Part shown: piece by piece, positions 1 to 64,000 of the stretch | How positions within the stretch are numbered: position 1 is the stretch's first letter | Layout: each line of letters begins with the position of its first letter | IMG/VR virus record: IMGVR_UViG_3300017786_003484 | Coordinates: 62,001 to 126,000 of that record | Strand: one strand, 5' to 3' | DNA: 64,000 bases | Notes under the pieces: generated by a model | What the model was told of the DNA's origin: nothing | Databases searched by the model: none | What the model saw: only the letters and a program-made list of their open reading frames with translations | Position numbers and translations under genes: made by a program

Positions 1-293
1 AATATAGGATTAAATTCTTCCTCGCATAAAACAGCATAACTTACATGCCTAAAATGTCGATTTCTTGTTGTGAATGTATAGATATGACTGATACCAATAG
101 TATCAGGAACTCCTGGATGTCCGAGTTCTTCGACTAGCTCTCTTTTAAGTCCTTCTAAGTCGCCTTCGTTGCCTATGAGTTTTCCTCCCCATAACCCCCA
201 ACACATACTATGACGCTCTTCTTCACTTCTTAATTGCATCATCGCTCTTTGTGTTTTCTGACATATAATTAATGCTCCTACTGCTCTTAACAT
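1..293 (-). CDS. Nudix hydrolase (runs off the left edge; not in ORF track)
   Basis: Manual translation from ATG at 293: MLRAVGALIICQKTQRAMMQLRSEEERHSMCWGLWGGKLIGNEGDLEGLKRELVEELGHP..., containing a perfect Nudix box G-x5-E-x7-RELVEELG. Confidence 0.85.
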   Translation of the reverse strand, partial: MLRAVGALIICQKTQRAMMQLRSEEERHSMCWGLWGGKLIGNEGDLEGLKRELVEELGHPGVPDTIGISHIYTFTTRNRHFRHVSYAVLCEEEFNPI

Positions 294-300
294 GATAAAA

Positions 301-1674
301 CTAGTTAACTATCCTCCAATAACCTTGTTCAAATATTCCTTCTATTGCTATTACCCAAGTTTCTCCGTCGTAATACAACTTCTCACCTGAGTTAGCATTA
401 GTAGTATACCCTATTGTGTTTACCGCCGTTGAGTCGAAACTGACTACCCAATCTGTACCATTATATTCAATAATATCGTCTTCTCCTGCTTCTAATAATC
501 CCCACGGACCTCCATCAAATGGGACAATATTATTAACTAGTAGATATCTCTGACCGGTTGCTTCTGCTGGTAAATTTCCAACTCCGGGTTGTGATTTCTG
601 TGGATTAATAATACCATTGATAGAAGTAATTGTATCATTTGGCAATGTATCTTGATTCAATGTAAAAGCAATTAGATTTTCGTTGCCACTTACAATAGCA
701 TCACATATTAATATAACTTCGTCGGCTTCGTCTGCAAAAGCTGAACTTGGACCTATTCTTAATCTAATTTCTGTAATACCCGGTTTGAATCCACCATGCA
801 AATTAAAATGGGTTGTCCAATTTAATAAATCTGTACCTTGTGTTCTATCAATATTAGTATTATCATTATTTAATAATTCAATATTATCTGAATTTACTTT
901 AATATGTCTATTTTCAAAAGTAAGCCATTGTCTTTGTGTATTTCCGTTAAAATTAATATTTAAACTTTCAATACTTACATTATCAATATCTTCATATGCA
1001 GATTGTAATATACTATGAATAAGAACTTGTCTTTTAATTTTTGCAGGTGGTGTTAAGTAGATTGGTAATTGATATATCAAACTTGAAACATCAATAATAT
1101 CATCTTGTCCATTTGGAATCTGTCTTGCTGTCCATGTGGTATTGATTAACTCAACAACTCCTAAACTTGTCCAATCAAATGGATTATCACTACTTTGTAA
1201 GTTAACACTTGGATTAAAGAGCAATAGTATTTGCTCTAGTAATTGTAACTTTTGTTCTGTATTACTAGTCCATATATCAACATTAAGAGTTAGGTCATAA
1301 GGAATAGGAGATATTCTTTCTAGTGTATAAGACTCGCCAAGTTCATCTAAAAACTCATTATTATTAGAATCAAACTTCTTTTCTAATACTTGAGCTCTAT
1401 CAATATGAGTTGGATTTAATCTTCTTTCCGGACTAGGAATTAATTCTGAGATATAAACAGATATAAACGGAACAGTATTGATTTTATTTTCTGAATTTTC
1501 TTTAATAATATGAGATGCCATTCTGCTAGTATCGCCATATCTAACCGGTACTAAATGAAAGTAATCTGCTCCATTGTCGTCTTTACCCATCTTAACAGAA
1601 AATCCGCCAAATACTCTCATAAATTGTACTAGCCATCTTCTTATTTGTTGATCATAAAAATATGTTTGTGCCAT
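301..1674 (-). CDS. gp15: Tail sheath stabilizer/tail terminator, T4 gp15-like
   Basis: N-terminal YFYDQQIRRWLVQF, VPVRYG and PIPYDLTLNVDIWTSNTEQKLQLLEQILLLFNP match the gp15 pattern; located with neck genes. Confidence 0.8.
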   Translation of the reverse strand: MAQTYFYDQQIRRWLVQFMRVFGGFSVKMGKDDNGADYFHLVPVRYGDTSRMASHIIKENSENKINTVPFISVYISELIPSPERRLNPTHIDRAQVLEKKFDSNNNEFLDELGESYTLERISPIPYDLTLNVDIWTSNTEQKLQLLEQILLLFNPSVNLQSSDNPFDWTSLGVVELINTTWTARQIPNGQDDIIDVSSLIYQLPIYLTPPAKIKRQVLIHSILQSAYEDIDNVSIESLNINFNGNTQRQWLTFENRHIKVNSDNIELLNNDNTNIDRTQGTDLLNWTTHFNLHGGFKPGITEIRLRIGPSSAFADEADEVILICDAIVSGNENLIAFTLNQDTLPNDTITSINGIINPQKSQPGVGNLPAEATGQRYLLVNNIVPFDGGPWGLLEAGEDDIIEYNGTDWVVSFDSTAVNTIGYTTNANSGEKLYYDGETWVIAIEGIFEQGYWRIVN

Positions 1675-1919
1675 TATTTTTTATCCTGTTTCAATATTTG
1701 TTTTTGCATTTCCTCAAGAGTTTCATTGTTTACACATTGTATATTTAACTCTGTTATGTTTGGAAAAGCCGATCTTAAACCTTTATCTAAACCGTCTGCA
1801 TATATTGTTTGGTATCCCTTGCAATCGTTAGCATTTTCAAATTTTAAAGACGTGTTTATTTTTAACTCAACCTCTTCAGATCCTGCAAACATTACTAAAG
1901 CCACTAGAAACCAAGTCAT
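1674..1919 (-). CDS. Small protein with hydrophobic N-terminus and a Cys pair
   Basis: 81 aa; abuts gp14-like and gp15-like genes; MTWFLVALVMFAG...FENANDC...IQC. Confidence 0.65.
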   Translation of the reverse strand: MTWFLVALVMFAGSEEVELKINTSLKFENANDCKGYQTIYADGLDKGLRSAFPNITELNIQCVNNETLEEMQKQILKQDKK

Positions 1920-3020
1920 CTAATCATCCGTCCTAGGTTTTTTAAATACTTTAGATAAAGTTTGCTTTTCGCTAGTAATACCTTTTTCGTCTGCTGGATT
2001 ACTAGATCTAGTTTTGTTATCATTATTAATAAATGCATTAGTTGGTGTTCTAGGTCGTAAGTCGCCTCCAAATCCTGCTTGTTCAACACTATCAAATATT
2101 CTAAGCCATTTTTTACCTATATACTGGAATAATCTATTAGGAACAAAATCACTTCTAATAAAATATTCTTGCTGGTCAGGATTGCTAGGAAAACTTAAAC
2201 CAGATGAAACTAAATTCTTATCTGGTAATCCACCTACTTTAATGTCTTTTACAGGTCCGCTATCCGGATCTGCTGTTGGCTCTTTTCCTTCTTTTTCTCC
2301 AAAGAAAGATGAATCGTCCCATAAGCCTGAGTCGGGTACAAGTACCTCTGACGAAGCAATAACTGCTTCAGAAATTTCAACTTCTTTTTGGTAGGTACTT
2401 AATGCATTCTTTAAACTATCTTCATCTTCTGGATCACCAAGTATTCCTCGATATTCCTGTGCATCCATCATTGGAGATGCTTTTATTCTCCATAAATGAG
2501 GCCACCATGTAGGACCAAAACCTTCTGCGGCCCTAGATGCATCATTAATAACATAAAATTTATTAATGCTCTTTGCACCAGCATCTAACAGTAAGTCATC
2601 ATTTAAGTGAGGTAATTCTATAACATCACCAGCCATAAGTTTTCTACCTAATATAGAAGCCATATCGTTTGTATGGAAAGTAATAAAAATAGTATCAGCA
2701 CTAAGGAATAAACCAAACTGGCTTAAATCAAAGTCAGTATCTGCAACATTATATGTTCCTCTTAATTCGTAAATTGTAGTATCATAAACACGATCTCTAT
2801 TTTCTAAAAATAGTAAATCTTGTATATCCAACTCAGATACATCACCTTTTGCTTGTAAATTTGGTTGTGCAGGATCATTTGTTTCTCCCTGCGACGCAGG
2901 TCCTAAATACTTGTGGATATAGATAGAGGTACCACCTGCATTAACAGCTTCTCGTATAATGCGGTCTTGGTAGTGATAATCCTTACCTTTATCGTTATTC
3001 CAGAGTTGAATTCTTGGCAT
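1920..3020 (-). CDS. gp14: Head closure/neck protein, T4 gp14-like
   Basis: IREAVNAGGTSIYIHKY, DLLFLENRDRVYD, FDLSQFGLFL..DTIFITFH, GDVIELPHL motifs; SD AGGAG upstream. Confidence 0.75.
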   Translation of the reverse strand: MPRIQLWNNDKGKDYHYQDRIIREAVNAGGTSIYIHKYLGPASQGETNDPAQPNLQAKGDVSELDIQDLLFLENRDRVYDTTIYELRGTYNVADTDFDLSQFGLFLSADTIFITFHTNDMASILGRKLMAGDVIELPHLNDDLLLDAGAKSINKFYVINDASRAAEGFGPTWWPHLWRIKASPMMDAQEYRGILGDPEDEDSLKNALSTYQKEVEISEAVIASSEVLVPDSGLWDDSSFFGEKEGKEPTADPDSGPVKDIKVGGLPDKNLVSSGLSFPSNPDQQEYFIRSDFVPNRLFQYIGKKWLRIFDSVEQAGFGGDLRPRTPTNAFINNDNKTRSSNPADEKGITSEKQTLSKVFKKPRTDD

Positions 3021-3045
3021 AAATGCTCCTTAATTACATATATTG

Positions 3046-3051
3046 TATTTA
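3046..3051 (-). promoter_or_regulatory. Late-type TAAATA promoter for gp14/gp15 operon
   Basis: TATTTA on + strand (TAAATA on -) 26 nt upstream of the 3020 start; T4 gp55-type late promoters are TATAAATA. Confidence 0.45.
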
Positions 3052-3068
3052 CCGTTCTTAGATTTAGG

Positions 3069-3097
3069 TTGACACCAAGGTAAGAATACTATATACT
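3069..3097 (+). promoter_or_regulatory. Sigma70-type early promoter
   Basis: TTGACA-17 nt-TATACT upstream of the 3131 ORF. Confidence 0.75.
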
Positions 3098-3130
3098 TAC
3101 TAGTAGTTAGTTAGAAATAGGAGAACATCT

Positions 3131-4345
3131 ATGGCTTTGCCAAAAGTAACAAAACGTAAAAAACCTCGTGCCGCTAGGCGTGTTAGCACAGGAGAGCCTA
3201 AGTTTGAAGGAATTGAATCTCTAAACGGACAAGAGTATTGTAAAACATACAGGCAGATGTCCGAGTATTATCGTTTAGACTGTAAGAGCTCTGACTATAA
3301 AGGTTGGGTTGTTGCATATTGCAAAGAACATGAAGAATTTAAAAGTAAATCAACTATAGTTAATAAAGTTCCAGATAGCAGATTTGGTCCTAGTCTGGGT
3401 TGTAGTGCTAGGTTGTTATCAAGAGGATGGCCAGACTATCATCCTGCATATGCAGAATATTGGGAAAATCTAGCAGGTACAATGGGAGAGGTTGCTCCTT
3501 TAAGTACATGGCTTGATAAAAACATAAAAGAGATAATTGAAGTTGGCGAGACAATCGTTGAGGAAAAGAAAGCGATTGAGAAAAAGAGTGCAGTTCCTAA
3601 ACAAACAATACAAGATAGATTGAAAGAACAACTTGATGATCTGCTAGGTGAAATTGAAGGTGCAGTAGATGACTTTACTGAGCAAGGTAAAGCATTTGAT
3701 GCATATAAATTTTTACAGTCAAATAACTTAGCGGCAAACTCTGCTCCTCAAATTGCTGAATTTTACAAGCCATTAATTGCTGAAATTGAAGAATACTTAA
3801 AAGGTGATTGCGAACAGTTAAACGAAGCATATGCTCACTTAGGAAAACGTGATGCTAAGAATTTTATTAAATTTTTGCAGTCTATTGTTGACGGAGCGAA
3901 TGCATATAAGGCAATGAAAATTTCTACTAGGGCAAAACCTAAGAGAAAACCAATTCCAGCAGAACGTATTGTTAGGAAACTAAAATATCTAAAAACATAT
4001 ACACTAGGAGGACTTGAATTCAAGAGTGTTGATCCAAGAGATATATTGCAATGCTCTGAACTTTGGACTTATAATACAAAGACAAGAAAACTTGGTAGAT
4101 TTGTTGCCGCAAAGCACGGTGATGTTGTAGTATCTCACCTAACAGTTAAGAGTACTAGTATTACAGGACATGATACTGATAAGAGTATTAGCAAAACACT
4201 TCGTAGGCCAGAAGAACAACTTACAGAATGGAAAAAGGCTAGTCGTCCTGAGTTACGGAAATTTTTAGGTAAAATTAAAGGAACAGAAGTTAAACTTCGT
4301 CCTAGGATATCAGAAGAGACGTTATTACTAAAAATTATAAAGTAG
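3131..4345 (+). CDS. Phage hypothetical protein
   Basis: 404 aa, SD AGGAG, basic N-terminus; no recognisable catalytic motif. Confidence 0.8.
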   Translation: MALPKVTKRKKPRAARRVSTGEPKFEGIESLNGQEYCKTYRQMSEYYRLDCKSSDYKGWVVAYCKEHEEFKSKSTIVNKVPDSRFGPSLGCSARLLSRGWPDYHPAYAEYWENLAGTMGEVAPLSTWLDKNIKEIIEVGETIVEEKKAIEKKSAVPKQTIQDRLKEQLDDLLGEIEGAVDDFTEQGKAFDAYKFLQSNNLAANSAPQIAEFYKPLIAEIEEYLKGDCEQLNEAYAHLGKRDAKNFIKFLQSIVDGANAYKAMKISTRAKPKRKPIPAERIVRKLKYLKTYTLGGLEFKSVDPRDILQCSELWTYNTKTRKLGRFVAAKHGDVVVSHLTVKSTSITGHDTDKSISKTLRRPEEQLTEWKKASRPELRKFLGKIKGTEVKLRPRISEETLLLKIIK

Positions 4346-4396
4346 CAACCTATATGTTCTAATATAATTGCCATAAATAATACGGAGACAAAATTT

Positions 4397-5143
4397 ATGG
4401 CAATTACTACAGAACGCAACAAAGTTATCAAATATATCGAGCTATCTCTTGGTGAAGGAATGGTTGATGTAGAATTAGACAAAGAACACTATGATATGGC
4501 TATTGATAAAGCGGTTGCCAAATACAGGCAACGTAGTACTCGTGCCGTTGAAGAAAGTTTTATGGTCTTAAAACTTAGTCCACAAGAGAGCACCTATATA
4601 TTACCAAGCGAGGTAATGGAAGTTAAGCAAGTATACAGAAGAAATGCCGGTGGTATCTCTGCTAGTGCAACTGACTTTGAACCTTTTGAAGCAGGTTACT
4701 TGAATATGTATATGCTAAATGCAGGACGAGGTGGCGGACTTGCTACATTTGAATTATATATGGGTTATAGAGAGCAAATGGGCAAAATGTTTGGAGCTCA
4801 TCTAATATTTAATTGGAATGAAGTAACAAAGAAAATCCATCTACATAGAAAAATTAGAAGTGATGAGGAATGTATTCTTCATATCTATAACCATAGACCA
4901 GACGAAATGTTACTAAGTGATTCACATTCCAATCCATGGTTAAAAGACTATGCTTTAGCAGTAGCAAAAATGTCTTTAGGACAAGCTCGTAGCAAATTTG
5001 GAGCCTTAGCTGGACCACAAGGTGGAGTACAGTTAAACGGTAACGACCTTATTGCACAATCTCAAGCTGAAATTGAAAAACTAGAAGCCGAACTTATTAA
5101 TTACGTTGACGGCGGAACTCCTATTAGCTTTATATTTGGTTAA
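4397..5143 (+). CDS. gp13: Neck protein, T4 gp13-like head-tail adaptor
   Basis: LGEGMVDVELD..HYDMAIDKA and WLKDYALAVAKMSLGQARSKF..LAGPQGGVQLNGNDLIAQSQAEIEKLE motifs; TAAATA at 4374-4379. Confidence 0.85.
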   Translation: MAITTERNKVIKYIELSLGEGMVDVELDKEHYDMAIDKAVAKYRQRSTRAVEESFMVLKLSPQESTYILPSEVMEVKQVYRRNAGGISASATDFEPFEAGYLNMYMLNAGRGGGLATFELYMGYREQMGKMFGAHLIFNWNEVTKKIHLHRKIRSDEECILHIYNHRPDEMLLSDSHSNPWLKDYALAVAKMSLGQARSKFGALAGPQGGVQLNGNDLIAQSQAEIEKLEAELINYVDGGTPISFIFG

Positions 5144-5151
5144 ACAATGTT

Positions 5152-5180
5152 TTGACAATACAGTCAAATAATGCTATAAT
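5152..5180 (+). promoter_or_regulatory. Consensus sigma70 promoter
   Basis: TTGACA-17 nt-TATAAT with an extended -10 TG. Confidence 0.8.
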
Positions 5181-5207
5181 AAATTATTATAGTTAGGATT
5201 TACCAAT

Positions 5208-5720
5208 ATGCAATTACCCAAATTACTAGTAGTAGGACACGGAAGACACGGCAAGGATACTGTATGTGAACTGCTGGCAAAATATGGTTATACTTTTCAA
5301 TCAAGTTCAAAGTTTTGCTCAGAACTGTTTATATTCAACGATACTAAAAACAAGTATGGATATAAGGACGAGGAAGAATGTTATGCTGACAGACATAACC
5401 ATAGAACTGAATGGTACGAAATGATACATGATTATTGTAAGGATGACTTGGCTAAACTTGGAAGAAATTTATTTGCAAAGCATGACATATACTGCGGTCT
5501 GAGAAACAAACGTGAATATTTTGCTATGCAAAACGAAATAATTTTTGATTATGCAATATGGGTAGATAGAGCAGATCACTTAGAATTAGAAGATCCAAGT
5601 AGTATGAGTATTGAACAATGGATGTGTGATTTTACTATTGATAATAATGGATCATTAGATAGATTAGTAAAAAATGTTGATATACTTGCACAACGACGCT
5701 TAAACTTAACGTTGTCCTAG
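5208..5720 (+). CDS. Deoxynucleoside monophosphate kinase-like P-loop protein
   Basis: VVGHGRHGKDTVCE P-loop, GLRNKRE, DFTIDNNGSLDRL: T4 gp1/dNMP kinase-like pattern. Confidence 0.7.
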   Translation: MQLPKLLVVGHGRHGKDTVCELLAKYGYTFQSSSKFCSELFIFNDTKNKYGYKDEEECYADRHNHRTEWYEMIHDYCKDDLAKLGRNLFAKHDIYCGLRNKREYFAMQNEIIFDYAIWVDRADHLELEDPSSMSIEQWMCDFTIDNNGSLDRLVKNVDILAQRRLNLTLS

Positions 5721-5828
5721 AAATCTATAAATTAACTACCCTAATAAATAGCCGGTTTTACTGGTCCTTTAGCTAAATACATCTGAGAAGGGCAGACGCC
5801 CTGTAAACTAAACTCGGAGAAAAAAATT

Positions 5829-8195
5829 ATGGCAACTTTAGTTTCCCCAGGTGTATCGGTTTCCGTCATTGACGAATCCGCTTATGCATCGGCCGGTAAT
5901 GGAACAGTTCCTGCGATTTTCATTGTAACGCGATCTAATAAATTAGCACCAGATGGAACTATTGCAGAATATACAAAATCCAAATATGCTGGTTTACCTC
6001 TAACTATCACTAGTCAGAGAGAATTAGTTCAGCTATATGGAGAACCAGAATTTACAATCGTAGATGGTACCCCAGTACACGGACATGAATTAAACGAATA
6101 CGGTCTTCTAGCCGCATACTATTATTTAGGTGTTGCAAACAGAGCAATCGTAACTCGTGCAGATTTAAACGTAGAAGAAATGGAACCGTTAGATGTAGCA
6201 CCAACAGGAGATCCAGTAAATGGAACTTATTGGTTTGATACAGCAAGTACTTCCTTTGGAATTTTTGAAGGTAACGGTACAGCATGGATTGCAAAAAGTG
6301 TAACACTTTTTGATGGAACACCAACAGGTGGTTCAGATGGTGATTATGCTCTTGACATTTCAGCAGATTTAAAAGAATTTTATAAAAACGAGTCAGGAGT
6401 ATGGAACAAACTTACAACCGCAGATATTGCAGGTACAGTTAACATTGCTCCTCACTATAACTTTCCAACACCAACATCAGGAGATGTATGGTTTAAAACA
6501 ACTTCACCAAATAGCGGATTTAGTCCAGTTATCAAAAAGTATAGCAGTTCAACTGGCTCATTTGCACAACAAATTATTGGTCCAAATTTACCAGATCAAC
6601 TTGTTGCTTATGTTGATGATACTGCCGCCGCAACGGCATTTGGTACATCATTAGATGGAAACGATCTTTATATTAAGATTGCTGATCCTAGTGAAGCAAA
6701 CTTTGAGGTTCGTAGATATGACGGATCTTCTTTTGCCGCTAATGTACAAGAAGTTAAAGCAACTGCTCCAGTAGGTGCTATTGTTGACGGAACACTATGG
6801 TATGACGCAGGAACCACAGCTGACGTTTACAGAAAAGCATCATCAGGATGGGAGCCAGTAGGTGCTGGTAACATTACAGTTGATACTATTGAGCCATCAG
6901 GTCCAACAACTGGAGATGTTTGGGTTGATACTAATGACCTTGTAAATTATCCTTTGCTTAAAGTATATGATGGCGCAGAATTTGTTGCTTTTGATAATGC
7001 AGATCAAACTACTCCAACCGGTGTATTGTTTGCTGACTTAACTGCTACTCCACAAGATTCAACAGGAGCAGGCGGTGTTGCTACTGCAATGGACAGCGAA
7101 GCACCAGATCCAGCTTTTTACCCTGAAGGAATGCTTCTTTTCAATACAGCAGTAAGTTCAGGTAACGTTAAAAAATGGAACGATACTGCAGGACATTTCC
7201 AAAGTGAATCAGGCAATAGAGACTCCGGTCCTAAAGCAGGATCCATGTATGCATTTGATAAAGCTCAACGTAGAGTTGTTGCTAAAAGATTGCAGGCAGT
7301 ACTAACAAGCGGAGAAGAATTAAGAGAAGAAACACTTAACTTTAACTTAATTGCAACTCCAGGATATCCTGAGTGTATTGATGAAATGTTAACACTAAAC
7401 ATTGATCGTAAGGAAACAGCATTTATTATTGCTGATACTCCAATGAAACTTGGAACTAATACAGCAGAAGTTAATGCTTGGGCACTTGGAACCAATGCTG
7501 GTACTAACGGAGAAGACGGATTGACAACAAGAAATGCGTCAATTGGACTTTATTATCCATCAGCACTATCAACTGATTTATCAGGTAATGATGTTGCAGT
7601 TCCAGGAAGTCATGCAGTACTAAGAGCTTATGCTTATAATGACGAAGTAGCTTATCCATGGTTTGCTCCAGCTGGTTTAACCAGAGGACAGGCAAGTGGT
7701 GTTAGTAACTTTGGTGTTGTTACAGCAGAAAATGAGTTCAAGAACGTTGCATTAAACAATGGTCAACGTGATGCACTTTATACGAAGAATATTAATCCAC
7801 TATGTAACTTTCCAGGAACTGGACTTTACCTTTGGGGACAAAAGACACTTCATCCATTTGCATCAGCACTTGATCGTGTAAACGTTGCACGTCTATTAGC
7901 GTTCTTACGTGAAAGATTTGACGTTGTTGCTCGTCCGTTCATTTTTGAGCCAAACGACAAGATTACAAGAGATCGTGTATTATTAGTATTCAATGCTTTC
8001 ATGGAAGACATGGTTGCTAAGAGAGCTGTTTATGATTTCTTAGTAGTATGTGACGAAACTAATAACACTAATGCAAGAATCGATCGAAACGAATTGTACA
8101 TTGATATAGCAATTGAGCCAGTTAAAGCGGCTGAATTTATCTATATTCCAATTCGTGTAGTTAACACTGGCGCGATAGCCGGTGCAAATGCATAA
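5829..8195 (+). CDS. gp18: Tail sheath protein
   Basis: LVSPGVSVSVIDES start, FNLIATPGYP, YAYNDEVAYPWFAPAGLTRG, RDALYTKNINP, WGQKTL..SALDRVNVARLL, FIFEPND, IEPVKAAEFIYI. Confidence 0.95.
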   Translation: MATLVSPGVSVSVIDESAYASAGNGTVPAIFIVTRSNKLAPDGTIAEYTKSKYAGLPLTITSQRELVQLYGEPEFTIVDGTPVHGHELNEYGLLAAYYYLGVANRAIVTRADLNVEEMEPLDVAPTGDPVNGTYWFDTASTSFGIFEGNGTAWIAKSVTLFDGTPTGGSDGDYALDISADLKEFYKNESGVWNKLTTADIAGTVNIAPHYNFPTPTSGDVWFKTTSPNSGFSPVIKKYSSSTGSFAQQIIGPNLPDQLVAYVDDTAAATAFGTSLDGNDLYIKIADPSEANFEVRRYDGSSFAANVQEVKATAPVGAIVDGTLWYDAGTTADVYRKASSGWEPVGAGNITVDTIEPSGPTTGDVWVDTNDLVNYPLLKVYDGAEFVAFDNADQTTPTGVLFADLTATPQDSTGAGGVATAMDSEAPDPAFYPEGMLLFNTAVSSGNVKKWNDTAGHFQSESGNRDSGPKAGSMYAFDKAQRRVVAKRLQAVLTSGEELREETLNFNLIATPGYPECIDEMLTLNIDRKETAFIIADTPMKLGTNTAEVNAWALGTNAGTNGEDGLTTRNASIGLYYPSALSTDLSGNDVAVPGSHAVLRAYAYNDEVAYPWFAPAGLTRGQASGVSNFGVVTAENEFKNVALNNGQRDALYTKNINPLCNFPGTGLYLWGQKTLHPFASALDRVNVARLLAFLRERFDVVARPFIFEPNDKITRDRVLLVFNAFMEDMVAKRAVYDFLVVCDETNNTNARIDRNELYIDIAIEPVKAAEFIYIPIRVVNTGAIAGANA

Positions 8196-8217
8196 ATAAA
8201 CGTAAGGAGATAAGAAA

Positions 8218-8814
8218 ATGGCAGTTTCAGTAAGTAAATTTAATGTACCTGGTACAACAGATGCCGCACTTGTTAGCCCTAAGTTATCTTACAGATTTAG
8301 AGTTACTTTCACACAATTAGGTGAAGGAGACACAGTAAGTTTAACTAGTCAGGTTGTAAGTGTTAGTCGTCCTTCCGTTACACACGACGACATAACAATC
8401 GACGTTTATAACTCCAGGATTTATATGGCTGGTAAGCATACTTGGGATCCAATTACATTAACAGTTCGTGACGATGTCACAGGTGCTGTTGGTAATTCGT
8501 TAGCCCAACAGCTTCAAAAGCAAATGGATCACGGAGGACAAACTGGACAAACAGCAGGCGGCCAATACAAGTTCACTACAGTTATTGAGAACTTAGATGG
8601 TAGCGAAGGCGCTGAAGTACTTGATGCTTGGGAGTTAGCAGGTTGCTATATCCAAAACATTAACTATGGTGAAAACAATTATGCTACAAGTGATCCATTA
8701 CAAATTACTGTAATGATCAAGTTTGATAATGCTAATCATACTGTTGCAGGAACGGAAGTTCTAACAGGAGCGGTCGCAGGTAACTCAACTGACAACGCAA
8801 CGGCATCTAATTAA
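8218..8814 (+). CDS. gp19: Tail tube protein
   Basis: PKLSYRFRVTF, YMAGKHTWDPITLTVRDD, WELAGCYIQNINYG; directly after the sheath gene. Confidence 0.9.
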   Translation: MAVSVSKFNVPGTTDAALVSPKLSYRFRVTFTQLGEGDTVSLTSQVVSVSRPSVTHDDITIDVYNSRIYMAGKHTWDPITLTVRDDVTGAVGNSLAQQLQKQMDHGGQTGQTAGGQYKFTTVIENLDGSEGAEVLDAWELAGCYIQNINYGENNYATSDPLQITVMIKFDNANHTVAGTEVLTGAVAGNSTDNATASN

Positions 8815-8881
8815 ACTAGTGGTTAATTAAAACGATAAATATAAGTGAGACGGAAACGTATTGCTTATATAAGAATAAAGC

Positions 8882-8903
8882 AAAAGGGCCGTTAGGCCCT
8901 TTT
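8882..8903 (+). terminator. Intrinsic terminator
   Basis: AAAAGGGCC-GTTA-GGCCCTTTT after the tube gene. Confidence 0.75.
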
Positions 8904-8926
8904 GTTGCGACAACGGAGAATAATAC

Positions 8927-10123
8927 ATGCCTTTTAATTCATATGCTTTTAAGCAAATAGGAAATCTTGGTAACTCAGGAGACTTTGTTGCTGACAGATC
9001 TCCTTACCTTAAGTATCAATTTATTGCTGAGTTTTCTTTAGATGATGCTAATAGAGATGCACCTCCAGGCGAAGATACGTTTCAAGGTAATGATAGCTCC
9101 AGAGAAGATACATCACAACAATTTACTTTAAAAACATTTGAACTACCACGTTGGACAATAGATAGCCAGGTTATTAATCAGTACAATCATAAATCAGTTA
9201 TCCAAACTAAAATGAATTTTGAACCTATTACCATATCATTTTATGATCAACAAAATGATGCAGTAGAAACATTTATCAGTGATGTTGTAAAAGGACAGTT
9301 TGATGCAACTGACGGTTCTAAAAATTTATCTAATAGGCCAATGACAATAAAAGTTCATATGCAACAAACATCAGATGGAGCTCTAAGAAACGACTTAGAC
9401 GAAACTGAATTTACAGGAAAAACATATGAATTATATAATGCTTATATTGTTGATGCACAACACGATACATTAGACTATTCGGCAAGTGATGCGGTATTGT
9501 GGACACTTTCCATTAGATACGAATTTATGTCCTGGCACGAAGATGCAGGAAAGAACTTTAGTAACGTTGATATAGACAAAGACGGAAATTATATTAGACA
9601 ATTTCCAGCAAATAAAGCACCTGAAGCTATTCCAGATACAAAGAAAAAAGCAGATCCTCCTCCAAAGACAGTAGTAAAGTCAGTGGTAAAAGAAAGAGAA
9701 GTAGTGTTTAACAAGAAGTCACTAACTGGTAGCGAATCTCAAGAAATAATAGATGCTAGGAAAGATAAAATTAAGACCAGTCAAGCAGTTAATCAAAGAG
9801 ACTTAAAACCTAATGCTCCTGTTGAAGAAGTATTTCTAAAACGTCTTGATAACTCAAATGGAAAACAAATTCTTCAAGCAGTTAATAGAAAAACTAGAAG
9901 ATCTCTTTCACCATCGGAAGCCGCCGATGTTGCTAGAATTGTAAGACAGCAAGATGATAAATTAGGAGCAGGAGTACTTGAAGCTCAAAGAAATAAACTA
10001 AGCCCTGATGCTAGAAAAGCATTACAGCAAATTAACTCGTCACAAAATACTAAGGTAAGAGAAGATATCCAACGTAAGGATAACATACTTAGAACACAAC
10101 GAGATGCATCTAGGAGAGGTTAA
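8927..10123 (+). CDS. Tail tube-like baseplate/tube initiator (gp54/gp48-like N-domain) with charged C-terminal extension
   Basis: KTFELPRWTIDSQVINQYNHK..QTKMNFEPITISFYD and LDYSASDAVLWTLSIRYE resemble the tube fold. Confidence 0.6.
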   Translation: MPFNSYAFKQIGNLGNSGDFVADRSPYLKYQFIAEFSLDDANRDAPPGEDTFQGNDSSREDTSQQFTLKTFELPRWTIDSQVINQYNHKSVIQTKMNFEPITISFYDQQNDAVETFISDVVKGQFDATDGSKNLSNRPMTIKVHMQQTSDGALRNDLDETEFTGKTYELYNAYIVDAQHDTLDYSASDAVLWTLSIRYEFMSWHEDAGKNFSNVDIDKDGNYIRQFPANKAPEAIPDTKKKADPPPKTVVKSVVKEREVVFNKKSLTGSESQEIIDARKDKIKTSQAVNQRDLKPNAPVEEVFLKRLDNSNGKQILQAVNRKTRRSLSPSEAADVARIVRQQDDKLGAGVLEAQRNKLSPDARKALQQINSSQNTKVREDIQRKDNILRTQRDASRRG

Positions 10124-10506
10124 TGAGTGATATTATACCACAAGTAAAATTTGATCAAGCAGTACAGAAAGTCTTAAACTTGGGCTTAGGAAGAACACCA
10201 GCAGAAAATGTTGTTCAGAATCTATGGAAAGCAAGTATTGACTTAGGACTTGAGTTTAATAACTTAATTACTCAAGCAACTAAGACTGGAAAGTTAGTGG
10301 TTACTCAAGATGTTTTAAATAATATTAATACCAATAATAATCCAGACGGTATCTCGTATAATGTAAAACAGCCTCTTAACATTCCACCGGTTGTATTAAG
10401 AGAGTTTCGTGTTAATAATTATGATTATGCTTATACAACACAACTTGGAGAATTAATTACTACACAAGATCCAAACGAGGCGTTATTAACTGAAGCCGGT
10501 ACATAA
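10123..10506 (+). CDS. Hypothetical protein (late operon)
   Basis: 127 aa, translationally coupled. Confidence 0.65.
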   Translation: MSDIIPQVKFDQAVQKVLNLGLGRTPAENVVQNLWKASIDLGLEFNNLITQATKTGKLVVTQDVLNNINTNNNPDGISYNVKQPLNIPPVVLREFRVNNYDYAYTTQLGELITTQDPNEALLTEAGT

Positions 10507-10508
10507 AA

Positions 10509-10961
10509 ATGGCCAACAATTTTAAAAAAGGAACCTATTCGGTTCTCAACCCAAACAAGTACACAGGTAAAGGAGCTCCAACATATAGAAGTGGTTGGGA
10601 GTTAACCTTTATGAGATTCTGTGATAATAATCCTAATATTATATCTTGGGCAAGTGAAGCAGTTAGAATACCTTACAGAAATCCATTTACTGGAAAACAA
10701 ACAACTTATGTCCCAGACTTTTTAATAACTTATATGGGAAAAAATAATCAACGTAGAGCAGAACTAATCGAAGTTAAACCTAGAGCTCAAGTTACTTTAG
10801 AAGTAGCTCGTAGCCAGAAAGAAAAAGCGTCAGTAATACTTAATATGGCAAAGTGGGAAGCCGCTAGAGCCTGGTGCAAAGGAATGGGTTGTCAATTCCG
10901 TATTATAACAGAGGAAGATCTTTTTAATAAGGCTAGTCCTAACAGAACACGTCGTAAATAA
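10509..10961 (+). CDS. gp4: Head completion nuclease, T4 gp4-like (TnsA-N fold)
   Basis: YRSGWELTFMRFCDNNPNIISWASE..IPYRNP, YVPDF, LIEVKP, NMAKWEAARAWC...FRIITEEDL. Confidence 0.9.
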   Translation: MANNFKKGTYSVLNPNKYTGKGAPTYRSGWELTFMRFCDNNPNIISWASEAVRIPYRNPFTGKQTTYVPDFLITYMGKNNQRRAELIEVKPRAQVTLEVARSQKEKASVILNMAKWEAARAWCKGMGCQFRIITEEDLFNKASPNRTRRK

Positions 10962-11017
10962 CCTAATTTTTGGTTCAAAGTGAACACCCGTATGGTATTA
11001 AGATCATAAGTATATAC

Positions 11018-11539
11018 ATGACTAAGAAATTAGAAGAGGTATTTGGATTTTCTCCCGAAAGTGATGATGAAAACGATAGTACCGACCTAAACAACACAAT
11101 TGACGCAGAAGTCAATATCGAGCCAGTAGTAGTGGATGAAATAAGATCTGCTCAGGCAGTAATAGATATGGCGAGTCGTATAGATACGGCTTTACCAACT
11201 GTTACAGATATGGCTAGTGCTGAAAGAGAATTAGATAACCTTGCACAAAAGGCAGAAGGTCAAAGCGATAGATTAATGGATTTAGGCTTTAATGTTGATG
11301 ACAGAAATGCCGGTAAAGTATTTGAAGTAGGAGCCACATTACTTAAAGTAGCAGTAGACGCCAAAGTATCTAAGTTAGAAAAGAAACTTAAAATGGTAGA
11401 ATTACAGCTAAGAAAAGCAAAACTTAACCAGTCAGACGATAAGGATGATACAAATGTCATAGACGCAGATTCAACTACCTTGGCTAGTAGGAATGACTTA
11501 GTGCAAGCAATACTAAATCGTGTGGGTCAGAATAAATAA
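11018..11539 (+). CDS. Probable terminase small subunit (gp16-like)
   Basis: LMDLG...GKVFEVGATLLK and TTLASRNDLVQAIL resemble T4-like gp16 PRAYEVAGQLIK and FVGSTAELQK; start moved to ATG 11018. Confidence 0.55.
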   Translation: MTKKLEEVFGFSPESDDENDSTDLNNTIDAEVNIEPVVVDEIRSAQAVIDMASRIDTALPTVTDMASAERELDNLAQKAEGQSDRLMDLGFNVDDRNAGKVFEVGATLLKVAVDAKVSKLEKKLKMVELQLRKAKLNQSDDKDDTNVIDADSTTLASRNDLVQAILNRVGQNK

Positions 11540-11559
11540 GAGTATGAGGAGATATAATT

Positions 11560-12156
11560 ATGCCCACTTTATTAGAATATATTAACCAATTACAACGGGA
11601 ACACAAATACCGTGTAAAAATGGTTTTTTCGCCTAGCGAAAAACAGCTCGAGACTTTAGAAAGACATATGAAAAAATATGATGCTCTTGAAGTTGGAAGA
11701 CCTGAAAAACTTATGCTACAAGCAATCCCTGCAGACTTTCCTAACTATGGAGGTCACGAGGTTGTGGTAATGGACGTTACTACAAGATTGCCAATTCAGC
11801 CTGTTATGTTAGAGACAGAACTTAGAGAACTTTGTAGAGTACCAGAAGGAACTTTAAAAGTATTTGGTGCTGACGAGCCATTGGAAAAGCAAACTCAAAA
11901 ATCAATGGAAGAAACAGATGAAGAATACGAAGCAATTACAGGAACAGAATACCAAGACAAAGAAGCAAATGAAGTTTCTGCTAAAGATGTAGCAGGCGAC
12001 GAATATGTTTCTAAACTTGTAGACTCTGCATCAGAAGATGACAGCAGAAAAGTAGTATTATCTAAAGAATCAGATGCTACTACATCTGGACCAATCCTAA
12101 ACGACAAGACAGTTTCTGATAGTCCACTAACAAAAGCAAACAAAGGAGCAAACTAA
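11560..12156 (+). CDS. Hypothetical late protein
   Basis: 198 aa, SD GAGGAG, TAAATA at 11533-11538. Confidence 0.75.
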   Translation: MPTLLEYINQLQREHKYRVKMVFSPSEKQLETLERHMKKYDALEVGRPEKLMLQAIPADFPNYGGHEVVVMDVTTRLPIQPVMLETELRELCRVPEGTLKVFGADEPLEKQTQKSMEETDEEYEAITGTEYQDKEANEVSAKDVAGDEYVSKLVDSASEDDSRKVVLSKESDATTSGPILNDKTVSDSPLTKANKGAN

Positions 12157-12157
12157 A

Positions 12158-14185
12158 ATGGCAAATAATAATGATGACATTAAAAATGTATTATTAGCAC
12201 TTAATCAATTTACTCCTGCTGATGCAGTATTAACTGTCGATAGTGAAACTAAGAATACTGATATTGTGCAGGAAGGAATTAGAGTTACCAAAGAAGGTAT
12301 TGAAGAAGCATGGGACACGTTAGAGTCTCCTAAGGCTAAAGAAGCTACTGCTGAAGCAGATACAGAGGTTACAGAGCATAACAGCGGTGAAGATGTTACT
12401 TTAACAGTTAACACTCCAACTGAAATCAAAGTACCAGCAGAGCAAGCAGATATGATTGCTAATATGCTTAAATTAGCAGGAGTTGAAGTTGGCGACAAAC
12501 CAGCTATGGACCAACCAGATATGGATATGGACAGCGGTGACGGAGAAGACTTACCTATGGTAATTCCAACTGATGACGAAGAAGCACCATTAATGGGTGC
12601 CTGTGCATCAGAAGGAAATGAATTCTCAGGTAAACGCCAAGATGCTATTGATGCTGGAGAAGACGAGTTTGAAGTTGACGGTAAAACTCATAAAGTTAAA
12701 GGCGACAAAAGCAAAACTGAATCAGAAGAAGTTCAAGAAGCCAAAGATAAGATGGTTTGTAAGCATTGTGGAGATGAAATTTATAAACCTAAATCAGATT
12801 GTGAATGTGATTGCAATGATCCAAAAGGTGATAATTGGGTCAAAGAAACATATGAAATGGCTGAAGTTGAAGAATCAATTGAAAAGGCATGGAACGAAAA
12901 TGTTACATCTGAAGCAGTTGGACAGTATGCAGATCCACTATACGATTTAATTGAAGAATTAGGAAGTCATCAGGTAGTAATGGATGAACTTATTCGTTAT
13001 TTAGATGCTGATCAAATTAAAGAGTTTGTTTCAGACTTCCGCAGACATCATGAAATGCCAGCAGATGGTCCTATTGATGATGACGATCCAAGGTACATGG
13101 ATGATGAAAATCTTCCAAAAGAAGGAGTTGAAATGAAAAAAGAATCAGACACAGCTTGGTCTACAGGAAATGCAATAATGTATAAAGGCAAAGAAATTGA
13201 TTTGCGTAAACTAGATTATGACATGCAAGACATAAGCGATGGCATATGGGAAATCAATGCTCCTGCGTATTACACAGACGGTACAGAAGTAGCAGATGGT
13301 GATTATGATGGTTTATATGATCTGCCAGAATTAAATGATTGGATATATCAAGATTATACGTCCGAGTCTATAGAAGGAGAACAACCAATGCAAGAAGCTT
13401 TTGACAAAGTAGATAGAATTACAGATATGGAAGAACTCAATCTTTACGATCCTGCAGAAATAGAAGCCGCTAAGTCAATGAGTGCAGAACAACTTAAAGA
13501 CGAGCTAATGGGCGACATCTATCATGTAATGGATAAAGCATCAGATGATTTTACTGACAATGATTATATTGTGGATGAAATGGGTGATAACTTTGCCTCT
13601 ATGCATTTAAACGCAGATGATGCAACATTGTCTTGTTATGCCGCAATGAGAGATTTAGTTGATGAAGATCCAGCAGACGTTTTACAAACAGGTCAAATGT
13701 GCCTTAAAATATTAGGTGCTCAACCATATGAAGCTAATGAGTCTAAAGATAATTTAGATCCTCAAGTAAATCGTATTGCTGAGTTATCAGGTATAACAAA
13801 CCCAGTAGCACAAGCAAACCCAGTAGCAGAAGCAGTTTCAACAACAGACCTTATTACAAAGTACCAAGGTGCAGAGGTTGATATTAACGATATGAATAGA
13901 TTGTTAAAACTATCTGGAATGGGCGAACTAGACGAGTCTAAACTAGCAAATGCACCAGCAGGAACTAGTATGGATGAGCCAACTGAATTTGACAAATTGC
14001 CAAGTGAAGTAGGTAAAGGTGCTGGTAACTCAGATTACATTAACCGTGCAGATGGCCAAGGAGAAAATCCAATGGGTATGCATAGTAGTGATGTTGAAGA
14101 GTCGTTTAATACAGCTTTAGGTGAATACCGCAAGTTTGTAGCAGAAGGCATTATGGGAAAAAAGACTAAAAAAGCTAAGAAGTAG
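12158..14185 (+). CDS. Large acidic, modular probable head core/scaffold-associated protein
   Basis: 675 aa, very D/E-rich, multiple [ILV]xE-[SA] sites, a Cys module CKHC..CECDC. Confidence 0.55.
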   Translation: MANNNDDIKNVLLALNQFTPADAVLTVDSETKNTDIVQEGIRVTKEGIEEAWDTLESPKAKEATAEADTEVTEHNSGEDVTLTVNTPTEIKVPAEQADMIANMLKLAGVEVGDKPAMDQPDMDMDSGDGEDLPMVIPTDDEEAPLMGACASEGNEFSGKRQDAIDAGEDEFEVDGKTHKVKGDKSKTESEEVQEAKDKMVCKHCGDEIYKPKSDCECDCNDPKGDNWVKETYEMAEVEESIEKAWNENVTSEAVGQYADPLYDLIEELGSHQVVMDELIRYLDADQIKEFVSDFRRHHEMPADGPIDDDDPRYMDDENLPKEGVEMKKESDTAWSTGNAIMYKGKEIDLRKLDYDMQDISDGIWEINAPAYYTDGTEVADGDYDGLYDLPELNDWIYQDYTSESIEGEQPMQEAFDKVDRITDMEELNLYDPAEIEAAKSMSAEQLKDELMGDIYHVMDKASDDFTDNDYIVDEMGDNFASMHLNADDATLSCYAAMRDLVDEDPADVLQTGQMCLKILGAQPYEANESKDNLDPQVNRIAELSGITNPVAQANPVAEAVSTTDLITKYQGAEVDINDMNRLLKLSGMGELDESKLANAPAGTSMDEPTEFDKLPSEVGKGAGNSDYINRADGQGENPMGMHSSDVEESFNTALGEYRKFVAEGIMGKKTKKAKK

Positions 14186-14194
14186 GAGTAGCTA

Positions 14195-15754
14195 ATGGCA
14201 AACAGACCTAATTTTAGTTTTGTTAAATCGCCTTATCAATTAGAGAGATTCACGGACGAACAAATCCGTGAACTCTCCCTTTGTGCAAACGATCCAATTT
14301 ATTTTATCGATACTCATTGTTGGGTACAACATGCAGTTCGAGGTAAAATACCTTTCAAACTTTATCGTTATCAACGTGATTTATTAAAATGCTATCATGA
14401 AAACAGATATAGTATTAATATGCTTGGAAGACAGATGGGCAAAACTGCCTGTGCGGCCGCATACCTAGTATGGAGAGCATTATTTGTTGCTGATAGTACA
14501 ATACTTATTGCGGCACATAAATTTGCTGGTGCTCAAGAAATTATGCAAAGGGTTCGTTATACATATGAAACACTTCCAGAATTTCTAAAAGCAGGCGCAA
14601 CTAGTTATAATAAAGGTAGTATAGATTTTGACAACGGAAGTCGTATCATGTCAGCAACAACCACAGACAATACCGGACGTGGTATGTCTATATCTTTATT
14701 ATATGCTGATGAGTTTGCCTTTGTTAAGCCTAGAATTGCAACTGAATTTTGGACATCAATTTCACCTACACTAGCAACAGGTGGTAAATGTATTATTACA
14801 AGTACTCCAAACCAAGATGACGACCAATTTGCTCGTATATGGAAAGAAGCGGAAAAGAAGATTGATGACTTTGGAAATCCTAATACTGACCCTACACTAG
14901 GACAAAACGGATTTGCAAATATACAATTTAAATGGGACAGACATCCAGAAAGAGATAAAGATTGGGCAATGGAAGAACGTTCTAAAATTGGAGAAGAAAG
15001 ATTTAGAAGAGAACACGAATGTGAATTTATTATTGCAGATGAAACATTAATTAATCCTTTAAAATTAGTAAACATGAAAAGCCAAGATGCAAAATTTAAT
15101 TTAGGACAAGTCCGTGTTTACGAACAGCCTAATGCTACAGCATTTGTAATAGGATGGGATCCTTCATTAGGAACAGGCGGAGATATGGCCGCAATCGAAA
15201 TATATCGTTTACCAGATGTTGTACAAGTAGCAGAATGGCAACATAATAAAACAGATATACAAGGCCAGTTAAGACAACTTGTTAGTATGTTACGTTGGCT
15301 AGAAACCGAATGCCCTGACGCAGAACTATATTGGTCAGTAGAGAATAATAGTATTGGTGAAGCATCGTTAGTTTCAATTAAAGAATTTGGAGAAGAAAAC
15401 ATTCCTGGTAACTTTGTACAAGAAGTAAGAAAGCCCGGACAAACAAAAGGAAGAAGAGGATTTAATACAACGCATAAAAGTAAAATTACTTCTTGTATGC
15501 GTTTGAAGAGCTATATTGAAGGCGACAAAATGACAGTAAGAAGTCATAACTTGTTAAGAGAAATGAAAAATTTTATTGCTAAAGGTTCTAGTTTTTCTGC
15601 TAAAGAAGGGGAAACTGATGATTTAGTAATGTCTACAATATTAGCATTAAGAATTATTGAGGTAGTAATGGCATGGGATATGCCAACATATGAATATCTC
15701 ATAAATAGTGATACAGAAGAAGCAATTAAGCCTATGCCTATTGGCTTCTTATAA
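14195..15754 (+). CDS. gp17: Terminase large subunit
   Basis: GKIPFKLYRYQ, MLGRQMGKT (Walker A), LYADEFAFV (Walker B), ITSTPN, FRREHECEF, GWDPSLGTGGD, GETDDLVMS. Confidence 0.97.
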   Translation: MANRPNFSFVKSPYQLERFTDEQIRELSLCANDPIYFIDTHCWVQHAVRGKIPFKLYRYQRDLLKCYHENRYSINMLGRQMGKTACAAAYLVWRALFVADSTILIAAHKFAGAQEIMQRVRYTYETLPEFLKAGATSYNKGSIDFDNGSRIMSATTTDNTGRGMSISLLYADEFAFVKPRIATEFWTSISPTLATGGKCIITSTPNQDDDQFARIWKEAEKKIDDFGNPNTDPTLGQNGFANIQFKWDRHPERDKDWAMEERSKIGEERFRREHECEFIIADETLINPLKLVNMKSQDAKFNLGQVRVYEQPNATAFVIGWDPSLGTGGDMAAIEIYRLPDVVQVAEWQHNKTDIQGQLRQLVSMLRWLETECPDAELYWSVENNSIGEASLVSIKEFGEENIPGNFVQEVRKPGQTKGRRGFNTTHKSKITSCMRLKSYIEGDKMTVRSHNLLREMKNFIAKGSSFSAKEGETDDLVMSTILALRIIEVVMAWDMPTYEYLINSDTEEAIKPMPIGFL

Positions 15755-15767
15755 GGTAAATAACAGT

Positions 15768-16679
15768 ATGGCAAATAAAGAAAATATATCATCTGACTTA
15801 GTTGGAACTTTAACAGGGCTTAGTCATAGTGTAGCACTTCGAGATGACGAAGGTAGAGCAACTGTTAATGCAGATGCTTCTATATACCTATACATTAAAG
15901 ATAAAGGTATTCTTGTATTAGTTAAGAATGATGTCAAAGAAGTTGAAATTTGGTACGATCCTGCTTCAGCAGATATGGAATTTGTTAAAAACGAAATTAA
16001 ACCACGGGTAACTACTACAGCTAGAAGATATCTTTATAGCACAACAACTAGAAGTTATGACGGAGAAATTAGACCTAAAGATTTTGTACACAGAACACAA
16101 ACAAATGAAAGTAGGAATACAAGTAAATCCAGTTATCATCCGTTGGGCGAAACAAGAATTATTATTCGACACAATAAAAAAGTAGACGAAGAAAAACGCG
16201 GAGCTCGTAGCCGTAATATACAGGATGTTTTTATTGAACATAAAGGCGAAAGATTTAGATATCCGCACAAACATTTACTTGGTGCTAGAGTCATGGCATT
16301 ACACGTTGATCAAGGTGGAAAGCCTTGGGATCAACTAGGCGAAAAAATTAACGAAATTAGCAGACGTAGAAAAGACATTATGGAATTATTGCGTTGGAGC
16401 AAGAAAATTGAACCGTCATCGCAACTTGAAGAAATTAAAAGTCGTGCAAAAAGTGAAGTATTATTGCTTCGTAGAATAATGGATAGTGCCGCTAGAACTG
16501 GTAAATTAGATCGTATTATTGAACATAAACTAGTAATTAGACAGCCAGTATCAGAATCAAATTTAAATATTATACGAAATACAAATGTTAAACTTAAATT
16601 AATCCCCGGGTTAGAAATTATTAGGCCAGAGGGGTTAGTTACTGAAGAACTTAATATACTAACTAATAAATTATTATGA
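15768..16679 (+). CDS. Hypothetical late protein
   Basis: Likely start ATG 15768 just after TAAATA 15757-15762; ARSRNIQDVFIE..GERFRYPHKHLLGARVMALHV. Confidence 0.7.
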   Translation: MANKENISSDLVGTLTGLSHSVALRDDEGRATVNADASIYLYIKDKGILVLVKNDVKEVEIWYDPASADMEFVKNEIKPRVTTTARRYLYSTTTRSYDGEIRPKDFVHRTQTNESRNTSKSSYHPLGETRIIIRHNKKVDEEKRGARSRNIQDVFIEHKGERFRYPHKHLLGARVMALHVDQGGKPWDQLGEKINEISRRRKDIMELLRWSKKIEPSSQLEEIKSRAKSEVLLLRRIMDSAARTGKLDRIIEHKLVIRQPVSESNLNIIRNTNVKLKLIPGLEIIRPEGLVTEELNILTNKLL

Positions 16680-17410
16680 TCAATTGGCAGAATGCCTATA
16701 ATACACCTGGATGGATGCTTTGGAGAGATTTAATACTTTTAGGCATCATTGCTAAACATACATCAGAAAATTCAAATTTTATAGAAATTGGTAGTTTTGT
16801 CGGACGTAGCACTATGGCTATTAAAGACAATTTACCAAAAAGCACTTGTTTAACAAGTATCGATCCATTATCAACGCAGATTTGGTCTGCGTATAAAATG
16901 GGTCCAGGTTGTTTAGGAGATCAAAAGAATAAAGAAGATTCTAAGATATACAACAACTGGAAAGAAATGGTAAAAATAGCACAAGAGCATGACAGCTGGA
17001 TTCCTAGTTTTAAGTATTGTACAAATTTTGTTGAAAGTGATAAATGGAAGCTAATAACAAAAAGAAGTGACGAATACGAAATCCCACATGATATGAATAT
17101 TGATGCAGTTTTTATAGATGGTGACCATTCCACCGAACAAGTTGAACGTGATATCTGTAAGTTTATAGATGCAGATCCAAATGATGAGATGTTAATGCTA
17201 GGGCATGACTTAAACCTAGATCACCATGACGACATATATCCAGCATTAGTTAGAACACAACGACACCCACATTATAGACATAGAAGGCGCATATTAGTAC
17301 AGATGCAATTATCTGAAATATGGTTTCTTTGGCCTACAAAAGGCAAGTGGGCAACCCTTTTACCACAAATTATAAACGAAGTCAACCACGAAAGTGAATA
17401 TTTCTCCTAA
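16676..17410 (+). CDS. Class I SAM-dependent methyltransferase (Methyltransf_24-like)
   Basis: FIEIGSFVGRST motif I, AVFIDGDHS, MLGHD. Confidence 0.8.
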   Translation: MINWQNAYNTPGWMLWRDLILLGIIAKHTSENSNFIEIGSFVGRSTMAIKDNLPKSTCLTSIDPLSTQIWSAYKMGPGCLGDQKNKEDSKIYNNWKEMVKIAQEHDSWIPSFKYCTNFVESDKWKLITKRSDEYEIPHDMNIDAVFIDGDHSTEQVERDICKFIDADPNDEMLMLGHDLNLDHHDDIYPALVRTQRHPHYRHRRRILVQMQLSEIWFLWPTKGKWATLLPQIINEVNHESEYFS

Positions 17411-17438
17411 ATACCGTCTAAAACGGATAAATGGACAC

Positions 17439-17467
17439 TTGACTTTAACTAAGAAGATAAGTATAAT
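17439..17467 (+). promoter_or_regulatory. Sigma70 promoter of ssb-uvsX operon
   Basis: TTGACT-17 nt-TATAAT. Confidence 0.7.
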
Positions 17468-17549
17468 TACAATGTAGGCCGGGAAGGTTTACGTTGTTTG
17501 GCTCATAAGATATGAACAAATTAAGGCTCATAATAAGGAGAAAATAATT

Positions 17550-18572
17550 ATGGCAACTTTAGCAGAAATACGAGCTCGTCTAACCGAGCAAGCCGCAAAA
17601 TCGGGCGGTTCAACTCAATCCGGTGATAACGGGCTTTTCGCCCATTGGAACATTCCAGAAGGAACATCCGCAGTAATTCGCTTTCTACCAGACGGCGACG
17701 AATCCAATACATTCTTTTGGAGAGAACGTTTAATGATGCGTTTTGAATTTCCAGGCATTAAAGGCCAGGATGAAAATCGCAAATGCATTGTTCAAGTACC
17801 TTGTGTAGATATGTGGGGAGAGTCATGTCCAATTCATGCTCAATTACGTCCTTGGTTTAATGATCCAAGCATGGAGCAATTGGCTAGGAAATATTGGAAG
17901 AAACGTAGTTACGTTTTTCAAGGACTTATCGTATCTAGTCCAATGGATGAAGAAAATGTTCCAGATAATCCAGTTCGTAGAATGATTATTAGCCCTCAGA
18001 TTTTTACAATCATTAAGAGTGCATTAATGGACGTTGAGATGGAAGAGATCCCAACTGATTACGAACGTGGTACAGACTTCCGTATCAATAAAACCCAAAA
18101 AGGTGGTTATGCTGATTATAGTACCTCATCTTGGGCTCGAAAGGAACGTAGTTTAAACGAGGAAGAACTAGAAGCAGTTTCTAAGCATGGACTGTTTAAC
18201 TTAGATCAGTTTATGCCTAAACGTCCTGGTAAGGAAGAAGTTGATATTCAACTAGAAATGTTTGAAGCGTCAGTAGACGGCAAATTGTATGATCCAGAAC
18301 GTTGGGGCAATTACTATCGCCCTAATGGAGCAACCTTTGCTACTTCTACTTCAGCAACTAATCCAGCTCCGGCTACTCCGGTAGCAACACCTGCACCAGT
18401 AGCAGAAACGGCACCAGCACCCGTTGCAACACCTGAAGAAATGGGAGCAACCCCTTCTCCGGTAGCAGAAGCGGCTCCAGCGGCAGAACCAGCCGAAGCA
18501 TCTGGTGAGAAGAAACCTAGTGTTGACGATATCTTAAGCATGATTCGTAACAGGGAAACTACAGGTCAGTAA
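17550..18572 (+). CDS. gp32: Single-stranded DNA-binding protein, gp32-like
   Basis: MATLAEIRARL, AVIRFLPDGDE, CPIH, KYWKKRSYVFQG, DYERGTDFRINKTQKGGYADYSTS, acidic Pro/Ala tail. Confidence 0.9.
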   Translation: MATLAEIRARLTEQAAKSGGSTQSGDNGLFAHWNIPEGTSAVIRFLPDGDESNTFFWRERLMMRFEFPGIKGQDENRKCIVQVPCVDMWGESCPIHAQLRPWFNDPSMEQLARKYWKKRSYVFQGLIVSSPMDEENVPDNPVRRMIISPQIFTIIKSALMDVEMEEIPTDYERGTDFRINKTQKGGYADYSTSSWARKERSLNEEELEAVSKHGLFNLDQFMPKRPGKEEVDIQLEMFEASVDGKLYDPERWGNYYRPNGATFATSTSATNPAPATPVATPAPVAETAPAPVATPEEMGATPSPVAEAAPAAEPAEASGEKKPSVDDILSMIRNRETTGQ

Positions 18573-18651
18573 AGTAATATAGGAAGTTCCGGCAAAAACC
18601 TCCGTTACGGTAACCAGCGAGGTCTTCCTAATTACATATATAGGAGAAGAT

Positions 18652-19770
18652 ATGACAAATAAAGCATTTGACGTTTCTAAGTTTCGTAAAAACTTAACAA
18701 AAGCCGTGCCTGGTATGAGTACCGGTTTTAATGATCCAAGAGATTGGATTAGTACAGGCAATTATTGCTTAAATTACCTTATGTCAGGTGATTTTACAAG
18801 AGCAGTACCCCTTGGCAAAGTAACTATGTTTGCAGGAGAATCCGGAGCAGGTAAATCTTTTATTGCTTCTGGCAACCTTGTAAAAAATGCCCAAGAACAG
18901 GATATTTTACCAGTTATCCTAGATACTGAGAACGCATTAGACGAAGATTGGTTAAAAGCATTAGGCATTAACACAGACCCAGAAAAATTAATGAGGTTTG
19001 GAGTTTCAATGGTTGATGAAGTTGCTAAATTTATCTCAGAGTTTATGAAAGCATATAAGGATGAGTATGGAGATCTTCCGTATGAAGAGCAAAAGAAGAT
19101 TATGTTTGTTGTTGATAGTGTTGGTATGCTATTAACACCCACAGATATTAATCAGTTCGAAGGCGGAGATTTAAAAGGTGATATGGGTCGTAAAGCAAAA
19201 GCACTTACGGCATTGATTAAAAATACTGTAAACCGTATTGCTCCGCATCCTGTAGGTTTAGTAGTTACTAACCATACCTATGCAAGTCAAGATATGTTTG
19301 ATCCGGACGATAAAATTACTGGTGGTGCAGGATTTGTTTATGCAAGTTCTATGGTTGTAGCAATGAAGAAGCTAAAACTTAAGGTAGATGCAGACGGCAA
19401 CAAAACATCACAAGTACATGGTATTAGAGCCGCATGTAAAATTATGAAAACAAGATATTCTAAACCTTTTGAAAGTGTACAAGTAGAAATACCGTACACA
19501 ACTGGTATGAATCCATATAGTGGACTTGTTGAATTATTTGAAGCACGTGGTTTTCTTAAGAAGGAAGGTAACAAATTAGCATACACTATGTTAAATGGTG
19601 ATATTGTTAAGGAGTTCCGTAAGCAATATACCGGAGAAGTACTAGATAAAGTAATGCAAGACGTTATCGCTCGTGGACAAGAACTAGCATATAGTGGTAC
19701 CGAGGAAGATATTATTGATCCTGATACAGGTGAGGTACTAGAAGAAGCCAACGCAGTAGCAACAGAGTAG
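18652..19770 (+). CDS. uvsX: RecA-like recombinase UvsX
   Basis: WISTGNYCLNYLMSG, FAGESGAGKS, LDTENALD, FVVDSVGML, GDMGRKAKAL, VVTNHTY, GGAGFVYASS. Confidence 0.95.
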   Translation: MTNKAFDVSKFRKNLTKAVPGMSTGFNDPRDWISTGNYCLNYLMSGDFTRAVPLGKVTMFAGESGAGKSFIASGNLVKNAQEQDILPVILDTENALDEDWLKALGINTDPEKLMRFGVSMVDEVAKFISEFMKAYKDEYGDLPYEEQKKIMFVVDSVGMLLTPTDINQFEGGDLKGDMGRKAKALTALIKNTVNRIAPHPVGLVVTNHTYASQDMFDPDDKITGGAGFVYASSMVVAMKKLKLKVDADGNKTSQVHGIRAACKIMKTRYSKPFESVQVEIPYTTGMNPYSGLVELFEARGFLKKEGNKLAYTMLNGDIVKEFRKQYTGEVLDKVMQDVIARGQELAYSGTEEDIIDPDTGEVLEEANAVATE

Positions 19771-19773
19771 AAA

Positions 19774-20202
19774 ATGAAGGATTTGATGAAAAGAATAGGT
19801 CGTTATAGACTTATTTTAGATAGAAATAGTAACGAACCTTACCTGGAAAGATACTATCTATTCTTAAAGGATCGTGTAAACTTTCCTTTTAACATCTTCC
19901 TTCATAAGTTTCTTAGAAGTGACCCGGATGATTTACACGATCATCCGTGGTCATACTTCACTCTTATTCTTAGAGGCGGATATTGGGAGCATACGTTAGA
20001 CGGAAAGTACTGGCGAGGACCAGGACACTTTAGAGTATGCAAGGCAAATAGCTATCATAGAATTGAAATAGATCCTAATGTTGATGTATGGACATTGTTT
20101 ATGCCATTTAAGCAAAAACGAGAATGGGGATTTTTAGAAAAAGGTAAGAAATGGGTGCATCACAAGACATACTTGGATAAACTTGCTAAAAAAATTAACT
20201 AA
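19774..20202 (+). CDS. Cupin-fold protein
   Basis: LHKFLRSDPDDLHDHPWSYFTLILRGGYWE ... SYHRIEI, VWTLF: metal-binding cupin H-x-H...E...H. Confidence 0.7.
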   Translation: MKDLMKRIGRYRLILDRNSNEPYLERYYLFLKDRVNFPFNIFLHKFLRSDPDDLHDHPWSYFTLILRGGYWEHTLDGKYWRGPGHFRVCKANSYHRIEIDPNVDVWTLFMPFKQKREWGFLEKGKKWVHHKTYLDKLAKKIN

Positions 20203-20244
20203 GTATAGCGACTTGGTACCAAGTTTATTATGGAGAAAAAAAAT

Positions 20245-20475
20245 ATGAGTGATAATTCAGGAGAAATGTTAGCAGAAATATGGGTAGCATTAAAACCTTA
20301 CCTTGATAAAAAAGATAGACCAGATGCCGCACAGGCATTTGTACGAGTTTCAGAAGAGTATATTAACCTAGAAATTCATAGAGAAGAACTAAACGAAGCA
20401 GGAACAGAAATTAATCATGCATTAAATGAATTACTAGGCGAAGATGATGAGGATTTTGAAGAAGAGGACTACTAA
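20245..20475 (+). CDS. Small acidic hypothetical protein
   Basis: 76 aa from ATG 20245; acidic C-terminus. Confidence 0.7.
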   Translation: MSDNSGEMLAEIWVALKPYLDKKDRPDAAQAFVRVSEEYINLEIHREELNEAGTEINHALNELLGEDDEDFEEEDY

Positions 20476-20937
20476 ATGAGTACATGGTATAGAAAAGTTC
20501 AGTCAGATATCACACATTTACCAAATTGCATAGGGCATTTTGAGAATGAGATAGCTGAAGCCCGTAAAGAGCTAAAAATGAACGGAAGTCTCGAAAAAGC
20601 AAGTAGGGAAATGCCAGGACAGGTAGAATGGAGGTTTAATCAGCTACAAGAAATTGAAGCAATTCTCGAACATTTGAATATTGAGCTTAGGAAAGTACGA
20701 TCTGCTAAATTTAGGCAGTTTACAGAGCATTACAACCGTACATTAAGCAGTCGAGACGCAGAAAAGTACACAGATGGGGAGCCAGAAGTAGCACAGATGG
20801 AGAATCTCATCAATGAATTTGCATTGTTGAGGAATAAGTTCATAGGACTTACAAAAGCCTTAGATGCAAAGTCGTTTCAGATCAATAATATTACTAAATT
20901 ACGGGTTGCTGGACTAGAAGATGTGGAATTACGTTAA
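20476..20937 (+). CDS. uvsY: Recombination mediator UvsY
   Basis: FNQLQEIEAILEHL, YNRTLSSRDAEKYTDGE, ALLRNKFIGLTKALDAKSFQINNITKLRVAGLED. Confidence 0.85.
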   Translation: MSTWYRKVQSDITHLPNCIGHFENEIAEARKELKMNGSLEKASREMPGQVEWRFNQLQEIEAILEHLNIELRKVRSAKFRQFTEHYNRTLSSRDAEKYTDGEPEVAQMENLINEFALLRNKFIGLTKALDAKSFQINNITKLRVAGLEDVELR

Positions 20938-20993
20938 GTCATTGAATAATAACACAAATCTTTTTTTCAAAATCGTTTAAAATCAATGACTTA
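20935..20993. repeat. 11-bp inverted repeat upstream of tandem early promoters
   Basis: TAAGTCATTGA (20935-20945) and TCAATGACTTA (20983-20993). Confidence 0.75.
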
Positions 20994-21009
20994 GTGGTCC
21001 ATAAAAAGG

Positions 21010-21137
21010 TTGACCTTATGGTCCTTTTGTCTTATACTGTATAGACAATGAGGAAACAGATGGTACATACAGTAATAAAAAAAAGTTACAAAAAAGACAA
21101 AATAAAGGTTGACCTTTGGTCCGTTTTGTCTTATACT
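21010..21137 (+). promoter_or_regulatory. Two near-identical tandem sigma70-type early promoters
   Basis: TTGACC-17-TATACT at 21010-21038 and at 21109-21137; both read AAAGGTTGACCTT(A)TGGTCC(G)TTTTGTCTTATACTGTA. Confidence 0.8.
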
Positions 21138-21181
21138 GTAAGTACAATAAGAGTTCAACCACGCGAAACGAAGGAAAATTA

Positions 21182-22213
21182 ATGTCAGCTTTTATAAAAA
21201 TTACAAATGGTAAGTATCGCACTTTTACAGTACATAACAAGGTACTGCAATTGGTAGCAGATTACAACGAAAAAGGCGGTTATGTAACTGTCGTTGCAGA
21301 TGACTCCTTTGGTGAGTTTGCAGATAAACAAATCCGTGTTAAAGTTAAAAGCATGGAAGATATTACTCCTGCTAATGCTGGTGAAGCATTTAACAAGGAT
21401 GATACTCCTATTAAAGAAGTACATGATGCAGAATATGATGCAAAACGTTTAGAAGAAATTGCAGAACGTTTTGAGATTCTAGAAGATATGACTGATGCCG
21501 CTATTGAAGGTACAGTTCGTGCAATGATTGTTGTAGGACCTCCAGGTGTTGGTAAGTCTTTTGGTGTTGAACGTACTCTTGAAAAAGCGGCTATGTTTGA
21601 TAAAATTGCAAATATGGCTCCTCGTTTTGAGGTTGTTAAAGGTGCAATGAGTCCGATCGGTTTGTATTGTAAATTGTATCAGTATTCAGGTGCTGGTAAT
21701 GTGCTAGTATTTGATGACTGTGATAGTGTTTTAATGGACGATTTGTCCTTGAACATTCTTAAAGCGGCTTTGGATAGTTCTAAGAAACGTATTATTTGCT
21801 GGAATACAGATTCTGCAATGTTACGTCGTGAAGGTGTTCCAGATCGTTTTGAATTTAAAGGTAGTGCTATCTTTATTACTAACATTAAATTTGATAATGT
21901 ACGAAGTGCAAAACTTAAAGATCACCTTAGTGCTCTTGAGTCACGTTGTCACTATTTGGATCTTACACTTGATTCAGCATATGACAAGATGCTTCGTATC
22001 AAGCAAATAATGAGAGATGGTATGCTTAACTCATACAACTTCTCAGAAGAAGAAAACAAAATCATTTATGATTATGTTGAAACCAACCAGGACAGGCTCC
22101 GTGAGCTTTCACTTCGTACAGTGATTAAGGTTGCAGACCTTTGCAAGATGACTGGTATAGATGGTAAATGGAAAAGGCTTGCAGAAACCACAGTAATGAA
22201 ACGAAGCTTCTAA
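21182..22213 (+). CDS. AAA+ ATPase with N-terminal accessory domain
   Basis: IVVGPPGVGKS Walker A, LVFDDCD Walker B, IFITN sensor, ALESRCH Arg finger; start at ATG 21182. Confidence 0.85.
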   Translation: MSAFIKITNGKYRTFTVHNKVLQLVADYNEKGGYVTVVADDSFGEFADKQIRVKVKSMEDITPANAGEAFNKDDTPIKEVHDAEYDAKRLEEIAERFEILEDMTDAAIEGTVRAMIVVGPPGVGKSFGVERTLEKAAMFDKIANMAPRFEVVKGAMSPIGLYCKLYQYSGAGNVLVFDDCDSVLMDDLSLNILKAALDSSKKRIICWNTDSAMLRREGVPDRFEFKGSAIFITNIKFDNVRSAKLKDHLSALESRCHYLDLTLDSAYDKMLRIKQIMRDGMLNSYNFSEEENKIIYDYVETNQDRLRELSLRTVIKVADLCKMTGIDGKWKRLAETTVMKRSF

Positions 22214-22224
22214 AGGAGGTATAA

Positions 22225-22662
22225 ATGTTTAAGAAATCACTTTTAACTATTGCTACACTAGCCCTTGTAAGTACAGGTGCTAGTGCGGCTGAGAAAATGG
22301 AGGTAAAGTACAAGGATAAGGTTTGGAAAACTGTAGTCGCTACTGATTCGATGTCCGATTCTTCTTATTGTAAAGTTACCTCGGTTAAGCGAAAACATAT
22401 TACTGCAAATCCTAGTATGGTTTATGTTAACACAAAAACCAATGGAATTGTAAGTTATCAGATACGTTTAGATAGTAATCCGGCACTACCAAAGCAGACT
22501 TCTACGGTGCTAGAACGTGATACTGGATTTATTATGATCCCGTCTACCACTTATATTGGTAAGAGTAGAATGAGGATTGTAGGTACTTCGGTTAAAGGTA
22601 AGTCTATATTCGAAGATGTAGATTTGCAGTCATTGAATATGGCAACAAAGGCTTGCCTATAA
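22225..22662 (+). CDS. Exported hypothetical protein
   Basis: Signal peptide MFKKSLLTIATLALVSTGASA; SD AGGAGG. Confidence 0.7.
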   Translation: MFKKSLLTIATLALVSTGASAAEKMEVKYKDKVWKTVVATDSMSDSSYCKVTSVKRKHITANPSMVYVNTKTNGIVSYQIRLDSNPALPKQTSTVLERDTGFIMIPSTTYIGKSRMRIVGTSVKGKSIFEDVDLQSLNMATKACL

Positions 22663-22701
22663 AGAATATAGGTGTTGACATTCGCGTGGTGGCACCTATT
22701 A

Positions 22702-22729
22702 GTACCCTCCTTCGGGAGGGTACCTTTTT
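22702..22729 (+). terminator. Intrinsic terminator with UUCG tetraloop
   Basis: GTACCCTCC-TTCG-GGAGGGTAC followed by a T-tract. Confidence 0.9.
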
Positions 22730-22748
22730 AATTCGGTAAACAAGAACA

Positions 22749-22777
22749 TTGACTTTTAAGTCGTTTGAAAGTATACT
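22749..22777 (+). promoter_or_regulatory. Sigma70 promoter giving a probably leaderless uvsW mRNA
   Basis: TTGACT-17-TATACT, then 6 nt, then ATG 22784; no SD. Confidence 0.7.
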
Positions 22778-22783
22778 ATTAAT

Positions 22784-24238
22784 ATGTCAGGAATATGTAC
22801 ATTAGAAATAAGAGATGAGGTAAACGTTCGTTTTCACGAGCTATCGCCGAGTACTCGACGATCGTGTGAAGCAAAATTAAAATATATGTTGCCTTATGCA
22901 TATCATGTACCAGCCTACAGGCTAGGAAGATGGGATGGTAAGATTGGATTTTTTACAGCCGCTGGATCAACGTATTTGAATTTGCTTGATCGAGTTTTAC
23001 CTATATTAGATAACGAAGGCTGGAGTGTTGAGCTTGTTGATAACAGAATTAAACATAGTTTCGAGTTTGAGCAAGTTACCGAAGACACTTTTTCTGGCAT
23101 TACTTGGCCTAAAGGACATGTTGCAGAAGGACAATCTATTAAACTTAGAGATTACCAGATAGAATGTATTAATAGGTTCCTTGCTAACCCGCATGGTGTA
23201 CAAGAAATAGCAACAGGTGCAGGTAAGACATTAATGACAGCCGCATTGAGCTTAATGTGCGAGCCTTACGGTAGAACGTTGGTAATTGTACCTAACAAAG
23301 ATTTAGTTAAGCAGACTCAAGAAGATTATATTAATTTAGGTTTAGATGTTGGTGTATTTTTTGGTGATGAAAAGGATGCAAATCATAAACATGTTATTGC
23401 TACATGGCAAAGCATAAATTCTTTAATTAAAAGATATAAAGATGGTAAGAGTAATGTTAGTATTGATATCTTAACAGATGATTTAATTTGTGTTATGGTA
23501 GACGAAGTACACATGGCAAAAGCAGATGTACTTCGTACAATGCTAACAGGTCCTTTTGCAAATATTCCTATTAGGTGGGGTTTAACAGGTACAATACCTA
23601 AAGAAGAACACGAATATATTAGTTTAATTTGTAGCCTAGGTGGAGTATTACATAGGCTACAGGCAAGCGAACTTCAAGATAAAGGTGTTCTGTCAAATTG
23701 CAATGTTAAGATATTGCAATATCAAGATAGTGTTGAATATAATAACTATCAAGAAGAACTGTCGTTTCTTACTACTAACAAGGAACGTATGACAGAGATA
23801 GCAAAGAAGATGGATACGATTAGTGATACAGGAAATACGTTGATATTAGTAGATCGGATTAAAACAGGTCAGATGCTAGAAGAAATGCTACCTGATTGTG
23901 TATTTGTATCTGGATCAATGAAAAGTAAAGATCGTAAAGCAGAATATAATGAAGTGCAGACACTAGACAATAAGATTATTGTTGCAACATACGGAGTTGC
24001 AAGTGTAGGCATTAATATACCTCGTATTTTTAACCTAGTATTAGTAGAACCGGGTAAGAGCTTTGTAAGAACTATTCAAAGTATAGGTAGAGGTATAAGA
24101 AAAGCAGAAGACAAGGACTTTGTACAGATATGGGATATTACTAGCAATGCAAAGTTCTCAAAAAGGCATCTAGGAAAACGAAAGAAGTTTTACGACGAAG
24201 CAAATTACCCACACGAAACACAGAAGGTAAAATATTAA
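22784..24238 (+). CDS. uvsW: SF2 DNA helicase UvsW
   Basis: LRDYQ Q-motif, ATGAGKT, MVDEVH, GLTGT, ATYGVASVGINIPRI, QSIGRGIRK. Confidence 0.92.
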   Translation: MSGICTLEIRDEVNVRFHELSPSTRRSCEAKLKYMLPYAYHVPAYRLGRWDGKIGFFTAAGSTYLNLLDRVLPILDNEGWSVELVDNRIKHSFEFEQVTEDTFSGITWPKGHVAEGQSIKLRDYQIECINRFLANPHGVQEIATGAGKTLMTAALSLMCEPYGRTLVIVPNKDLVKQTQEDYINLGLDVGVFFGDEKDANHKHVIATWQSINSLIKRYKDGKSNVSIDILTDDLICVMVDEVHMAKADVLRTMLTGPFANIPIRWGLTGTIPKEEHEYISLICSLGGVLHRLQASELQDKGVLSNCNVKILQYQDSVEYNNYQEELSFLTTNKERMTEIAKKMDTISDTGNTLILVDRIKTGQMLEEMLPDCVFVSGSMKSKDRKAEYNEVQTLDNKIIVATYGVASVGINIPRIFNLVLVEPGKSFVRTIQSIGRGIRKAEDKDFVQIWDITSNAKFSKRHLGKRKKFYDEANYPHETQKVKY

Positions 24239-24744
24239 TGAACATTTTAACAGTAGACAATGAAACATATGATTTAGATAGACTTCCAACTGAAGTAGAC
24301 GGAGATTTAAGGTATAGTGTATTAGATTATAGCAATGCCCAGGATGTAGACTATCTCTTTATACCTTTGGTATTCTTAGAAAGTTTTTCTTGCCCAGCCG
24401 CCGTGCTAAGGATTGGAGAAGCTGAAATTAAAATGCCATTAGACTGGAGTCTAATTATAGGAGAACCAGATCACGGAGAACCTGAGATTGTAAATATAAT
24501 GAGTTTGAATGACAGAGGCTTTAATGCATTTGAGTTTAATCCAGTAACTGGGTATAAGGCAAATTGGGTTCCGGTAGAAATTGTAAATGTATACCAAGAA
24601 GTAAAATGGTATGTTCCTAAATTAAAGTTTGGTCATATTTTGACTGTACCATTGAACTCTGGTAAAGGATCTCCTTGTACATTTTTTCTCAAAGAGTCAA
24701 CAAAGGTTCCTGAAGTACTTGACCTTAACAAGATTTGGTTTTAA
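24238..24744 (+). CDS. Hypothetical beta-rich protein, possible degenerate Hint-like fold
   Basis: 168 aa coupled to uvsW; strand pattern IKMPLDWSLII...EIVNIMSL...VEIVNVYQEVKWYVPKL. Confidence 0.55.
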   Translation: MNILTVDNETYDLDRLPTEVDGDLRYSVLDYSNAQDVDYLFIPLVFLESFSCPAAVLRIGEAEIKMPLDWSLIIGEPDHGEPEIVNIMSLNDRGFNAFEFNPVTGYKANWVPVEIVNVYQEVKWYVPKLKFGHILTVPLNSGKGSPCTFFLKESTKVPEVLDLNKIWF

Positions 24745-24752
24745 ATAGTATT

Positions 24753-25238
24753 ATGCCAGCAAAGAAAAAAGCATCAGCAGTACATAAAGTTAATATACAT
24801 GAGATAATGAATGCAATTGATTATCGTAATGGCAATTATTATACTGACTTAGATGATGAAAGTAAGAAGTCTGTTAGTACATATATGGCACAACGTTGGG
24901 CGAGCCAGGTACAAGGATCGCAGGAAATACAGGAACATTACTTGCTAATGGTTAACGATTTAAGCAATATTGATTATATTGCAACTACTAGCGGACATGA
25001 AGAATTACGTTATAGAGTTTTAGCATTGATTGGATTGGGACAAAAATTAAGGCATGAATTTGTTCCGCCTAAAGGAGCAAAAAAAGATAAACTCAGAGAA
25101 TGGCTTTTAGAGTTATTGCCTCATTGTAATGATGACGAGGTAGAATTGTTTAGAGAAATTAACGACTCATCGGTTCTACAGGATATTGCAACGGCTAAAA
25201 ACACGCCAGATAAAAAGTTAAAGGATTTGTTTAAATAA
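24753..25238 (+). CDS. Possible clamp-loader small subunit (gp62-like)
   Basis: IMNAIDY..YMAQRWAS..LLMVND..RYRVLALIG.GQKLRHEF helical pattern resembles T4 gp62; replication context. Confidence 0.45.
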   Translation: MPAKKKASAVHKVNIHEIMNAIDYRNGNYYTDLDDESKKSVSTYMAQRWASQVQGSQEIQEHYLLMVNDLSNIDYIATTSGHEELRYRVLALIGLGQKLRHEFVPPKGAKKDKLREWLLELLPHCNDDEVELFREINDSSVLQDIATAKNTPDKKLKDLFK

Positions 25239-25240
25239 GC

Positions 25241-25912
25241 ATGGGAAACGAATATCAGTGTAAATACTGTATGAAGAAGTTTGCTAGGGAACGTACTCTA
25301 TCAAGCCATATGTGTGAAAAGAAAAGAAGGTGGATGTCAATAGATGAACCTTCATCTAGAATTGCTTTTCAAGTTTGGTACGACTTCATGAAGTATGTTG
25401 CTCCACAGACAAAGAAGGAAAGAAGCACAGACGATTTTATTCGTAGCCCAGATTATATAGGTTTTGTAAAGTTTGCTAATTACATTATAGAACTTAGACC
25501 CAATGAAACAAATAAATTTATTAAATGGTTGTTTAAGCATAGTGTTAAACTTAGTAACTGGAATAAGAGAGAAACGTATTCTCTTTATATACAAGAAAGT
25601 AGTAAGACTGAAACGGTTGAACGAGCAGTAGAACGCATGGTGTTGTTAATGAAGTCATGGAGCGAAGAAACCGGAAATTCTTGGGAACAATACTTCCAGG
25701 AGGTACCAACAGCAACAGCCGTGAATTCGATAGTCATGGGAAGAATTAGTCCTTGGATCATATATTCGTCTAAGTCTGCACAAGATTTATTAGATAGAAT
25801 GGAACCAGGACAATTAGAGACGATAACAGGGAGCATAGACACAGAATGGTGGACAAGAAAAATCCAAAAGAGCCAGACGGAAGTGACTTGGTGCAACAAA
25901 ATTTTGAATTAA
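25241..25912 (+). CDS. Zinc-finger-containing hypothetical protein
   Basis: N-terminal YQCKYCMKKFARERTLSSHMC C2H/C motif. Confidence 0.7.
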   Translation: MGNEYQCKYCMKKFARERTLSSHMCEKKRRWMSIDEPSSRIAFQVWYDFMKYVAPQTKKERSTDDFIRSPDYIGFVKFANYIIELRPNETNKFIKWLFKHSVKLSNWNKRETYSLYIQESSKTETVERAVERMVLLMKSWSEETGNSWEQYFQEVPTATAVNSIVMGRISPWIIYSSKSAQDLLDRMEPGQLETITGSIDTEWWTRKIQKSQTEVTWCNKILN

Positions 25913-26055
25913 AACAACATGTTGATAATTTAGAAAAGCTAGAAACTAGAATTATGCTTTTTGACGAAAAACTTAGTTTATTAGCAAAAGAAATGATTGA
26001 TATGAAGAACAGACAAGAAGAGCTAATACAGATTATTAAGCAGGGATTAAGATGA
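25846..26055 (+). CDS. Small coiled-coil hypothetical protein
   Basis: 69 aa, heptad-like, overlaps flanking genes. Confidence 0.45.
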   Translation: MVDKKNPKEPDGSDLVQQNFELKQHVDNLEKLETRIMLFDEKLSLLAKEMIDMKNRQEELIQIIKQGLR

Positions 26056-26636
26056 GTAGGCCAGACGTAGATATCGACTTTGGTAACCGAGAAGAATTAT
26101 TGCATATACTAGATGGAGTTCCTGCGATGATTTCTACTAACCAAGGTGCAACTAAACATAAGACTGGAGTATACTTTCATCCAGTTTCAGTTGATCCATT
26201 TACTGGTTGGTGCAACCTAGATCATAAAGAAGCAGAAGATGTAGGGTTCTTTAAGTTAGACTTGCTTAATGTAAGTTTTTATTCTAAAGTAAAAGATAAA
26301 GAACAGTTAGATAAATTAATTGCTAAGGAGCCTATTTGGGAGTTATTAACACATGATGATTTTTCTAGTCAGCTCTTGCATGTCAACGGACACGGAGATA
26401 TACTTCGTGCAACAACTCCAACTTCTATTGAACAATTAGCCGCAGTATTAGCAATGATACGTCCTGCAAAACGTTATCTTATAAACAAGAATTGGGATAC
26501 TATAATGAAAGAGGTTTGGGTAAAACCTAAAACCGATGAATATTTCTTTAAGAAATCTCATGCAACAGCCTATGCTATTATGATTGTAGCACAGATGAAT
26601 CTACTATGCGAAGAACTAACTAATCCATCTTCTTAA
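26052..26636 (+). CDS. dnaE: Miniature family C DNA polymerase (DnaE palm/finger core only)
   Basis: PDVDIDF, HKTGVY, FFKLDLLNV, LAMIRPA and YFFKKSHATAYA are DnaE motifs, all within 194 aa. Confidence 0.85.
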   Translation: MSRPDVDIDFGNREELLHILDGVPAMISTNQGATKHKTGVYFHPVSVDPFTGWCNLDHKEAEDVGFFKLDLLNVSFYSKVKDKEQLDKLIAKEPIWELLTHDDFSSQLLHVNGHGDILRATTPTSIEQLAAVLAMIRPAKRYLINKNWDTIMKEVWVKPKTDEYFFKKSHATAYAIMIVAQMNLLCEELTNPSS

Positions 26637-26994
26637 CAAGACTAATTTGACGTCTTTTAGTTCTTTTTACAATTACATTTTCTAAACTAGTTAAATGTCC
26701 AGCCAACATTTCAAAATCTTTGGTGGCATATGTTTGTAAGCAATATGAAAAGTTTTTCATTGTAGTTCTAAGAACAATATTAATTGGTAGTAACCGATTA
26801 CTTCCCCACCACCATTCTTCACCTGCTTCAATAAATGCTAATTTCTCTTCTGATGTTTTTAAAAGGTCATACCGGTATACTGTAACAACAGTATTATCGC
26901 TATTTTGTATGATTCCGACAATTTCCTTATCTGCATAGCGAACTAAACTCATAAAAGGGAATTCTTCTAAAAATTGCTGTATTTTTGTATCCAT
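26620..26994 (-). CDS. Hypothetical protein
   Basis: Likely start ATG 26994 (MDTKIQQFLEEFPF), TAAATA on - strand at 27006-27011. Confidence 0.7.
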   Translation of the reverse strand: MDTKIQQFLEEFPFMSLVRYADKEIVGIIQNSDNTVVTVYRYDLLKTSEEKLAFIEAGEEWWWGSNRLLPINIVLRTTMKNFSYCLQTYATKDFEMLAGHLTSLENVIVKRTKRRQISLVKKMD

Positions 26995-27056
26995 ATTACT
27001 ACTTCTATTTAGTAGGAGGACCAGCCGGTTGTTTGTCGTAACTGATAAATAAACAT

Positions 27057-27863
27057 ATGGGAACATTAAACTCAACAGTCGCGAAAGCAAACTTAAACTA
27101 TGCAGGTGCTGGAACCGGTGCTTCGTTAACAAGACATCATGCTTCTTATACAGATAGAACTATTAGGTGGTTTCAAGGAGTTGATAATCTATTAGATTTA
27201 ACAATTTCTGGTAGTGATAGACGACCATTAAGTCTGCTACACAAAGAAGTCATGCTTATCCTATGGGATAACTACACCAGCACAACTATATTTAAAAGAC
27301 GTGCAATTCCAACAGTAGCAGAAAACGGAGAAGCAAGATTAACCATTTATGCAAGAGATTTAATGACCTCACCACCAGGACGTTATATGTTAAGTGCTAC
27401 AATAGTAGACGGTAGAGGTCTTGAAACAGCATTAACATGGGATCGTTCACAACGGGCTCATTGGGACGTTGAAATTATGGAGGCAGTAGTGCCAATAGGT
27501 AGATCTACCTTTGAAATTACAGAATGGCCTCAAGCAGTAACAGGAACAGATTCGTTTGCAAGTTCATCTACAAACGGTCCATCATATTATAGAAAAGATA
27601 CCAGTCTATTTTCATCAGCAATATATGCAAGTAACTTTACTGGAACAGTTATACTTCAAGGTACTTTAGATGATGTAATCACTGAAGATACTTTATGGGC
27701 AGATTTGGTTCCTCAAGATTCAAACACTCCGATAATTACATATACAGGATTCACAGGAATTGATCCATTCAATTATTATGCAGGCGTAAGATGGCTTCGT
27801 ACAATAATCACAACAGATGTCACTAATGCTGGTACATTAGATAAAATCCTAATTAGAGTATAA
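27057..27863 (+). CDS. Probable virion structural protein (Ig/BppU-like beta domains)
   Basis: Beta-rich, NLLDLTI..D..PL.L ... GEARLTI...L....GRY pattern; TAAATA at 27046-27051. Confidence 0.5.
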   Translation: MGTLNSTVAKANLNYAGAGTGASLTRHHASYTDRTIRWFQGVDNLLDLTISGSDRRPLSLLHKEVMLILWDNYTSTTIFKRRAIPTVAENGEARLTIYARDLMTSPPGRYMLSATIVDGRGLETALTWDRSQRAHWDVEIMEAVVPIGRSTFEITEWPQAVTGTDSFASSSTNGPSYYRKDTSLFSSAIYASNFTGTVILQGTLDDVITEDTLWADLVPQDSNTPIITYTGFTGIDPFNYYAGVRWLRTIITTDVTNAGTLDKILIRV

Positions 27864-27864
27864 A

Positions 27865-28053
27865 ATGAAATTTAAAAAACGTGAATTAACAGACCTCGAG
27901 AACCGTCTGGTGGCTTTAGCTACGATACCTACATCTTTAGGAATATATTATCTATTTCTTTTGTATATAATACCTTGGTTGTATGAACAATGGCCTATAT
28001 TACAACATTACTTTTCAATGAAAATAGATCAAAACGGAATACATTTCTCTTGA
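27865..28053 (+). CDS. Small single-pass membrane protein
   Basis: 62 aa with hydrophobic LVALATIPTSLGIYYLFLLYIIPWL. Confidence 0.55.
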   Translation: MKFKKRELTDLENRLVALATIPTSLGIYYLFLLYIIPWLYEQWPILQHYFSMKIDQNGIHFS

Positions 28054-28078
28054 CATTCACCCAATAATATACTATAAT
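28050..28078 (+). promoter_or_regulatory. Consensus sigma70 promoter, probably leaderless primase mRNA
   Basis: TTGACA-17-TATAAT, 6 nt, ATG 28085. Confidence 0.75.
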
Positions 28079-28084
28079 AGTATT

Positions 28085-29044
28085 ATGAATGTTGTAGAGT
28101 CTACACTCCGAGGTAATCTTCCTCCTTTAAAAACAAATAGTAGCGGTTGGCTGACTATGAATTGTCCTATGTGCATTCACAACGGAGAAAGCCGTCCTGA
28201 TTCAAAAGGAAGAGGCGGTTGGCGTTTTGATAATGACAAAACAGCATACCATTGTTTTAACTGTGGGTATACAACTGGTTGGCGACCTGGAAGTAAGTTA
28301 GGTTTCAAGTTAATTAAGTTGATGCGAATATTAGGCATTGACGAAGCTGAAATACAACGACTTAAAATTTTGTTATGGGATCAAGTTATTGAGGAAGTAG
28401 CAGAAGAAGAACAAGAAGTGTTTAATAAGGAATGGCCAGAAATTCCATATCCTTTTGAACTAACAGATTTAAGAGACGAGGCTGTTGAGTACCTAACAGG
28501 TAGAGGTATATTTGAATTAGCAAAGTGGGAGCAAACAGATCAAATAGGAATGAAACAACGTATTATTTTACCTTATACAGATAATTCAAAAGTAGTTGGT
28601 TATATGGCACGTTGGATAGGCGATCCTCCTAAAGGAACTGCTAAGATGTTAAGAAAGTCTCCAGATGAATTTGTTTTTAATTTAGATAAGCAACCAAAGA
28701 AACGTAAATATACAATAGTATGCGAAGGTGAATATGATGCCTTAGCAATAGGCGGTGTTGCCATACTATCTAATAAAATTAGCAAATATCAAGCACAACT
28801 AATTGAGGATTTAGATACAGAACCGGTAATGTTAGCAGACAAAGATCCAGGTGGCAAGTCGTTAGTTGAAGATGCAATTAACTTAGGATGGAATGTTAGT
28901 TTTCCAGACTGGCCAGCAGGAATAAAAGATGCAAATGAGGCAATATTGCATTTTGGAAGAGTAGCAACCTTGCAAAGTATATTAATGGCGATTGAACACT
29001 CGCCTTTGAAGGTTAAATTATTAATGAGGAGATGGTGTGTATAG
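28085..29044 (+). CDS. DNA primase (Zn ribbon + TOPRIM), gp61/DnaG-like
   Basis: CPMC...HCFNCG zinc ribbon; IVCEGEYDALAI, LADKDPGG, KDANE TOPRIM motifs. Confidence 0.9.
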   Translation: MNVVESTLRGNLPPLKTNSSGWLTMNCPMCIHNGESRPDSKGRGGWRFDNDKTAYHCFNCGYTTGWRPGSKLGFKLIKLMRILGIDEAEIQRLKILLWDQVIEEVAEEEQEVFNKEWPEIPYPFELTDLRDEAVEYLTGRGIFELAKWEQTDQIGMKQRIILPYTDNSKVVGYMARWIGDPPKGTAKMLRKSPDEFVFNLDKQPKKRKYTIVCEGEYDALAIGGVAILSNKISKYQAQLIEDLDTEPVMLADKDPGGKSLVEDAINLGWNVSFPDWPAGIKDANEAILHFGRVATLQSILMAIEHSPLKVKLLMRRWCV

Positions 29045-29270
29045 TTTAACGTTGATCTGGAAAGAAGGACAAAATGATAATGCCTTTTGGGAAGAGGTAA
29101 TCTTATGGATGACTACAGAATTTGGGTTACCCTCATATAAAGTAAGTAATTGGAAGGCTAGACCAATAACACGTTGGGCATATCAATCATCGCTAGACGA
29201 GATGAGATTTAAATTCCGTAATAAAGAAGACCAAATGTTAGCAAAACTTAGATGGGGCAATGATGGCTGA
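29037..29270 (+). CDS. Small hypothetical protein
   Basis: 77 aa; RFKFRNKEDQMLAKLRW; coupled between primase and helicase. Confidence 0.65.
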   Translation: MYSLTLIWKEGQNDNAFWEEVILWMTTEFGLPSYKVSNWKARPITRWAYQSSLDEMRFKFRNKEDQMLAKLRWGNDG

Positions 29271-30657
29271 AGATGAAATTAAAGAATATAGTTACGAATT
29301 ACAGAAACTTTTTTTAGAGTTTCTTATTTCTAGCAGGGACTTGGCGGCTAGGTGTAATAATGTATTAGATCCAGAATACTTTGATCGTAGATTGCGACCA
29401 GCGGCAAAATTTATTAAAGAATACATTACAGAACATAGTAACGTACCTGATGCAAAACAACTTTCAGCAATTACTACTATAGAAATACAGGAAATTGGCG
29501 ATAAAGCAGAAGAACATAAAAATTGGTTCTTAGATGAGTTTGAAGGATTTTCTAGACATAAAGCACTAGAAGGTGCAATTTTAACTAGTGCTGATTTGCT
29601 TGAAAAAAGTAATTATGGAGAGGTTGAAAATTTAATTAAGTCCGCAGTACAGGTTGGCCTTCCAAAAACATTTGGCACAAATTACTTTGAAAATCCTAAG
29701 TCCAGATTAGAAGGGCTTAAAGATGCAAATGGACAGTTAACAACCGGTTGGGCAACTGTTGATAATAAGCTATATGGTGGATTTAATAGAGGAGAACTAA
29801 ACATTTTTGCAGGTGCATCTGGTGCTGGTAAGAGTTTGTTTCTGCAGAACTTAGGATTAAACTGGGCAAAAGCAGGATTGAATACTGTCTACTTTAGTTT
29901 GGAGTTAAGTGAGGGGTTGTGTTCTATGAGAATGGATGCAATGCTAACCGGAACATCTACTAGAGATGTTTACAAGAAAATTGATGATATTGATTTAAAA
30001 GTTCGCATGATTGGAAAGAAAGCAGGATGTTTACAGATTGTACAGTTACCAAATAGTGTTACTGCCAACGATCTATTAGCATGGATTAGAGAGTTTCAAA
30101 CACAAAGGAAAGTACAAGTTGATGCAATACTTGTAGATTACTTAGACTTAATGATGCCAGCAGGACAAAAAATTAGTGTTGCTGATTTATATATTAAAGA
30201 TAAGATTGTTAGTGAGGAATTGAGAAACTTAGCAGTTACTGAAAATCTATTATTTGCAACTGCATCGCAGTTAAACAGAAGTGCAGTAGAAAGTGTTGAA
30301 TTTGACCATAGTATGATTGCTGGTGGTTTAAGTAAGATACAAACAGCAGATAATGTGTTTGGTATCTATAGCACTCCTAGTATGCGAGAAAGAAATAGAG
30401 TACAACTACAGTTTATGAAGACAAGAAGCAGTAGTGCAGTAGGACAAAAACTTGAATTAGACTTTGATCCAACAACATTACTAATTTCTGATTTAGCAGA
30501 AGATGCTGAACCGGTTGCAAGTTCAGCAACTACGGTGTTTAATAAATTGCATAAAACATCTAGTACAATAGTTTCGCCAGCAGAGCAACCACAAGCAACA
30601 TCTTCTTCTGTTAATAGGGATAAACTTAGAGGATTAGGATTAACGAGAGATGTCTAA
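29260..30657 (+). CDS. Replicative DnaB-like helicase (gp41-like)
   Basis: FAGASGAGKS, YFSLELSE, ILVDYLDLM, ELRNLA, ATASQLNRSA, GGLSKIQTADNVF, MKTRSS. Confidence 0.93.
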   Translation: MMAEDEIKEYSYELQKLFLEFLISSRDLAARCNNVLDPEYFDRRLRPAAKFIKEYITEHSNVPDAKQLSAITTIEIQEIGDKAEEHKNWFLDEFEGFSRHKALEGAILTSADLLEKSNYGEVENLIKSAVQVGLPKTFGTNYFENPKSRLEGLKDANGQLTTGWATVDNKLYGGFNRGELNIFAGASGAGKSLFLQNLGLNWAKAGLNTVYFSLELSEGLCSMRMDAMLTGTSTRDVYKKIDDIDLKVRMIGKKAGCLQIVQLPNSVTANDLLAWIREFQTQRKVQVDAILVDYLDLMMPAGQKISVADLYIKDKIVSEELRNLAVTENLLFATASQLNRSAVESVEFDHSMIAGGLSKIQTADNVFGIYSTPSMRERNRVQLQFMKTRSSSAVGQKLELDFDPTTLLISDLAEDAEPVASSATTVFNKLHKTSSTIVSPAEQPQATSSSVNRDKLRGLGLTRDV

Positions 30658-31140
30658 ATTTTCTTTTTCATCTCTTGGCGGAATAACATCTGGAGTTTCT
30701 TCAGCAGTCTCACCGTCATCAAATTCTACATTTGGATCGTCTTTAGCATCTGATGTTGCAGATAGGTTATAATTCTGAATGGTATTTCTTAATCTAATAG
30801 TTAATGCGGCATCATCAGCAATAATATCAGCCATTGCTATAAAAGCAACTGTAATTAATTTCATTTCGCTTGTTCCCATAGGAGCACCACTTCGCATTTT
30901 GTTTAGTGCTTGTACAAACCTAGATTGTAATTCATCACTAACTAAAGGTCTTAATGTAATTTTTAAGCGATTTAATTCAGTAGTAGTAATGTCATGGGAT
31001 ACATTGCCTGTTGTTTTTGATACTTTTTCCTTAGGAGGATTGTTACCAACTGATCCGTCAGCACCTGGTGTTGACGAAAAATCTTCGTTAATAACAGATA
31101 AACGATTAATAAATTCACGTATTTCTTGGGCAGATGTCAT
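30640..31140 (-). CDS. Hypothetical late protein, probable internal head protein
   Basis: SD TAGGAG, TAAATA on - strand at 31165-31170, VINE-D site near N-terminus. Confidence 0.65.
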   Translation of the reverse strand: MTSAQEIREFINRLSVINEDFSSTPGADGSVGNNPPKEKVSKTTGNVSHDITTTELNRLKITLRPLVSDELQSRFVQALNKMRSGAPMGTSEMKLITVAFIAMADIIADDAALTIRLRNTIQNYNLSATSDAKDDPNVEFDDGETAEETPDVIPPRDEKENLDISR

Positions 31141-31164
31141 GTTTTCAAATGTCTCCTATGAATG

Positions 31165-31179
31165 TATTTACCATAAATA
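31165..31179. promoter_or_regulatory. Back-to-back late-type promoters
   Basis: TATTTA-CCA-TAAATA between divergent genes starting at 31140 (-) and 31188 (+). Confidence 0.55.
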
Positions 31180-31187
31180 GAGTTACT

Positions 31188-31442
31188 ATGCAAATAAAAA
31201 CTAAATCAATTCTAGAAGAAATTACAACGATTGTTCCTAAAAAGGACAAGCATTTAATGGTAGAAGGTCTTGCAGTACAAGCTCTTGCTAGAATATCAAA
31301 CTTGATGAGGGTCATTGAAACTTCATATCCGCCGGATCAAGCACAAGATTTAACTAGACGTTTGCAACTAGCTATTAAAAATGGAGATCCTAAGAAGTTC
31401 ACTCGAGGTGTTAGGATAATTAAAGAAAACGAAAATAAATAA
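31188..31442 (+). CDS. Hypothetical protein
   Basis: Likely start ATG 31188 (MQIKTKSILEEI). Confidence 0.65.
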   Translation: MQIKTKSILEEITTIVPKKDKHLMVEGLAVQALARISNLMRVIETSYPPDQAQDLTRRLQLAIKNGDPKKFTRGVRIIKENENK

Positions 31443-31447
31443 ACAAA

Positions 31448-32728
31448 ATGAAGATTAAAGACTTAAATGAAAATGATAACTTTCAGATTGACGAAGGCGT
31501 ATTTGGCGATTTAGCAAAACGAGTAGTTAACAAAACAAAAGATGTTGCTAACGGTGTTGGACTTGCTGTTCGCGGACAAGGAGCCAACGAGTTTGCTAAA
31601 CTTACTAACCTAATTGATCAAAAAGCAGTACAGATGTTTAATACTGCTAGACCAGGCGAAAAAGATGCAACTGGTAAAGACTTACCTTTAGGTGATATCG
31701 TAAAGATGGTTGGTAAAGCAATTATGCAGGCAACTAACAATGCAGTTGGTACAAAACAGTTATTAGTTTATATCAAAGAAAATAAAAGAGAAATTATTAA
31801 GAACGTTAATGTAGCAGATAGAGGCGCCGCTGGAGCAGATCAAATGATTCAGTTAATGTTACAAGGTGGTAGTGCTACAGCACCTGAAGGCTTTGGTGTT
31901 GAAGAATGTGTTAGATCAATTTCATTGATTTTTTCTGTTACATTTTTACATATGCAAATCGAAATGGGACAACCTGGACAAGATCAACAGGCAGGCGGAC
32001 CTACACAAACACCAAGTGAAGCTGAAAAGGCAATGGATGATAACCCAGAGTACCAAACAGAATTAAAAACATTCGAACAATTAACTACTAAACTTGCCGG
32101 AGAGTTATATACACCTGGTAATGCATTCTTAGCAAACATACAAGCAAATAATGAATTTCCTGCAAAGCAAGAAGCATTTATTGTTGGATATGCAACAGCC
32201 GTTAAAGCAAAATACTTTAATGCAGATTTAAAAGCATTGGAAACTGCCGCAAACTCAACTACACCAGAATCAGTTATTGACGACAACCAATGGAGAGCAT
32301 CTTTCTTTGGACATATTTCTCCGCAAGTAGCTCAGCAAGTACAACAAAATGCAGACGTTACATCAGCAATACAAACTTTTAAAAATGATTTAGATTCTAT
32401 TACTACTTCTTTTGCTAAATTAGCATTTATTGAAAAGACAGCAAACGAAGTAGCAAATGTTGACGCAACAATGAAAAAATTAATTGACTGGGTTGAAAAA
32501 GCAATTTCGCTTATTAAGACATTACAATTAGGTAAAGCAGGCGGAGGAGCAACAAGTGCTACAACACCACAAGCTGGTAAACCTGATGACGAAGAAGTTT
32601 CTAGTACTACTCAAGGTGGTCCAATGGACGATCCAAATCTACCTAACTGGGAAAAGGTTAAAATGGGATATGATGCATTAGATGCACAAGGGCAAGAAGC
32701 ATTAGTAAAGGCATTGTTTAACAAATGA
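31448..32728 (+). CDS. Hypothetical, probable internal head protein
   Basis: Starts MKIKDLNEND...IDEG; Ala/Gln-rich. Confidence 0.7.
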   Translation: MKIKDLNENDNFQIDEGVFGDLAKRVVNKTKDVANGVGLAVRGQGANEFAKLTNLIDQKAVQMFNTARPGEKDATGKDLPLGDIVKMVGKAIMQATNNAVGTKQLLVYIKENKREIIKNVNVADRGAAGADQMIQLMLQGGSATAPEGFGVEECVRSISLIFSVTFLHMQIEMGQPGQDQQAGGPTQTPSEAEKAMDDNPEYQTELKTFEQLTTKLAGELYTPGNAFLANIQANNEFPAKQEAFIVGYATAVKAKYFNADLKALETAANSTTPESVIDDNQWRASFFGHISPQVAQQVQQNADVTSAIQTFKNDLDSITTSFAKLAFIEKTANEVANVDATMKKLIDWVEKAISLIKTLQLGKAGGGATSATTPQAGKPDDEEVSSTTQGGPMDDPNLPNWEKVKMGYDALDAQGQEALVKALFNK

Positions 32729-34344
32729 AAATAAAAAATATAAACAAAAGAACAGCATTACTTGAAAGTGTATGTTATGATTTAGATAAAGAGCAACGAT
32801 ATATTGTTGAAGGAGTAGTATCAGCCTGGGACGATTTACTTGAGGTTGAGTTAAGACAAGATCAAATCAATAACTTATTTCCTTTAGTACAAAAGTTATC
32901 AGACGAAACAGGTAAAAATAGAACGGCAGTAGGATTAACAAAAGATAAAATTGTAGATACAACAAAAGCCGCCAATGAATATTTAAATAAAGTTGGAAAA
33001 TTATTACAAGATACAAAACCAGTAGAAAATTTTGATAATAAATTTGAAAAATTAAAAACAGATATTAAAACTAAACTAGGTGCAGATAGCAAAATTACTA
33101 CTGGGATAGAAAATTTAGGCAAATATGCTAAAATGAACCCTGGTAAAACAGCATTCGCTATTGGTGTTATGACTGCCTTAGTTGGTATTTCAACTGGTGG
33201 AAGTGCAATAGCTATTGGTGTTGCCGCTACACTCTTAAAAGGTTCTGTTGAAGTACTCAAAGGAGAGAAATTATCTACCGCTGTTGGAAAAGGATTAAAG
33301 ACAGGTGTTATTTCTGGACTTGCCGCAGGTGCATTTAATGCAGTTGGCGATTGGTTGTCAGGTTTACAGGCAGAGGTTGTACCATTTGAAGGATTAGATC
33401 AAATTACTTTTGATGTATCAGGTACAGATGTAATGCCAGGATTTGAATGGAAAGGCTCTATGAGTTTTGAGAATCTAACCGTTCTTCCTTCTGATGCAGA
33501 TTTAGCTGGACAGTTAGTAGCAGAGTTTGCTAAAGGAGATGCATCAGCATTTGATGCCTTAGCAGAATTGGCAAAGAAGTCGTTTACACCAGAGTATACA
33601 GAGCAAATGGCACAATTTGTATCAAATGCAAAAGACATTGCTTTACAAAATGATGCAACTTATCAAGCCATTGTACAAATTCAACAAGGAATAGCATCAG
33701 CCGCCGGCGGTGCAGTAGCAGGTAAGAGTGTAAGTGATGATAGAGGAGAAGATCAACAAGAGTTATTTCAATCGTATACTAATAATGGAATTTTATTAAC
33801 AGAAAGAAGAATTGAAAGATTGTTTGATACTGTAGGGTATTACAATACAAATCCAAATATTGAATTTTTAGGCGAAGGACCAGTTTGGGATACCATTAAG
33901 AAAGATGCTATTGCAAAAGCAAAAGAACTTGCTAAGCCAACTGTAGATAAAGCTAAAACAGTTAGCGGAAATACAATGAATGTTGTTACAGCAGATAAAC
34001 TTAAAAAAGCATGGAAGACAGCAGGAAGTCCAACTGACAGTGAAGTGCTTGCAAGGTTCTTAGAAAAAAATAAAGTATCTCCTGACGTTATTGCAAGTGC
34101 CTATAAAGATTTAAAACTTCCAGATCCAAATGACGATTCGTCACCAGAAGAAAAAGAAGAGAAGGAGTTAGCACTCCGTAAAACTCCACAGATGAAAGAC
34201 GGACAATATGAGTTAGATCTTGCTTCATTGCCACCAGCAGTAAGGCAAGCAACAAGCAATTTATGGGACGAGTTTAATAAACTTACTCCACAGGAACAAG
34301 AAAAGTTTAAAGCAGATCTAAAGAAATCGGAAAATATAACATGA
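32725..34344 (+). CDS. Hypothetical protein with central hydrophobic Gly/Ala segment, probable ejected head protein
   Basis: MKIKNINK..LLES start; FAIGVMTALVGISTGGSAIAIGVAATLL potential membrane hairpin. Confidence 0.7.
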   Translation: MKIKNINKRTALLESVCYDLDKEQRYIVEGVVSAWDDLLEVELRQDQINNLFPLVQKLSDETGKNRTAVGLTKDKIVDTTKAANEYLNKVGKLLQDTKPVENFDNKFEKLKTDIKTKLGADSKITTGIENLGKYAKMNPGKTAFAIGVMTALVGISTGGSAIAIGVAATLLKGSVEVLKGEKLSTAVGKGLKTGVISGLAAGAFNAVGDWLSGLQAEVVPFEGLDQITFDVSGTDVMPGFEWKGSMSFENLTVLPSDADLAGQLVAEFAKGDASAFDALAELAKKSFTPEYTEQMAQFVSNAKDIALQNDATYQAIVQIQQGIASAAGGAVAGKSVSDDRGEDQQELFQSYTNNGILLTERRIERLFDTVGYYNTNPNIEFLGEGPVWDTIKKDAIAKAKELAKPTVDKAKTVSGNTMNVVTADKLKKAWKTAGSPTDSEVLARFLEKNKVSPDVIASAYKDLKLPDPNDDSSPEEKEEKELALRKTPQMKDGQYELDLASLPPAVRQATSNLWDEFNKLTPQEQEKFKADLKKSENIT

Positions 34345-35513
34345 AGATAAATGAAGTTATAATACAACATAAAAAAGTAATAACAGAAGCAAAAGCAAGA
34401 ATTGATCATCCTGAAGATATTATCTTTGATGACAACGGAACACAAGGTGCAATGAGAGCTCTTGATGCGATGGTACATGCTTCGCAAAATCACGGAGAGA
34501 CAACTTCAATCAAATGGGACGGAAGCCCAGCAGTAATTTTTGGATGGATGGATAAAAATTCTTTTATTGTAACAGATAAAGCAGGCATGGGTGCAAAGAA
34601 ATATAACGGAAAGCCTACTAGTGCCGCAGATGTACAGTCTATGATTTTTAACAGAAGGCCAGACGAAGAAGGTAGGCAGTATTATGCAAATAAGTTTGCA
34701 AGCATATATGAACTGTTAAAGAAGGCAACTCCAAAGAGTCTAGTTGGCCAAATGATACAAGGTGATTTACTTTATATGAGTGCTGATGATATTGTTCATA
34801 CAGACGAAGATGTTACATTTGGTCCAGTTAAAGTTAGATATACAATTGACAAAGATAATCCAGTAGGTGCTAGAATTGCCAAAAGCCAATGTGGTATAGC
34901 AGTACATAGTGTTTATGATTCTGTTGAATCTGCTAGTGCCGCAGACGGAGAACCATCACCGGTAACTCCTAAATCTTTAGGATTGAAGGATAGTCCAAAA
35001 TTAGTAATATTTGGTCCAGAAACACAGATACCAACAGATACTGAAATTTCATTACCGATGTCAGAAGTAGAATCCTTAAGAAACTTAATTAAAAGCGGTC
35101 CAGCACAACTAATTGATGATATGTTAGATCCGTTTACTATGGGTAGTCTTAAAATAGCAAACTTACCAGAATTATTTAAAAAGTTTGTAAACTTTAAAGC
35201 CAGAGGCGGAGAAGATATTGGCTCTGCACCTGAATTAGCAAATGAATTTATCAAATGGATCGAAGGTCCAGCAGGATTAACAGACAATAAGAAGAAAAAT
35301 GTGTTATCGCACCTAGAACAATATAAAGCACCTTTTGAAATGGCTTGGCGTATTGTTTCTGCACTAAGTAATATAAAGCATACAATTAAGGATCAGTTAG
35401 ATACTCATGTAACTGGAATTAGAACAAACAAAGGCCACGAAGGTTTTGTATCTGCTACACCGCATGGTAAGATTAAATTTGTTAATCGACCAAACTTTAT
35501 GAAGAAGGACTAA
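34341..35513 (+). CDS. RNA-ligase-like covalent nucleotidyltransferase (DUF6267-like)
   Basis: ARIDHPED, SIKWDGSPAVIFG (motif I KxDG), IQGDLLY, HEGFV (motif IV), KIKFVNR (motif V). Confidence 0.65.
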   Translation: MKINEVIIQHKKVITEAKARIDHPEDIIFDDNGTQGAMRALDAMVHASQNHGETTSIKWDGSPAVIFGWMDKNSFIVTDKAGMGAKKYNGKPTSAADVQSMIFNRRPDEEGRQYYANKFASIYELLKKATPKSLVGQMIQGDLLYMSADDIVHTDEDVTFGPVKVRYTIDKDNPVGARIAKSQCGIAVHSVYDSVESASAADGEPSPVTPKSLGLKDSPKLVIFGPETQIPTDTEISLPMSEVESLRNLIKSGPAQLIDDMLDPFTMGSLKIANLPELFKKFVNFKARGGEDIGSAPELANEFIKWIEGPAGLTDNKKKNVLSHLEQYKAPFEMAWRIVSALSNIKHTIKDQLDTHVTGIRTNKGHEGFVSATPHGKIKFVNRPNFMKKD

Positions 35514-35517
35514 AGAC

Positions 35518-36351
35518 ATGGCTGAAAAGTATACAGCAACTGAATGGGCAACAATGGAAGGTGGGCATACCGTAGAACCTCTTACAGAAGATTCGTTTTC
35601 TTTTATCAAAGATAATTGTAACGAAAGTAAAATGTTTCGAAACACACATCTTAATTCTTTGACATTAAGAGATGCAGTTGATGCCGCCTTTTTAAATATG
35701 ACAACATTGTATATGTTATCATGTGAATTTGAAACTGCTCCGTTTGCTCAAGATTATGCTAGAAAAAGTATGATATTTGGAAACTTTAGTCAAAGTCGTG
35801 TTAGTTCAACTGATTTATACCAAGCATTACATATGTCAATATACAAAGACACTACACAGGGAGGAAAACTTAAAGCACCTGAGCAAAATGCCGCTTTAAG
35901 AGTTAGACTTCATATCAACGAAAAGATGGTTAAAGACTTTTTAAGAGGTATTGCATCCGGACGTTTAGATAAAACAACTGCAAAAAGACTTATGTATAGG
36001 CTTGAAAGCCAAATGAATATTACTATTAGTAACTATAAAAGTTTACGCAGGTTAATTACAGATTGGGAGCATCTTACTACCTTCCAAAAGCAAACCTGTG
36101 TAACTAGATTACTACAGTATTATAGAACAAGAGGCAGACGTAGTGATATATTTGCAACTCTTTCAACCTTTGCTAATCATAAGTCATGGGAATTAAAAGC
36201 AAAAGATAATGCAGAAGTTAAAGCAGTAGGACCGGCAAACGCAGTACACGGTACTAGTTCTTCTAAAAACTTTATATCAAGTATTGCAAAGGTAGGCGGT
36301 GCTGGAGTAGCAGGTTATGCCGCGGCGAGATTACTTGGCCGACTAAGGTAG
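35518..36351 (+). CDS. Hypothetical protein
   Basis: 277 aa, CNES site, Gly/Ala-rich C-terminus. Confidence 0.7.
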   Translation: MAEKYTATEWATMEGGHTVEPLTEDSFSFIKDNCNESKMFRNTHLNSLTLRDAVDAAFLNMTTLYMLSCEFETAPFAQDYARKSMIFGNFSQSRVSSTDLYQALHMSIYKDTTQGGKLKAPEQNAALRVRLHINEKMVKDFLRGIASGRLDKTTAKRLMYRLESQMNITISNYKSLRRLITDWEHLTTFQKQTCVTRLLQYYRTRGRRSDIFATLSTFANHKSWELKAKDNAEVKAVGPANAVHGTSSSKNFISSIAKVGGAGVAGYAAARLLGRLR

Positions 36352-36355
36352 TAAA

Positions 36356-36781
36356 ATGACAGCAGTTAGTAAAAGATCTTGGAGTATTCCTGGCTCTCAT
36401 TTTGGTGGAGACCCAGAATTCTATTCTTGTTGGACGTTATATGATATAAGCAATGACGAAGGACAATCATCAGAAAATTTAGAAAAACTTATGGGTATTG
36501 CAACAGTAAGATCTCAGCCTATTCTTGCTGGAGTAGAAATGATTATTGACCAAGATATCACAAACGGGCTATTTGGCAGTAAGTTTTCAGGAAAACATAA
36601 TGTATGGACTTACAAATGGATTGTCGACAAAGTAGGTATCATGACAGAAGACACACTTAACAAAGAAGCACATGGACTTACTATGCATGTAGGGTTACAA
36701 GAAACTGCTAAGTTAACTAAGCAGATATATACCAGGGGTGTTAATACAAACATGTTCTTTGTCCGGCATGATTCCTTATAA
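36356..36781 (+). CDS. Hypothetical protein
   Basis: 141 aa in same operon. Confidence 0.65.
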   Translation: MTAVSKRSWSIPGSHFGGDPEFYSCWTLYDISNDEGQSSENLEKLMGIATVRSQPILAGVEMIIDQDITNGLFGSKFSGKHNVWTYKWIVDKVGIMTEDTLNKEAHGLTMHVGLQETAKLTKQIYTRGVNTNMFFVRHDSL

Positions 36782-36916
36782 AGTCATAAATATCTAGTAA
36801 ACAAAAACATAGAATCAAACAACTCATACTGGCTCACATTGGCACTTTACGGACACTAAGCAGACTAACCTGCAAGAGCAACCCAGTCTATATTGCACTC
36901 AGTAAAGATAACAATA

Positions 36917-37213
36917 ATGAATAAAAAAATTAAAGTAGTATCCGGTGAGGCCGAGAATTTACAACTTCATGTTGAGCTATGTGCTGAACGTTATAATCGT
37001 ATGGAAGAGAAATTCACTGGTTTAGAAAACAGATTAGATTATCTCCAAAACGACTTCACAGAATTAAAAGAAAAAGCCGATTCAAATTTTAATGACCTAA
37101 AAGACTTAATCCACCAAACTGCTAATAAGAGATTTAACACCATGGTTACAACTACTGGTACTGTAATTGTTGCCTTAATAGGTATGCTAGGTTATATAAT
37201 TATTAATAACTAG
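36917..37213 (+). CDS. Coiled-coil protein with C-terminal membrane anchor (XhlA/holin-like architecture)
   Basis: HVELCAERY..MEEKF..LENRLD..; C-terminal TGTVIVALIGMLGYIII. Confidence 0.6.
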   Translation: MNKKIKVVSGEAENLQLHVELCAERYNRMEEKFTGLENRLDYLQNDFTELKEKADSNFNDLKDLIHQTANKRFNTMVTTTGTVIVALIGMLGYIIINN

Positions 37214-37227
37214 TATTGGAGGCTTTA

Positions 37228-37548
37228 ATGGAGATTTTAGTAGAATCAAGAATAGTATGGGCAAGATCCGGTAACAAGGTAAAACGTAAAATACGTTGTA
37301 CTACCGGTAAACGTCGTGGCCGTATTGTCAGCACAGTCGGAGCCTGTAATAAAAGAATAGATATTAAAAAGAGGTATATCTTTAAACGTGCAAAGCAACG
37401 TTTTAAGTCTAGAATGTCTATTAAGCGTCAAAGAACAAAACGTTATAATCCAATTTCGAGAAGAGTCAGACGATTAAACAGGCAAAAAGGGCATCGTAAC
37501 CCTATTAGGCCAGGAATTGGACGTAAAACAACGATAAAAAGAAAATAG
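37228..37548 (+). CDS. Extremely basic Arg/Lys-rich protein
   Basis: About 40 R+K in 106 aa; SD GGAGG; ILVE-S site at N-terminus. Confidence 0.7.
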   Translation: MEILVESRIVWARSGNKVKRKIRCTTGKRRGRIVSTVGACNKRIDIKKRYIFKRAKQRFKSRMSIKRQRTKRYNPISRRVRRLNRQKGHRNPIRPGIGRKTTIKRK

Positions 37549-37603
37549 TTATATAGTCTTATTTGGCTAAATAAAACAATAAACAGATACCAGGAGGTTT
37601 AAT

Positions 37604-38254
37604 ATGAAGTTTAACGATATTTCCAATAATACAAGTCCAGCCCAAGCCGCTCGTGACGCATTATTGAAGCAAAGCATTGAGATCGATGAATCAGTTCAAG
37701 GATCCAAGCTAAGAGATCACTTAGGGGATCTACAAAAAGAACTTGATACATTATCAAGCAAAGGTGGAGAAGAATACACTCGTGCAGTTTTACATAAAGC
37801 AGTCTATGAAGATTTAGCAAATGTAGATGCGGAGCCTATTTTTGAAGCAGAGCTTGGTGACGAAGATATTGAGCAAGCAGAAATTATTATTGCCGCTAAC
37901 GGTCTTAGTAAAGAGTTCCAAGGCATGATTGAAGATTGTGCTGATATGCTCGGAAGTGACCTTATTACATTAGTTGATCAGATCAAATCTAAGTTTGGCG
38001 ATGGAGCTGGAGAACAATTTGGCACCTCAATTAGAGATTCATTGCAATCCGCAATGGACGTTCTTACTACAACTAAAGACGGCGTTGACTCTGCTATTAA
38101 TGGACTTAAAGATCCAATGTCTATACCAGCAACTGATGATGCAGGAATGGATGATATGGCAGACACAGGAATGGATGATGAGGCAGTTATGCCTGCTATG
38201 TCCGGACCAGAAGAAGAGCCAACCGGTAGGGAACTAAAGAGTGAACTTGAGTGA
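37604..38254 (+). CDS. Acidic helical protein, probable head core/scaffold component
   Basis: MKFNDI start, IDES and IFEA sites, acidic C-tail; TAAATA at 37568-37573. Confidence 0.65.
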   Translation: MKFNDISNNTSPAQAARDALLKQSIEIDESVQGSKLRDHLGDLQKELDTLSSKGGEEYTRAVLHKAVYEDLANVDAEPIFEAELGDEDIEQAEIIIAANGLSKEFQGMIEDCADMLGSDLITLVDQIKSKFGDGAGEQFGTSIRDSLQSAMDVLTTTKDGVDSAINGLKDPMSIPATDDAGMDDMADTGMDDEAVMPAMSGPEEEPTGRELKSELE

Positions 38255-38576
38255 GATAACATCAATTGATGGTGATTTTGCTAGTGCAATAAAAATGTTC
38301 TTGATAAGAGCATCATTAGATGGCAAAGATACCTTACCAATGGAAGAACTTGTTGGAATGTTAGCAAAACTTGGGTTTCAAGCCAATGGACAAGAAACTG
38401 GAATTAGGAATTACATTACTACATTAAAAGGCAAGAATCCTGATTTAGTTTCCGACGTTAATGATACAGATGTAATTTTAACAACAATGCCAAGCGATCC
38501 TGGTGACGCTGAAGACAATGAAGAAAAAGTTGATGACATGGCATTACAGAACGCAAAGGCAGACTTAGGAATATGA
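38241..38576 (+). CDS. Acidic hypothetical protein
   Basis: 111 aa, MNLSEI start. Confidence 0.65.
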   Translation: MNLSEITSIDGDFASAIKMFLIRASLDGKDTLPMEELVGMLAKLGFQANGQETGIRNYITTLKGKNPDLVSDVNDTDVILTTMPSDPGDAEDNEEKVDDMALQNAKADLGI

Positions 38577-38920
38577 GTAGAATATTTTATACAGCAACAG
38601 AAGCAAGATCTCAGGCACTTCAAGACCTGGTAATCTTAAACGAAGTAAGAGATCTAGAGATTGCAGTAATAACAGCAACCGGAACTGGTGCTGTTGAAAC
38701 CGAGGTGGTCACCACAACCACCATGGCCGCTCTTTCCACCGATGCAAATTTTGTTACAGCATCAGAATATTATGATACTTTACAAGGTACAAGAGATGAT
38801 AGACAAAAATCTTTACAAATAACTAAAGTTATAAAGTACTTTGAAGACTTAGGATATACTATAGATCCAGTAACTAACCAATCCACCAGTACTACCTTTA
38901 AATGGAAGATTTCCTGGTAA
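38573..38920 (+). CDS. Hypothetical protein
   Basis: 115 aa, coupled; VIKYFEDLGYTI..W terminus. Confidence 0.65.
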   Translation: MSRIFYTATEARSQALQDLVILNEVRDLEIAVITATGTGAVETEVVTTTTMAALSTDANFVTASEYYDTLQGTRDDRQKSLQITKVIKYFEDLGYTIDPVTNQSTSTTFKWKISW

Positions 38921-38928
38921 TTTTCTTC

Positions 38929-38957
38929 TTGACAATGTAGTAAAATCCTGTTATACT
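38929..38957 (+). promoter_or_regulatory. Sigma70 promoter, probably leaderless exonuclease mRNA
   Basis: TTGACA-17-TATACT, 6 nt, ATG 38964. Confidence 0.75.
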
Positions 38958-38963
38958 TAACAG

Positions 38964-39632
38964 ATGATAAAACATAATCTAATATACGACTATAAAAAAT
39001 TAAATAGAATAGACGGTAAGCAACGTTTATACGAAACACCTGCTGGTGATAAAGTACCAAGTGTTACAACTATCTTATCAAAAACAGGCGACAATAGTGG
39101 TCTTATTGCTTGGCGTAAACGTGTCGGAAATGAAGAAGCAAATAGGATTTCAAAAGAATCAACTGGCTTAGGAACACTAGTACACACTCATGTTGAAAAC
39201 TATCTACTAGGAAAAGAACGTCCGGGTGGTAAGAATCTTGTACATGAAATGGCTACAAGAATGGCAGATAAGATTATTAACGAAGGTTTGCCAAGTGTAA
39301 CAGAAGTATGGGGAATGGAAGTTCAGTTATACTTTCCAGGTTTATATGCAGGAACAACAGATCTAGTTGGAATGTACGAAGGTGTTCCTGCAATTATGGA
39401 TCATAAGACGTCTAAAGCATTAAAAAAAGAAGAGTGGATGGAAGACTATTTTATTCAGACTTGTGCATATGCTTTAGCACATAATGAATTGTACGGAACA
39501 GATATCAAAAAAGGTGTACTTTTCATGACCACAAGAAATGATAATTATAAAACTTACATTATAGAAGGTAGTAAGTTTAAACAATATACAGAAAAATGGC
39601 TCGAAAGAGTGGAAACTTTTTATAGCAGATAA
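38964..39632 (+). CDS. PD-(D/E)XK exonuclease
   Basis: PSVTTILS, AWRKRVG, GTLVH, YAGTTDLVG, IMDHKTS, QTCAYA. Confidence 0.88.
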   Translation: MIKHNLIYDYKKLNRIDGKQRLYETPAGDKVPSVTTILSKTGDNSGLIAWRKRVGNEEANRISKESTGLGTLVHTHVENYLLGKERPGGKNLVHEMATRMADKIINEGLPSVTEVWGMEVQLYFPGLYAGTTDLVGMYEGVPAIMDHKTSKALKKEEWMEDYFIQTCAYALAHNELYGTDIKKGVLFMTTRNDNYKTYIIEGSKFKQYTEKWLERVETFYSR

Positions 39633-39649
39633 ATAAGAGACTGGCGGTA

Positions 39650-40090
39650 ATGTACGATCAAACTTTTTGGGAGACAGATAAGCATAACAGAATGCTACTC
39701 TGGAGGAAATGGAGGAGAACTTTAGAAGACCTTCCCCAATCCACTCTATATAATACTATTGCTATGTGGTGGAAGATGGTTCCTATGTCAAATAATACTA
39801 TTGATATATGGGATCAGGAATCATGGCCATCACCGTGGGAATTAATAGTGTTTCCTAGTTTTTGTTACCCCAGTAGAGGACTAGGAATTTACTATACACT
39901 TGCTTTGATAGGTATACAAAGCAACTTAGTACTTGCCCAAAAGGATAGTGAAACAACTCTTCTGGTGACATTAGAAGATAAAAAACTGTTAAATTACTAT
40001 GAAGGAGAAGTTCTTGACACTTCTCAATATTCATATGAAGAATTAAAAATTTTCGCTCCGGCTGATATGTACAAGCTGGTTAAAGTATAA
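39650..40090 (+). CDS. Hypothetical protein
   Basis: 146 aa; WRKWRRTL, WPSPWELI. Confidence 0.65.
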   Translation: MYDQTFWETDKHNRMLLWRKWRRTLEDLPQSTLYNTIAMWWKMVPMSNNTIDIWDQESWPSPWELIVFPSFCYPSRGLGIYYTLALIGIQSNLVLAQKDSETTLLVTLEDKKLLNYYEGEVLDTSQYSYEELKIFAPADMYKLVKV

Positions 40091-40150
40091 CTGTATTGCA
40101 TGGTGTAATAGAAATAAGTACTCTACAAAGAAATATAAAAGGATAACAAA

Positions 40151-42460
40151 ATGAACGAAACGGTAAATGTAGTAAAAAGAAATGGATCAGTTGAACCATT
40201 AGATATCAACAAGATTCATGTAATGGTAGAAGAGGCATGTGAAGGACTAGCAGGAGTAAGTGTTTCCCAAGTAGAGATGAATGCAGATTTACAATTTACA
40301 GATAAGATTGCAACATCAGATATACAAGAAATTTTAGTAAGAAGTGCAAGTGACTTAATTAGTTTAGATCATCCAAACTATCAATATGTTGCGGCTAGAC
40401 TTTTATTATACGGTCTCCGCAAAGATGTATTTGGTAAGTTTGATTATGCTCCTCTTTATGACCTAGTAAAAGAAAATGTTAAACAAGGAGTATATGATGC
40501 TGAGTTATTAGAAATTTACTCAGAAGAAGATTGGAATCAACTTGATACATATATGAATCATACAAGAGACTTAGACTTTACATTCGCTGGAATGAGACAA
40601 GTAGCTGACAAATATCTAGTACAAGATAGAAGTTCAGGACATATATACGAAACACCACAATATATGTATATGTTAATTGCCGCAACTATTTTTGCAAGTT
40701 ATCCTGATAATAAAAGGTTATCATATATTCGCCGTTACTATGATGCTATTTCTACATTTAAAATTAATATTCCGACTCCAATTATGTCGGGTGTTCGCAC
40801 TCCAATAAGACAGTTTGCTTCTTGCGTTCTAGTTGACGTAGACGACACATTACCTTCGATCTTTAATAGTTCTTCTGCCGTTGGATATTACATTGCTCAA
40901 CGTGCTGGTATTGGACTTAATTTAGGTCGTGTTCGTAGTATTGGATCTAAGATTCGTGGTGGTGAAGTAGCACACACTGGAGTTATTCCTTTCCTAAAAG
41001 TTTTTGAATCAGTAGTGCGTTCATGTACACAAAATGGTGTTCGCGGTGGAAGTGCTACAGTACATTTTCCTATCTGGCATAAAGAGATTGAGGATATTAT
41101 TGTACTAAAGAATAATAAAGGAACGGAAGATAACAGAGTCCGTAAGCTCGACTATTCAATTCAGATCAGTAAGATCTTTTATGAAAGGCTAATTGAAAGT
41201 AAACCAATTAGTCTTTTTTCACCTCATGACTGCCCAGGATTATATGAGGCATTTGGTGATAATGATGCATTTGACGAATTATATTTAAAGTATGAAAAAG
41301 ACAAAAGTATTCCTAGGACTGAAATCCCAGCATATGAATTGTTTACAAGCATTTTAAAAGAACGTGCAGAGACAGGACGTATCTATATTATGAATATAGA
41401 TCATTGTAACCATCATAGTAGTTTTGATGCTAAAGTTAGAATGAGTAATCTATGTCAAGAAATTACTTTGCCAACAACACCTATTCAAGGTCTTGAGGAT
41501 GGTGCTGGAGAGATTGCATTATGTATCTTAAGTGCTATCAATGTTGGAACATTAAGAAACTATGATGATTTAGAAAATTTATGTGATTTAGCAGTTCGTG
41601 CTTTAGATCAGATAATTGATTACCAAAATTATCCGGTTAAAGCCGCAGAGCTATCCACTAAGGCAAGGCGTAGTTTAGGAATTGGATATATTGGACTAGC
41701 ACATTATCTAGCCAAAAGAGAATTACATTATAGTGATGACAAAGCCGCTCAAGAAGTTGGACGTTTAACAGAGGCTTTTCAGTATTATCTAATCTCGTCA
41801 AGTGTTGAATTAGCAAAAGAGAAAGGTGCTTGTTCTGCATATAATGAAACAAAATATAGTAGAGGTGTTTTACCTATTGATACATATAAAACTGACATTG
41901 ATGAGTTCTTAGGAACCAAGTTAGAGTTAGATTGGGAGGAGTTAAGAGCAAAAGTTAAAGAACATGGTATGAGACATAGTACATTATCAGCTCAGATGCC
42001 TTCAGAGAGTTCTTCTGTTGTTAGTAACGAAACAAATGGTATTGAACCACCAAGAGCATTTATGAATACTAAGAAAAGTAAGAAAGGTCCGTTAAAACAG
42101 ATCGTACCACAGTATAATAAACTTAAAAACAACTATAGTTTCTTGTGGGACGAAGGAGTCAATCAAGGCTATATTAAAATTGTTGCCGCAATGCAAAAGT
42201 TCTTTGATCAAGCAATTAGTGGCAACTGGAGTTATAACCCTAAGTTATATGAAAATAATGAAGTACCAATGAGTGTTATGTTTAATGACTTATTAACAAC
42301 TTACAAATATGGTTGGAAAACAAGTTACTATCAAAATACTTACGACTCAAAAGGAGAAGACGAAGAATTATTAGGTGAGGTTCCTGAGGAGTTTACCCAA
42401 CTTGCGGAGAACCCAAGTATTGTAATAGAAGAGGAAGAGTGTGAGGCATGCAACATTTAA
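40151..42460 (+). CDS. nrdA: Ribonucleotide reductase class Ia alpha subunit with ATP cone
   Basis: VVKRNG ATP cone, PTPIMSGVRTP..QFASCVL, TQNGVRGGSA, MSNLCQEI, CILSAIN, QMPSESSS, KTSYYQNT, CEACNI. Confidence 0.98.
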   Translation: MNETVNVVKRNGSVEPLDINKIHVMVEEACEGLAGVSVSQVEMNADLQFTDKIATSDIQEILVRSASDLISLDHPNYQYVAARLLLYGLRKDVFGKFDYAPLYDLVKENVKQGVYDAELLEIYSEEDWNQLDTYMNHTRDLDFTFAGMRQVADKYLVQDRSSGHIYETPQYMYMLIAATIFASYPDNKRLSYIRRYYDAISTFKINIPTPIMSGVRTPIRQFASCVLVDVDDTLPSIFNSSSAVGYYIAQRAGIGLNLGRVRSIGSKIRGGEVAHTGVIPFLKVFESVVRSCTQNGVRGGSATVHFPIWHKEIEDIIVLKNNKGTEDNRVRKLDYSIQISKIFYERLIESKPISLFSPHDCPGLYEAFGDNDAFDELYLKYEKDKSIPRTEIPAYELFTSILKERAETGRIYIMNIDHCNHHSSFDAKVRMSNLCQEITLPTTPIQGLEDGAGEIALCILSAINVGTLRNYDDLENLCDLAVRALDQIIDYQNYPVKAAELSTKARRSLGIGYIGLAHYLAKRELHYSDDKAAQEVGRLTEAFQYYLISSSVELAKEKGACSAYNETKYSRGVLPIDTYKTDIDEFLGTKLELDWEELRAKVKEHGMRHSTLSAQMPSESSSVVSNETNGIEPPRAFMNTKKSKKGPLKQIVPQYNKLKNNYSFLWDEGVNQGYIKIVAAMQKFFDQAISGNWSYNPKLYENNEVPMSVMFNDLLTTYKYGWKTSYYQNTYDSKGEDEELLGEVPEEFTQLAENPSIVIEEEECEACNI

Positions 42461-43557
42461 AGAAAACCGTATTTAATAAAAATAAAGTAGATTATACAAA
42501 ACAACCGATGTTTTTTGGTGAAGAATTAAACTCTCAACGTTTTGATGAGTTCCGTTATCCTGTGTTTGATAAGTTAACACAAACACAACTTGGATATTTC
42601 TGGAGACCAGAAGAAGTTAGTTTACAAAAAGATAGAAGTGATTATCTAAACTTTACTGATTCTCAGAAGTTTATTTTTACAAGTAACTTAAAGTATCAAA
42701 CGTTACTCGATAGTGTTCAAGGTAGAGGTCCGGCGATTGCATTTGTACCTTATTGTTCGTTACCCGAGCTAGAAGCATGTATGATTACTTGGGATTTCTT
42801 TGAAACTATTCATAGCCGCAGTTATACTCATATTATTAAAAACATATATCCTGATCCTAGCGAGGTTTTTGATACTATTCTTGACGATGAAAAAATTGTT
42901 GCTAGAGCAGAAAGTGTAACAAAAGCATATGATGATTATATCAATGATGCACAATATTACTCAGCCACAGGTAAAGGTGATTTACGAGAAATTAAGAAAA
43001 AATTATATCTAGCAATGGTTAATGTTAACGCATTAGAAGGTTTGCGTTTTTATGTATCTTTTGCATGTACCTTTGCATTTGGTGAATTAAAAACAATGGA
43101 AGGTTCTGCTAAGATTGTTAGTTTAATTGCTAGAGACGAAAGTCAGCATTTAGCAGTTAGTACACATATTATTAAGAATTGGATGAAAGGTGATGATCCA
43201 GAAATGGTTTCTATTGCTAAAGAATGTCAAGATGAAATTGGACTCATTTATGATAAAGTAGTAGAGGAAGAAAAGGAATGGGCAGATTATTTGTTTACAA
43301 ATGGTTCTATTGTTGGACTAAACGAAAAACTATTACATATGTTCATTGAGCATACTGCAAACAAAAGACTTAAGAGTTTAGGATTACCAATTCGTTATAA
43401 CCAGAGTCCAAACGATAATCCGTTACCTTGGACACAACATTGGCTTTCAAACAAAGGAGTACAAAATGCTCCGCAAGAAACAGAAATTGAAAGTTATGTT
43501 ATTGGTGGAATTAAACAAGACGTAGACAAAGACACATTTACAGGATTTAAATTATAA
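42448..43557 (+). CDS. nrdB: Ribonucleotide reductase class Ia beta subunit
   Basis: FWRPEEVSL, QTLLDSVQGR, FETIHSRSY, LEGLRFYVSF, IARDESQH, PQETEIESY. Confidence 0.98.
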   Translation: MQHLKKTVFNKNKVDYTKQPMFFGEELNSQRFDEFRYPVFDKLTQTQLGYFWRPEEVSLQKDRSDYLNFTDSQKFIFTSNLKYQTLLDSVQGRGPAIAFVPYCSLPELEACMITWDFFETIHSRSYTHIIKNIYPDPSEVFDTILDDEKIVARAESVTKAYDDYINDAQYYSATGKGDLREIKKKLYLAMVNVNALEGLRFYVSFACTFAFGELKTMEGSAKIVSLIARDESQHLAVSTHIIKNWMKGDDPEMVSIAKECQDEIGLIYDKVVEEEKEWADYLFTNGSIVGLNEKLLHMFIEHTANKRLKSLGLPIRYNQSPNDNPLPWTQHWLSNKGVQNAPQETEIESYVIGGIKQDVDKDTFTGFKL

Positions 43558-43883
43558 TGTTAGTATCAACTAAAACAAGAAAAAAAGGAGATGTGATCTC
43601 TATAAAACTATCAAATGGCGAAGAGCTTATTTCTAGTTTTGTCGAAGAACAGGATACACATCTCCTTATTGATAGGCCAGTAGTTTTACAATCTGGTCCC
43701 AAAGGAACTCCAGCTTTGATGCCGTTCTTTATGACAGCATCACCTGATGCTACAAGAGACATACAGTTAAGCAAAACTCATATTGTTATGATTGCTGATA
43801 CTGATGCTCCTTTAGCCAAGCAGTATACCTCAGCAATGTCAGGAATTATACAAACAGGAGCCATTCCAGGGTTGCAAGTTTAA
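43557..43883 (+). CDS. Small hypothetical protein (possible Sm/SH3-like beta fold)
   Basis: GDVISIKLSNGEELI...LLIDRPVVL. Confidence 0.65.
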   Translation: MLVSTKTRKKGDVISIKLSNGEELISSFVEEQDTHLLIDRPVVLQSGPKGTPALMPFFMTASPDATRDIQLSKTHIVMIADTDAPLAKQYTSAMSGIIQTGAIPGLQV

Positions 43884-43894
43884 TAAATACTTGT

Positions 43895-44179
43895 ATGACT
43901 GAAGTTCACAGAGATACAGATTCTAGAATATGCGGAGCACAAACCGTTGTTGCTGGTAACTCAACTGTCTTTGCAAATAATTTACTGGTAAGTGTTGATG
44001 CAGATCCTAATTCACACGGCTCCGGCAGTATTATTGCAAGTACAAAAAATGTTTATGCTCATAACAAACTAATTGTTGAGAACGGTGATGCCGCTAACCC
44101 GGATTCATTATGCCCAATACCACCTCATTGTGGCCCAGACACTAGTTCAGGGTCTCCTAATGTATTTGTAGGAAGTTAG
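43895..44179 (+). CDS. PAAR-like baseplate spike tip, T4 gp5.4-like
   Basis: VHRDTD..CG, TVFANN, NVYAHN..IVENGD, H/C metal ligands, GSPNVFVG end. Confidence 0.85.
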   Translation: MTEVHRDTDSRICGAQTVVAGNSTVFANNLLVSVDADPNSHGSGSIIASTKNVYAHNKLIVENGDAANPDSLCPIPPHCGPDTSSGSPNVFVGS

Positions 44180-44180
44180 C

Positions 44181-46043
44181 ATGGTTAATATTCCAGTAAT
44201 CCCAGGAGTCAATGTTCAAACACAAGGAATACTCAATAAGTCTATTAAAGACATAATTTGTGCGATACTCTTTGGCGGTATTGGAAACCTTTTAAAAGGA
44301 AATATCATATGTATTGAAGCAAATATAAACGAGATGCTTGAAGATGCTGGATATGCTAACTTATATGATATAAAAGACGAATTAAGATTACTACAAGATG
44401 AAGTTAAAGCATTTAACGACCATTTAGGTATAAATGATATAACGCAAAGGATTAATGATGCGTTAGCAGAAGTAAGATATCTACTAAGTCTAGGAGGATT
44501 ATGTCCTGTTCCAATTAAGATACCAAATATTAACGGAGATATATTAGATCAAGTCACTGATAATGTTTTTAATAACTTACAAGGTGTATTAAGTGCATTT
44601 GGTCCATTGCTAAAACCTAAAATTTGTATTGATGCACAAGGAAGAATAAACACAGGATCTTTTGATCCAGGTAGTATACTTGATAATATCAGGAAAGCAT
44701 CACAAAATGCGTTAAATGCTGGAAGTGTAATACCATCAAGTATTACATCAGGCTTTAATAACCAAATAAGCGGTGTTACAAGCAGTATTAAACAGGCAAG
44801 GGCAATAGAACTATTTCCAGACTTTAGACACAAGCATAACTTATTAACAGGAGCACCTGTTGTTGCTGGACAACCAGCGATAACTATTGCCGCTAGACCA
44901 TCAGATGCTGATATTGCCGCAGTAGCTGGACTTTCGACTACAAGTGGCCCAGCATTTGAGGCCGCAGGAGCCTCTTATCCTCCTCAAGGAAATCCTAATT
45001 TAACAGATGCAACTAAGCAAGCACAACAGTTGGTTGCCAATGTTGCAAATAGTGCAAACTATCCTATTAATGCTGATAAAAATCTATGGGCAAGAGCATT
45101 GGGACCTGAAGTATATGCATTAGCATTAGATGCTTTAAACGGAGATGACCCATTTGTAGGTCAATCTCAAGATGTCTATGATTATTGTGGAAGAGTAGTT
45201 TCGCAAGAAACACAAACTATTACCGGAGATCCATTAGGTGCAGGATTGTCAGATACTACAGATGCAAATCTAACACCAACACCAATAAACTATAGTTTAC
45301 TATGGATTGATGCACCAGCACAAAGTAGGGTTGGTTGGGCAGTTAGTGGAATTACAGAAGAAGCATTAGTACCAGATGACTATGGTTGCGAAGTACTAAC
45401 ACCAGCACTAGCATTAAACCCTGAAATTGAGTTATTTCAAGGCAAATCTCATATACTAAGTCTGCCACCAAGTAACCCAAATGTTAATTCTTTGGAAATA
45501 AGCAATTTTGGCTATAAAGATAACGGTTTAAGTGCCGTACGGACCCAAATTTCCTACGAAATGCCAGTTGGACAGGAATTTTACATATACGAAGCCAAAT
45601 TAGACGGTTCAGGTAATAGAGTACCCGATATAACGAAGAGATGGACAAATGGACTGGTTCGTTTTGAATTTTCTGAATACTTAGATGAAGCAAATGGCAG
45701 AAACGAAGATCAAATTACTTGGGCTCAATCATTTATTCCGGATTTAATTCCAGATCCAAATGATACCAATAAGCAATTTGATTCTCAAGGACGATTGTTA
45801 AAGAGTACTTTGATTCAGGCACCGCTACCTCCTGAACCTGGAGAAGTTTGGACTGATAATGGATCAGTAGTATACGATAGTCCTACAGGTGGCAATCCAA
45901 TCTTAGTAAAAACTTGGAAACGAGCAGTAGCAAATCTTGTACTTGGCGAGAATATGCTTATTGAAGTAGACAGTACCTTCCCTGATTACCTAACCTACAG
46001 TAATGAGGCTGGTACCGTATTTGGGCTACTAAAAATAACGTAG
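44181..46043 (+). CDS. Large hypothetical protein, probably baseplate-associated
   Basis: 620 aa immediately after the PAAR gene; IICAILFGG, LGGLCP motifs. Confidence 0.55.
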   Translation: MVNIPVIPGVNVQTQGILNKSIKDIICAILFGGIGNLLKGNIICIEANINEMLEDAGYANLYDIKDELRLLQDEVKAFNDHLGINDITQRINDALAEVRYLLSLGGLCPVPIKIPNINGDILDQVTDNVFNNLQGVLSAFGPLLKPKICIDAQGRINTGSFDPGSILDNIRKASQNALNAGSVIPSSITSGFNNQISGVTSSIKQARAIELFPDFRHKHNLLTGAPVVAGQPAITIAARPSDADIAAVAGLSTTSGPAFEAAGASYPPQGNPNLTDATKQAQQLVANVANSANYPINADKNLWARALGPEVYALALDALNGDDPFVGQSQDVYDYCGRVVSQETQTITGDPLGAGLSDTTDANLTPTPINYSLLWIDAPAQSRVGWAVSGITEEALVPDDYGCEVLTPALALNPEIELFQGKSHILSLPPSNPNVNSLEISNFGYKDNGLSAVRTQISYEMPVGQEFYIYEAKLDGSGNRVPDITKRWTNGLVRFEFSEYLDEANGRNEDQITWAQSFIPDLIPDPNDTNKQFDSQGRLLKSTLIQAPLPPEPGEVWTDNGSVVYDSPTGGNPILVKTWKRAVANLVLGENMLIEVDSTFPDYLTYSNEAGTVFGLLKIT

Positions 46044-46044
46044 G

Positions 46045-46224
46045 ATGGAGATATTTTTGATATGTTTGGTATTGTTCTTGCTCATTGTAGCAATTATGAG
46101 TATAGGCCTCCTAAAAGGCCGTTCTGTAAGAGGAACATGTGGTGGTGCAGGTTACGTTTGCTCCATGTGTGGAGAGGTAAGTGTACTCCCTCAGAAGAAA
46201 AAGGTTGACATTACGGACCTTTAG
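46045..46224 (+). CDS. nqrM: NqrM/DUF539-like Na+-NQR maturation peptide (59 aa; not in ORF track)
   Basis: MEIFLICLVLFLLIVAIMSIGLLKGRSVRGTCGGAGYVCSMCGEVSVLPQKKKVDITDL: one TM helix, M.IG, G[ST]CGG, CxxC. Confidence 0.75.
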   Translation: MEIFLICLVLFLLIVAIMSIGLLKGRSVRGTCGGAGYVCSMCGEVSVLPQKKKVDITDL

Positions 46225-46233
46225 TGCTATGTT
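46205..46233 (+). promoter_or_regulatory. Early promoter of the AAAGGTTGAC family
   Basis: AAAAAGG-TTGACA-17 nt (TTACGGACC...)-TATGTT. Confidence 0.6.
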
Positions 46234-46269
46234 ATACATAATAGTGTAATATATGAAAGGATTTAAGTG

Positions 46270-46650
46270 ATGCATGTTAGTAAATTGTCTATTGTTGCGG
46301 CGTTGTCGCTCATAATGATGTTAATAACATTTAACATAGCAACGGCTCACGAATATTCATACAAGCATTATCATAATTCTCATGATAGTTGGGACGTTGA
46401 CAGGTATGATGATTATAGTTACTATCACAGTGATTATTATAAACGTTATAAAAGAAATGATCGCGAAAGAGAACATTGGGATTGGTATTATGACGATAAG
46501 AGTGGCCCAGAAAGAGAGGACACATATTACATGCCAACACCTTCTCCAATAATCGTGCAACCTGTTCCTCCTATAGGTTATGAAAGAGTTATTGCATATG
46601 ATAACTTATGTCATTGCAATATATACGTTCTTGTACCTATCAGACAATAA
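46270..46650 (+). CDS. Exported His/Tyr/Asp-rich low-complexity protein
   Basis: Signal peptide ending ATA-HE; HEYSYKHYHNSHDSWDVDRYDDYSYYHSDYY; C-terminal CHC. Confidence 0.6.
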   Translation: MHVSKLSIVAALSLIMMLITFNIATAHEYSYKHYHNSHDSWDVDRYDDYSYYHSDYYKRYKRNDREREHWDWYYDDKSGPEREDTYYMPTPSPIIVQPVPPIGYERVIAYDNLCHCNIYVLVPIRQ

Positions 46651-46758
46651 TCTTAAAACCCTACCTATTAGGTAAATATTGGTAATATTGCTTTTATAAA
46701 TCTGATCGATACAGATTTTAGAATATTATTGACCTAGAAGGAAAGGAGAATTATACAA

Positions 46759-47838
46759 ATGGAGCCAATTAAATTAAAGTGGCTAATAGCTCACGAGCCA
46801 CAATACCTATTTGTCCGCACGGCAAAAGCATTCCAAGAAGAATTAGAAAAAAGATGTCCAGGAGAGTTTGATATTGAAATCCTAGACATGAAAACTTACA
46901 TTCAAAAGTACGATGAAGTACCAGAATTACATCTTAAACCAGCATCTATAAAAAACTTAGAGAAAGACTGGGAAAATAGCAATAATATGGGCGGCGGAAT
47001 TTTTAAATCTGTGGCACAATCAGAGATAGGCAAGAAATGGAAAGCATATTTTTCTGCAATTAAGGATGGACGTATTGACATTAGTCAAACACAAATTACA
47101 GTTATAGGATCTTTCTTATATAAGCCTTTTCACTCTTTAGACCTTCCATTCCTATTCAAGGATCATGACCATGTAACCAGAGCATTAGACGGATGGATTG
47201 GTAAAAAACTTCGCGGCGAGCTGGAAGATAGAACTGGAGTTAAATCTTTAGGTTTTACTTACTCAGGCGGATTTAGAATTATCGGTTCTAACCATGATAT
47301 TGAAGGAGTATCTGACTTAAAAGATACAACTGTACAGACTGTTCCGACTACTACTGCAATGTTTAATAGTCCAGAAATTGGCAGTACTGCTATTCCTAGA
47401 AGGTCAATGGATATTCAAGAAGCTAAAGATTTTGCTAAAGATAGTAACTCGGCTGTTGAAACAACTTACCTAAGATTTAAAGGAACAAATATTTTAAAGA
47501 CAAACCATTCTATGTTCTTAACTAGTATTTTAGCAGGATCAAAATTATTTGACAAGCTAACACCAGAACAACAAGAAGCTTTCAAAGAATCTGCTTATGC
47601 AGTATCAAAGATTGAAAGAAAATGGTCACTTGAAGACTGTGAAAAGTATGAAAGAGAAGCAGAAGAGAAAGGAATTCAGATAAGAGATATTACTCAAGAA
47701 GAATCTGATTTTCTTGCTTCTAATGCTCGTGTTTCGTACGAAGATTATTTTTCAACTGATCATCAAAACGGTGGTAAAGTGCCAGACGAGCTTTATCATA
47801 AACGTAAACGTATTGTTGACGATATTAAAGCAATATAA
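46759..47838 (+). CDS. dctP: Divergent TRAP substrate-binding protein (DctP fold) without signal peptide
   Basis: GRIDI, LDLPFLFKDHDH, LGFTYSGGFR, KLTPEQQEAFKESA; SD AAGGAG before the ATG and no hydrophobic leader. Confidence 0.8.
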   Translation: MEPIKLKWLIAHEPQYLFVRTAKAFQEELEKRCPGEFDIEILDMKTYIQKYDEVPELHLKPASIKNLEKDWENSNNMGGGIFKSVAQSEIGKKWKAYFSAIKDGRIDISQTQITVIGSFLYKPFHSLDLPFLFKDHDHVTRALDGWIGKKLRGELEDRTGVKSLGFTYSGGFRIIGSNHDIEGVSDLKDTTVQTVPTTTAMFNSPEIGSTAIPRRSMDIQEAKDFAKDSNSAVETTYLRFKGTNILKTNHSMFLTSILAGSKLFDKLTPEQQEAFKESAYAVSKIERKWSLEDCEKYEREAEEKGIQIRDITQEESDFLASNARVSYEDYFSTDHQNGGKVPDELYHKRKRIVDDIKAI

Positions 47839-47845
47839 GTAACAA

Positions 47846-47897
47846 AATAGACTAGATAGGTAATTCAATTTTAAAACCCTATCTAGTCTATTCTTTT
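47846..47897 (+). terminator. Long hairpin terminator
   Basis: AATAGACTAGATAGG / CCTATCTAGTCTATT 15-bp stem followed by CTTTT. Confidence 0.65.
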
Positions 47898-47957
47898 GAT
47901 AAATAAAGTTAACATGTGTATAGCACATGTTATTAATTAAAAAGGTACAAATAAAAT

Positions 47958-48176
47958 ATGGCAATAGAACTAACAGGCAAAGTAAAATGGTTTCAAGACG
48001 CAAAAGGATGGGGTTTTATTAAACCTGACGATGGTTCCGATGATGTTTTTGCACACTATTCAGCAATTAATTCGGATGGCTTTAAATCATTAAAAGAAGG
48101 TCAAGCAGTAACATTTGAAGTAATTCAAGGTGCTAAAGGACGTCAAGCCGCCAATATCAATTTAATTGAATCTTAA
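47958..48176 (+). CDS. cspA: Cold-shock protein
   Basis: GKVKWF..KGWGFI (RNP1), DVFAHYSAI (RNP2), [20 protein letters not shown]. Confidence 0.97.
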
Positions 48177-48309
48177 GACTAACTCTCCATAAATTATAAC
48201 AATAGTAATCTTAAAGACTAAATAGATTATGGTAGTACATGTATAGGAACATAGAGTAACTATGCATATAACATCTGTTTACAGAAAATAGATAAGGCAT
48301 TAGAGATTC

Positions 48310-48807
48310 ATGAGTTTAACTGACTTCATCGACAGAAGTATAAGTCGATTTGCAAAATATTATTCTTGGTTTGCATTACTAATGGTATTGTTCGTTGTGA
48401 TCAATGTCTTGGGAAGATATTTCTTTGACATTCGCAATGATTATGCAGTTGATTCAACATGGCAATTATACGGTATGCTTATTATGTTTGGTTGCAGTTA
48501 TTCATTAGGAAAAGAAGCACATATTAGAACAGATCTGTTCTGGAACAATTATAAAGATCGTACAAAAGCAATTATTGACTTTGTAAGTTATCTCTTACTA
48601 TTCTTTCCTTCATTTGCACTTATCACATACATCAGTTTCAATGATACATCAGCCGCTATTGAGATGAACGAACGTAGTTCTGAAACAATGGCCCAGCTTA
48701 TTATATGGCCTATGAAGATTGGTATCACACTTGGTTTAGTACTTTTGATGGTACAAGCATTGAGTCAAATGATCAAATGTTATAGAAGGATTTTTATCAA
48801 TGAGTAA
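48310..48807 (+). CDS. dctQ: TRAP transporter small permease
   Basis: Four TM segments; VLGRYFF, WQLYG, HIRTDLF. Confidence 0.92.
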   Translation: MSLTDFIDRSISRFAKYYSWFALLMVLFVVINVLGRYFFDIRNDYAVDSTWQLYGMLIMFGCSYSLGKEAHIRTDLFWNNYKDRTKAIIDFVSYLLLFFPSFALITYISFNDTSAAIEMNERSSETMAQLIIWPMKIGITLGLVLLMVQALSQMIKCYRRIFINE

Positions 48808-50194
48808 TGAATGGTTAGCAATGACAATGTTATTTACAATGATTGCTGGCATATTTGTTGGAGTTCCAGTTAGTTTTACACTAACATTCTTAGCATTAAT
48901 TTTTGGATTAATGGGATTAGGATTAAGTGTGTTTGATCTCACATATCTCAACCTATTAGGAGGACTTTCAGATGAAGTGCTGATGAGTATTCCTATGTTT
49001 ATCCTTATGGGTTATGTTGCTGAACGAGCCGGACTGGTAGAGAATTTATTTGAGAGCTTAAAAAAGGTACTTGCAGGAGTTCCAGGCAACTTATACATTG
49101 TTGTTATCTGTATTGCAGTATTAATTAGTTTAGCAACAGGAGTAGTCGGAGCATCAGTAACACTATTGGGCATTATGGCCGCTCCAAGTATGATTAAGCA
49201 AGGATACGATCCTAAACTATCAGCAGGAGTAATAGCAGGAGGCGGATCTCTTATCATGATCCCTCCATCCATTCCCCTTATTGTAATGGCGCCTACAATG
49301 AATCTTAATATCATTGACGTATATGCGGCCGCAATAGGACCAGGATTAGCGATTGCATTTATGTATCTAGTATACGTTATATTCCTTATAAAAACAAAGC
49401 CAGAGGTAGCACCTATGATACCTGTGGAAGAAAGAGTAAAAGTAGATTTCAAGTTAATTCTGTTAACGTTATGGCATATTGTGCCATTAGCATCATTGAT
49501 TCTTATTACATTAGGATCAATGTTATTTGGACTAGCAACTAGCACAGAAGCTGGTGCCTTTGGTGCCTTTGGTGCTTTATGTTTAGCCGCTATTAACAGA
49601 AGATTAACTTTAACAAATATTCAAGAAGCATTATTAAAAACTACCAATACGTCGGCAGTGGTAATGTTATTAGCAATTACGTCAACAATATTTGGTGCCG
49701 TATTTGCTTCCTTGGGTGGTGACAAAATCATTGTATCAGTACTAACTTCAATGCCTATACCCGGATGGGCAATAGTTGGAGCGATATTAGTGTTATGTCA
49801 TATTTTAGGCTGGCCCTTTGAGTGGCCAGTGGTAGTGCTAGTGTTCTTACCAATTTTCTTACCAGTATTAATTGATACTGGTGTTGACTTAATTTGGTTT
49901 GCGGCCGCTTTGGGTGTTATTTTACAAACAGCATATTTAACACCTCCTGTAGCCTTAACCGGATACTACCTAAAACAGGTGGTGCCTTCGTGGGATCTTA
50001 AATTAATATTCAAAGCAATGATGCCCTTTATGTATATTCAGGTTGTTTGTGTTGTAATATTGTTTATTACACCTGGCCTTGCAACATGGTTACCTAATTA
50101 CCTAGCAGAGCAAAGAAAAAATATAGTACAAGAAGTACTAGATGAGGATGTCAAAGGACAGGAAGTCGACTTCCTAGGTGTCCTTGGACAATAA
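48800..50194 (+). CDS. dctM: TRAP transporter large permease
   Basis: GVPVSF, IPMFILMG, GVVGASV, MIPPSIPLIV, ATSTEAG, AYLTPPV..GYYLK, PGLATWLP. Confidence 0.95.
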   Translation: MSNEWLAMTMLFTMIAGIFVGVPVSFTLTFLALIFGLMGLGLSVFDLTYLNLLGGLSDEVLMSIPMFILMGYVAERAGLVENLFESLKKVLAGVPGNLYIVVICIAVLISLATGVVGASVTLLGIMAAPSMIKQGYDPKLSAGVIAGGGSLIMIPPSIPLIVMAPTMNLNIIDVYAAAIGPGLAIAFMYLVYVIFLIKTKPEVAPMIPVEERVKVDFKLILLTLWHIVPLASLILITLGSMLFGLATSTEAGAFGAFGALCLAAINRRLTLTNIQEALLKTTNTSAVVMLLAITSTIFGAVFASLGGDKIIVSVLTSMPIPGWAIVGAILVLCHILGWPFEWPVVVLVFLPIFLPVLIDTGVDLIWFAAALGVILQTAYLTPPVALTGYYLKQVVPSWDLKLIFKAMMPFMYIQVVCVVILFITPGLATWLPNYLAEQRKNIVQEVLDEDVKGQEVDFLGVLGQ

Positions 50195-50213
50195 TATTTT
50201 GGAGAATAAAAAT

Positions 50214-51308
50214 ATGAAACGTTTCATCGGAGCGATATCAGCTATCGCAATGTCATTTGGCGTAGTGGCTTCAGTAGCAACTGCAAATGCCAAAGAACTA
50301 CAGATTGCATCTAGTTTTGGAGCAATCTCAACTTTTAACGAGCAAGCAAACTTTCTTGCCGAAAGAGTTAAAGTATTAACTGACGGAAAAATTGATATGA
50401 AAATCAGACCTTCCGGCGCATTAGTTCCTTCTTTTAAGGTTCTAGATGCTACGGCGTCAGGTGCAGTAGATGGTGCATGGACTCAGTCTTATTACTGGGT
50501 AGGAAAGTCAAAGACTCTTGCATTGTTTAATAGTCCGTTGGGAGGACCTTACGGTATGGACGGGATTGATTTCCTAGGTTGGATGTTCCACGGTGGTGGA
50601 CTTGAATTGTATAACGATTTTTATCAGAATGAGTTAAAAATGGATGTACAGGCACTTCCAGCAATGCCTACTCAGAATCAGCCATTAGGTTGGTTTCATA
50701 GACCAATTAAAGATCTAGCAGATCTTAAAAACTTTAAATGTCGTCAAACTGGCGCCAACGTAGAACTTTATGCTCGTATGGGTATGCAGACTATTGGTAT
50801 GCCAGGTGGTGAGATTATGGCCGCGGCCCAAAAGGGTGTTATTAATTGTGCTGAATTCGTTGGTGGTTTAGAAGACGAACGTCTTGGATTTCCAACTGTA
50901 TGGAAATACTACTACTTGAATTCATTGCATGAGCATTCAAATACTGGTGATCTATTGATTAACGGTAAAGTGTGGCGTTCAATGACTAAGCAACAGCAGA
51001 CCGCTGTTCGTTCTGCCGCTTATGAGTCATATCTATGGTGGTTAACTGATATTCAAGCAAAAAATGGTCAAGCACTTGCTAGAATGATCAAAGAGCATGG
51101 CGTTAGAGTTATGAAGACTCCAGCAGATATTTTGGTTGCTGAGTTAGAAACTATTGACGAAATGTTAGCAGAAAATGCCGCAAAGGATCCTTATTTTGCA
51201 AAAGTACTTGCTTCTCAGAAAGCATGGGCAAAGAAAGTAGTTCCATTTAAGAACGTAGCATTTACGCCTTATAACTATGCCGCAGATTACTACTGGAAGA
51301 AAAAGTAG
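50214..51308 (+). CDS. dctP: TRAP substrate-binding protein, TakP-like subfamily, with signal peptide
   Basis: MKRFIGAISAIAMSFGVVASVATANA signal; GALVPSFKVLDA..GAVDG, YYWVGK, WMFHGGGLEL, GWF.RPI..L.DLK..KCR, AEFVG, LGF. Confidence 0.93.
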   Translation: MKRFIGAISAIAMSFGVVASVATANAKELQIASSFGAISTFNEQANFLAERVKVLTDGKIDMKIRPSGALVPSFKVLDATASGAVDGAWTQSYYWVGKSKTLALFNSPLGGPYGMDGIDFLGWMFHGGGLELYNDFYQNELKMDVQALPAMPTQNQPLGWFHRPIKDLADLKNFKCRQTGANVELYARMGMQTIGMPGGEIMAAAQKGVINCAEFVGGLEDERLGFPTVWKYYYLNSLHEHSNTGDLLINGKVWRSMTKQQQTAVRSAAYESYLWWLTDIQAKNGQALARMIKEHGVRVMKTPADILVAELETIDEMLAENAAKDPYFAKVLASQKAWAKKVVPFKNVAFTPYNYAADYYWKKK

Positions 51309-51328
51309 TTTTAAAAGCATATAACGTT

Positions 51329-51361
51329 AAAAATAGGGTGCTTTATGCATCCTATTTTTTT
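51329..51361 (+). terminator. Intrinsic terminator
   Basis: AAAAATAGGGTGC-TTTAT-GCATCCTATTTTTT. Confidence 0.8.
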
Positions 51362-51502
51362 GGCTATAACTTCTATATTTGTTATAAATGTATAAATACA
51401 CTTGGATAGATACGGTTTAATACCTTATCGGAAAAAGCCAGTTTTCTATCTCAATGTTACTTGAAGTAATATTGTTTTCTTAAGAAAAAAAAGGAGTCAA
51501 TT

Positions 51503-52441
51503 ATGACACAGAAAATTAGATGGGTTCTAGCACATGAGCCAATTGAATTATTTCTAAGAGCGGCAAAAGTTTTCGCATCAGAAGTTAATGCAAAAGCAGA
51601 AGGCGCACTAGATATTGAAGTTATGACAATGAATGAGTATTCTGCAAAGTATAATAACGGTGTTGTTGTTACTAAGCACGAACTTGTTGATATGATTAAC
51701 AGAGGCGACATTGAAATGTCCCAAACATACACAGTAGACATTGGCGAATATGATCACGAATTCCGTGCATTAGATATGCCATTCCTATTTGAGTCACACG
51801 ACCACGCAACTAAAGTGTTCGAAGGCCCAATTGGTCAGTCACTACTAGACGGATTAACAGAATCAGCTGGTGTTAAAGGTTTAGCCTTTACATACTCCGG
51901 TGGATATAGAATTATTCCTGGACAAGAAGGAATTGATACTATTGAAGATATTAGAGATCTTAAACTTCGTACTTCTTTCTCACCTGTTGCTATTGAAACA
52001 TTCAAAGCAGTTGGTGCAAACGTAGTTCCAATGGAACTAGAAGAAATGACAGATGCAATCCAAGATGCAGACATTCAAGTTGGTGAGTCTACTTACCCAC
52101 GTATCTATGCATTAGGACAAGACAGAGTTTCTAAGGTTATTAACCACACAGAACACTCATTGTTCTTAACAAGCATCTTAATCAACCAAGACTTCTTTGC
52201 AACTCTTGGTGAAGAACTACAAGGTATTGTTGTAGACGCCGCTAAAACAGCCGCTAATTACGAACGTGTAATCAGCATTGAAGACGTTGCACTTACACAA
52301 GCTAAAGCTGAAAGCGATGGCATTGAAGTTCGTAGAATGTCAACAGAAGAAAAAGCTCGTTTCAAAGCCGCTACTGCTCATGTTTATGACATGTTCCCAG
52401 AGTTAGCTGGAACAGTTAAGAAGATCCAAGATACAAAATAA
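51503..52441 (+). CDS. dctP: Second signal-less DctP-fold protein
   Basis: RGDIEM, LDMPFLFESHDH, AFTYSGGYR, DLKLRT, GANVVPM, NHTEH; SD AAGGAG directly before MTQKIRW; TATAAATA at 51391-51398. Confidence 0.88.
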   Translation: MTQKIRWVLAHEPIELFLRAAKVFASEVNAKAEGALDIEVMTMNEYSAKYNNGVVVTKHELVDMINRGDIEMSQTYTVDIGEYDHEFRALDMPFLFESHDHATKVFEGPIGQSLLDGLTESAGVKGLAFTYSGGYRIIPGQEGIDTIEDIRDLKLRTSFSPVAIETFKAVGANVVPMELEEMTDAIQDADIQVGESTYPRIYALGQDRVSKVINHTEHSLFLTSILINQDFFATLGEELQGIVVDAAKTAANYERVISIEDVALTQAKAESDGIEVRRMSTEEKARFKAATAHVYDMFPELAGTVKKIQDTK

Positions 52442-52462
52442 GATATCTTAGAACTACTATGG

Positions 52463-52490
52463 AAAAGGCGCTAATGGCGCCTTTTCTTTT
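52463..52490 (+). terminator. Intrinsic terminator
   Basis: AAAAGGCGC-TAATG-GCGCCTTTT-CTTTT. Confidence 0.8.
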
Positions 52491-52546
52491 GGGTAAATTA
52501 TCAACCAAAAAGGATTATAAGTAGAAGTAACAAAGAAGGAAATATT

Positions 52547-52771
52547 ATGGATAAAGTTTTTGTTTTAGTAATTTCAATGTGGGGACACAATGGAACAGCA
52601 TGGGAATATATTGGAAACCAATCAGTTTTAAATCAAGACATGACATTACAACAATGTCAAGTTTTGTCAGACGAAGAAAAAACTTGGACTAAGCACGATA
52701 CAAACGAGTTTTATCGTATTCAAATGCAATGCTATCCTAAGAGATGCGCCGGTCAAAAAACCTGTAAATAA
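52547..52771 (+). CDS. Small Cys-containing hypothetical protein
   Basis: 74 aa; VFVLVISMWG...TLQQC...MQCYP. Confidence 0.65.
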   Translation: MDKVFVLVISMWGHNGTAWEYIGNQSVLNQDMTLQQCQVLSDEEKTWTKHDTNEFYRIQMQCYPKRCAGQKTCK

Positions 52772-52834
52772 CAACTAACGGATGTAAGTTCTTTAACACG
52801 TTAACTAAATATTAGCAATGGATAGGAGAACATT

Positions 52835-53920
52835 ATGCCGGCAAGAAATCATAGAAATTGGTTAAAGAAACCATTAGTAGAATATGTTAGTAGCGAAATA
52901 TATTCAAGTCAAGAAATATTTGAAGAAGAAATCGAAAGTATCTTTTCAAAGGTGTGGGTACCAGTATGCCACATCAGTGAAATGTATAACAAATTAGACT
53001 ATCGAACATCACAAATTGCTGGACATAATATTATTGTGTACAATACCGGAGATGGTGTACGAGCATATCGTAATTATGGCAGTTGGGCACCTACTGGAAC
53101 ATTGCAAGCACCTATTGTAACAGTTGAACCACAACTACATAGCGAAGTAAAGCACGGAGGTATGGTATGGGTAACACTTGATCCTAATCCTACACAGAGT
53201 GTTGAAGAGTGGACAGCAGGTGCATTTGATTGCATTGCTGATGCTATTGACACAGAAGAACTAGAAATTTTTCATTATCATAAAGCAATTATTCCTACCA
53301 ACTACAAACTATGGCATGATACTAACAGTGAATTCTATCATGACTTCATGCATTACTTTAATCGTGTAACTGGTTTCAACGATGAGTATTTTGCTAGAAA
53401 GAATATTCCCTTTGATAACGGGCATGTGAACGTTAGTAGTTTTACTGTAAATTATACAGAGTTTGATAAAGAAGGCGATAGAGGTGAACTAAGTTTTCCT
53501 AACTTACCTCCAAACCAATGGTATATGGTAGATTTGTTTCCTGGCTTTAACTTTAATTTACGTGGTAGTGCATATCGTTCAGATAGTGTTACGCCACTTG
53601 GACCAAATAGTGTACTAATAGAGTTTAGAGGATACGGTTTAAAGAAAGATACTCCAGAAGAAAGACAAACTCGTATTAAACATCATAATACTATCTGGGG
53701 ACCGTTTGGCAGAAACTTACATGAAGATCTTTTAGGTGTAACCGGGCAAGGAGCATCAATGTCTCCAGGCACAGAGAAAAGAAATATTTTACATGGAAGA
53801 CATGAAAATAGTACTATACATGATGAAGTTGGTATGCGTCACTACTATGCAGAATGGGGAAAATATATGGAGTTAGATCCTAGTAATCCAATAAAAGAGG
53901 TTGACAAAAAGGCCGCATAG
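52835..53920 (+). CDS. Ring-hydroxylating oxygenase alpha-subunit homolog lacking the Rieske cluster
   Basis: IFEEE.E.IFSKVWVPVCHISE, RAYRN, GGMVWVTL, NYKLWHDTNSEFYHDFMH, LFP, HEDL, RHYYAEW; no CxH/CxxH. Confidence 0.85.
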   Translation: MPARNHRNWLKKPLVEYVSSEIYSSQEIFEEEIESIFSKVWVPVCHISEMYNKLDYRTSQIAGHNIIVYNTGDGVRAYRNYGSWAPTGTLQAPIVTVEPQLHSEVKHGGMVWVTLDPNPTQSVEEWTAGAFDCIADAIDTEELEIFHYHKAIIPTNYKLWHDTNSEFYHDFMHYFNRVTGFNDEYFARKNIPFDNGHVNVSSFTVNYTEFDKEGDRGELSFPNLPPNQWYMVDLFPGFNFNLRGSAYRSDSVTPLGPNSVLIEFRGYGLKKDTPEERQTRIKHHNTIWGPFGRNLHEDLLGVTGQGASMSPGTEKRNILHGRHENSTIHDEVGMRHYYAEWGKYMELDPSNPIKEVDKKAA

Positions 53921-53929
53921 TGTTATAAA
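53901..53929 (+). promoter_or_regulatory. Promoter of tmRNA gene
   Basis: AAAGAGG-TTGACA-17 nt-TATAAA. Confidence 0.7.
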
Positions 53930-54023
53930 TATAATACAATGGTGAAGCATAACAAACGTTGTACAGGACTCGGGGGCAGTACCCGACGCCTCCACCATAA
54001 ACACACGAACGAGGAATGGAACT

Positions 54024-54209
54024 ATAAACAGTTTTAAAGATAAGTGTAGAATATTTTATATCGTTAAAGGTCATCTTAACGTATCTACACAAACAATAGA
54101 AGATTGTTACGATTATTATTTTAGAAGAATGTGGAATAATAACGAGTGTTACATATACGAAGAAGGTTTTGAAGAATCGTATCGTGTTTTTATGATGGGG
54201 GCGAAATAG
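54024..54209 (+). CDS. Putative 61-aa protein in the tmRNA intervening segment (not in ORF track)
   Basis: Stop-free frame (I/M)NSFKDKCRIFYIVKGHLNVSTQTIEDCYDYYFRRMWNNNECYIYEEGFEESYRVFMMGAK*; SD GAGGA 8 nt before an ATA; no in-frame ATG until codon 37. Confidence 0.55.
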   Translation: MNSFKDKCRIFYIVKGHLNVSTQTIEDCYDYYFRRMWNNNECYIYEEGFEESYRVFMMGAK

Positions 54210-54282
54210 GATCGACTGGCAAGTAGTAGGAATGTGGAGTTGTCCGGATGTAAGCTCGGTTAACGCGAACAAAACGATAATT

Positions 54283-54327
54283 GCAAACGATAATTTTGCA
54301 TCTGAGGATTTTGCCCTAGCGGCTTAG
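54283..54327 (+). other. tmRNA proteolysis-tag reading frame ANDNFASEDFALAA*
   Basis: GCA AAC GAT AAT TTT GCA TCT GAG GAT TTT GCC CTA GCG GCT TAG; ANDN start and ALAA end. Confidence 0.93.
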
Positions 54328-54381
54328 TTACTCTGGGCGGGTACTGCCTGGAAACAGAAGTGCCACTTAAAGTGAATAACA

Positions 54382-55107
54382 ATGATTGAAAATTTCTATA
54401 CAAGTGACTTTTTAAAGATTCGGTATATGTCTTCTCCGCAAGAACGATCCTCAAATAGAGTACTAATATGGTTTTCTGGAATAGCTGGAGCACTTGGCTC
54501 AAAAGCAAGACCAAGTGGATTTTTTAAAAGTTTAAACATTGATTCAATTATTTGGGTAGATGAGAAAGCACCTTTCTCTTGGGGCAATAGTATAGATATT
54601 GAAGAACTTTGTAAAACACTTCTGCCTCTAACAAAAAATAAAGAATTACTATTTTTTGGAAATTCAATGGGAGGTTTTCTAGCAATATTACTTTCTAAGT
54701 ATCTTAAACCTATAAAGGTTATTACAATGAATCCTCAATATAGTGTTCATCCTGATATAATATTAGAAAAGAGATGGCCTGAGTTTATCAATGTAATTAC
54801 ACAGTTTAAACACAAAGATCTGACTAACAGTTTTATTCCTGATACTGATTATGCAATAATGTTTGGCGTTGATGATCAGGACGAATTGCATTTTAGGTTA
54901 TTCAATACCCACCGTAATCTTCCAAATGTACAGATTATTAAATTTTTAGATTACAAAACTAACTTAGATAATGCCGCACATCAGGCAGGGGTATATCTTA
55001 ATAGACTTGGCATCTTCCGTGATGTTATTGCAAACTTTTATAATAGTAAATCACTGAAAGAAATTTTTATAAAAAACTCCGTTAGATATACAGGGCTGAA
55101 ACATTAA
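54382..55107 (+). CDS. Alpha/beta hydrolase-fold protein
   Basis: LIWFSG, FFGNSMGGFLA (GxSxG), MNPQYS. Confidence 0.7.
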   Translation: MIENFYTSDFLKIRYMSSPQERSSNRVLIWFSGIAGALGSKARPSGFFKSLNIDSIIWVDEKAPFSWGNSIDIEELCKTLLPLTKNKELLFFGNSMGGFLAILLSKYLKPIKVITMNPQYSVHPDIILEKRWPEFINVITQFKHKDLTNSFIPDTDYAIMFGVDDQDELHFRLFNTHRNLPNVQIIKFLDYKTNLDNAAHQAGVYLNRLGIFRDVIANFYNSKSLKEIFIKNSVRYTGLKH

Positions 55108-55156
55108 TACTAACTAGTATAAAGAAAACTTTTTGAAAAAATAGGAGAAGTAAGAT

Positions 55157-55924
55157 ATGAAAAAGACCATTGATGTGTATGACGGGCTTATTAGTAAAGA
55201 ACTACAACACGAAATACACGAATATGCACTTAATCATACATGGTATAGTGCATTACGTCATAACTGTGATTATGATGCTACAGTAGATCCACTAAACAAT
55301 GAATTAGGCGAAGGCGAACGAGGAATTATCCGACATCCGTATGGTAATAGTACTGATATGGTAAAAACTAGGCATCCGTTAATCTATAAACTGTTTCAAG
55401 AAATAAATGATAAAGTACTAGGAGGCAAAGCAGATATTGATGGTATAAAAGAAGATATTGGCGGACTTCGAAGTGGCAAGAACGTTTATAGTGACGGACA
55501 AAACTTCTTCCAAAAATACGATTATGACAATACTATTAAAGGTTGGACATGTTATATGAATGCAAAATGTCAGGCTCCAAAGAAATCATTGAAACCAGGA
55601 ATAGGATACATTCACAGAGATAGCGGCCCTGATTACGTTGATAAGACTAACTATGCAACTGTACTATTTGTTACTAATCCAAAATGGTTGCCAAGTTGGG
55701 GCGGAGAATATAACTTTTTTGGAGATGATTTAGATGGTGCTGAAATACATTCTAAGTACGGCTATCCCATAGGATTTCCAACAAACATTGTTGGTCATAA
55801 ACCAGGTAGAATAATTGTATATAGACACGATCAAAATCATATAAGTCTTCGTATAGCACCAGATGCTGAAGGAATGCCTGTTAGGGTGGCATTTAGGGTA
55901 AACTTGAATGATGATAATGAATAA
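55157..55924 (+). CDS. 2OG-Fe(II) oxygenase
   Basis: IHRDSG (HxD), TVLF..NPKW..SWGGE, KPGRIIVY....H, RVAF. Confidence 0.85.
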   Translation: MKKTIDVYDGLISKELQHEIHEYALNHTWYSALRHNCDYDATVDPLNNELGEGERGIIRHPYGNSTDMVKTRHPLIYKLFQEINDKVLGGKADIDGIKEDIGGLRSGKNVYSDGQNFFQKYDYDNTIKGWTCYMNAKCQAPKKSLKPGIGYIHRDSGPDYVDKTNYATVLFVTNPKWLPSWGGEYNFFGDDLDGAEIHSKYGYPIGFPTNIVGHKPGRIIVYRHDQNHISLRIAPDAEGMPVRVAFRVNLNDDNE

Positions 55925-55973
55925 TTAGAAAGTAACATTAGTTACATACACACACAGAAAAGGAGACATAACA

Positions 55974-56255
55974 ATGTCTGATACAATCAAAAACTATAAT
56001 GATGCTATGAGTGCATCATTCCCTAAGGTAACATTCAATAAGAATGGATACGAAATCCGCACACAAGTTCTTGAAATGGCAAAAGAACAAGAATGGAATG
56101 ACTTTCATGCTAAACTTCAAGCATGGGAACAAACAGTGGTGCGTGATCCAGACACATCAGAGGTAGTATCAACAACTTTATTACCTTCAGTCCCAGGCGT
56201 ATCCGCAATTCTTGAGACCGCTGAAGAGTTTTATAACTTCATTAATAAGAAATAA
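55974..56255 (+). CDS. Small phage hypothetical protein
   Basis: KNGYEIRTQVLEMAK...ILETAEEFYNFI; SD AGGAG. Confidence 0.75.
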   Translation: MSDTIKNYNDAMSASFPKVTFNKNGYEIRTQVLEMAKEQEWNDFHAKLQAWEQTVVRDPDTSEVVSTTLLPSVPGVSAILETAEEFYNFINKK

Positions 56256-56369
56256 AACTTTTAAAACAACTCTGCCATCTTTAGTAGATTAGCAGTAGAA
56301 ACTGACGGTAGCTAGAAATCCGATTACAAAAAAAGTAGCATTATAAAAGGGGTGGTTACCAAATAAACC

Positions 56370-56400
56370 CGAGGAGCCCAACGGTTAGGCTCCACTTTTC
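56370..56400 (+). terminator. Probable intrinsic terminator
   Basis: GGAGCC-CAACGGTTA-GGCTCC-ACTTTTC. Confidence 0.5.
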
Positions 56401-56419
56401 TTAACAGCTATATATTAAC

Positions 56420-57058
56420 ATGCTATCAACATATGCAAATAAACAAAATACTCATCTTGTAATAGATACAACAACTAATGGAATATTAATTGCAGTACAT
56501 AGCAACGTTGTTGCGAATGCAATATGTTTTAAAATATTGAATACAGAAGCAATGTCTATTAGGCTAGTAGATTTCAACGAGGAAATAAATCCATTGCTTA
56601 AACCACAGTTTAATGAGTCTAGTAATTTTATATTAACTAAAGTTGGACACAACTTAACACCTCAATCAACAGCAAATGTTGGACAACTTGTAAAAAGTAC
56701 AGATGGCAATGGCCGTTTTGGTGTAGCTAAAATGTCTGAAGTAACAGATGAGTGGATAGCATTAAGAAAGAAAGCACATAATATCAAAGAAGTTATAGCA
56801 AGTAGCGATCTTCGAGTTCTTAGATCAGCAACACCGAGCAAAAAGTTCTTTGGAGACACTATTACCTTTCCTTTTATTAAAAAAGAACTTGATAAATGTA
56901 ATCCACAGGAAGATCAATACACAGATGCTATTCGAGAATGGGCAAATATAGTAAATGTTCCTGTAAAAAAAGGATTTGAAATGCTATCAGCAGAAAGCAA
57001 TAATATTACTCATTTGGTTAATAATTCAAGAATATTTTGGAGTAAAAAATGTCTTTAA
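56420..57058 (+). CDS. Hypothetical protein, paralog of 58079-58798
   Basis: Shares ML.T..N..N..LID and EL.KC.P.EDQYT...EWA with the 58079 ORF. Confidence 0.7.
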   Translation: MLSTYANKQNTHLVIDTTTNGILIAVHSNVVANAICFKILNTEAMSIRLVDFNEEINPLLKPQFNESSNFILTKVGHNLTPQSTANVGQLVKSTDGNGRFGVAKMSEVTDEWIALRKKAHNIKEVIASSDLRVLRSATPSKKFFGDTITFPFIKKELDKCNPQEDQYTDAIREWANIVNVPVKKGFEMLSAESNNITHLVNNSRIFWSKKCL

Positions 57059-58086
57059 ATTATGCTTTTAGTACTAAATTAAAACATGGTAGTGAATATG
57101 CTAAGAAAGACATTGCTGTTTTTCGTTCTCTTTATCATATGGATCCAGATCCATTTTTAGTTGATAGAACTGACTCTGTGGTCTTTCCTTTCTCAGAAAA
57201 CAATTATTTTCCAATGATACAACCGTTATCTAATGTTATGAGTTGGGAAGAATGTACAAAAGAGAGAGTTGAAGAACTAATATCCTTTGACAAAGAACTT
57301 TATGTTATGTGGAGCGGAGGAATAGATAGTACATTAATGCTTTTATCTTTTATGAAATATAGTAATATGAATAATGTTACAATAGTTTTAAACATGGACT
57401 CAATTAAAGAATATCCTTATTTTTATAAAAGGTTTATAGCTCAATGTAATTATAAATTACTGTCAACTGAACAATTAATGAATAATGCATTGCTAAATGA
57501 CATCAATGGATTAATAGTATCAGCCGAACATGCTGATCAGTTAGTTGGATCTCCTTTGGCTCAGTTACTTGCAACAACATCAGGTAGAACAATGCTTGGT
57601 CTTCCATTTGATGAAGAAAATTTCAGCAAATTTTTAACAAACTTAAATGTTCCAGTACATCATATTGATACAATAATGGAACTCTATAACATTAGTATTA
57701 AAAACAGTCCTCGTCCAATTAAGAATATGTGGGATCTCTGTTGGTGGCATGGATTTAACTTTAAATGGCAAACCATCTACATGAAACTGGCTATTAGAAT
57801 AAAAAATCCTTTGAATCTTTTAACTTTCTACTCTTCGGTAAACTTTCAAAATACCAGTATACACCAAGAAGGTAATACACTTGATCTAAAGAAAGTTTTT
57901 AAAGATATAATCGTTAATTATACCGAAGATACTGAATACCTAAGAAAAGAAAAATTTGCATCTTCAACATTATATTATGGACTAACCTCTTCGACAGGAT
58001 TAGACAAAAATTGGAATAAAATTAATGTTGATATGATTGAATACTATAATAAAGATAACACTATAAAGGAAATAATGAATGCTTGA
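57049..58086 (+). CDS. PP-loop ATP pyrophosphatase (asparagine-synthetase C-domain-like, no glutaminase domain)
   Basis: VMWSGGIDST PP-loop; IVSAEHADQLVG resembles AsnB GeGaDelFgG. Confidence 0.8.
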   Translation: MSLNYAFSTKLKHGSEYAKKDIAVFRSLYHMDPDPFLVDRTDSVVFPFSENNYFPMIQPLSNVMSWEECTKERVEELISFDKELYVMWSGGIDSTLMLLSFMKYSNMNNVTIVLNMDSIKEYPYFYKRFIAQCNYKLLSTEQLMNNALLNDINGLIVSAEHADQLVGSPLAQLLATTSGRTMLGLPFDEENFSKFLTNLNVPVHHIDTIMELYNISIKNSPRPIKNMWDLCWWHGFNFKWQTIYMKLAIRIKNPLNLLTFYSSVNFQNTSIHQEGNTLDLKKVFKDIIVNYTEDTEYLRKEKFASSTLYYGLTSSTGLDKNWNKINVDMIEYYNKDNTIKEIMNA

Positions 58087-58798
58087 TACTTTTAGCAATA
58101 GAAAAAATGTTACAATGATGCTTATAGACCAAGAAGATTTCAGTATATTAACTGTTACATCAAGTGTCTCGGTACTTAATGCATTGTCAGAAGGTTTTGA
58201 TAACTCTGTACCTGTACTTGGAAGAATAACAAATCCTGATGCGTTAAAAGCACTAAGAACTTATAATCAATCAGCTTCTCAAGCTCTGTTAGCAAATGTT
58301 GGACTTGATGATCTAACTCAAGAAATTGAAACCAAAGCAAATTGGGACACGATTGGACTAACACCAATTAGCTTTGGCTTAAAGCCAATGAACGAAAAAA
58401 CAGAAGGGTTTGTATTAAAAAGAAAGATTGCAAATAGAAGACAAAATGTACTGTCTCAAATTGAATCTAAATTAGAACGTTATGCTAGTCGAGTTATTAA
58501 TTCTTCTCTTGATGATATTTTTATTCCTTATATGTCAAACGAACTTAGTAAATGTAAACCAGATGAAGACCAATATACCAATCCTGTAATTGAATGGGCA
58601 ATAGCATCAGGTTTAGATGTAAAACAAGCATATCATGAGTTAAGCATGGTAACAAGTTCTGCTAATTTAACTACTATGCGTCTTCATGCTCATTGGAGGT
58701 TCTTTGTAAATCAAGTTAATAAGCTCGACTTTCAAGTTGACGGAATACTAGAAAAAGTTATTGCTGATGCTGAACTAAAACTTAGGTCTGGGCTATAA
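58079..58798 (+). CDS. Hypothetical protein, paralog of 56420-57058
   Basis: ELSKCKPDEDQYTNPVIEWA vs ELDKCNPQEDQYTDAIREWA. Confidence 0.7.
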   Translation: MLDTFSNRKNVTMMLIDQEDFSILTVTSSVSVLNALSEGFDNSVPVLGRITNPDALKALRTYNQSASQALLANVGLDDLTQEIETKANWDTIGLTPISFGLKPMNEKTEGFVLKRKIANRRQNVLSQIESKLERYASRVINSSLDDIFIPYMSNELSKCKPDEDQYTNPVIEWAIASGLDVKQAYHELSMVTSSANLTTMRLHAHWRFFVNQVNKLDFQVDGILEKVIADAELKLRSGL

Positions 58799-58823
58799 AC
58801 GGATAAAAATCACAAAAAAAAGG

Positions 58824-58852
58824 TTGACTATTGGATACAGTTATGTTATATT
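58824..58852 (+). promoter_or_regulatory. Early promoter of the AAAGGTTGAC family
   Basis: A-tract-GG-TTGACT-17 nt-TATATT. Confidence 0.65.
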
Positions 58853-58901
58853 AGTAACATAGTTAGAAAGACTCTAACTACTTTTGATAAAAGGAAATTA
58901 A

Positions 58902-59198
58902 ATGTCAAAATCTACAACGTCAATCAGATCATTCGATCTAGAAACGAAGCAAGGCAAACTTTTTAACGCATTGGTTATTGAAAAGCAGGCCCTAACAAAG
59001 TCAGCAATTAAGAATAGATTCGGTATTGCTAATCCAACAGCGACTGTTTCTAACATTCGTCAAAGAGGATATGCTATCTATGCAAACCAACGTAAAGCCG
59101 GTAATGGCGTACATGTAACTGAGTATTCACACGGTGCTCCGTCACGTCGTATGGTTGCTTTGGCCTATAAGGCTCAGGGAATGGGTATTACTGTTTAA
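58902..59198 (+). CDS. Winged-helix DNA-binding protein
   Basis: LTKSAIKNRFGIANPTATVSNIRQRGYAIY HTH-wing pattern. Confidence 0.65.
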   Translation: MSKSTTSIRSFDLETKQGKLFNALVIEKQALTKSAIKNRFGIANPTATVSNIRQRGYAIYANQRKAGNGVHVTEYSHGAPSRRMVALAYKAQGMGITV

Positions 59199-59221
59199 TC
59201 AGTAGTTTCTAAAACTGACTA

Positions 59222-59249
59222 AAAATAGGGGGAGAAATCCCCCTATTTT
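59222..59249 (+). terminator. Intrinsic (possibly bidirectional) terminator
   Basis: AAAATAGGGGGA-GAAA-TCCCCCTATTTT. Confidence 0.88.
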
Positions 59250-59295
59250 CTTGACATAAATATCAGGCATTGAATGCAAGAAAGAGAGTATACAC

Positions 59296-60156
59296 ATGTC
59301 AAAACGTATCCTAATTATGGGATTACCAGGATCTGGAAAAACAACTTTAGCTGAGAAGTTAAAAACTTATATAGAGGCAGAAGCCGGTATAAGTTCAGCA
59401 CCATTAGATAAACAAATTAGAGTAATTGAATCTCCTAAACTAGACGAATATAAATGTACAGTAGATTGGTTCAACGCAGACGAAATCCGTAAGAAGTTTG
59501 ACGACTGGGATTTTAGTCATACTGGACGCATTAGACAAAGTATTCGTATGTTTGATTTATCTCAAGAATCAGATGCTGATTTTGTTATTTGCGACTTTGT
59601 TGCACCGTTAGTAGAAATGAGAAACAATTTTAAAGCAGATTGGACAATTTGGATTGATACAATTAAAGAAGGTAGATATGAAGATACCAATAAAGCATTT
59701 ATTGAACCTGAGGTATATGACTTCCGTGTACCAGAACAAGATTGTGAAAAATGGGCTAGATATATTTGCGACAGAATTGTAAAAGATGAAAGAAGACCTA
59801 TGTTTGACTGGAGGAAAGAAACAGTACAGATGCTAGGCCGTTGGCAACCATGGCATGATGGACATCGTGCATTATTTGAAAGACTAATTCAACGTACAGG
59901 ACAGGTTGTAATACAAATTAGAGATGTACAAGGATGGGAAGGTTCTAATCCTTTTGAAATTGATCAAGTTAAACGTTTTATTAAAGCAGACTTAGATCCA
60001 TTGTACCAAGGACAATATGAAATTCAGATTGTTCCTAATATTGTACATATTGGCTGGGGTAGAGGTGTAGGTTATACGTCAGGAGAAGAAACCTTTGACG
60101 AATCAGTAACAGAAATTTCTGCAACTAATATTAGAAAAGGAATGGGACTAAAGTAG
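59296..60156 (+). CDS. Adenylylsulfate-kinase-like P-loop domain fused to a HIGH-motif nucleotidyltransferase domain
   Basis: IMGLPGSGKTT, NADEIR, DFS..GR.RQ, ICDFVAP (CysC-like); C-terminal GRWQPWHDGH. Confidence 0.8.
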   Translation: MSKRILIMGLPGSGKTTLAEKLKTYIEAEAGISSAPLDKQIRVIESPKLDEYKCTVDWFNADEIRKKFDDWDFSHTGRIRQSIRMFDLSQESDADFVICDFVAPLVEMRNNFKADWTIWIDTIKEGRYEDTNKAFIEPEVYDFRVPEQDCEKWARYICDRIVKDERRPMFDWRKETVQMLGRWQPWHDGHRALFERLIQRTGQVVIQIRDVQGWEGSNPFEIDQVKRFIKADLDPLYQGQYEIQIVPNIVHIGWGRGVGYTSGEETFDESVTEISATNIRKGMGLK

Positions 60157-60157
60157 A

Positions 60158-60412
60158 CTAACGTCTTTTCTTTTTATTAGAAACTAAGGCGTGTTGTTCT
60201 AGTGCCTCACGTCTTAGTTTTTCTATATCATCTTCTTTTGAAAATTTAGGCTTTTCTCTCATGCTTAATTGAGCATGAAATTTCTTTTTAACTGGTTCAG
60301 GGTCCTCTACGTTTCTTATAAGCATGGTTATGGCTTTGTAGCCGTCGCCCATAAAGATTAATTTATTATCTTTGTATAATAATGTTTTAGAAGAGGTTTC
60401 TTGGTTTATCAT
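60158..60412 (-). CDS. Hypothetical protein
   Basis: Likely start ATG 60412 (MINQETS); the longer track start overlaps the Cys-rich ORF. Confidence 0.6.
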   Translation of the reverse strand: MINQETSSKTLLYKDNKLIFMGDGYKAITMLIRNVEDPEPVKKKFHAQLSMREKPKFSKEDDIEKLRREALEQHALVSNKKKRR

Positions 60413-60419
60413 AAAATTT

Positions 60420-60551
60420 TCATGTACGAATATTGTCATCTTTACACTCGCATTTTTGGCATACATCATTAGGACAAGTTTGACATTCTGGTGAATAGCA
60501 ATGACACCTGCATTTACATTTACTACAATATCTTTCTGGACTACCTGTCAT
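60420..60551 (-). CDS. Metallothionein-like Cys-rich peptide (43 aa; not in ORF track)
   Basis: MTGSPERYCSKCKCRCHCYSPECQTCPNDVCQKCECKDDNIRT: 10 Cys + 1 His; SD GGAGAG; fills the gap in the - strand operon. Confidence 0.75.
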   Translation of the reverse strand: MTGSPERYCSKCKCRCHCYSPECQTCPNDVCQKCECKDDNIRT

Positions 60552-60559
60552 GTACTCTC

Positions 60560-60889
60560 CTACTTTTTGCCTATTGAATTTAAACTATCCATAACATTAT
60601 CGATATTTGGCTCCTTGCTATTTGGATTATACACACATTTATATTGCTTTGGACAATTCTGATCAAACATTAATTCGTAAGTTTTGTTACCGCCTTTGTA
60701 TATACATGCTTGTTGTCCACTTCTTGACTGGATAATCTTTGCTAGTCGGCAGGTTGTCATACTAGGCGGTATTATATCTCCTCTTTGAATCTTTTGTTGA
60801 CGAGTATAATCTTTTTTACTACCATATGTTTTTGCTCCTGCGATTGCAATACTTGGAATCAACAATAACATTACTATATATTTAATCAT
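60560..60889 (-). CDS. Exported small protein with four Cys
   Basis: Signal MIKYIVMLLLIPSIAIA; TCRL...ACIY...CPKQYKC. Confidence 0.7.
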   Translation of the reverse strand: MIKYIVMLLLIPSIAIAGAKTYGSKKDYTRQQKIQRGDIIPPSMTTCRLAKIIQSRSGQQACIYKGGNKTYELMFDQNCPKQYKCVYNPNSKEPNIDNVMDSLNSIGKK

Positions 60890-61106
60890 ATAATTTTACT
60901 CTCTTTGGGTCAATTAAAGAAGGTTCGCATACAGCAGTATATGATCTTCTTTTTGGTACATCTTCACCAGCAGTTCTATTAGGAACTGCTGGTTGTTGAT
61001 TCAATCTACTTGCAAAATATTTGCAATCGTCTATGTTGCGAAAGTACATATCATTGCTAACTATTTGAGTACCTAAGTAAACAGTTAACAAGAATGCATG
61101 AATCAT
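60882..61106 (-). CDS. Small Cys-pair protein
   Basis: MIHAFLLTVYLG...FRNIDDC...AVCEP. Confidence 0.65.
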   Translation of the reverse strand: MIHAFLLTVYLGTQIVSNDMYFRNIDDCKYFASRLNQQPAVPNRTAGEDVPKRRSYTAVCEPSLIDPKRVKLYD

Positions 61107-61573
61107 TATAAGTTTATCACCGCAACAACAAGTATGCCAATGACAACCATAGCAGATAATATAACAAATCCAATTAACTTTAGATTTTCAAGTAGCTCTG
61201 CACTTTCTTTTGCCTTCTTTTTACGTCTAACTAATTCTGCTTCTTTTGCGGCCTGTATTCTATTTGCTCGTTCCTGAATGATACCTGCCCATGTTCCAGG
61301 ACCAAATCTTAAATTAATCATATTTGCTACCTCTTGCATCTGCTCTTGTGCAATTTTAGCATCTATTGTTTCTCTTGCTATATTACTTGTACTAAATTGG
61401 TCTGCTATAGAGATGTTTCCACTTCTTTTGGAATTCATCTGACTATTTCCTTCGAACATTTTGTCAATGGCATCAGCTATATCGCCTATGTCTTTACATG
61501 TTTCTATTTGGTCCTTAATGAATGATACACTCTGTTTGACCAAAGCGATGCCTGCTAGTGTTTCCGCTATCAT
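61106..61573 (-). CDS. Membrane-anchored hypothetical protein
   Basis: ETLAGIALVK N-terminus, FGPGTW, C-terminal TM IGFVILSAMVVIGILVVAVI; TAAATA on - strand at 61631-61636. Confidence 0.7.
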   Translation of the reverse strand: MIAETLAGIALVKQSVSFIKDQIETCKDIGDIADAIDKMFEGNSQMNSKRSGNISIADQFSTSNIARETIDAKIAQEQMQEVANMINLRFGPGTWAGIIQERANRIQAAKEAELVRRKKKAKESAELLENLKLIGFVILSAMVVIGILVVAVINL

Positions 61574-61780
61574 TACAACTCTCCTTTCTATTGAGAAGAG
61601 ACATTTTACAAACTGTCTGGATATTACATGTATTTAACAAAACAGGCCCAATTTTTATACTTTAGGTACGACAATACCTGTTATAAACTTATAAGTATAT
61701 GGTTGGTTAAGCAAACTGGCGAGCAGTTTTGTATTTTAACTAATACTCAAATCCTATAATAGGAAATAAAGGAAAAATCA

Positions 61781-62683
61781 ATGAAGATATTACCCTTAGC
61801 CACGATCGCAGTATTCGTGGGCATCTTTACGGCGAATGCTGGTGAAAAACTAGCACTTCCGTCTACAGAAGGTGTAGACATTACAACATATGGTGAAGTC
61901 CGAGCATATGTTGAAACTTCGACTGTTAATGATGTTGATACAGCAATTAAAACATCAGACAGTAAAATAGGACTAAAATTTAAGACTAAAGAACCAGTAT
62001 ATGTCTTTGGAGAAATGTCAGCTAATGTTGATCTATCCTCAGACGGAGCAGACGATGTAACAACTCGGTTTGGTTATATTGGCGTAGGTACCAATGCATT
62101 GGGAGAAATTTCACTTGGACGTACAATGAGCATTATGGATTCATTTGTTGATAAAGCAGATGTGTTTATGGGTGCAGGAAATCAAGGAGTTCAGAAGACT
62201 CCTTTTACTATGAATAACAGTTTGAAGTATACTGGTAGTTTTAGCGGAGTCGATGTTGGCTTTCAAACACAAATGACTGATGATGCACAAGACCATGACT
62301 TGGATTTATATCAAATTGGTTTAGGCTACAAAGGCATTGGTGTTGCATATGCAAGAGATGAAATTAATTCATCTGACTACTATGGCTTGGGTGTTTCTCA
62401 AAAGTTTGGAAAAATTGGAGCATATGCTAGTGTATCGGTATTAGATGATGATACACAAGCAAATGATGCAGTTGGATATGAACTTGCTGGTTCATATGAT
62501 TTAAACGAAAAACTAACACTACAAGGCGGTTGGCAAGATACTGATGTTACATCAGATGACGGTAACTTGACAATTGAATCACAGTATGAGATTGCAACTC
62601 AATCAGTATTTTTTACTAATATTGATTATGACTTAACAACAGAAGATGCAACTCTTCGAACAGGTCTTAGCTTTACATTCTAA
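61781..62683 (+). CDS. Gram-negative outer-membrane porin
   Basis: Signal peptide, ITTYGEVR, SKIGLK, RFGYIG..T..LGEISLGR, NSLKYTGSFSG, alternating beta strands, C-terminal Phe (LSFTF). Confidence 0.9.
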   Translation: MKILPLATIAVFVGIFTANAGEKLALPSTEGVDITTYGEVRAYVETSTVNDVDTAIKTSDSKIGLKFKTKEPVYVFGEMSANVDLSSDGADDVTTRFGYIGVGTNALGEISLGRTMSIMDSFVDKADVFMGAGNQGVQKTPFTMNNSLKYTGSFSGVDVGFQTQMTDDAQDHDLDLYQIGLGYKGIGVAYARDEINSSDYYGLGVSQKFGKIGAYASVSVLDDDTQANDAVGYELAGSYDLNEKLTLQGGWQDTDVTSDDGNLTIESQYEIATQSVFFTNIDYDLTTEDATLRTGLSFTF

Positions 62684-62748
62684 GCTAGTTTTGAATACTT
62701 ACCCTCCTCTAGTAATGATATATAATATTATATAGAGGAGGGTAAAGT

Positions 62749-63471
62749 TTGCCACTAATAGAGCAATATCCTAATTATAAATTCTTAGAAACCGTGTTTA
62801 GACTCGGACATCTAGATAAACTCAAAAAAGCATTTTATGACAGCAAGCCAGTATGGAACCAAAGAGCAACAAAAACATTCTTTGCTGATTGCGGCTGGTA
62901 TAAGTATCCTTATTGTTGTTTCGTTCCTGGTTATGAAGAATTAAATGCTCCAAACGTTATTGGTTTACTGCAATCTGAGATATACAATGCAACAGTTAAC
63001 ATTGTTAAAGAACTGTGGGTAGCACTATATAAAGAAACTGACGAAGAATGGATGCCTTTCGGAGCAGAACTTAACTTAGTAAATCCTGGCAGGAAAATTC
63101 AACCTCACACAGATAATCATTTCTATAGCAATTATGCAACTAGATGTCATGTTGTATTAGAAACTAATAGTAATGTAGAATTTACATTTGGAAACAACGA
63201 ATCACCAACATTTAATGTAGGACATTCTTTTATTTTCAACAATAAAAGAAGGCACGAAATATGCAATTTTGGAAGCACAAACAGAGTTCATTTAGTAGTA
63301 GATTTTTTACCCAAGAACATATTTCCTTATACAGAAAGAACTCTTGCTCCGTTTGGTACTGACAACTCGTGTCATATCATTAATACTATACGTTCAAGAG
63401 ATCATCCTTTGCATAATAAATATGTAGACTATGTTGATAATATACCTATACCTAAAAGAAAAACTATATGA
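62749..63471 (+). CDS. Aspartyl/asparaginyl beta-hydroxylase-like 2OG-Fe(II) oxygenase
   Basis: PGRKIQPHTD, RCHVVL.TN, FNNKRRHEI.N.G...RVHLVVD; TTG start with SD GAGGAGG. Confidence 0.8.
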   Translation: MPLIEQYPNYKFLETVFRLGHLDKLKKAFYDSKPVWNQRATKTFFADCGWYKYPYCCFVPGYEELNAPNVIGLLQSEIYNATVNIVKELWVALYKETDEEWMPFGAELNLVNPGRKIQPHTDNHFYSNYATRCHVVLETNSNVEFTFGNNESPTFNVGHSFIFNNKRRHEICNFGSTNRVHLVVDFLPKNIFPYTERTLAPFGTDNSCHIINTIRSRDHPLHNKYVDYVDNIPIPKRKTI

Positions 63472-64000
63472 TTTCAGACAATGTTAATCAACCTGTTCAG
63501 GCACATCCTGAATATTTTATCCCTCTAAATTTAACACTACCTCAAGTAGATATCGAAGCACTTAAAGGCGGCATTATTGCTGATTTAAGCGTCAAGCACA
63601 AGGATAGCGATAGATTATGGTTTAATACTGCTATCGCATCTGGTAATCCATTAGAAGAAACGCAGAGAGTAGCAAATGATTTCTTAGAACAATATAATCT
63701 TGAGGCAAGTACTATGGGAATATTTGTTGTTAATGCTAATACATACGATTGGAATATACATAGCGATTCTCAACTTTTAGAAACTAGATTAAATTTTTAT
63801 GAGCTAACAACGGCACCTGGAATAGTAAGATGGTTTCCGGATACAAATGATGGGTATGAAGAGATACATAAAAATATAGAAGGCAATGAATTTGTTGACT
63901 ATGTATGGCCCTGGGTAATAGAATTCAAGCAACAACATAGAGATTGGAGCAAAGTACCACCGGCTATTTGGTCAACTTCTACATCTTGCACTAGTGCATT
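63468..64000 (+). CDS. Probable 2OG-Fe(II)/cupin-like protein (runs off right edge; not in ORF track)
   Basis: ATGA overlap with previous stop; frame open to the window end; WNIHSDSQLLETRLNFY (HxD...R.N). Confidence 0.65.
   Translation, partial: MISDNVNQPVQAHPEYFIPLNLTLPQVDIEALKGGIIADLSVKHKDSDRLWFNTAIASGNPLEETQRVANDFLEQYNLEASTMGIFVVNANTYDWNIHSDSQLLETRLNFYELTTAPGIVRWFPDTNDGYEEIHKNIEGNEFVDYVWPWVIEFKQQHRDWSKVPPAIWSTSTSCTSA

What the first reader, a model, noticed from the sequence alone, without database searches (positions are those of the whole stretch)
26052..26636. 194-aa minimal DnaE retaining all three catalytic aspartates
Bacterial DnaE is over 1000 aa. Here PDVDIDF (two Asp), H..G, KLDLL (third Asp), IRP and F.KSHA.AYA are compressed into one small ORF with no PHP, clamp-binding or OB domains, and no other DnaE pieces lie nearby. 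A DnaG-type primase is 1.5 kb away, so the mini-enzyme may be a primer extender, a second primase or a template-independent nucleotidyltransferase. The zinc-finger ORF at 25241 may be a partner. Similar short Pol III-alpha ORFs are, to my recollection, annotated in Rak2/GAP32-like phages, so the family may be known though poorly characterised.
Basis: partly seen in the sequence, partly recalled or inferred. Interest (0 to 1): 0.65.

Follow-up and report, generated by a model that had tools for sequence, protein, structure and literature searches.

The report
Half of a split mini-DnaE polymerase
The 194-residue gene is real, but it is only the metal-binding half of a tiny two-gene version of the bacterial replicative polymerase core, a family described by sequence analysis in RaK2-like giant phages in 2021 and, as far as I could find, never tested at the bench.

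Summary
They align in order with E. coli DnaE: D5/D7 = D401/D403, K68/D70 = K553/D555, R137 = R639, K168/H170/Y174 = K758/H760/Y764. It is not a self-sufficient mini-enzyme. The genome holds a second DnaE piece 115 kb downstream, outside the window: a 166-aa ORF matching PF07733 that carries the invariant nucleotide-binding loop WGVGRGSSVS. That ORF ends where the window ORF begins (E. coli 393 | 397). Both pieces occur in about 96 cultured jumbo phages, always as separate, distant genes. Co-folding gives ipSAE 0.90 against 0.00 for the best control, and puts the GRGSS loop on the PDVDIDF strand. No PHP, thumb, clamp-binding or OB part is found anywhere in the 244-kb record. Iyer et al. 2021 (PMC7824862) already described this split minimal Pol III alpha in group 2.2 jumbo phages, next to a family B polymerase. 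This copy is a new marine member, at most 47% identical to any isolate. Relatives have a family B polymerase. This record has none, but it is only 74% complete. I found no published biochemistry.

The parts
26052..26636 (+). C-terminal subunit (194 aa) of the split minimal Pol III alpha. It holds the Mg-binding palm strands (D5, D7, D70) and a reduced finger (R137, K168, H170, Y174).
   Evidence: phrog_11778 E = 1.4e-59. Invariant residues. Ordered alignment with E. coli DnaE 399-420, 596-641 and 752-767. Top Foldseek hits are all Pol III alpha, but weak (E = 0.09-1). Its partner, the N-terminal subunit (166 aa, PF07733 E = 1e-9, phrog_11127 E = 1.6e-45), lies outside the window at G000:C1:203841-204341 (+) = L001:1258-1758.
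25241..25912 (+). 223-aa ORF with an N-terminal C2H2-like zinc finger (phrog_11058). A conserved upstream neighbour of unknown function.
   Evidence: phrog_11058 E = 3.3e-59. Weak zf-C2H2_2 match, E = 5.7e-4, below Pfam's cut-off. Present upstream of the C piece in 66 of 67 eligible IMG/VR loci, and in the Ettore and CBB phages.
25846..26055 (+). Small ORF (69 aa, or 54 aa from a later start) whose stop overlaps the start of the C piece. Not a conserved part of the system.
   Evidence: No family hit. tblastn finds it only in loci whose C piece is 84% identical or more. Absent in Ettore.
26620..26994 (-). Convergent 124-aa ORF (phrog_11637, unknown function) overlapping the 3' end of the C piece. 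The most constant neighbour.
   Evidence: phrog_11637 E = 9.8e-32. Found downstream on the opposite strand in 72 of 72 eligible loci. Gene callers give 124 aa.
27057..27863 (+). 268-aa ORF with a weak match to a virion structural protein family.
   Evidence: phrog_14467 E = 5.4e-10. Present in 57 of 69 loci.
28085..29044 (+). DnaG/T4 gp61-type DNA primase.
   Evidence: phrog_47 E = 5.2e-30. Present in 64 of 64 loci.
29260..30657 (+). DnaB-like replicative helicase.
   Evidence: PF03796 E = 3e-16 and phrog_19 E = 2.9e-65. Present in 60 of 61 loci.
22784..24238 (+). UvsW-like SF2 DNA helicase at the head of the conserved module.
   Evidence: ResIII and Helicase_C domains, phrog_16 E = 2.9e-77. 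Present in 50 of 59 loci.

Best explanation
The ORF encodes the C-terminal half of a two-subunit, minimal family-C (Pol III alpha/DnaE-like) nucleotidyltransferase of a marine T4-related jumbo phage. The DnaE palm is cut between E. coli residues 393 and 397.

The 166-aa N piece lies 115 kb downstream, three genes before the clamp loader. It supplies the helical subdomain with the GRGSS loop, which in DnaE holds the triphosphate of the incoming nucleotide. The 194-aa C piece lies in the primase/helicase module. It supplies the beta strands with the three metal-binding aspartates and a reduced finger with the R639, K758, H760 and Y764 equivalents.

The two polypeptides most likely assemble non-covalently into one active site of about 360 residues. 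That assembly has no PHP domain, essentially no thumb, and no clamp-binding or OB domain.

Shown: homology, the exact split point, co-occurrence of the two genes, conservation of catalytic residues, and the absence of the other domains. Supported in silico only: the heterodimer. Inferred: that it polymerises DNA as an accessory enzyme beside the phage's family B replicase, for example in primer extension, one strand, or repair, as Iyer et al. proposed. With no thumb and no clamp contact it is probably distributive or depends on other proteins.
For: Second piece:
- PF07733 positions 12-95, E = 1.3e-10, at G000:C1:204084-204338. As a whole protein, E = 1e-9.
- It ends ...DMKEFFK*, and the C piece starts MSRPDVDIDF.
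- The N-piece profile aligns to E. coli DnaE 322-392 and the C-piece profile to 399-420.
- All 33 aligned N pieces end at the same ...EF[IF][KR].

Co-occurrence:
- The C piece is in 96 phage records. The N piece is in 100, which are the same genera plus 4 Clostridium phages.
- The two genes are always 30-180 kb apart.
- Both pieces occur on the same 332,645-bp and 166,776-bp contigs.
- 0 of 80 IMG/VR loci have the N piece within 8 kb of the C piece.
- The two most complete IMG/VR relatives have both pieces.
- There is one copy of each piece in this genome.

Never fused: 76 of 76 complete C-piece frames are 180-235 codons from stop to stop.

Assembly:
- ipSAE 0.90, 0.90 and 0.91 in three runs, best of 3 controls 0.00. 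This mark was reached by 58 of 80 solved complexes and 2 of 110 mismatched pairs. The runs agree in at least 92% of contacts, and the partner's pLDDT is at least 90.
- N-piece residues 127-141 (GRGSS loop) touch C-piece residues 4-11 (PDVDIDF).
- Folded alone, C-piece residues 1-70 have pLDDT below 50, while the finger helices reach 80-94.

Published description of exactly this arrangement: PMC7824862.

Context:
- UvsW-like helicase, primase and DnaB surround the C piece.
- A clamp loader (phrog_168, E = 3.8e-76) lies three genes after the N piece, as in CBB and Ettore.

Presence in RNA libraries: contigs 100% identical to the C piece in 4 marine metatranscriptome runs.
Against: - No biochemical data exist for any member.
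- The complex prediction can be 'from memory', because full-length DnaE structures contain the same contact within one chain. My own alignments were used, so the calibration counts hold only roughly.
- The single-chain and co-fold confidences come from different predictors.
- Sequence matches of the C piece to solved DnaE structures are weak (profile E = 0.003), and Foldseek E-values are 0.09-1.
- Loss of the thumb and the duplex-binding domains leaves it open whether primer-template DNA can be held at all.
- The RNA-library contigs do not exclude DNA carry-over.
Confidence: 0.85

Rival explanations
1. One reading: the 194-aa protein is an autonomous minimal polymerase, primase or terminal transferase that needs no other DnaE part.
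For: All three catalytic aspartates and the finger motifs are in this one ORF and are invariant. It is a tightly conserved standalone gene next to a primase.
Against: It lacks the GRGS triphosphate-binding subdomain, which is encoded separately and co-occurs with it in every complete genome examined. Its palm part is not confidently folded alone. Co-folding with the N piece scores 0.90 against 0.00 for controls.
Confidence: 0.05
2. The two pieces are joined after transcription or translation into one polypeptide, by a split intein as in cyanobacterial DnaE, or by trans-splicing of a group I intron.
For: DnaE is the classic host of a natural split intein (established knowledge). A Clostridium phage DnaE is interrupted at the same site by an HNH homing endonuclease gene.
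Against: There is no room for intein halves. The N piece stops right after the residue that aligns with E. coli 393, and the C piece starts 3 residues before PDxDxDF. Both genes abut or overlap their neighbours: the ATGA overlap at 26052, and the next ORF starts on the N piece's last base. Rfam finds no intron in the window, L001 or L107.
Confidence: 0.03
3. The heterodimer is a nucleotidyltransferase, but not a template-directed DNA polymerase. It might add untemplated nucleotides, make a nucleotide signal or a modified nucleotide, or serve as a non-catalytic scaffold in the replisome.
For: The thumb, most of the fingers and all duplex- and clamp-binding domains are gone: about 100 residues between E. 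coli 406 and 507, about 88 between 639 and 756, and everything after about 780. The Pol-beta-like fold is used by many non-polymerase transferases (established knowledge).
Against: The retained finger motifs are DnaE-specific, and in DnaE they contact the incoming dNTP and the template. They are invariant. Both genes sit in replication modules.
Confidence: 0.15
4. The pieces are decaying remnants of a fragmented, host-derived dnaE with no present function.
For: Both are short compared with the 1,160 aa of E. coli DnaE. The CBB paper called the N piece 'truncated'.
Against: There are thousands of homologues of uniform length with invariant catalytic residues across 36-100% identity. All 76 complete frames are intact. 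Gene order is conserved.
Confidence: 0.02

Closest known systems
Split minimal DNA polymerase III alpha of group 2.2 jumbo phages (Iyer, Anantharaman, Krishnan, Burroughs & Aravind 2021, Viruses 13:63; e.g. CBB gp287 + gp328, GAP32, RaK2, PA5oct-like phages, Atu_ph07)
   Same: Same two PHROG families (phrog_11778 and phrog_11127). Same split point. The two genes are distant from each other. Same neighbours: Zn-finger ORF, primase and DnaB for the C piece, clamp loader for the N piece. No other Pol III domains.
   Different: At most 47% (C piece) and 52% (N piece) identical to any cultured phage. Marine metagenomic lineage. The two genes are 115 kb apart. No family B polymerase was found in the incomplete record.
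Bacterial replicative DnaE / Pol III alpha (E. coli, 1,160 aa)
   Same: Homologous Pol-beta-like palm with D401/D403/D555, the G361-R-G-S364 loop, and the R639, K758, H760 and Y764 equivalents.
   Different: Two polypeptides, 360 aa in all. No PHP domain, almost no thumb, a truncated finger, and no beta-clamp-binding, OB or tau-binding domain.
DnaE of Clostridium phage CS266P3 (OP172777.1): two ORFs separated by an I-HmuI-like HNH endonuclease gene
   Same: Cut at the same place. The 402-aa ORF ends ...KLDFSRFMR+8 residues, and the 508-aa ORF starts MDIDVDF. The N piece aligns to residues 318-394 of the 402-aa ORF with 97% hhalign probability.
   Different: The halves are adjacent, keep a PHP-like N-terminus and a long C-terminal part, and have a homing endonuclease between them. 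The C-piece profile matches the 508-aa ORF only weakly.
Cyanobacterial split-intein DnaE (dnaE-n / dnaE-c)
   Same: A family C polymerase encoded by two distant genes (established knowledge).
   Different: There the halves carry intein parts and are ligated by protein trans-splicing at another site. Here no intein sequence is present.

Membership tests
Split minimal Pol III alpha of group 2.2 jumbo phages, C-terminal subunit (phrog_11778) | Full-length sequence match to the family profile | tested here: met
   phrog_11778 E = 1.4e-59, residues 3-189 on profile positions 6-195 of 197. 96 phage records match at 32-47% identity over at least 80% of the length.
Split minimal Pol III alpha of group 2.2 jumbo phages, C-terminal subunit (phrog_11778) | Standalone ORF of about 190-200 aa beginning a few residues before PDxDxDF | tested here: met
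   194 aa, MSRPDVDIDF. 76 of 76 related complete frames are 180-235 codons from stop to stop.
Split minimal Pol III alpha of group 2.2 jumbo phages, C-terminal subunit (phrog_11778) | A separate, distantly encoded N-terminal NTP-binding subunit in the same genome | tested here: met
   166-aa ORF at G000:C1:203841-204341, PF07733 E = 1e-9, phrog_11127 E = 1.6e-45, 115,205 bp downstream.
Split minimal Pol III alpha of group 2.2 jumbo phages, C-terminal subunit (phrog_11778) | Mg-binding aspartates and template/dNTP-binding finger residues conserved | tested here: met
   D5, D7, D9, K68, D70, R137, K167, H170 and Y174 are invariant, and K168 nearly so. They map to E. coli D401, D403, D405, K553, D555, R639, N757, K758, H760 and Y764.
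Split minimal Pol III alpha of group 2.2 jumbo phages, C-terminal subunit (phrog_11778) | The two subunits associate to rebuild one active site | tested here: inconclusive
   In silico only. ipSAE 0.90 against 0.00 for the best control, a mark reached by 58 of 80 solved complexes and 2 of 110 mismatched pairs. Contacts agree in at least 92% across runs, and the partner's pLDDT is at least 90. The pass may reflect memory of intact DnaE structures. No physical test was possible.
Split minimal Pol III alpha of group 2.2 jumbo phages, C-terminal subunit (phrog_11778) | The genome also encodes a T4-type family B replicase | tested here: inconclusive
   PF00136 finds nothing, tblastn with six relatives' PolB finds nothing, and there are no A/B/C motifs in the 244-kb record. 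The record is 74% complete. Relatives have PolB in the cyclic order C piece, N piece, PolB, and collinearity with G004 ends at 215.6 kb.
Split minimal Pol III alpha of group 2.2 jumbo phages, C-terminal subunit (phrog_11778) | DNA polymerase activity | not testable with these tools
   No biochemical report was found.
Bacterial replicative DnaE (Pol III alpha, family C) | N-terminal PHP domain | tested here: not met
   PF02811 has no match in the whole record, and the controls ring in 14 of 14 genomes.
Bacterial replicative DnaE (Pol III alpha, family C) | Complete palm (PF07733) in one polypeptide | tested here: not met
   Only profile positions 12-95 of 260 match, and they match in the other gene. 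The window ORF itself has no Pfam hit.
Bacterial replicative DnaE (Pol III alpha, family C) | Thumb and full finger domains | tested here: not met
   PF17657 has no match. There are 26 residues between D9 and H36, against 105 between E. coli D405 and H511. There are 28 between R137 and F166, against 116 between R639 and F756.
Bacterial replicative DnaE (Pol III alpha, family C) | Beta-clamp-binding and OB-fold C-terminal domains | tested here: not met
   The protein ends 20 residues after the Y764 equivalent. phrog_405 (1,190 positions) matches nothing beyond position 809 anywhere in the genome.
Split-intein DnaE | Intein N and C halves flanking the split | tested here: not met
   The N piece ends right after the residue aligned to E. 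coli 393. The C piece has 3 residues before PDxDxDF.

The most novel reading that the evidence does not exclude
In this marine lineage the two-gene, 360-residue mini Pol III alpha is not an accessory enzyme. It would be a self-sufficient heterodimeric DNA polymerase, the smallest family C polymerase known. No family B or A polymerase is found in 244 kb, so it might even be the phage's only polymerase. It would work directly with the adjacent primase/DnaB module and with the clamp loader next to the N piece.
Probability: 0.06. Interest if true: 0.8.

Novelty: new member of a known kind. Interest (0 to 1): 0.3.

Why it matters
The family is abundant: at least 6,500 protein clusters for the C piece, about 96 cultured jumbo phages of Escherichia, Klebsiella, Pseudomonas, Erwinia and other hosts, and marine metagenomes from a dozen or more studies. 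It strips the bacterial replicative polymerase down to roughly its catalytic core and divides that core between two genes.

If the pair is active, it would define the minimal requirements of a family C polymerase. It would also give a tractable model for how the Pol-beta-like palm of DnaE works. It would raise the question of why T4-like giant phages keep a second, unrelated polymerase.

For this scan the main value is a correction. The ORF should be annotated as 'Pol III alpha-like polymerase, C-terminal (metal-binding) subunit' and paired with the N-terminal subunit gene. It should not be called a complete mini-DnaE.

Tried and rejected
- Pfam on the ORF: no hit, even at E = 1.
- phmmer of either piece against PDB sequences: nothing significant. 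The profile of the C piece reaches only E = 0.003, although its three segments align in order.
- Foldseek on both single-chain models: the top hits are Pol III alpha, but none has E at or below 0.001.
- hhalign of the C-piece profile against the Clostridium phage 508-aa ORF aligned only the KSH motif, because the profile has little diversity.
- Low-confidence hhalign of N-piece residues 28-92 to E. coli 221-286: not used.
- Other polymerase parts in the genome (PHP, finger, family B, family A, RNase_T/DnaQ): all negative.
- Ten large unannotated ORFs scanned in Pfam, and a partly overlapping set of ten in PHROGs. They are tail, baseplate, ClpB-like, collagen-like and RNR proteins or have no match. 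None is a polymerase.
- tblastn with six PolB proteins and a motif scan: negative.
- I tried to reach the 301,738-bp contig that carries a 98%-identical C piece, to settle the PolB question.
- Intron search in Rfam at gathering score and at E = 1: nothing relevant.
- Literature searches for experimental work returned only the 2021 comparative paper and genome notes.
- Complex prediction was busy four times before it ran. One genome search failed and was repeated. One paper search was malformed. Two of my scripts stopped on a sorting error after printing the needed numbers.
- Not run: the exhaustive representative-protein search. The family was not left open, so I make no claim that a fused single-chain mini form is absent outside the data examined.

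Full report
**The observation.** The window is bases 62001-126000 of a 244,432-bp linear IMG/VR virus record that CheckV rates 74% complete. The ORF 26052..26636 (+) is real. It is 194 aa long, and its ATG overlaps the stop of the upstream small ORF (ATGA). It contains PDVDIDF, H36..G39, K68-L-D70-L-L, I-R137-P and F-K-K-S-H170-A-T-A-Y174-A. Pfam gives no hit. PHROGs gives a full-length match to phrog_11778 'DNA polymerase' (E = 1.4e-59) and a weak match to the 1,190-position DnaE family phrog_405. The word search finds 6,532 homologous 90%-clusters; the 120 listed are 191-199 aa, apart from one 124-aa fragment. In alignments spanning 36-100% identity, D5, D7, D9, H36, G39, K68, D70, R137, P138, F166, K167, H170 and Y174 never vary.

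**Mapping to DnaE.** I took E. coli dnaE from NC_000913.3 and aligned the family profiles to it.
- P4-D5-V-D7-I-D9-F = P400-D401-F-D403-V-D405-F.
- K68-L-D70 = K553-F-D555.
- R137-P138 = R639-P640.
- F166/K168/S169/H170/Y174 = F756/K758/S759/H760/Y764.

D401, D403 and D555 are the catalytic carboxylates of E. coli Pol III alpha (established knowledge, Pritchard & McHenry 1999). They are D5, D7 and D70, and D9 is a further invariant Asp.

Large parts of DnaE are missing from this ORF. Only 26 residues separate D9 and H36, against 105 between E. coli D405 and H511. That region holds the thumb by the published domain limits (knowledge, Lamers 2006). Only 28 residues separate R137 and F166, against 116 in E. 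coli. The protein stops 20 residues after the Y764 equivalent, so most of the fingers and all of the clamp-binding and OB parts are missing. A profile search of PDB sequences gives three segments that align in order with M. tuberculosis DnaE1, but only E = 0.003.

**The missing half exists.** Searching the whole record with PF07733 finds one further piece at G000:C1:204084-204338 (E = 1.3e-10, profile positions 12-95 of 260). It is a 166-aa ORF (L001:1258-1758; genome 203841-204341, + strand) lying 115,205 bp downstream of the window ORF and outside the window. It matches phrog_11127 'DNA polymerase' (E = 1.6e-45).
- It carries the invariant W-G-V-G-R135-G-S137-S-V-S, equal to E. coli G359-P-G-R362-G363-S364.
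- It ends ...DMKEFFK*, aligned to E. coli ...LLFERFLN393. The window ORF starts at the equivalent of residue 397.
- All 33 aligned homologues stop at the same point.
- A six-frame motif scan finds exactly one genuine PDxDxDF site and one GxGRGS in the genome.

The palm is therefore cleanly divided between two genes. The window ORF lacks the nucleotide-binding subdomain.

**The two genes belong together.** tblastn finds the C piece in 96 phage records and the N piece in 100. These are the same genera with the same counts (Escherichia 34/34, Pseudomonas 11/11, Erwinia 8/8, Salmonella 8/8 and others), plus four Clostridium phages. The two genes are always 30-180 kb apart. Both families occur on the same 332,645-bp and 166,776-bp metagenomic contigs. 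Among 13 long IMG/VR relatives, the two most complete (51% and 61%) carry both pieces, 72-160 kb apart. In 80 IMG/VR loci the N piece is never within 8 kb of the C piece. In 76 of 76 complete cases the C-piece reading frame is only 180-235 codons from stop to stop, so it is never fused to anything.

**Predicted assembly.** AlphaFold2 on the C piece alone gives pLDDT below 50 for residues 1-13, 21-25, 36-62 and 64-69, which are the palm strands. It gives 80-94 for the finger helices. The N piece alone folds with mean pLDDT 81.6. The best Foldseek hits of both models are Pol III alpha chains, but with weak E-values of 0.09-1.

Co-folding the two chains gives ipSAE 0.90, 0.90 and 0.91, against 0.00 for the best of three controls. 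This mark was reached by 58 of 80 solved complexes and by 2 of 110 mismatched pairs. The runs agree in at least 92% of contacts, and the partner's pLDDT is at least 90. N-piece residues 127-141, the GRGSS loop, touch C-piece residues 4-11, the PDVDIDF strand. This is the geometry expected of a DnaE active site.

There are caveats. The same contact exists within one chain in solved DnaE structures, so the pass may be from memory. My own alignments were used, so the calibration counts hold only roughly. The single-chain and complex models come from different predictors.

**Already published.** Iyer, Anantharaman, Krishnan, Burroughs and Aravind (Viruses 2021, 13:63; PMC7824862) describe the arrangement in their 'group 2.2' jumbo phages. 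[quoted passage not shown] It accompanies a family B polymerase. They suggest it may cooperate with that enzyme in synthesis of one strand or in repair. The CBB genome paper had earlier noted the N piece as a 'truncated' Pol III alpha. I found no experimental study.

**Surroundings.** The C piece lies in a conserved replication module. The order is: UvsW-like helicase (22784..24238), two small ORFs, the 223-aa zinc-finger ORF (25241..25912, phrog_11058), a small ORF, the C piece, a convergent 124-aa ORF (26620..26994, phrog_11637), a 268-aa ORF, the DnaG-type primase (28085..29044) and DnaB (29260..30657).
- The same order is annotated in Phosso, Ettore and CBB.
- It also holds in IMG/VR loci: zinc-finger ORF 66/67, phrog_11637 ORF 72/72, primase 64/64, DnaB 60/61.
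- The 69-aa ORF at 25846 is seen only in relatives whose C piece is at least 84% identical.
- Because the whole module is inherited together, this synteny is only weak evidence that the zinc-finger protein is a partner. That idea stays untested.
- The N piece lies three genes upstream of the clamp loader (phrog_168, E = 3.8e-76), as in CBB and Ettore.

**Family B polymerase.** Phosso, Ettore and CBB have a PF00136 polymerase, and so do the two most complete IMG/VR relatives. This record has none. PF00136 and PF00476 find nothing. tblastn with six relatives' PolB finds nothing. No polymerase B motifs are present. None of the large unassigned ORFs is a polymerase. In the relatives the cyclic gene order is C piece, N piece, PolB, with PolB 25-48 kb after the N piece. 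This record is collinear with relative G004 only up to 215.6 kb and ends at 244.4 kb. The polymerase may therefore lie in the missing quarter of the genome. This is unresolved.

**No splicing.** The N piece ends, and the C piece begins, within a residue or two of the aligned DnaE sequence. There is no room for intein halves. Both genes abut or overlap their neighbours. Rfam finds no intron. The products are most likely two separate polypeptides.

**Habitat and expression.** Near-identical DNA is held by runs from a dozen or more marine and seawater studies. Contigs 100% identical to parts of the C piece occur in four marine metatranscriptome runs. One of them is a 1,000-nt contig running from the zinc-finger ORF into the C piece. 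DNA carry-over is not excluded, and contigs do not prove a single transcript.

**Verdict.** The ORF is the C-terminal, metal-binding subunit of a two-gene minimal Pol III alpha. This family is known from comparative genomics but has not been characterised at the bench. This copy is a new marine member, at most 47% identical to any isolate. Function beyond 'DnaE-like nucleotidyltransferase core, probably an accessory DNA polymerase' remains inference.

Noticed in passing
window 53897..54367 (+): A phage-borne permuted (two-piece) tmRNA of the alphaproteobacterial type: RF01849 at 101 bits and RF04321 at 106 bits. ARAGORN reports no tRNA or tmRNA in the window. The genome has 35.6% G+C and is of marine origin, and the nearest cultured relatives infect Agrobacterium and Sinorhizobium. 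Together this hints at a marine alphaproteobacterial host.
   Followed up: partly
L107:4047-7613 (Clostridium phage CS266P3, OP172777.1): A larger phage DnaE is cut at the same site as the jumbo-phage mini enzyme. A 402-aa ORF ends ...KLDFSRFMR plus 8 residues. An I-HmuI-like HNH endonuclease gene follows. Then a 508-aa ORF starts MDIDVDF. No group I intron was detected. This suggests that the active-site DNA is a homing site, and that the split of the mini enzyme may descend from such an insertion.
   Followed up: partly
G000:C1 whole record (1-244432): No family B or family A DNA polymerase and no DnaQ-like exonuclease anywhere in the record. Relatives carry a family B polymerase, and CBB and RsoM2USA also carry a DnaQ-like epsilon subunit. 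The record is 74% complete.
   Followed up: partly
L001:624-995 and L001:2207-2569 (genome 203207-203578 and 204790-205152): Beside the N piece lie an IscA/HesB-type iron-sulphur cluster protein (PF01521, E = 3.7e-11) and a gp31/GroES-like 'head morphogenesis' protein (phrog_931). The latter keeps the same position in CBB.
   Followed up: no
genome 213415-219074 (L007, L008): A ClpB-like double AAA+ chaperone (737 aa) is followed by a 770-aa protein with collagen triple-helix repeats. Collinearity with relative G004 ends just after the ClpB-like gene.
   Followed up: no
window 26620..27132 (-): The convergent ORF that overlaps the 3' end of the C piece by 17 bases (phrog_11637, unknown function) is the most constant neighbour, present in 72 of 72 loci. 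The ORF listing extends it to 170 aa from a TTG, but gene callers in relatives give 124 aa.
   Followed up: partly
L014:1-1601 and L017/L022 (Pseudomonas phage Ettore): In Ettore the family B polymerase matches fall in two open frames of 825 and 379 aa, about 2.5 kb apart. A homing endonuclease is annotated in its replication module. Polymerase genes in this phage group seem to be interrupted repeatedly.
   Followed up: no

What the first reader, a model, noticed from the sequence alone, without database searches (positions are those of the whole stretch)
46045..46224. Hidden NqrM-like gene: a phage factor for maturing the host Na+-pumping NADH dehydrogenase
This 59-aa ORF falls below the track cutoff. 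It has the NqrM/DUF539 architecture: TM helix ending M.IG, then G[ST]CGG and CxxC. Bacterial NqrM is needed for assembly of the Fe site of Na+-NQR. TRAP transporters are often Na+-driven, so nqrM next to a phage TRAP system suggests the phage supports both the sodium gradient and the uptake that spends it. I am not aware of this as a described phage auxiliary gene.
Basis: partly seen in the sequence, partly recalled or inferred. Interest (0 to 1): 0.7.

Follow-up and report, generated by a model that had tools for sequence, protein, structure and literature searches.

The report
Phage-encoded NqrM-like respiratory maturation factor
A 59-residue gene in a marine jumbo phage is a real, conserved, divergent relative of bacterial NqrM, the small membrane protein needed to assemble the sodium-pumping NADH dehydrogenase, and no such phage gene appears in the papers searched; whether it really serves that enzyme in the unknown host is not shown.

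Summary
The ORF at 46045-46224 (+) exists as described: one TM helix ending M-S-I-G, a basic flank, G-T-C-G-G, then C-x-x-C.

It is a real gene. It is under purifying selection and conserved in 27 IMG/VR viral contigs and thousands of metagenome proteins.

Deeper tests still establish homology:
- Its nearest cellular relatives sit directly after nqrF or apbE in nqr operons.
- Profile-profile comparison with PF04400-positive proteins gives 98.6% probability.
- A profile of the phage family hits 61 of 401 Pseudomonadota genomes, all 61 among the 71 that carry nqrA.
- An HMM built only from bacterial NqrM picks this ORF alone out of the 244 kb phage record (E 3e-10).

The phage clade is distinct. 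It has three cytoplasmic Cys instead of four and an invariant Cys in the TM helix. Most relatives, but not this copy, carry a DUF1674/SDHAF4-like tail.

The TRAP linkage holds only in this phage's own lineage. The host is unknown, so whether it has Na+-NQR could not be tested.

Verdict: NqrM homology is supported. NQR maturation is the most likely function, but it is inferred. This is a new variant of a known kind.

The parts
46045..46224 (+). nqrM-like gene, 59 aa, stop codon included
   Evidence: ORF. dN/dS 0.14-0.39 against orthologues. Bacterial-only NqrM HMM: 37.4 bits, E 3e-10, the only significant hit in the phage record. hhalign of its family against PF04400-positive proteins: 98.6%.
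46051..46113 (+). single transmembrane helix (residues 3-23) with the conserved M-S-I-G end (46096-46107) and the phage-clade-invariant Cys7 (46063-46065)
   Evidence: Hydropathy. Conserved columns in A5 and A4.
46114..46131 (+). basic flank K-G-R-S-V-R; by the positive-inside rule it puts the Cys motif in the cytoplasm
   Evidence: The topology is inferred.
46132..46146 (+). G-T-C-G-G motif, equivalent to the invariant GSCGG of NqrM
   Evidence: Invariant C and G columns in A1, A4 and A5. GTCGG also occurs in a bacterial operon-linked NqrM, L106.
46159..46170 (+). C-S-M-C (CxxC) motif
   Evidence: C39 nearly invariant and C42 invariant in the phage family. The same CxxC-G form is seen in the alphaproteobacterial NqrMs read here.
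46171..46221 (+). short lysine-rich C-terminal tail ending V-D-I-T-D-L. It stands where most relatives have a longer tail ending GR[DE]VDF, and no fourth Cys is present.
   Evidence: Alignment A5. Pfam DUF1674 hits occur only in the 79-81 aa relatives.
44181..46043 (+). context: upstream 620-aa phage protein of unknown function, whose stop lies one base before the nqrM-like start
   Evidence: Searches gave no family. The arrangement is syntenic in L011-L013.
46759..52441 (+). context: TRAP transporter cluster (DctP-like 46759-47838, CspA 47958-48176, DctQ 48310-48807, DctM 48800-50194, DctP 50178-51308, DctP 51503-52441)
   Evidence: Pfam. Linked to the nqrM-like gene only in this lineage.

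Best explanation
The ORF is a functional phage gene for a divergent member of the NqrM family. The protein is a single-pass inner-membrane protein, N-terminus out, with a cytoplasmic G-T-C-G-G ... C-x-x-C thiol motif.

The most likely mechanism copies bacterial NqrM. In the infected cell it inserts next to the host's Na+-NQR subunits NqrD/NqrE and helps deliver the iron or [2Fe-2S] centre that lies between them. Newly made NQR complexes can then mature, and respiration-driven sodium motive force is kept up while the phage replicates.

What is shown and what is inferred:
- Shown: the gene is real, conserved and viral; it is homologous to NqrM; the motif with the essential Cys is kept.
- Inferred: the topology, metal handling, the target (host NQR), the benefit to the phage, and any coupling to the neighbouring TRAP uptake genes.
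For: Real gene:
- dN/dS is 0.14-0.39 with all motif residues kept.
- It is found in 27 IMG/VR viral contigs and in thousands of metagenome proteins.
- Two runs labelled viral metagenome, filed under one sample, hold 98% of the sampled words of the region.
- Metatranscriptome contigs of two runs cover the 5' half of the ORF together with the end of the upstream gene.

Homology:
- phmmer against 1.8 billion representatives finds P0010, P0013 and P0014 (E 1e-4 to 7e-4). Each lies directly after nqrF or apbE of a full nqr operon.
- hhalign of the phage family A5 against 17 PF04400-positive proteins (A4) gives 98.6% probability and E 5.9e-16 over 46 columns.
- Profile A5 hits 61 of 401 sampled Pseudomonadota genomes, with one significant hit in 60 of them. 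All 61 are among the 71 with NqrA. In most of the rows listed, the hit lies 6-7 kb from nqrA on the same contig.
- In L094 and L095 the hit is the gene after nqrF-apbE.
- An HMM built from 33 bacterial NqrMs only scores the ORF at 37.4 bits, E 3e-10. The next best of 3,219 open segments of the phage record has E 0.52.
- The language-model feature search puts NqrM clusters first, with score 0.84-0.85 and 182-189 shared features.

Conserved features:
- The helix residues M-x-[IV]-G, the basic flank and the Cys of GSCGG are shared with bacterial NqrM.

Known function of the family:
- NqrM is needed for insertion of the intramembrane [2Fe-2S] of NQR (review PMC12174285; PMC6209661).
Against: - Pfam PF04400 does not detect the protein.
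- The fourth conserved Cys of bacterial NqrM is missing, and the loop between the Cys is shorter.
- No nqr structural gene and no apbE is in the 244 kb phage record.
- The host is unknown, so it is not known whether it has NQR.
- NqrA was found in only 12 of 401 sampled Alphaproteobacteria. Yet the tree and the DUF1674 tails of relatives point weakly to an alphaproteobacterial gene pool.
- The one taxon label on a relative is a Candidatus Pelagibacter MAG. PMC11813361 reports only NDH-1, not Na+-NQR, for strain HTCC1062.
- The complex prediction with NqrD/NqrE gave no answer.
- There is no functional data.
Confidence: 0.5

Rival explanations
1. The protein is NqrM-derived but has a new role. 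The phage clade kept the membrane anchor and thiol motif but acts on a different host target. That target could be another membrane respiratory flavoprotein or Fe-S complex such as succinate dehydrogenase, or general iron handling, possibly in hosts without NQR.
For: - The phage clade is monophyletic and distinct (100/99).
- It lacks the fourth Cys and has its own invariant Cys7 in the helix.
- Most relatives carry a C-terminal tail ending GR[DE]VDF. In the 79-81 aa forms this tail passes Pfam's DUF1674 cut-off (26.6 against 23.5 bits). By my own knowledge, DUF1674 is the SDHAF4 family, an assembly factor of the succinate dehydrogenase flavoprotein.
- DUF1674 was found in 134 of 201 sampled Alphaproteobacteria, while NqrA was found in only 12 of 401.
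- A relative sits on a contig binned with Candidatus Pelagibacter, and PMC11813361 reports no Na+-NQR for strain HTCC1062.
- The neighbouring TRAP genes are of the DctPQM type. By my own knowledge, that type includes C4-dicarboxylate uptake systems.
Against: - The window's own copy has no DUF1674 tail.
- In cells, the phage-family profile hit only genomes that carry nqrA.
- The Pelagibacter label comes from a phage-like contig in a MAG and is a weak host hint.
- There is no evidence of any alternative target.
Confidence: 0.25
2. The protein is a decoy or inhibitor. A truncated three-Cys mimic of NqrM competes with host NqrM at NqrD/NqrE, or binds its iron. This blocks assembly of new NQR as part of host takeover.
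For: - The TM helix, the likely docking part, is conserved, while the metal-binding part is reduced: three Cys, a short loop and no fourth Cys.
- By my own knowledge, small phage proteins that mimic host factors are common.
Against: - By my recollection of Kostyrko et al. 2016, only the GSCGG Cys is essential in V. harveyi NqrM and the others only lower the yield. A three-Cys protein could therefore still work.
- Purifying selection keeps the CxxC pair.
- Already assembled NQR would not be affected within the short time of an infection.
Confidence: 0.12
3. The protein is an unrelated small Cys-rich membrane peptide, for example of the FeoB-associated Cys-rich membrane protein type (PF12669). 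It would resemble NqrM only by composition.
For: - Seven of 31 family members give weak PF12669 hits (best E 0.0077), and 19 give weak MauE hits.
- Short proteins dominated by a TM helix can give inflated profile scores.
Against: - The phage-family profile hits only genomes that carry nqrA, normally once per genome and next to the nqr operon.
- The three cellular relatives whose context I checked (P0010, P0013, P0014) are all in nqr operons.
- The window protein itself gives no PF12669 hit.
- No feoB lies among the genes scanned from 43557 to 52441.
Confidence: 0.03

Closest known systems
NqrM (DUF539, Pfam PF04400) of Vibrio harveyi, V. cholerae and Klebsiella pneumoniae
   Same: Both are about 60-85 aa with one N-terminal TM helix. 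They share conserved helix residues (M-x-[IV]-G), a basic flank, the G[ST]CGG motif and further Cys a few residues on. Homology is supported by profile tests.
   Different: - The phage protein is encoded by a phage, with no nqr or apbE genes nearby.
- It falls below the Pfam cut-off.
- It has three rather than four cytoplasmic Cys (CxxC instead of CxC...C or CxxCGG...C).
- It has a short loop and an invariant Cys in the TM helix.
- It lacks the C-terminal FYDA-like end seen in many bacterial NqrMs.
NqrM of the nqr-bearing Alphaproteobacteria sampled here, and the metagenomic protein P0014
   Same: They share the CxxC-G form of the second Cys pair. In the tree P0014 is sister to the phage clade (90/90), and the alphaproteobacterial sequences group with them weakly (80/60). 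P0014 sits after nqrF-apbE.
   Different: The cellular proteins keep a distal fourth Cys and lie in or next to nqr operons. The tree rests on about 65 columns and is weakly resolved.
DUF1674 / SDHAF4 family (Pfam PF07896)
   Same: Many relatives of the window's protein in other jumbo-phage contigs end in a tail that matches this family. The 79-81 aa forms pass the cut-off; the 91-95 aa forms align to them.
   Different: The window's 59-aa copy has no such tail. A fusion of an NqrM-like anchor with DUF1674 was seen here only in phage contigs, and only three matches to bacterial genomes ran on toward the tail positions, two of them across stop codons.
FeoB-associated Cys-rich membrane protein (Pfam PF12669)
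   Same: It has the same general build: a short protein with one TM helix followed by clustered Cys.
   Different: The window protein gives no hit. The family profile tracks nqr, not feoB.
Auxiliary metabolic genes of marine phages that support host energy metabolism (own knowledge: psbA, PTOX and plastocyanin in cyanophages)
   Same: The gene is a host-derived gene carried by a marine phage that plausibly keeps host energy supply going during infection.
   Different: It is an assembly factor of a respiratory sodium pump, not a catalytic or electron-carrier protein. No such phage gene was found in the literature searched or in 50,697 GenBank phage records.

Membership tests
NqrM (DUF539, PF04400) | Match to the Pfam PF04400 model at or above its gathering score (22 bits) | tested here: not met
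   There is no hit at E <= 10 for the window protein or in the six-frame search of the record. Relatives reach 10.8-18.2 bits. The model has only 43 positions and starts just before GSCGG, so it leaves out the conserved TM helix.
NqrM (DUF539, PF04400) | Full-length sequence homology to proteins that are NqrM by Pfam score or by operon position | tested here: met
   hhalign 98.6%, E 5.9e-16. A bacterial-only HMM scores 37.4 bits, E 3e-10, the single significant hit in the record. phmmer hits to operon-linked P0010, P0013 and P0014.
NqrM (DUF539, PF04400) | Single N-terminal transmembrane helix followed by a basic stretch | tested here: met
   Residues 3-23, mean hydropathy 3.2, then K24, R26 and R29. 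The helix residues are conserved with bacterial NqrM.
NqrM (DUF539, PF04400) | Cys of the GSCGG motif. My recollection of Kostyrko et al. 2016, a paper the library does not hold, is that this is Cys33 of V. harveyi NqrM and the only Cys whose loss abolishes function. | tested here: met
   C32 in G-T-C-G-G. The column is invariant in A1, A4 and A5.
NqrM (DUF539, PF04400) | Four conserved cytoplasmic Cys | tested here: not met
   Only C32, C39 and C42 are present, and no Cys follows the CxxC. The same holds across the phage clade, whereas bacterial members have a further conserved Cys.
NqrM (DUF539, PF04400) | Gene lies in or next to the nqrA-F / apbE locus | tested here: not met
   No ApbE and no NqrD/E family match in the 244 kb phage record. 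This is expected for a phage-borne copy.
NqrM (DUF539, PF04400) | Occurs only where Na+-NQR is present (here: the host encodes nqrA-F) | not testable with these tools
   The host is unknown. In cells, all 61 genomes hit by the phage-family profile carry NqrA. Attempts to infer the host failed.
NqrM (DUF539, PF04400) | Required for maturation of Na+-NQR | not testable with these tools
   This needs complementation or co-expression assays. The complex prediction with NqrD/NqrE gave no answer.
FeoB-associated Cys-rich membrane protein (PF12669) | Match to the family model and linkage to feoB | tested here: not met
   No hit for the window protein. Weak sub-threshold hits in 7 of 31 relatives. No feoB among the genes scanned from 43557 to 52441.
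DUF1674 / SDHAF4 (PF07896) | C-terminal DUF1674 motif | tested here: not met
   Absent from the window's 59-aa protein. Present in the 79-81 aa relatives.

The most novel reading that the evidence does not exclude
Marine jumbo phages carry their own clade of NqrM-derived, membrane-anchored thiol proteins. Many of these are fused to an SDHAF4-like (DUF1674) tail. The clade would remodel the assembly of host respiratory complexes (Na+-NQR, succinate dehydrogenase, or both) in marine Alphaproteobacteria, possibly including hosts that have no NQR at all. The window's short form would be the minimal version of this virus-specific assembly factor.
Probability: 0.2. Interest if true: 0.75.

Novelty: new variant of a known kind. 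Interest (0 to 1): 0.55.

Why it matters
Phage auxiliary genes are known for photosynthesis, nucleotide and nutrient metabolism. An assembly factor for a respiratory sodium pump would be a new class of such genes. It would suggest that keeping the host's sodium motive force alive is worth a gene to large marine phages.

The family is abundant in seawater metagenomes and viromes, so any effect would be ecologically widespread.

The result also shows that Pfam's NqrM model misses a whole viral clade.

The phage clade offers natural variants that could help to work out how the poorly understood NqrM handles iron. These include three-Cys forms, short forms, and forms fused to an SDHAF4-like tail.

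Tried and rejected
- **Family scans of the 59-aa protein.** Pfam, NCBIfam and PHROGs gave only weak, irrelevant hits.
- **GenBank phages.** A megablast of 44000-52500 and tblastn of the ORF and of a 91-aa relative against 50,697 records found no homologue. Only chance Aeromonas matches at E 3-9 appeared.
- **Species genomes.** A pattern scan of 185,579 genomes with phage-clade peptide patterns found no relative. An earlier attempt failed because the alignment had no conserved stretch.
- **Host inference.**
  - DctM has at best 48% identity to freshwater Burkholderiales MAGs and 40-50% to Bradyrhizobium and similar genomes, which is not informative.
  - The five nqr-bearing alphaproteobacterial genomes tested have no close DctM (31% over the full length, 42% on one fragment).
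  - No psbA is present, so this is not a typical cyanophage, although NrdA is 70% identical to cyanophage NrdA.
  - TerL and DNA polymerase place the phage and its nqrM-carrying relatives near the PA5oct, Atu_ph07 and Phosso jumbo phages at about 48-50% identity, which does not name a host.
  - The 'Candidatus Pelagibacter' label of relative P0057 sits on a phage-like contig.
- **Complex prediction** of the phage protein with NqrD and NqrE of L008 gave no answer: score 0.01, partner pLDDT about 45.
- **Neighbour functions.** Atlas searches for the neighbours p620 and p127 gave only weak leads.
- **Primary literature.** The primary NqrM papers (PMC4751810, PMC6964743) are not held. What I say about the essential Cys is from memory.
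- **Rejected readings.** I rejected a chance ORF and a second copy or a remnant of a longer form elsewhere in the record.

Full report
**Observation**

The ORF 46045-46224 on the + strand is real: ATG to TAG, 59 codons. It starts one base after the TAG of the upstream 620-aa gene.

The product has these features:
- An acidic N-terminus (E2).
- A strongly hydrophobic helix at residues 3-23 that ends M-S-I-G.
- A basic flank (K24, R26, R29).
- G-T-C-G-G at residues 30-34.
- C-S-M-C at residues 39-42.
- A short lysine-rich tail.

By the positive-inside rule, the Cys motif faces the cytoplasm. This topology is an inference.

The combined motif occurs once in the six frames of the entire 244,432-base phage record and never in 30 shuffles.

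**Is it a gene?**

Yes.
- Three diverged orthologues in syntenic phage contigs (L011, L012, L013) keep the frame and all motif residues.
- Pairwise dN/dS is 0.14-0.39. That is weaker constraint than on the neighbours (0.05-0.14) but clearly purifying, and the changes are mostly conservative and lie mainly in the helix.
- The region is held nearly letter for letter by at least 14 marine DNA runs, from 13 samples and 13 studies. Two of these runs, from one sample, are labelled viral metagenome.
- Contigs from two metatranscriptome runs cover the 5' half of the ORF, joined to the end of the upstream gene. This shows presence in RNA libraries, not proof of transcription.

**What the standard check says**

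Pfam, NCBIfam and PHROGs give nothing meaningful for the 59-aa protein. PF04400 (NqrM) is not reported even at E <= 10. A six-frame search of the record with PF04400 is also negative.

**Why I still call it an NqrM homologue**

1. A language-model feature search puts NqrM clusters first, with score 0.84-0.85 and 182-189 shared features. This is a lead only.
2. An exhaustive phmmer search of 1.8 billion representatives finds 10 proteins. I looked up the context of three cellular ones:
   - P0013 lies directly after nqrABCDEF-apbE.
   - P0010 lies directly after nqrF.
   - P0014 lies after nqrF-apbE.
   
   These proteins themselves mostly miss Pfam's cut-off, so the model is simply insensitive.
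3. A profile of 31 phage-family proteins (A5) was compared with 17 proteins that carry a precomputed PF04400 hit (A4). The result is 98.6% probability and E 5.9e-16 over 46 columns.
4. The phage-only profile A5 hits 61 of 401 evenly sampled Pseudomonadota genomes, with one significant hit in 60 of them.
   - All 61 are among the 71 genomes that carry NqrA.
   - In most of the rows listed, the two genes lie 6-7 kb apart on one contig.
   - In the two Oceanospirillales genomes read in detail, the hit is the gene after nqrF-apbE.
5. The reverse test used an HMM built only from 33 bacterial NqrMs, TM helix included. It scores the window ORF at 37.4 bits, E 3e-10. The next best of 3,219 open segments in the phage record has E 0.52.

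Pfam's model has 43 positions and begins just before GSCGG. It therefore ignores the conserved helix and covers exactly the part where the phage clade has diverged.

**How the phage clade differs**

Bacterial NqrMs have GSCGG, a loop, a Cys pair (CxC or CxxC) and one further conserved Cys. Many end in an FYDA-like motif.

The phage clade has:
- G[ST]CGG, a four-residue loop and CxxC-G, with no further Cys.
- An invariant Cys at position 7 in the helix, where the bacterial proteins usually have Thr.

In a tree of about 65 columns the phage clade is monophyletic (100/99) and sister to P0014 (90/90). It groups weakly (80/60) with NqrMs of nqr-bearing Alphaproteobacteria, which share the CxxC-G form. 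With so few columns this is a hint, not a result.

**The wider family**

The profile search returns 4,094 hits. The best are 91-95 aa proteins, with some of 79-81 aa and some of 53-60 aa.

The contexts I read (L001-L007, L139-L141) are phage-like. They carry a family B DNA polymerase about 50% identical to that of Sinorhizobium phage Phosso and 46% identical to that of Agrobacterium phage Atu_ph07, together with GTP cyclohydrolase I, PTPS and Bmp genes.

The window's own terminase is 49% identical to Pseudomonas phage PA5oct and 48% to Phosso. So the gene is spread through a group of marine jumbo myophages.

It was not found in 50,697 GenBank phage records. A pattern scan of 185,579 species genomes with two phage-clade peptide patterns also found no relative.

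The longer forms end in GR[DE]VDF. The 79-81 aa forms pass Pfam's DUF1674 cut-off. By my own knowledge, DUF1674 is the SDHAF4 family. DUF1674 was found in 134 of 201 sampled Alphaproteobacteria and, among 14 control genomes, only in Caulobacter. The window's copy has no such tail.

**The TRAP link**

The window does carry DctP-like, DctQ, DctM and two further DctP genes just downstream. The same order is kept in its close relatives. In about 25 other viral loci that carry the gene, no homologue of these TRAP proteins lies within 6-8 kb. The linkage is therefore a feature of one lineage, not of the family.

**The host**

I could not identify it.
- There is no psbA.
- DctM has no close cellular relative among those found.
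- The nqr-bearing alphaproteobacterial genomes tested hold no close DctM.
- NqrA was found in only 12 of 401 sampled Alphaproteobacteria. These include a 1.2 Mb genome whose nqrM locus has 32% G+C, so low-GC streamlined alphaproteobacteria with NQR do exist.
- The phage has 35.6% G+C.
- The only taxon label on a relative, Candidatus Pelagibacter, comes from a phage-like contig in a MAG.
- PMC11813361 states that strains HTCC1062 and IMCC1322 have only NDH-1 and no Na+-NQR.

Whether the host has an NQR to mature is thus the main open point.

**Mechanism**

NqrM is reported to be needed for insertion of the intramembrane [2Fe-2S] between NqrD and NqrE (PMC12174285; PMC6209661). By my recollection of Kostyrko et al. 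2016, which the library does not hold, only the Cys of GSCGG is essential.

The phage protein keeps that Cys, the conserved helix residues and the CxxC pair. The most economical reading is that it works like NqrM on the host's NQR. I put this at about 0.5.

The rivals are:
- A new target for the protein, about 0.25. This is suggested by the SDHAF4-like tails of relatives and the rarity of NQR in Alphaproteobacteria.
- A decoy that blocks NQR assembly, about 0.12.
- A chance resemblance, about 0.03.

A complex prediction with NqrD/NqrE gave no answer and counts neither way.

**Novelty**

No paper in the searched library links NqrM or DUF539 with phages or auxiliary metabolic genes.

I file the ORF as a divergent member of the NqrM family by homology. 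Two defining features were tested and not met: the Pfam cut-off and the four Cys. One could not be tested: presence of NQR in the host. It is a new variant of a known kind.

Noticed in passing
L004:8001-8240, L005:5730-5969, L006:466-705; proteins P0006, P0016, P0017, P0027: Relatives of 79-81 aa in other jumbo-phage contigs fuse the NqrM-like helix and Cys motif to a C-terminal DUF1674 (SDHAF4-like) motif. These pass Pfam's cut-off. The 91-95 aa forms have a longer tail that also ends GR[DE]VDF. Only three matches to bacterial genomes ran on toward the tail positions, two of them across stop codons.
   Followed up: partly
window 46267-46650 (+): The next gene encodes a 127-aa protein with an N-terminal signal-like helix and a region very rich in His, Tyr and Asp. 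It is conserved in the sister contigs (87% and 49% identity). The Atlas gives only weak leads: membrane lipoprotein, and RcnB family at rank 55. It may be a periplasmic metal-binding protein.
   Followed up: partly
window 46759-47838 and 51503-52441 (+), compared with 50178-51308: Two of the three DctP-like solute-binding proteins start directly with the mature domain and have no signal peptide. The 376-aa one has a typical signal peptide. Binding proteins without an export signal are odd for a TRAP system.
   Followed up: no
window 47958-48176 (+): A cold-shock-domain (CspA-like) gene sits inside the TRAP cluster, between the first DctP-like gene and DctQ. It is conserved there in the sister contigs.
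   Followed up: no
L094, L095, L097, L100, L101, L104, L106, L107 (bacterial nqrM genes); A4 rows P0165, P0208, P0220, P0235: Many bacterial NqrMs end in a conserved aromatic-acidic motif (FYDA, FYEV, GYDA, TYDA or TEHx[IV]xF). It lies outside Pfam's 43-position model, and I am not aware of any description of it.
   Followed up: no
P0057 (WP_271628450.1); L139:7649-7924: A RefSeq protein labelled Candidatus Pelagibacter bacterium lies on a contig with the same phage gene order as L001 (the L139 fragment starts just downstream of where L001 has the DNA polymerase). This is probably a phage contig binned into a SAR11 MAG.
   Followed up: partly
L007 (contig of 539,231 bases): One carrier of the phage-type gene, with the same phage neighbourhood, is a 539 kb contig. 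It is either a very large phage genome or a misassembly.
   Followed up: no
contigs carrying P0014: In the cellular relative nearest to the phage clade, the nqr operon is interrupted by a transposase-like gene between nqrE and nqrF, and the region downstream is full of IS elements.
   Followed up: no
P0009 (607 aa): A 607-aa protein matched residues 22-45 of the query in eight separate stretches. This suggests a protein built of repeated GSCGG-CxxC-like units.
   Followed up: no
window 43895-44179 (+): A weak PAAR-motif protein (20.2 bits, below the cut-off) lies two genes upstream, right after nrdA and nrdB. The nqrM-like gene therefore sits at a junction of nucleotide-metabolism, possible tail-spike and transporter genes.
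   Followed up: no

What the first reader, a model, noticed from the sequence alone, without database searches (positions are those of the whole stretch)
46759..52441. Two signal-peptide-less DctP paralogs flank the transporter
ORFs 46759 and 51503 both begin directly at the mature fold (IKLKWLIAHEP / IRWVLAHEP), with strong SDs and no upstream in-frame leader. They are clearly related to each other and distinct from the exported DctP. 51503 keeps the ligand Arg (KLRT), while 46759 has Gln (TVQT) and an insertion. Cytoplasmic SBPs cannot serve a permease normally. They may be intracellular metabolite sensors or sinks, or proteins released at lysis or carried on the virion.
Basis: partly seen in the sequence, partly recalled or inferred. 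Interest (0 to 1): 0.65.

Follow-up and report, generated by a model that had tools for sequence, protein, structure and literature searches.

The report
Leaderless phage DctP-fold binding proteins
Two genes of a widespread marine phage encode TRAP-type (DctP) solute-binding proteins with no export signal; they belong to a large, conserved, transcribed and almost purely viral family that most likely binds a small molecule inside the infected cell rather than serving a transporter.

Summary
ORF A (46759-47838) and ORF B (51503-52441) are full DctP-fold proteins (Pfam PF03480; models at pLDDT 94 and 96). The first strand starts at residues 3-4. In-frame stops lie just upstream and both have good Shine-Dalgarno sites. 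They flank a csp-dctQ-dctM-dctP unit whose DctP has a normal Sec leader.

The window lies in a 244 kb IMG/VR phage record. The leaderless state is clade-wide: all 240 listed metagenome homologues, and in effect all viral copies among more than 400 IMG/VR contigs per type. dN/dS is 0.14-0.21. Contigs from four marine metatranscriptomes cover both genes, and B appears as its own piece.

The nearest leader-bearing relatives are orphan periplasmic proteins of Bdellovibrionota and allied MAGs.

The link to the transporter is lineage-specific. A and B each end at a terminator-like hairpin. Only this phage lineage has dctQM nearby. Ten other large viral records with the family, three of them at least 94% complete, have no DctM.

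Best reading: cytoplasmic small-molecule binders, with B binding a carboxylate and A an altered ligand, acting as a sequestering sink or carrier. The ligand is unknown. No evidence supports a virion role. I rate it a new variant of a known kind, with moderate to high interest.

The parts
46759..47838 (+). ORF A. Leaderless DctP-fold protein of 359 aa. The ligand Arg is replaced by Gln (T-V-Q-T) and there is an insertion of about 45 aa.
   Evidence: Model pLDDT 93.7. DctP/SiaP fold. RNA contigs cover 46704-47844. dN/dS 0.14-0.17.
51503..52441 (+). ORF B. Leaderless DctP-fold protein of 312 aa. It keeps both carboxylate-binding arginines: G-G-Y-R, and the Arg of the K-L-R-T motif.
   Evidence: Model pLDDT 96. 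TM 0.88 to IseP, SiaP and other TRAP SBPs. RNA contigs form a separate piece with 5' ends at 51402-51531 and 3' ends at 52439-52465. dN/dS 0.17-0.21.
46744..46749 (+). Shine-Dalgarno site of A (AGGAGA), 10 nt before the ATG.
   Evidence: Read from the sequence.
51493..51496 (+). Shine-Dalgarno site of B (GGAG), 6 nt before the ATG.
   Evidence: Read from the sequence.
47846..47899 (+). Terminator-like hairpin after A: 15-bp stem followed by a U-rich tail.
   Evidence: Fold z-score -5.4. RNA contig X15 ends at 47844.
51329..51362 (+). Intrinsic terminator after the exported dctP: 9-13 bp stem followed by U7. It separates dctP from B.
   Evidence: Fold z-score -3.9. RNA contigs of dctM-dctP end at 51137-51320.
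51360..51398 (+). Promoter-like site for B: TTGGCT, 17 nt, TATAAA, with a second TATAAATA at 51391-51398.
   Evidence: Read from the sequence. The RNA contig 5' ends begin at 51402. This is an inference, not a mapped transcription start.
52461..52491 (+). Intrinsic terminator after B: GC-rich 12-bp stem followed by U4.
   Evidence: Fold. RNA contigs end at 52439-52465.
47958..48176 (+). Context: cold-shock protein gene between A and dctQ.
   Evidence: PF00313, 8e-30.
48310..50194 (+). Context: dctQ (48310-48807) and dctM (48800-50194), the TRAP membrane subunits.
   Evidence: PF04290 2.5e-20 and PF06808 1.7e-60.
50214..51308 (+). Context: exported DctP with a Sec leader. It is of the TakP / keto-acid-binding type and is not close to A or B.
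   Evidence: PDB 7ug8 (1.5e-42) and 2hzk (9e-42).
57049..58086 (+). Nearest copy of the virus-typical PP-loop (S-G-G-I-D-S, asparagine-synthetase-like) family. This family is the commonest neighbour of B-type genes in other phages.

Best explanation
A and B belong to a large, virus-dominated radiation of DctP-fold (TRAP-type) ligand-binding proteins that have lost the export signal. They therefore act in the cytoplasm of the infected cell, independently of any TRAP permease.

Each is made from its own short transcript and folds into a complete two-lobe Venus-flytrap. B keeps the two arginines that hold the carboxylate in characterised TRAP binding proteins, so it most likely closes around an organic acid. 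A and many other viral subclades have replaced the second arginine, and A adds an insertion, so they probably bind an altered ligand.

I commit to a stoichiometric binder as the mechanism. The protein captures a host or phage cytoplasmic metabolite and holds it, as a sink or buffer. In some lineages it may present the metabolite to phage tailoring enzymes; asparagine-synthetase-like PP-loop enzymes are a recurrent neighbour.

Shown: the fold, the lack of a leader, conservation, transcription, and independence from dctQM. Inferred: cytoplasmic location, ligand class, and sequestration.
For: Leaderless and intact:
- In-frame stops lie upstream.
- The first strand starts at residue 3-4.
- All 240 listed homologues begin 5-22 residues before the W-x-x-A-H-x-P strand with no hydrophobic stretch.
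- 86 of 87 IMG/VR copies are leaderless; the exception and the other long N-termini are ORF-extension artefacts.
- A-type loci show the same.

Functional:
- dN/dS is 0.14-0.21.
- Invariant core motifs are kept.
- RNA contigs from four metatranscriptomes of four studies lie on A, and on B as a discrete piece bounded by the predicted promoter and terminator. The B piece has the highest word depth in each run (contigs, so depth is only indicative).

The same phages keep leaders on binding proteins meant for export:
- The window's own DctP.
- A TctC in L005.
- The sister clade in Bdellovibrionota, Elusimicrobiota and Myxococcota has clear Sec leaders.

Independence from the permease:
- Terminator-like hairpins follow A, dctP and B.
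- dctM is near the family in 7 of 80 loci only.
- 0 of 10 large viral records have a DctM, including records 94%, 98% and 100% complete. Those records carry 1-3 copies of the family.

Ligand class: the arginine of the G-G-[YF]-R motif is invariant and the Arg of the K-L-R-T motif is conserved in B-type proteins. The second aligns with the K-I-R-V arginine of solved TRAP binding proteins.

Enzyme neighbours:
- A PP-loop gene lies within 6 kb in 59 of 86 viral copies and directly downstream in 34.
- A leaderless subclade in Bdellovibrionota sits in a conserved operon of MFS transporter, a 2OG-oxygenase-like 200-aa protein, and the DctP-like gene.
Against: - No localisation data exist, and no ligand is identified.
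- A flytrap that encloses its ligand is not an obvious hand-off device without a docking partner.
- After collapsing to 75% identity clusters, only 4 of 10 B-type clusters are PP-loop-linked, and most A-type loci are not.
- Co-folding of a directly adjacent PP-loop and DctP-like pair gave no answer.
- In this phage the two genes do sit on either side of a complete TRAP operon, and that arrangement is conserved at 87-90% identity. A link to transport in this lineage is therefore not excluded.
- Word depth of contigs is a weak measure of expression.
Confidence: 0.5

Rival explanations
1. A and B still serve a TRAP permease, the phage's own or the host's. They would reach the periplasm by a leader-independent route, or once the inner membrane is breached late in infection, and so widen the substrate range of DctQM.
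For: They flank dctQMP, and the arrangement is conserved in relatives at 87-90% identity. They retain the full binding-protein fold. The nearest leader-bearing relatives are periplasmic.
Against: There is no leader anywhere in the clade, while exported binding proteins in the same phages keep theirs. They are separate transcription units. 0 of 10 other large viral records with the family encode a DctM. B is unrelated in subfamily to the cognate exported DctP. By established knowledge, TRAP binding proteins are normally specific to their own QM.
Confidence: 0.1
2. They are anti-defence or regulatory sponges. A diversifying family of cytoplasmic flytraps would soak up a host signalling or alarm metabolite, as known phage sponge proteins do for cyclic nucleotides.
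For: The family is virus-dominated with several paralogues per genome. The ligand-contact position is variable among subclades: R, Q, T, L, V or I. B is apparently abundantly transcribed. Both genes are stand-alone, moron-like units with their own terminators.
Against: PADLOC gave no hit, and it is a defence library rather than an anti-defence one. The proteins are much larger than known sponges. Known TRAP ligands are ordinary organic acids. No defence genes are linked. This is a special case of the best explanation rather than a true alternative.
Confidence: 0.15
3. The fold has been recruited as an enzyme, or as an obligate subunit of one, in a phage small-molecule or glycan tailoring pathway. 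Other periplasmic-binding-protein folds have become enzymes (own knowledge: THI5, MqnA/MqnD).
For: Recurrent neighbours are PP-loop/asparagine-synthetase-like enzymes, a 2OG-oxygenase-like protein, and in L173 AMP-binding enzymes, an SDR, BKACE, a carrier-protein-sized ORF and MBOAT. Polar residues are invariant.
Against: The invariant His, Asp and Arg residues are the ones typical of ordinary DctP proteins: A-H in strand 1, D-x-x-H after P-F-L-F, and H-S-x-F (alignments). No family-specific catalytic constellation was identified. The neighbourhood link is partial. Co-folding gave no answer.
Confidence: 0.12
4. They are virion-associated, or are released at lysis and act outside the cell, for example by binding a host surface or a periplasmic component.
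For: Leaderless proteins can leave the cell only with virions or at lysis. A PAAR-like gene and a 620-aa unknown gene lie just upstream.
Against: The genes sit in replication and nucleotide-metabolism neighbourhoods (UvsX, gp41-like helicase, NrdAB) in several phage lineages. There is no fibre or structural domain fused. A leaderless cellular subclade sits in a metabolic operon.
Confidence: 0.06

Closest known systems
DctP-family TRAP substrate-binding proteins (SiaP, IseP, DctP, EFI-solved TRAP SBPs)
   Same: They share the Pfam family and the fold: TM 0.8-0.9 for B and 0.64-0.69 for A, normalised by query length. They share the core motifs. B keeps the carboxylate-binding arginines.
   Different: A and B have no signal peptide or lipobox. 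They are not co-transcribed with QM and are not associated with QM across the family. The family is virus-dominated. A lacks the second arginine and carries an insertion.
Orphan periplasmic SBPs (Bug/TctC proteins of Bordetella, AdpC of Rhodopseudomonas; review PMC5812351)
   Same: These are binding proteins encoded away from any membrane partner. The exported Bdellovibrionota sister clade of A and B fits this description, with no dctM within 8 kb.
   Different: Those orphans are exported and belong to the TTT family. The viral clade is leaderless.
Phage-encoded PstS and other transporter AMGs (cyanophages, pelagimyophages; PMC12379486)
   Same: They are phage-borne solute-binding proteins in marine T4-like phages. 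The window's own dctQMP operon belongs to this kind.
   Different: PstS-type AMGs are thought to plug into the host transporter in the periplasm. A and B cannot get there by the Sec route.
Phage small-molecule sponges (Tad1, Tad2, Acb2; from my own knowledge, not tested here)
   Same: They are cytoplasmic, stand-alone, abundantly made binders that act by sequestration.
   Different: The folds are unrelated and the ligands are known (cyclic nucleotides, gcADPR). Nothing here shows a defence link.

Membership tests
DctP family (PF03480) TRAP substrate-binding protein | Sequence match above the curated threshold | tested here: met
   A scores 93.8 bits and B 171.5 bits against a cut-off of 23.4. 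NCBIfam TRAP_S1 gives 80.6 and 126.2 bits against 50.
DctP family (PF03480) TRAP substrate-binding protein | Two-lobe type II binding-protein fold with the long spanning helix | tested here: met
   Models at pLDDT 96 and 93.7. The top PDB matches are all TRAP SBPs.
DctP family (PF03480) TRAP substrate-binding protein | Conserved ligand-carboxylate arginine, equivalent to SiaP R147 in the K-I-R-V strand | tested here: inconclusive
   Present in B (K-L-R-T) and across B-type proteins. Replaced by Gln in A and by T, L, V or I in many viral subclades. The first arginine, in G-G-[YF]-R, is invariant in all.
DctP family (PF03480) TRAP substrate-binding protein | N-terminal signal peptide or lipobox for export to the periplasm or cell surface | tested here: not met
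Functional TRAP transporter (DctPQM) component | Encoded and expressed with cognate DctQ/DctM | tested here: not met
   Adjacent here, but separated by terminators. dctM is near only 7 of 80 viral loci. 0 of 10 large viral records have a DctM.
Functional TRAP transporter (DctPQM) component | Delivers ligand to QM and is required for uptake | not testable with these tools
   Needs transport assays.
Phage auxiliary metabolic gene of transporter type (PstS-like) | Close host homologue that it can replace in the host machine | tested here: not met
   The nearest cellular relatives are 40-54% identical. They are either exported orphans of Bdellovibrionota or leaderless copies in phage-like or mixed contexts.

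The most novel reading that the evidence does not exclude
Aquatic large phages carry a previously undescribed class of cytoplasmic metabolite traps derived from TRAP solute-binding proteins. The family is diversifying and multi-copy. Its members each sequester a different host small molecule, such as a signalling, defence or regulatory metabolite like 2-oxoglutarate or another organic acid, to reprogramme the infected cell. Predatory Bdellovibrionota use the exported version of the same family on prey contents.
Probability: 0.2. Interest if true: 0.8.

Novelty: new variant of a known kind. Interest (0 to 1): 0.6.

Why it matters
TRAP binding proteins are by definition extracytoplasmic. A conserved, transcribed, leaderless radiation with hundreds of viral contigs per subtype and more than 2,000 metagenome proteins has not been described in the papers I could search.

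This phage is cosmopolitan. Near-identical DNA occurs in 14 or more marine DNA runs from a dozen studies, and in 6 metatranscriptomes.

If these proteins sequester or channel a cytoplasmic metabolite, they are a new tool of host take-over. They would also be a ready-made set of high-affinity binders for biosensors. Finding the ligand would show which host metabolite matters to many large aquatic phages.

The result also warns against counting every viral "DctP" as a nutrient-uptake AMG.

Tried and rejected
1. Co-folding. I co-folded a directly adjacent PP-loop enzyme with its leaderless DctP-like neighbour (the L103 pair, with my own alignments A6 and A5). Result: no verdict, ipSAE 0.01. This is not evidence either way.

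2. PADLOC scan of A, B, PP-loop paralogues and neighbours: no hits.

3. T4-type late promoter. TATAAATA occurs upstream of B, but the motif occurs only 7 times in the 244 kb genome and is not a general signal. At 53924 it serves as the -10 box of an AGGTTGAC-N17 promoter-like site. I dropped the 'late gene' reading.

4. Cultured phages. tblastn of B against 50,697 phage records found only distant (21-26%) canonical DctP genes in bacterial-looking records. DNA search found only csp matches.

5. Literature. Eight full-text searches found no paper on leaderless or phage-borne DctP proteins. The TRAP/TTT review covers exported orphans only.

6. PP-loop linkage as a general rule. It holds for 4 of 10 B-type clusters at 75% identity and for few A-type loci, so I kept it only as a lead.

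7. DctM in genomes with the exported sister clade. Three of 5 Bdellovibrionota genomes have a DctM elsewhere, so it is not decisive.

8. The big representative protein search was not used, since the claim does not rest on absence of relatives. No alternative genetic code was needed.
Full report
**What the window is.** The window is bases 62001-126000 of a 244,432-base IMG/VR virus record that CheckV estimates to be 74% complete. GC content is about 35%. The window carries a UvsX-like recombinase, a DnaB/gp41-like helicase and NrdAB, so this is a large T4-like aquatic phage.
- Near-identical DNA for 46700-52500 is held by at least 14 marine or seawater DNA runs from about a dozen studies.
- Parts of the same stretch are held by six metatranscriptomes.

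**Checking the observation.** The region reads as follows:
- ORF 46267-46650: a small secreted protein rich in His, Tyr and Asp.
- ORF A, 46759-47838.
- A csp gene, 47958-48176.
- dctQ, 48310-48807.
- dctM, 48800-50194.
- An exported DctP, probable start 50214, ending at 51308, with a classical Sec leader.
- ORF B, 51503-52441.

A and B both pass Pfam PF03480 and NCBIfam TRAP_S1.
- Each starts at the first start codon after an in-frame stop, behind a good Shine-Dalgarno site.
- A and B are 33% identical.
- B shows no significant BLAST similarity to the exported DctP. That protein is of the TakP / keto-acid-binding type: PDB 7ug8 and 2hzk at about 1e-42.
- B has K-L-R-T where A has T-V-Q-T, and A carries an insertion of about 45 residues.
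- AlphaFold models are confident, with pLDDT 96.0 for B and 93.7 for A. The first beta-strand begins at residues 3-4.
- Every top PDB match is a TRAP binding protein, including IseP and SiaP.

**The missing leader is real and the genes are alive.**
- The word search found 1,494 relatives of B and 759 of A.
- All 240 listed relatives begin 5-22 residues before the W-x-x-A-H-x-P strand, with no hydrophobic stretch. The 328-330-residue versions are upstream start calls without a leader.
- Scans of IMG/VR found 426 confirmed stretches for a mixed alignment of both types with B as query and 404 for the A-type alignment, so the two sets overlap.
- Of 87 copies in the first 80 viral loci, 86 are leaderless. 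The exception and all other long N-termini are ORF-extension artefacts with the family-typical internal start.
- Pairwise dN/dS against relatives at 64-90% identity is 0.14-0.21, with no internal stops.
- Contigs from four marine metatranscriptomes of four studies lie on A (46704-47844). They lie on B as a separate piece, with 5' ends at 51402, 51424, 51431 and 51531 and 3' ends at 52439-52465. That piece is distinct from the one covering dctM-dctP (49633-51320).
- In each run the B piece has the highest word depth. These are contigs, so ends and depth are indicative only, and DNA carry-over cannot be excluded. The breaks do fall at the intergenic regions.

**Relation to the transporter.**
- Strong hairpins followed by U-tracts lie after A (47846-47899), after the exported dctP (51329-51362) and after B (52461-52491). 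Their fold z-scores are -5.4, -3.9 and -3.0.
- A promoter-like TTGGCT-17-TATAAA lies at 51360-51388, just before the RNA contig starts. A and B are therefore separate units from csp-dctQMP.
- The whole arrangement is conserved in relatives at 87-90% identity.
- Among 80 viral loci with a B-type gene, a DctM homologue is nearby in only 7, all from this lineage at about 97% identity.
- Ten other large viral records that carry the family have no DctM at all. They include records of 345, 354 and 344 kb that are 94%, 98% and 100% complete. Those records carry 1-3 DctP-like genes.
- Conversely, a different lineage of about 142 kb T4-like phages carries dctQMP, 79% identical to the exported DctP. It lies directly after the gp41-like helicase, with no leaderless paralogue in the 17 kb read around it.
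- The same hot-spot downstream of the helicase holds a leaderless DctP plus two PP-loop genes in another lineage.

Flanking the transporter is thus a lineage-specific juxtaposition of two cargo modules, not a property of the family.

**Relatives with and without leaders.** A scan of one genome per prokaryote species found 89 relatives.
- Those with clear Sec leaders are almost all from Bdellovibrionota MAGs: Bacteriovorax, Bdellovibrio and Pseudobdellovibrio, including contigs of 0.6-1.8 Mb. Some come from Elusimicrobiota and Myxococcota.
- None of them has dctM within 8 kb. Three of 5 such genomes have a DctM elsewhere.
- On a tree rooted with canonical DctPs, a 40-row clade holds 39 leaderless proteins: the viral contigs plus MAG contigs with phage-like neighbours. 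The leader-bearing predator proteins form the neighbouring group.
- A sits on a long branch inside that neighbouring group, so its exact position is uncertain.
- One leaderless subclade lies in genuine Bdellovibrionota context, with flagellins and FtsZ. There it sits in a conserved operon of MFS transporter, a 200-residue protein, and the DctP-like gene.
- That 200-residue protein belongs to virus-dominated clusters in the ESM Atlas and looks like a 2OG-oxygenase or cupin. This is a lead only.
- Phages do keep leaders on binding proteins meant for export: the window's own DctP and a TctC on phage contig L005.

The missing leader is therefore a specific trait of this family, not a habit of phage genes.

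**Neighbours.** The commonest neighbour of B-type genes is a family of 345-490-residue proteins with an invariant S-G-G-x-D-S PP-loop.
- It has weak profile matches to NAD synthase, LarE, QueC and asparagine synthetase.
- Its Atlas clusters are 78-98% viral. The nearest named families are Asn_synthase, QueC and NAD_synthase.
- A member lies within 6 kb of 59 of 86 viral copies and directly downstream of 34.
- The phage in hand has six paralogues, the nearest at 57049-58086.
- After collapsing to clusters at 75% identity, only 4 of 10 are PP-loop-linked, and most A-type loci are not.
- On one MAG contig the pair sits among AMP-binding enzymes, an SDR, BKACE, a carrier-protein-sized ORF and an MBOAT.

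These enzymes act on carboxylates, which fits a carboxylate binder chemically. The link is nevertheless a lead, not a demonstration. Co-folding an adjacent pair gave no answer.

**How it most likely works.**
- A complete flytrap fold under purifying selection implies ligand binding.
- The invariant arginine of the G-G-[YF]-R motif, and in B-type proteins the Arg of the K-L-R-T motif, are the residues that hold the carboxylate in solved TRAP binding proteins. B therefore most likely binds an organic acid.
- A-type and many other viral subclades replace the second arginine with Q, T, L, V or I, which implies altered ligands.
- Without a leader, the protein stays in the cytoplasm of the infected cell.
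- It is transcribed from its own unit, apparently at a high level.

I therefore take the proteins to be stoichiometric cytoplasmic binders that sequester or buffer a metabolite. Hand-off to tailoring enzymes is possible in some lineages. The invariant His, Asp and Arg residues are the ones ordinary DctP proteins also have (alignments), so nothing points to catalysis.

The exported sister group in periplasmic predators suggests, by inference only, that the ligand is a common bacterial cell metabolite.

**Comparison with what is known.**
- The fold and family are those of DctP. Two defining features of a working TRAP binding protein, export and partnership with QM, were tested and are not met. 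I file the proteins as DctP-fold proteins, not as transporter components.
- Exported orphan binding proteins are known (PMC5812351), as are phage PstS-type AMGs (PMC12379486). I found no report of leaderless or viral DctP proteins.
- PHROGs holds a matching family of unknown function, phrog_31178.
- BFVD holds only two split halves from uncultured phages, labelled automatically as DctP/TeaA.
- No cultured phage in the collection carries the clade.

**Verdict.** The cytoplasmic-binder reading is favoured. The tie to the adjacent transporter is not supported as a general feature, and a virion role is unsupported. I rate it a new variant of a known kind, with interest about 0.6.

No alternative genetic code was used.

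Noticed in passing
window 48310-51308; L177-L179: A complete phage-borne TRAP transporter: dctQ, dctM, and an exported TakP / keto-acid-type DctP with a Sec leader. A 79%-identical operon sits directly after the gp41-like helicase in a separate lineage of about 142 kb T4-like phages and is indexed in 123 blocks of the assembly collection. I found no paper describing phage dctQMP.
   Followed up: partly
G000 119049-120086 (window 57049-58086), 128888-129979, 137587-138888, 150008-151474, 196964-198235 (-), 226562-227890: Six paralogues of a virus-dominated PP-loop (S-G-G-I-D-S) asparagine-synthetase-like family in one phage genome. Two of them are paired with a 244-256-aa unknown protein.
   Followed up: partly
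window 52835-53920: A protein like the alpha subunit of ring-hydroxylating oxygenases. It has the catalytic domain PF00848, and its N-terminus matches anthranilate-dioxygenase and GbcA-type large subunits. No C-x-H...C-x-x-H Rieske motif is visible in the sequence.
   Followed up: no
window 46267-46650: A 127-aa ORF with a Sec-type leader and a mature part very rich in His, Tyr, Asp and Arg. It lies just upstream of A behind a strong sigma-70-like site (AGGTTGACA-17-TATGTT at 46202-46233). It is conserved in L174 and matches no family.
   Followed up: no
whole G000; window 3066, 21007, 21106, 46202, 53898, 58821: The motif AAAGGTTGAC(C/A) is 20-37-fold enriched in intergenic regions upstream of + strand genes. 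At 53898 it lies 17 nt before TATAAATA. It is probably the phage's early-promoter -35 element.
   Followed up: partly
G000 159093-165932; 184021-185595; 233475-235028; 168166-169647; 1081-1992 (-): Four tandem radical-SAM paralogues, two B12-binding radical-SAM proteins, a carbamoyltransferase and a fatty-acid-desaturase-like gene lie in the same phage. Homologues of several of these lie near DctP-like genes in Bdellovibrionota and Elusimicrobiota MAGs.
   Followed up: partly
L202 9325-10309; L210 5638-6595 (-); L229 10125-11666; BFVD A0A6J7WI33 / A0A6J7WKL0: In several phages the DctP-like gene is split into two ORFs of about 156-165 aa, one per half of the protein. This could mean split genes, frameshifts or decay in those lineages.
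   Followed up: no
L056 (five copies), L031 (tandem pair), L046/L055/L071 (one Elusimicrobia contig): The exported, orphan version of the family is expanded to several copies per locus in Elusimicrobiota and Bdellovibrionota MAGs.
   Followed up: no
L005 14894-15826: A phage contig of 228 kb that carries a leaderless B-type gene also encodes a TctC (TTT-family) binding protein with a normal Sec leader, next to two radical-SAM genes.
   Followed up: partly
window 43895-44179 and 44181-46043: A PAAR-motif protein of 94 aa and a 620-aa protein with no family match lie directly after nrdB, an unusual place for spike-tip-like genes.
   Followed up: no
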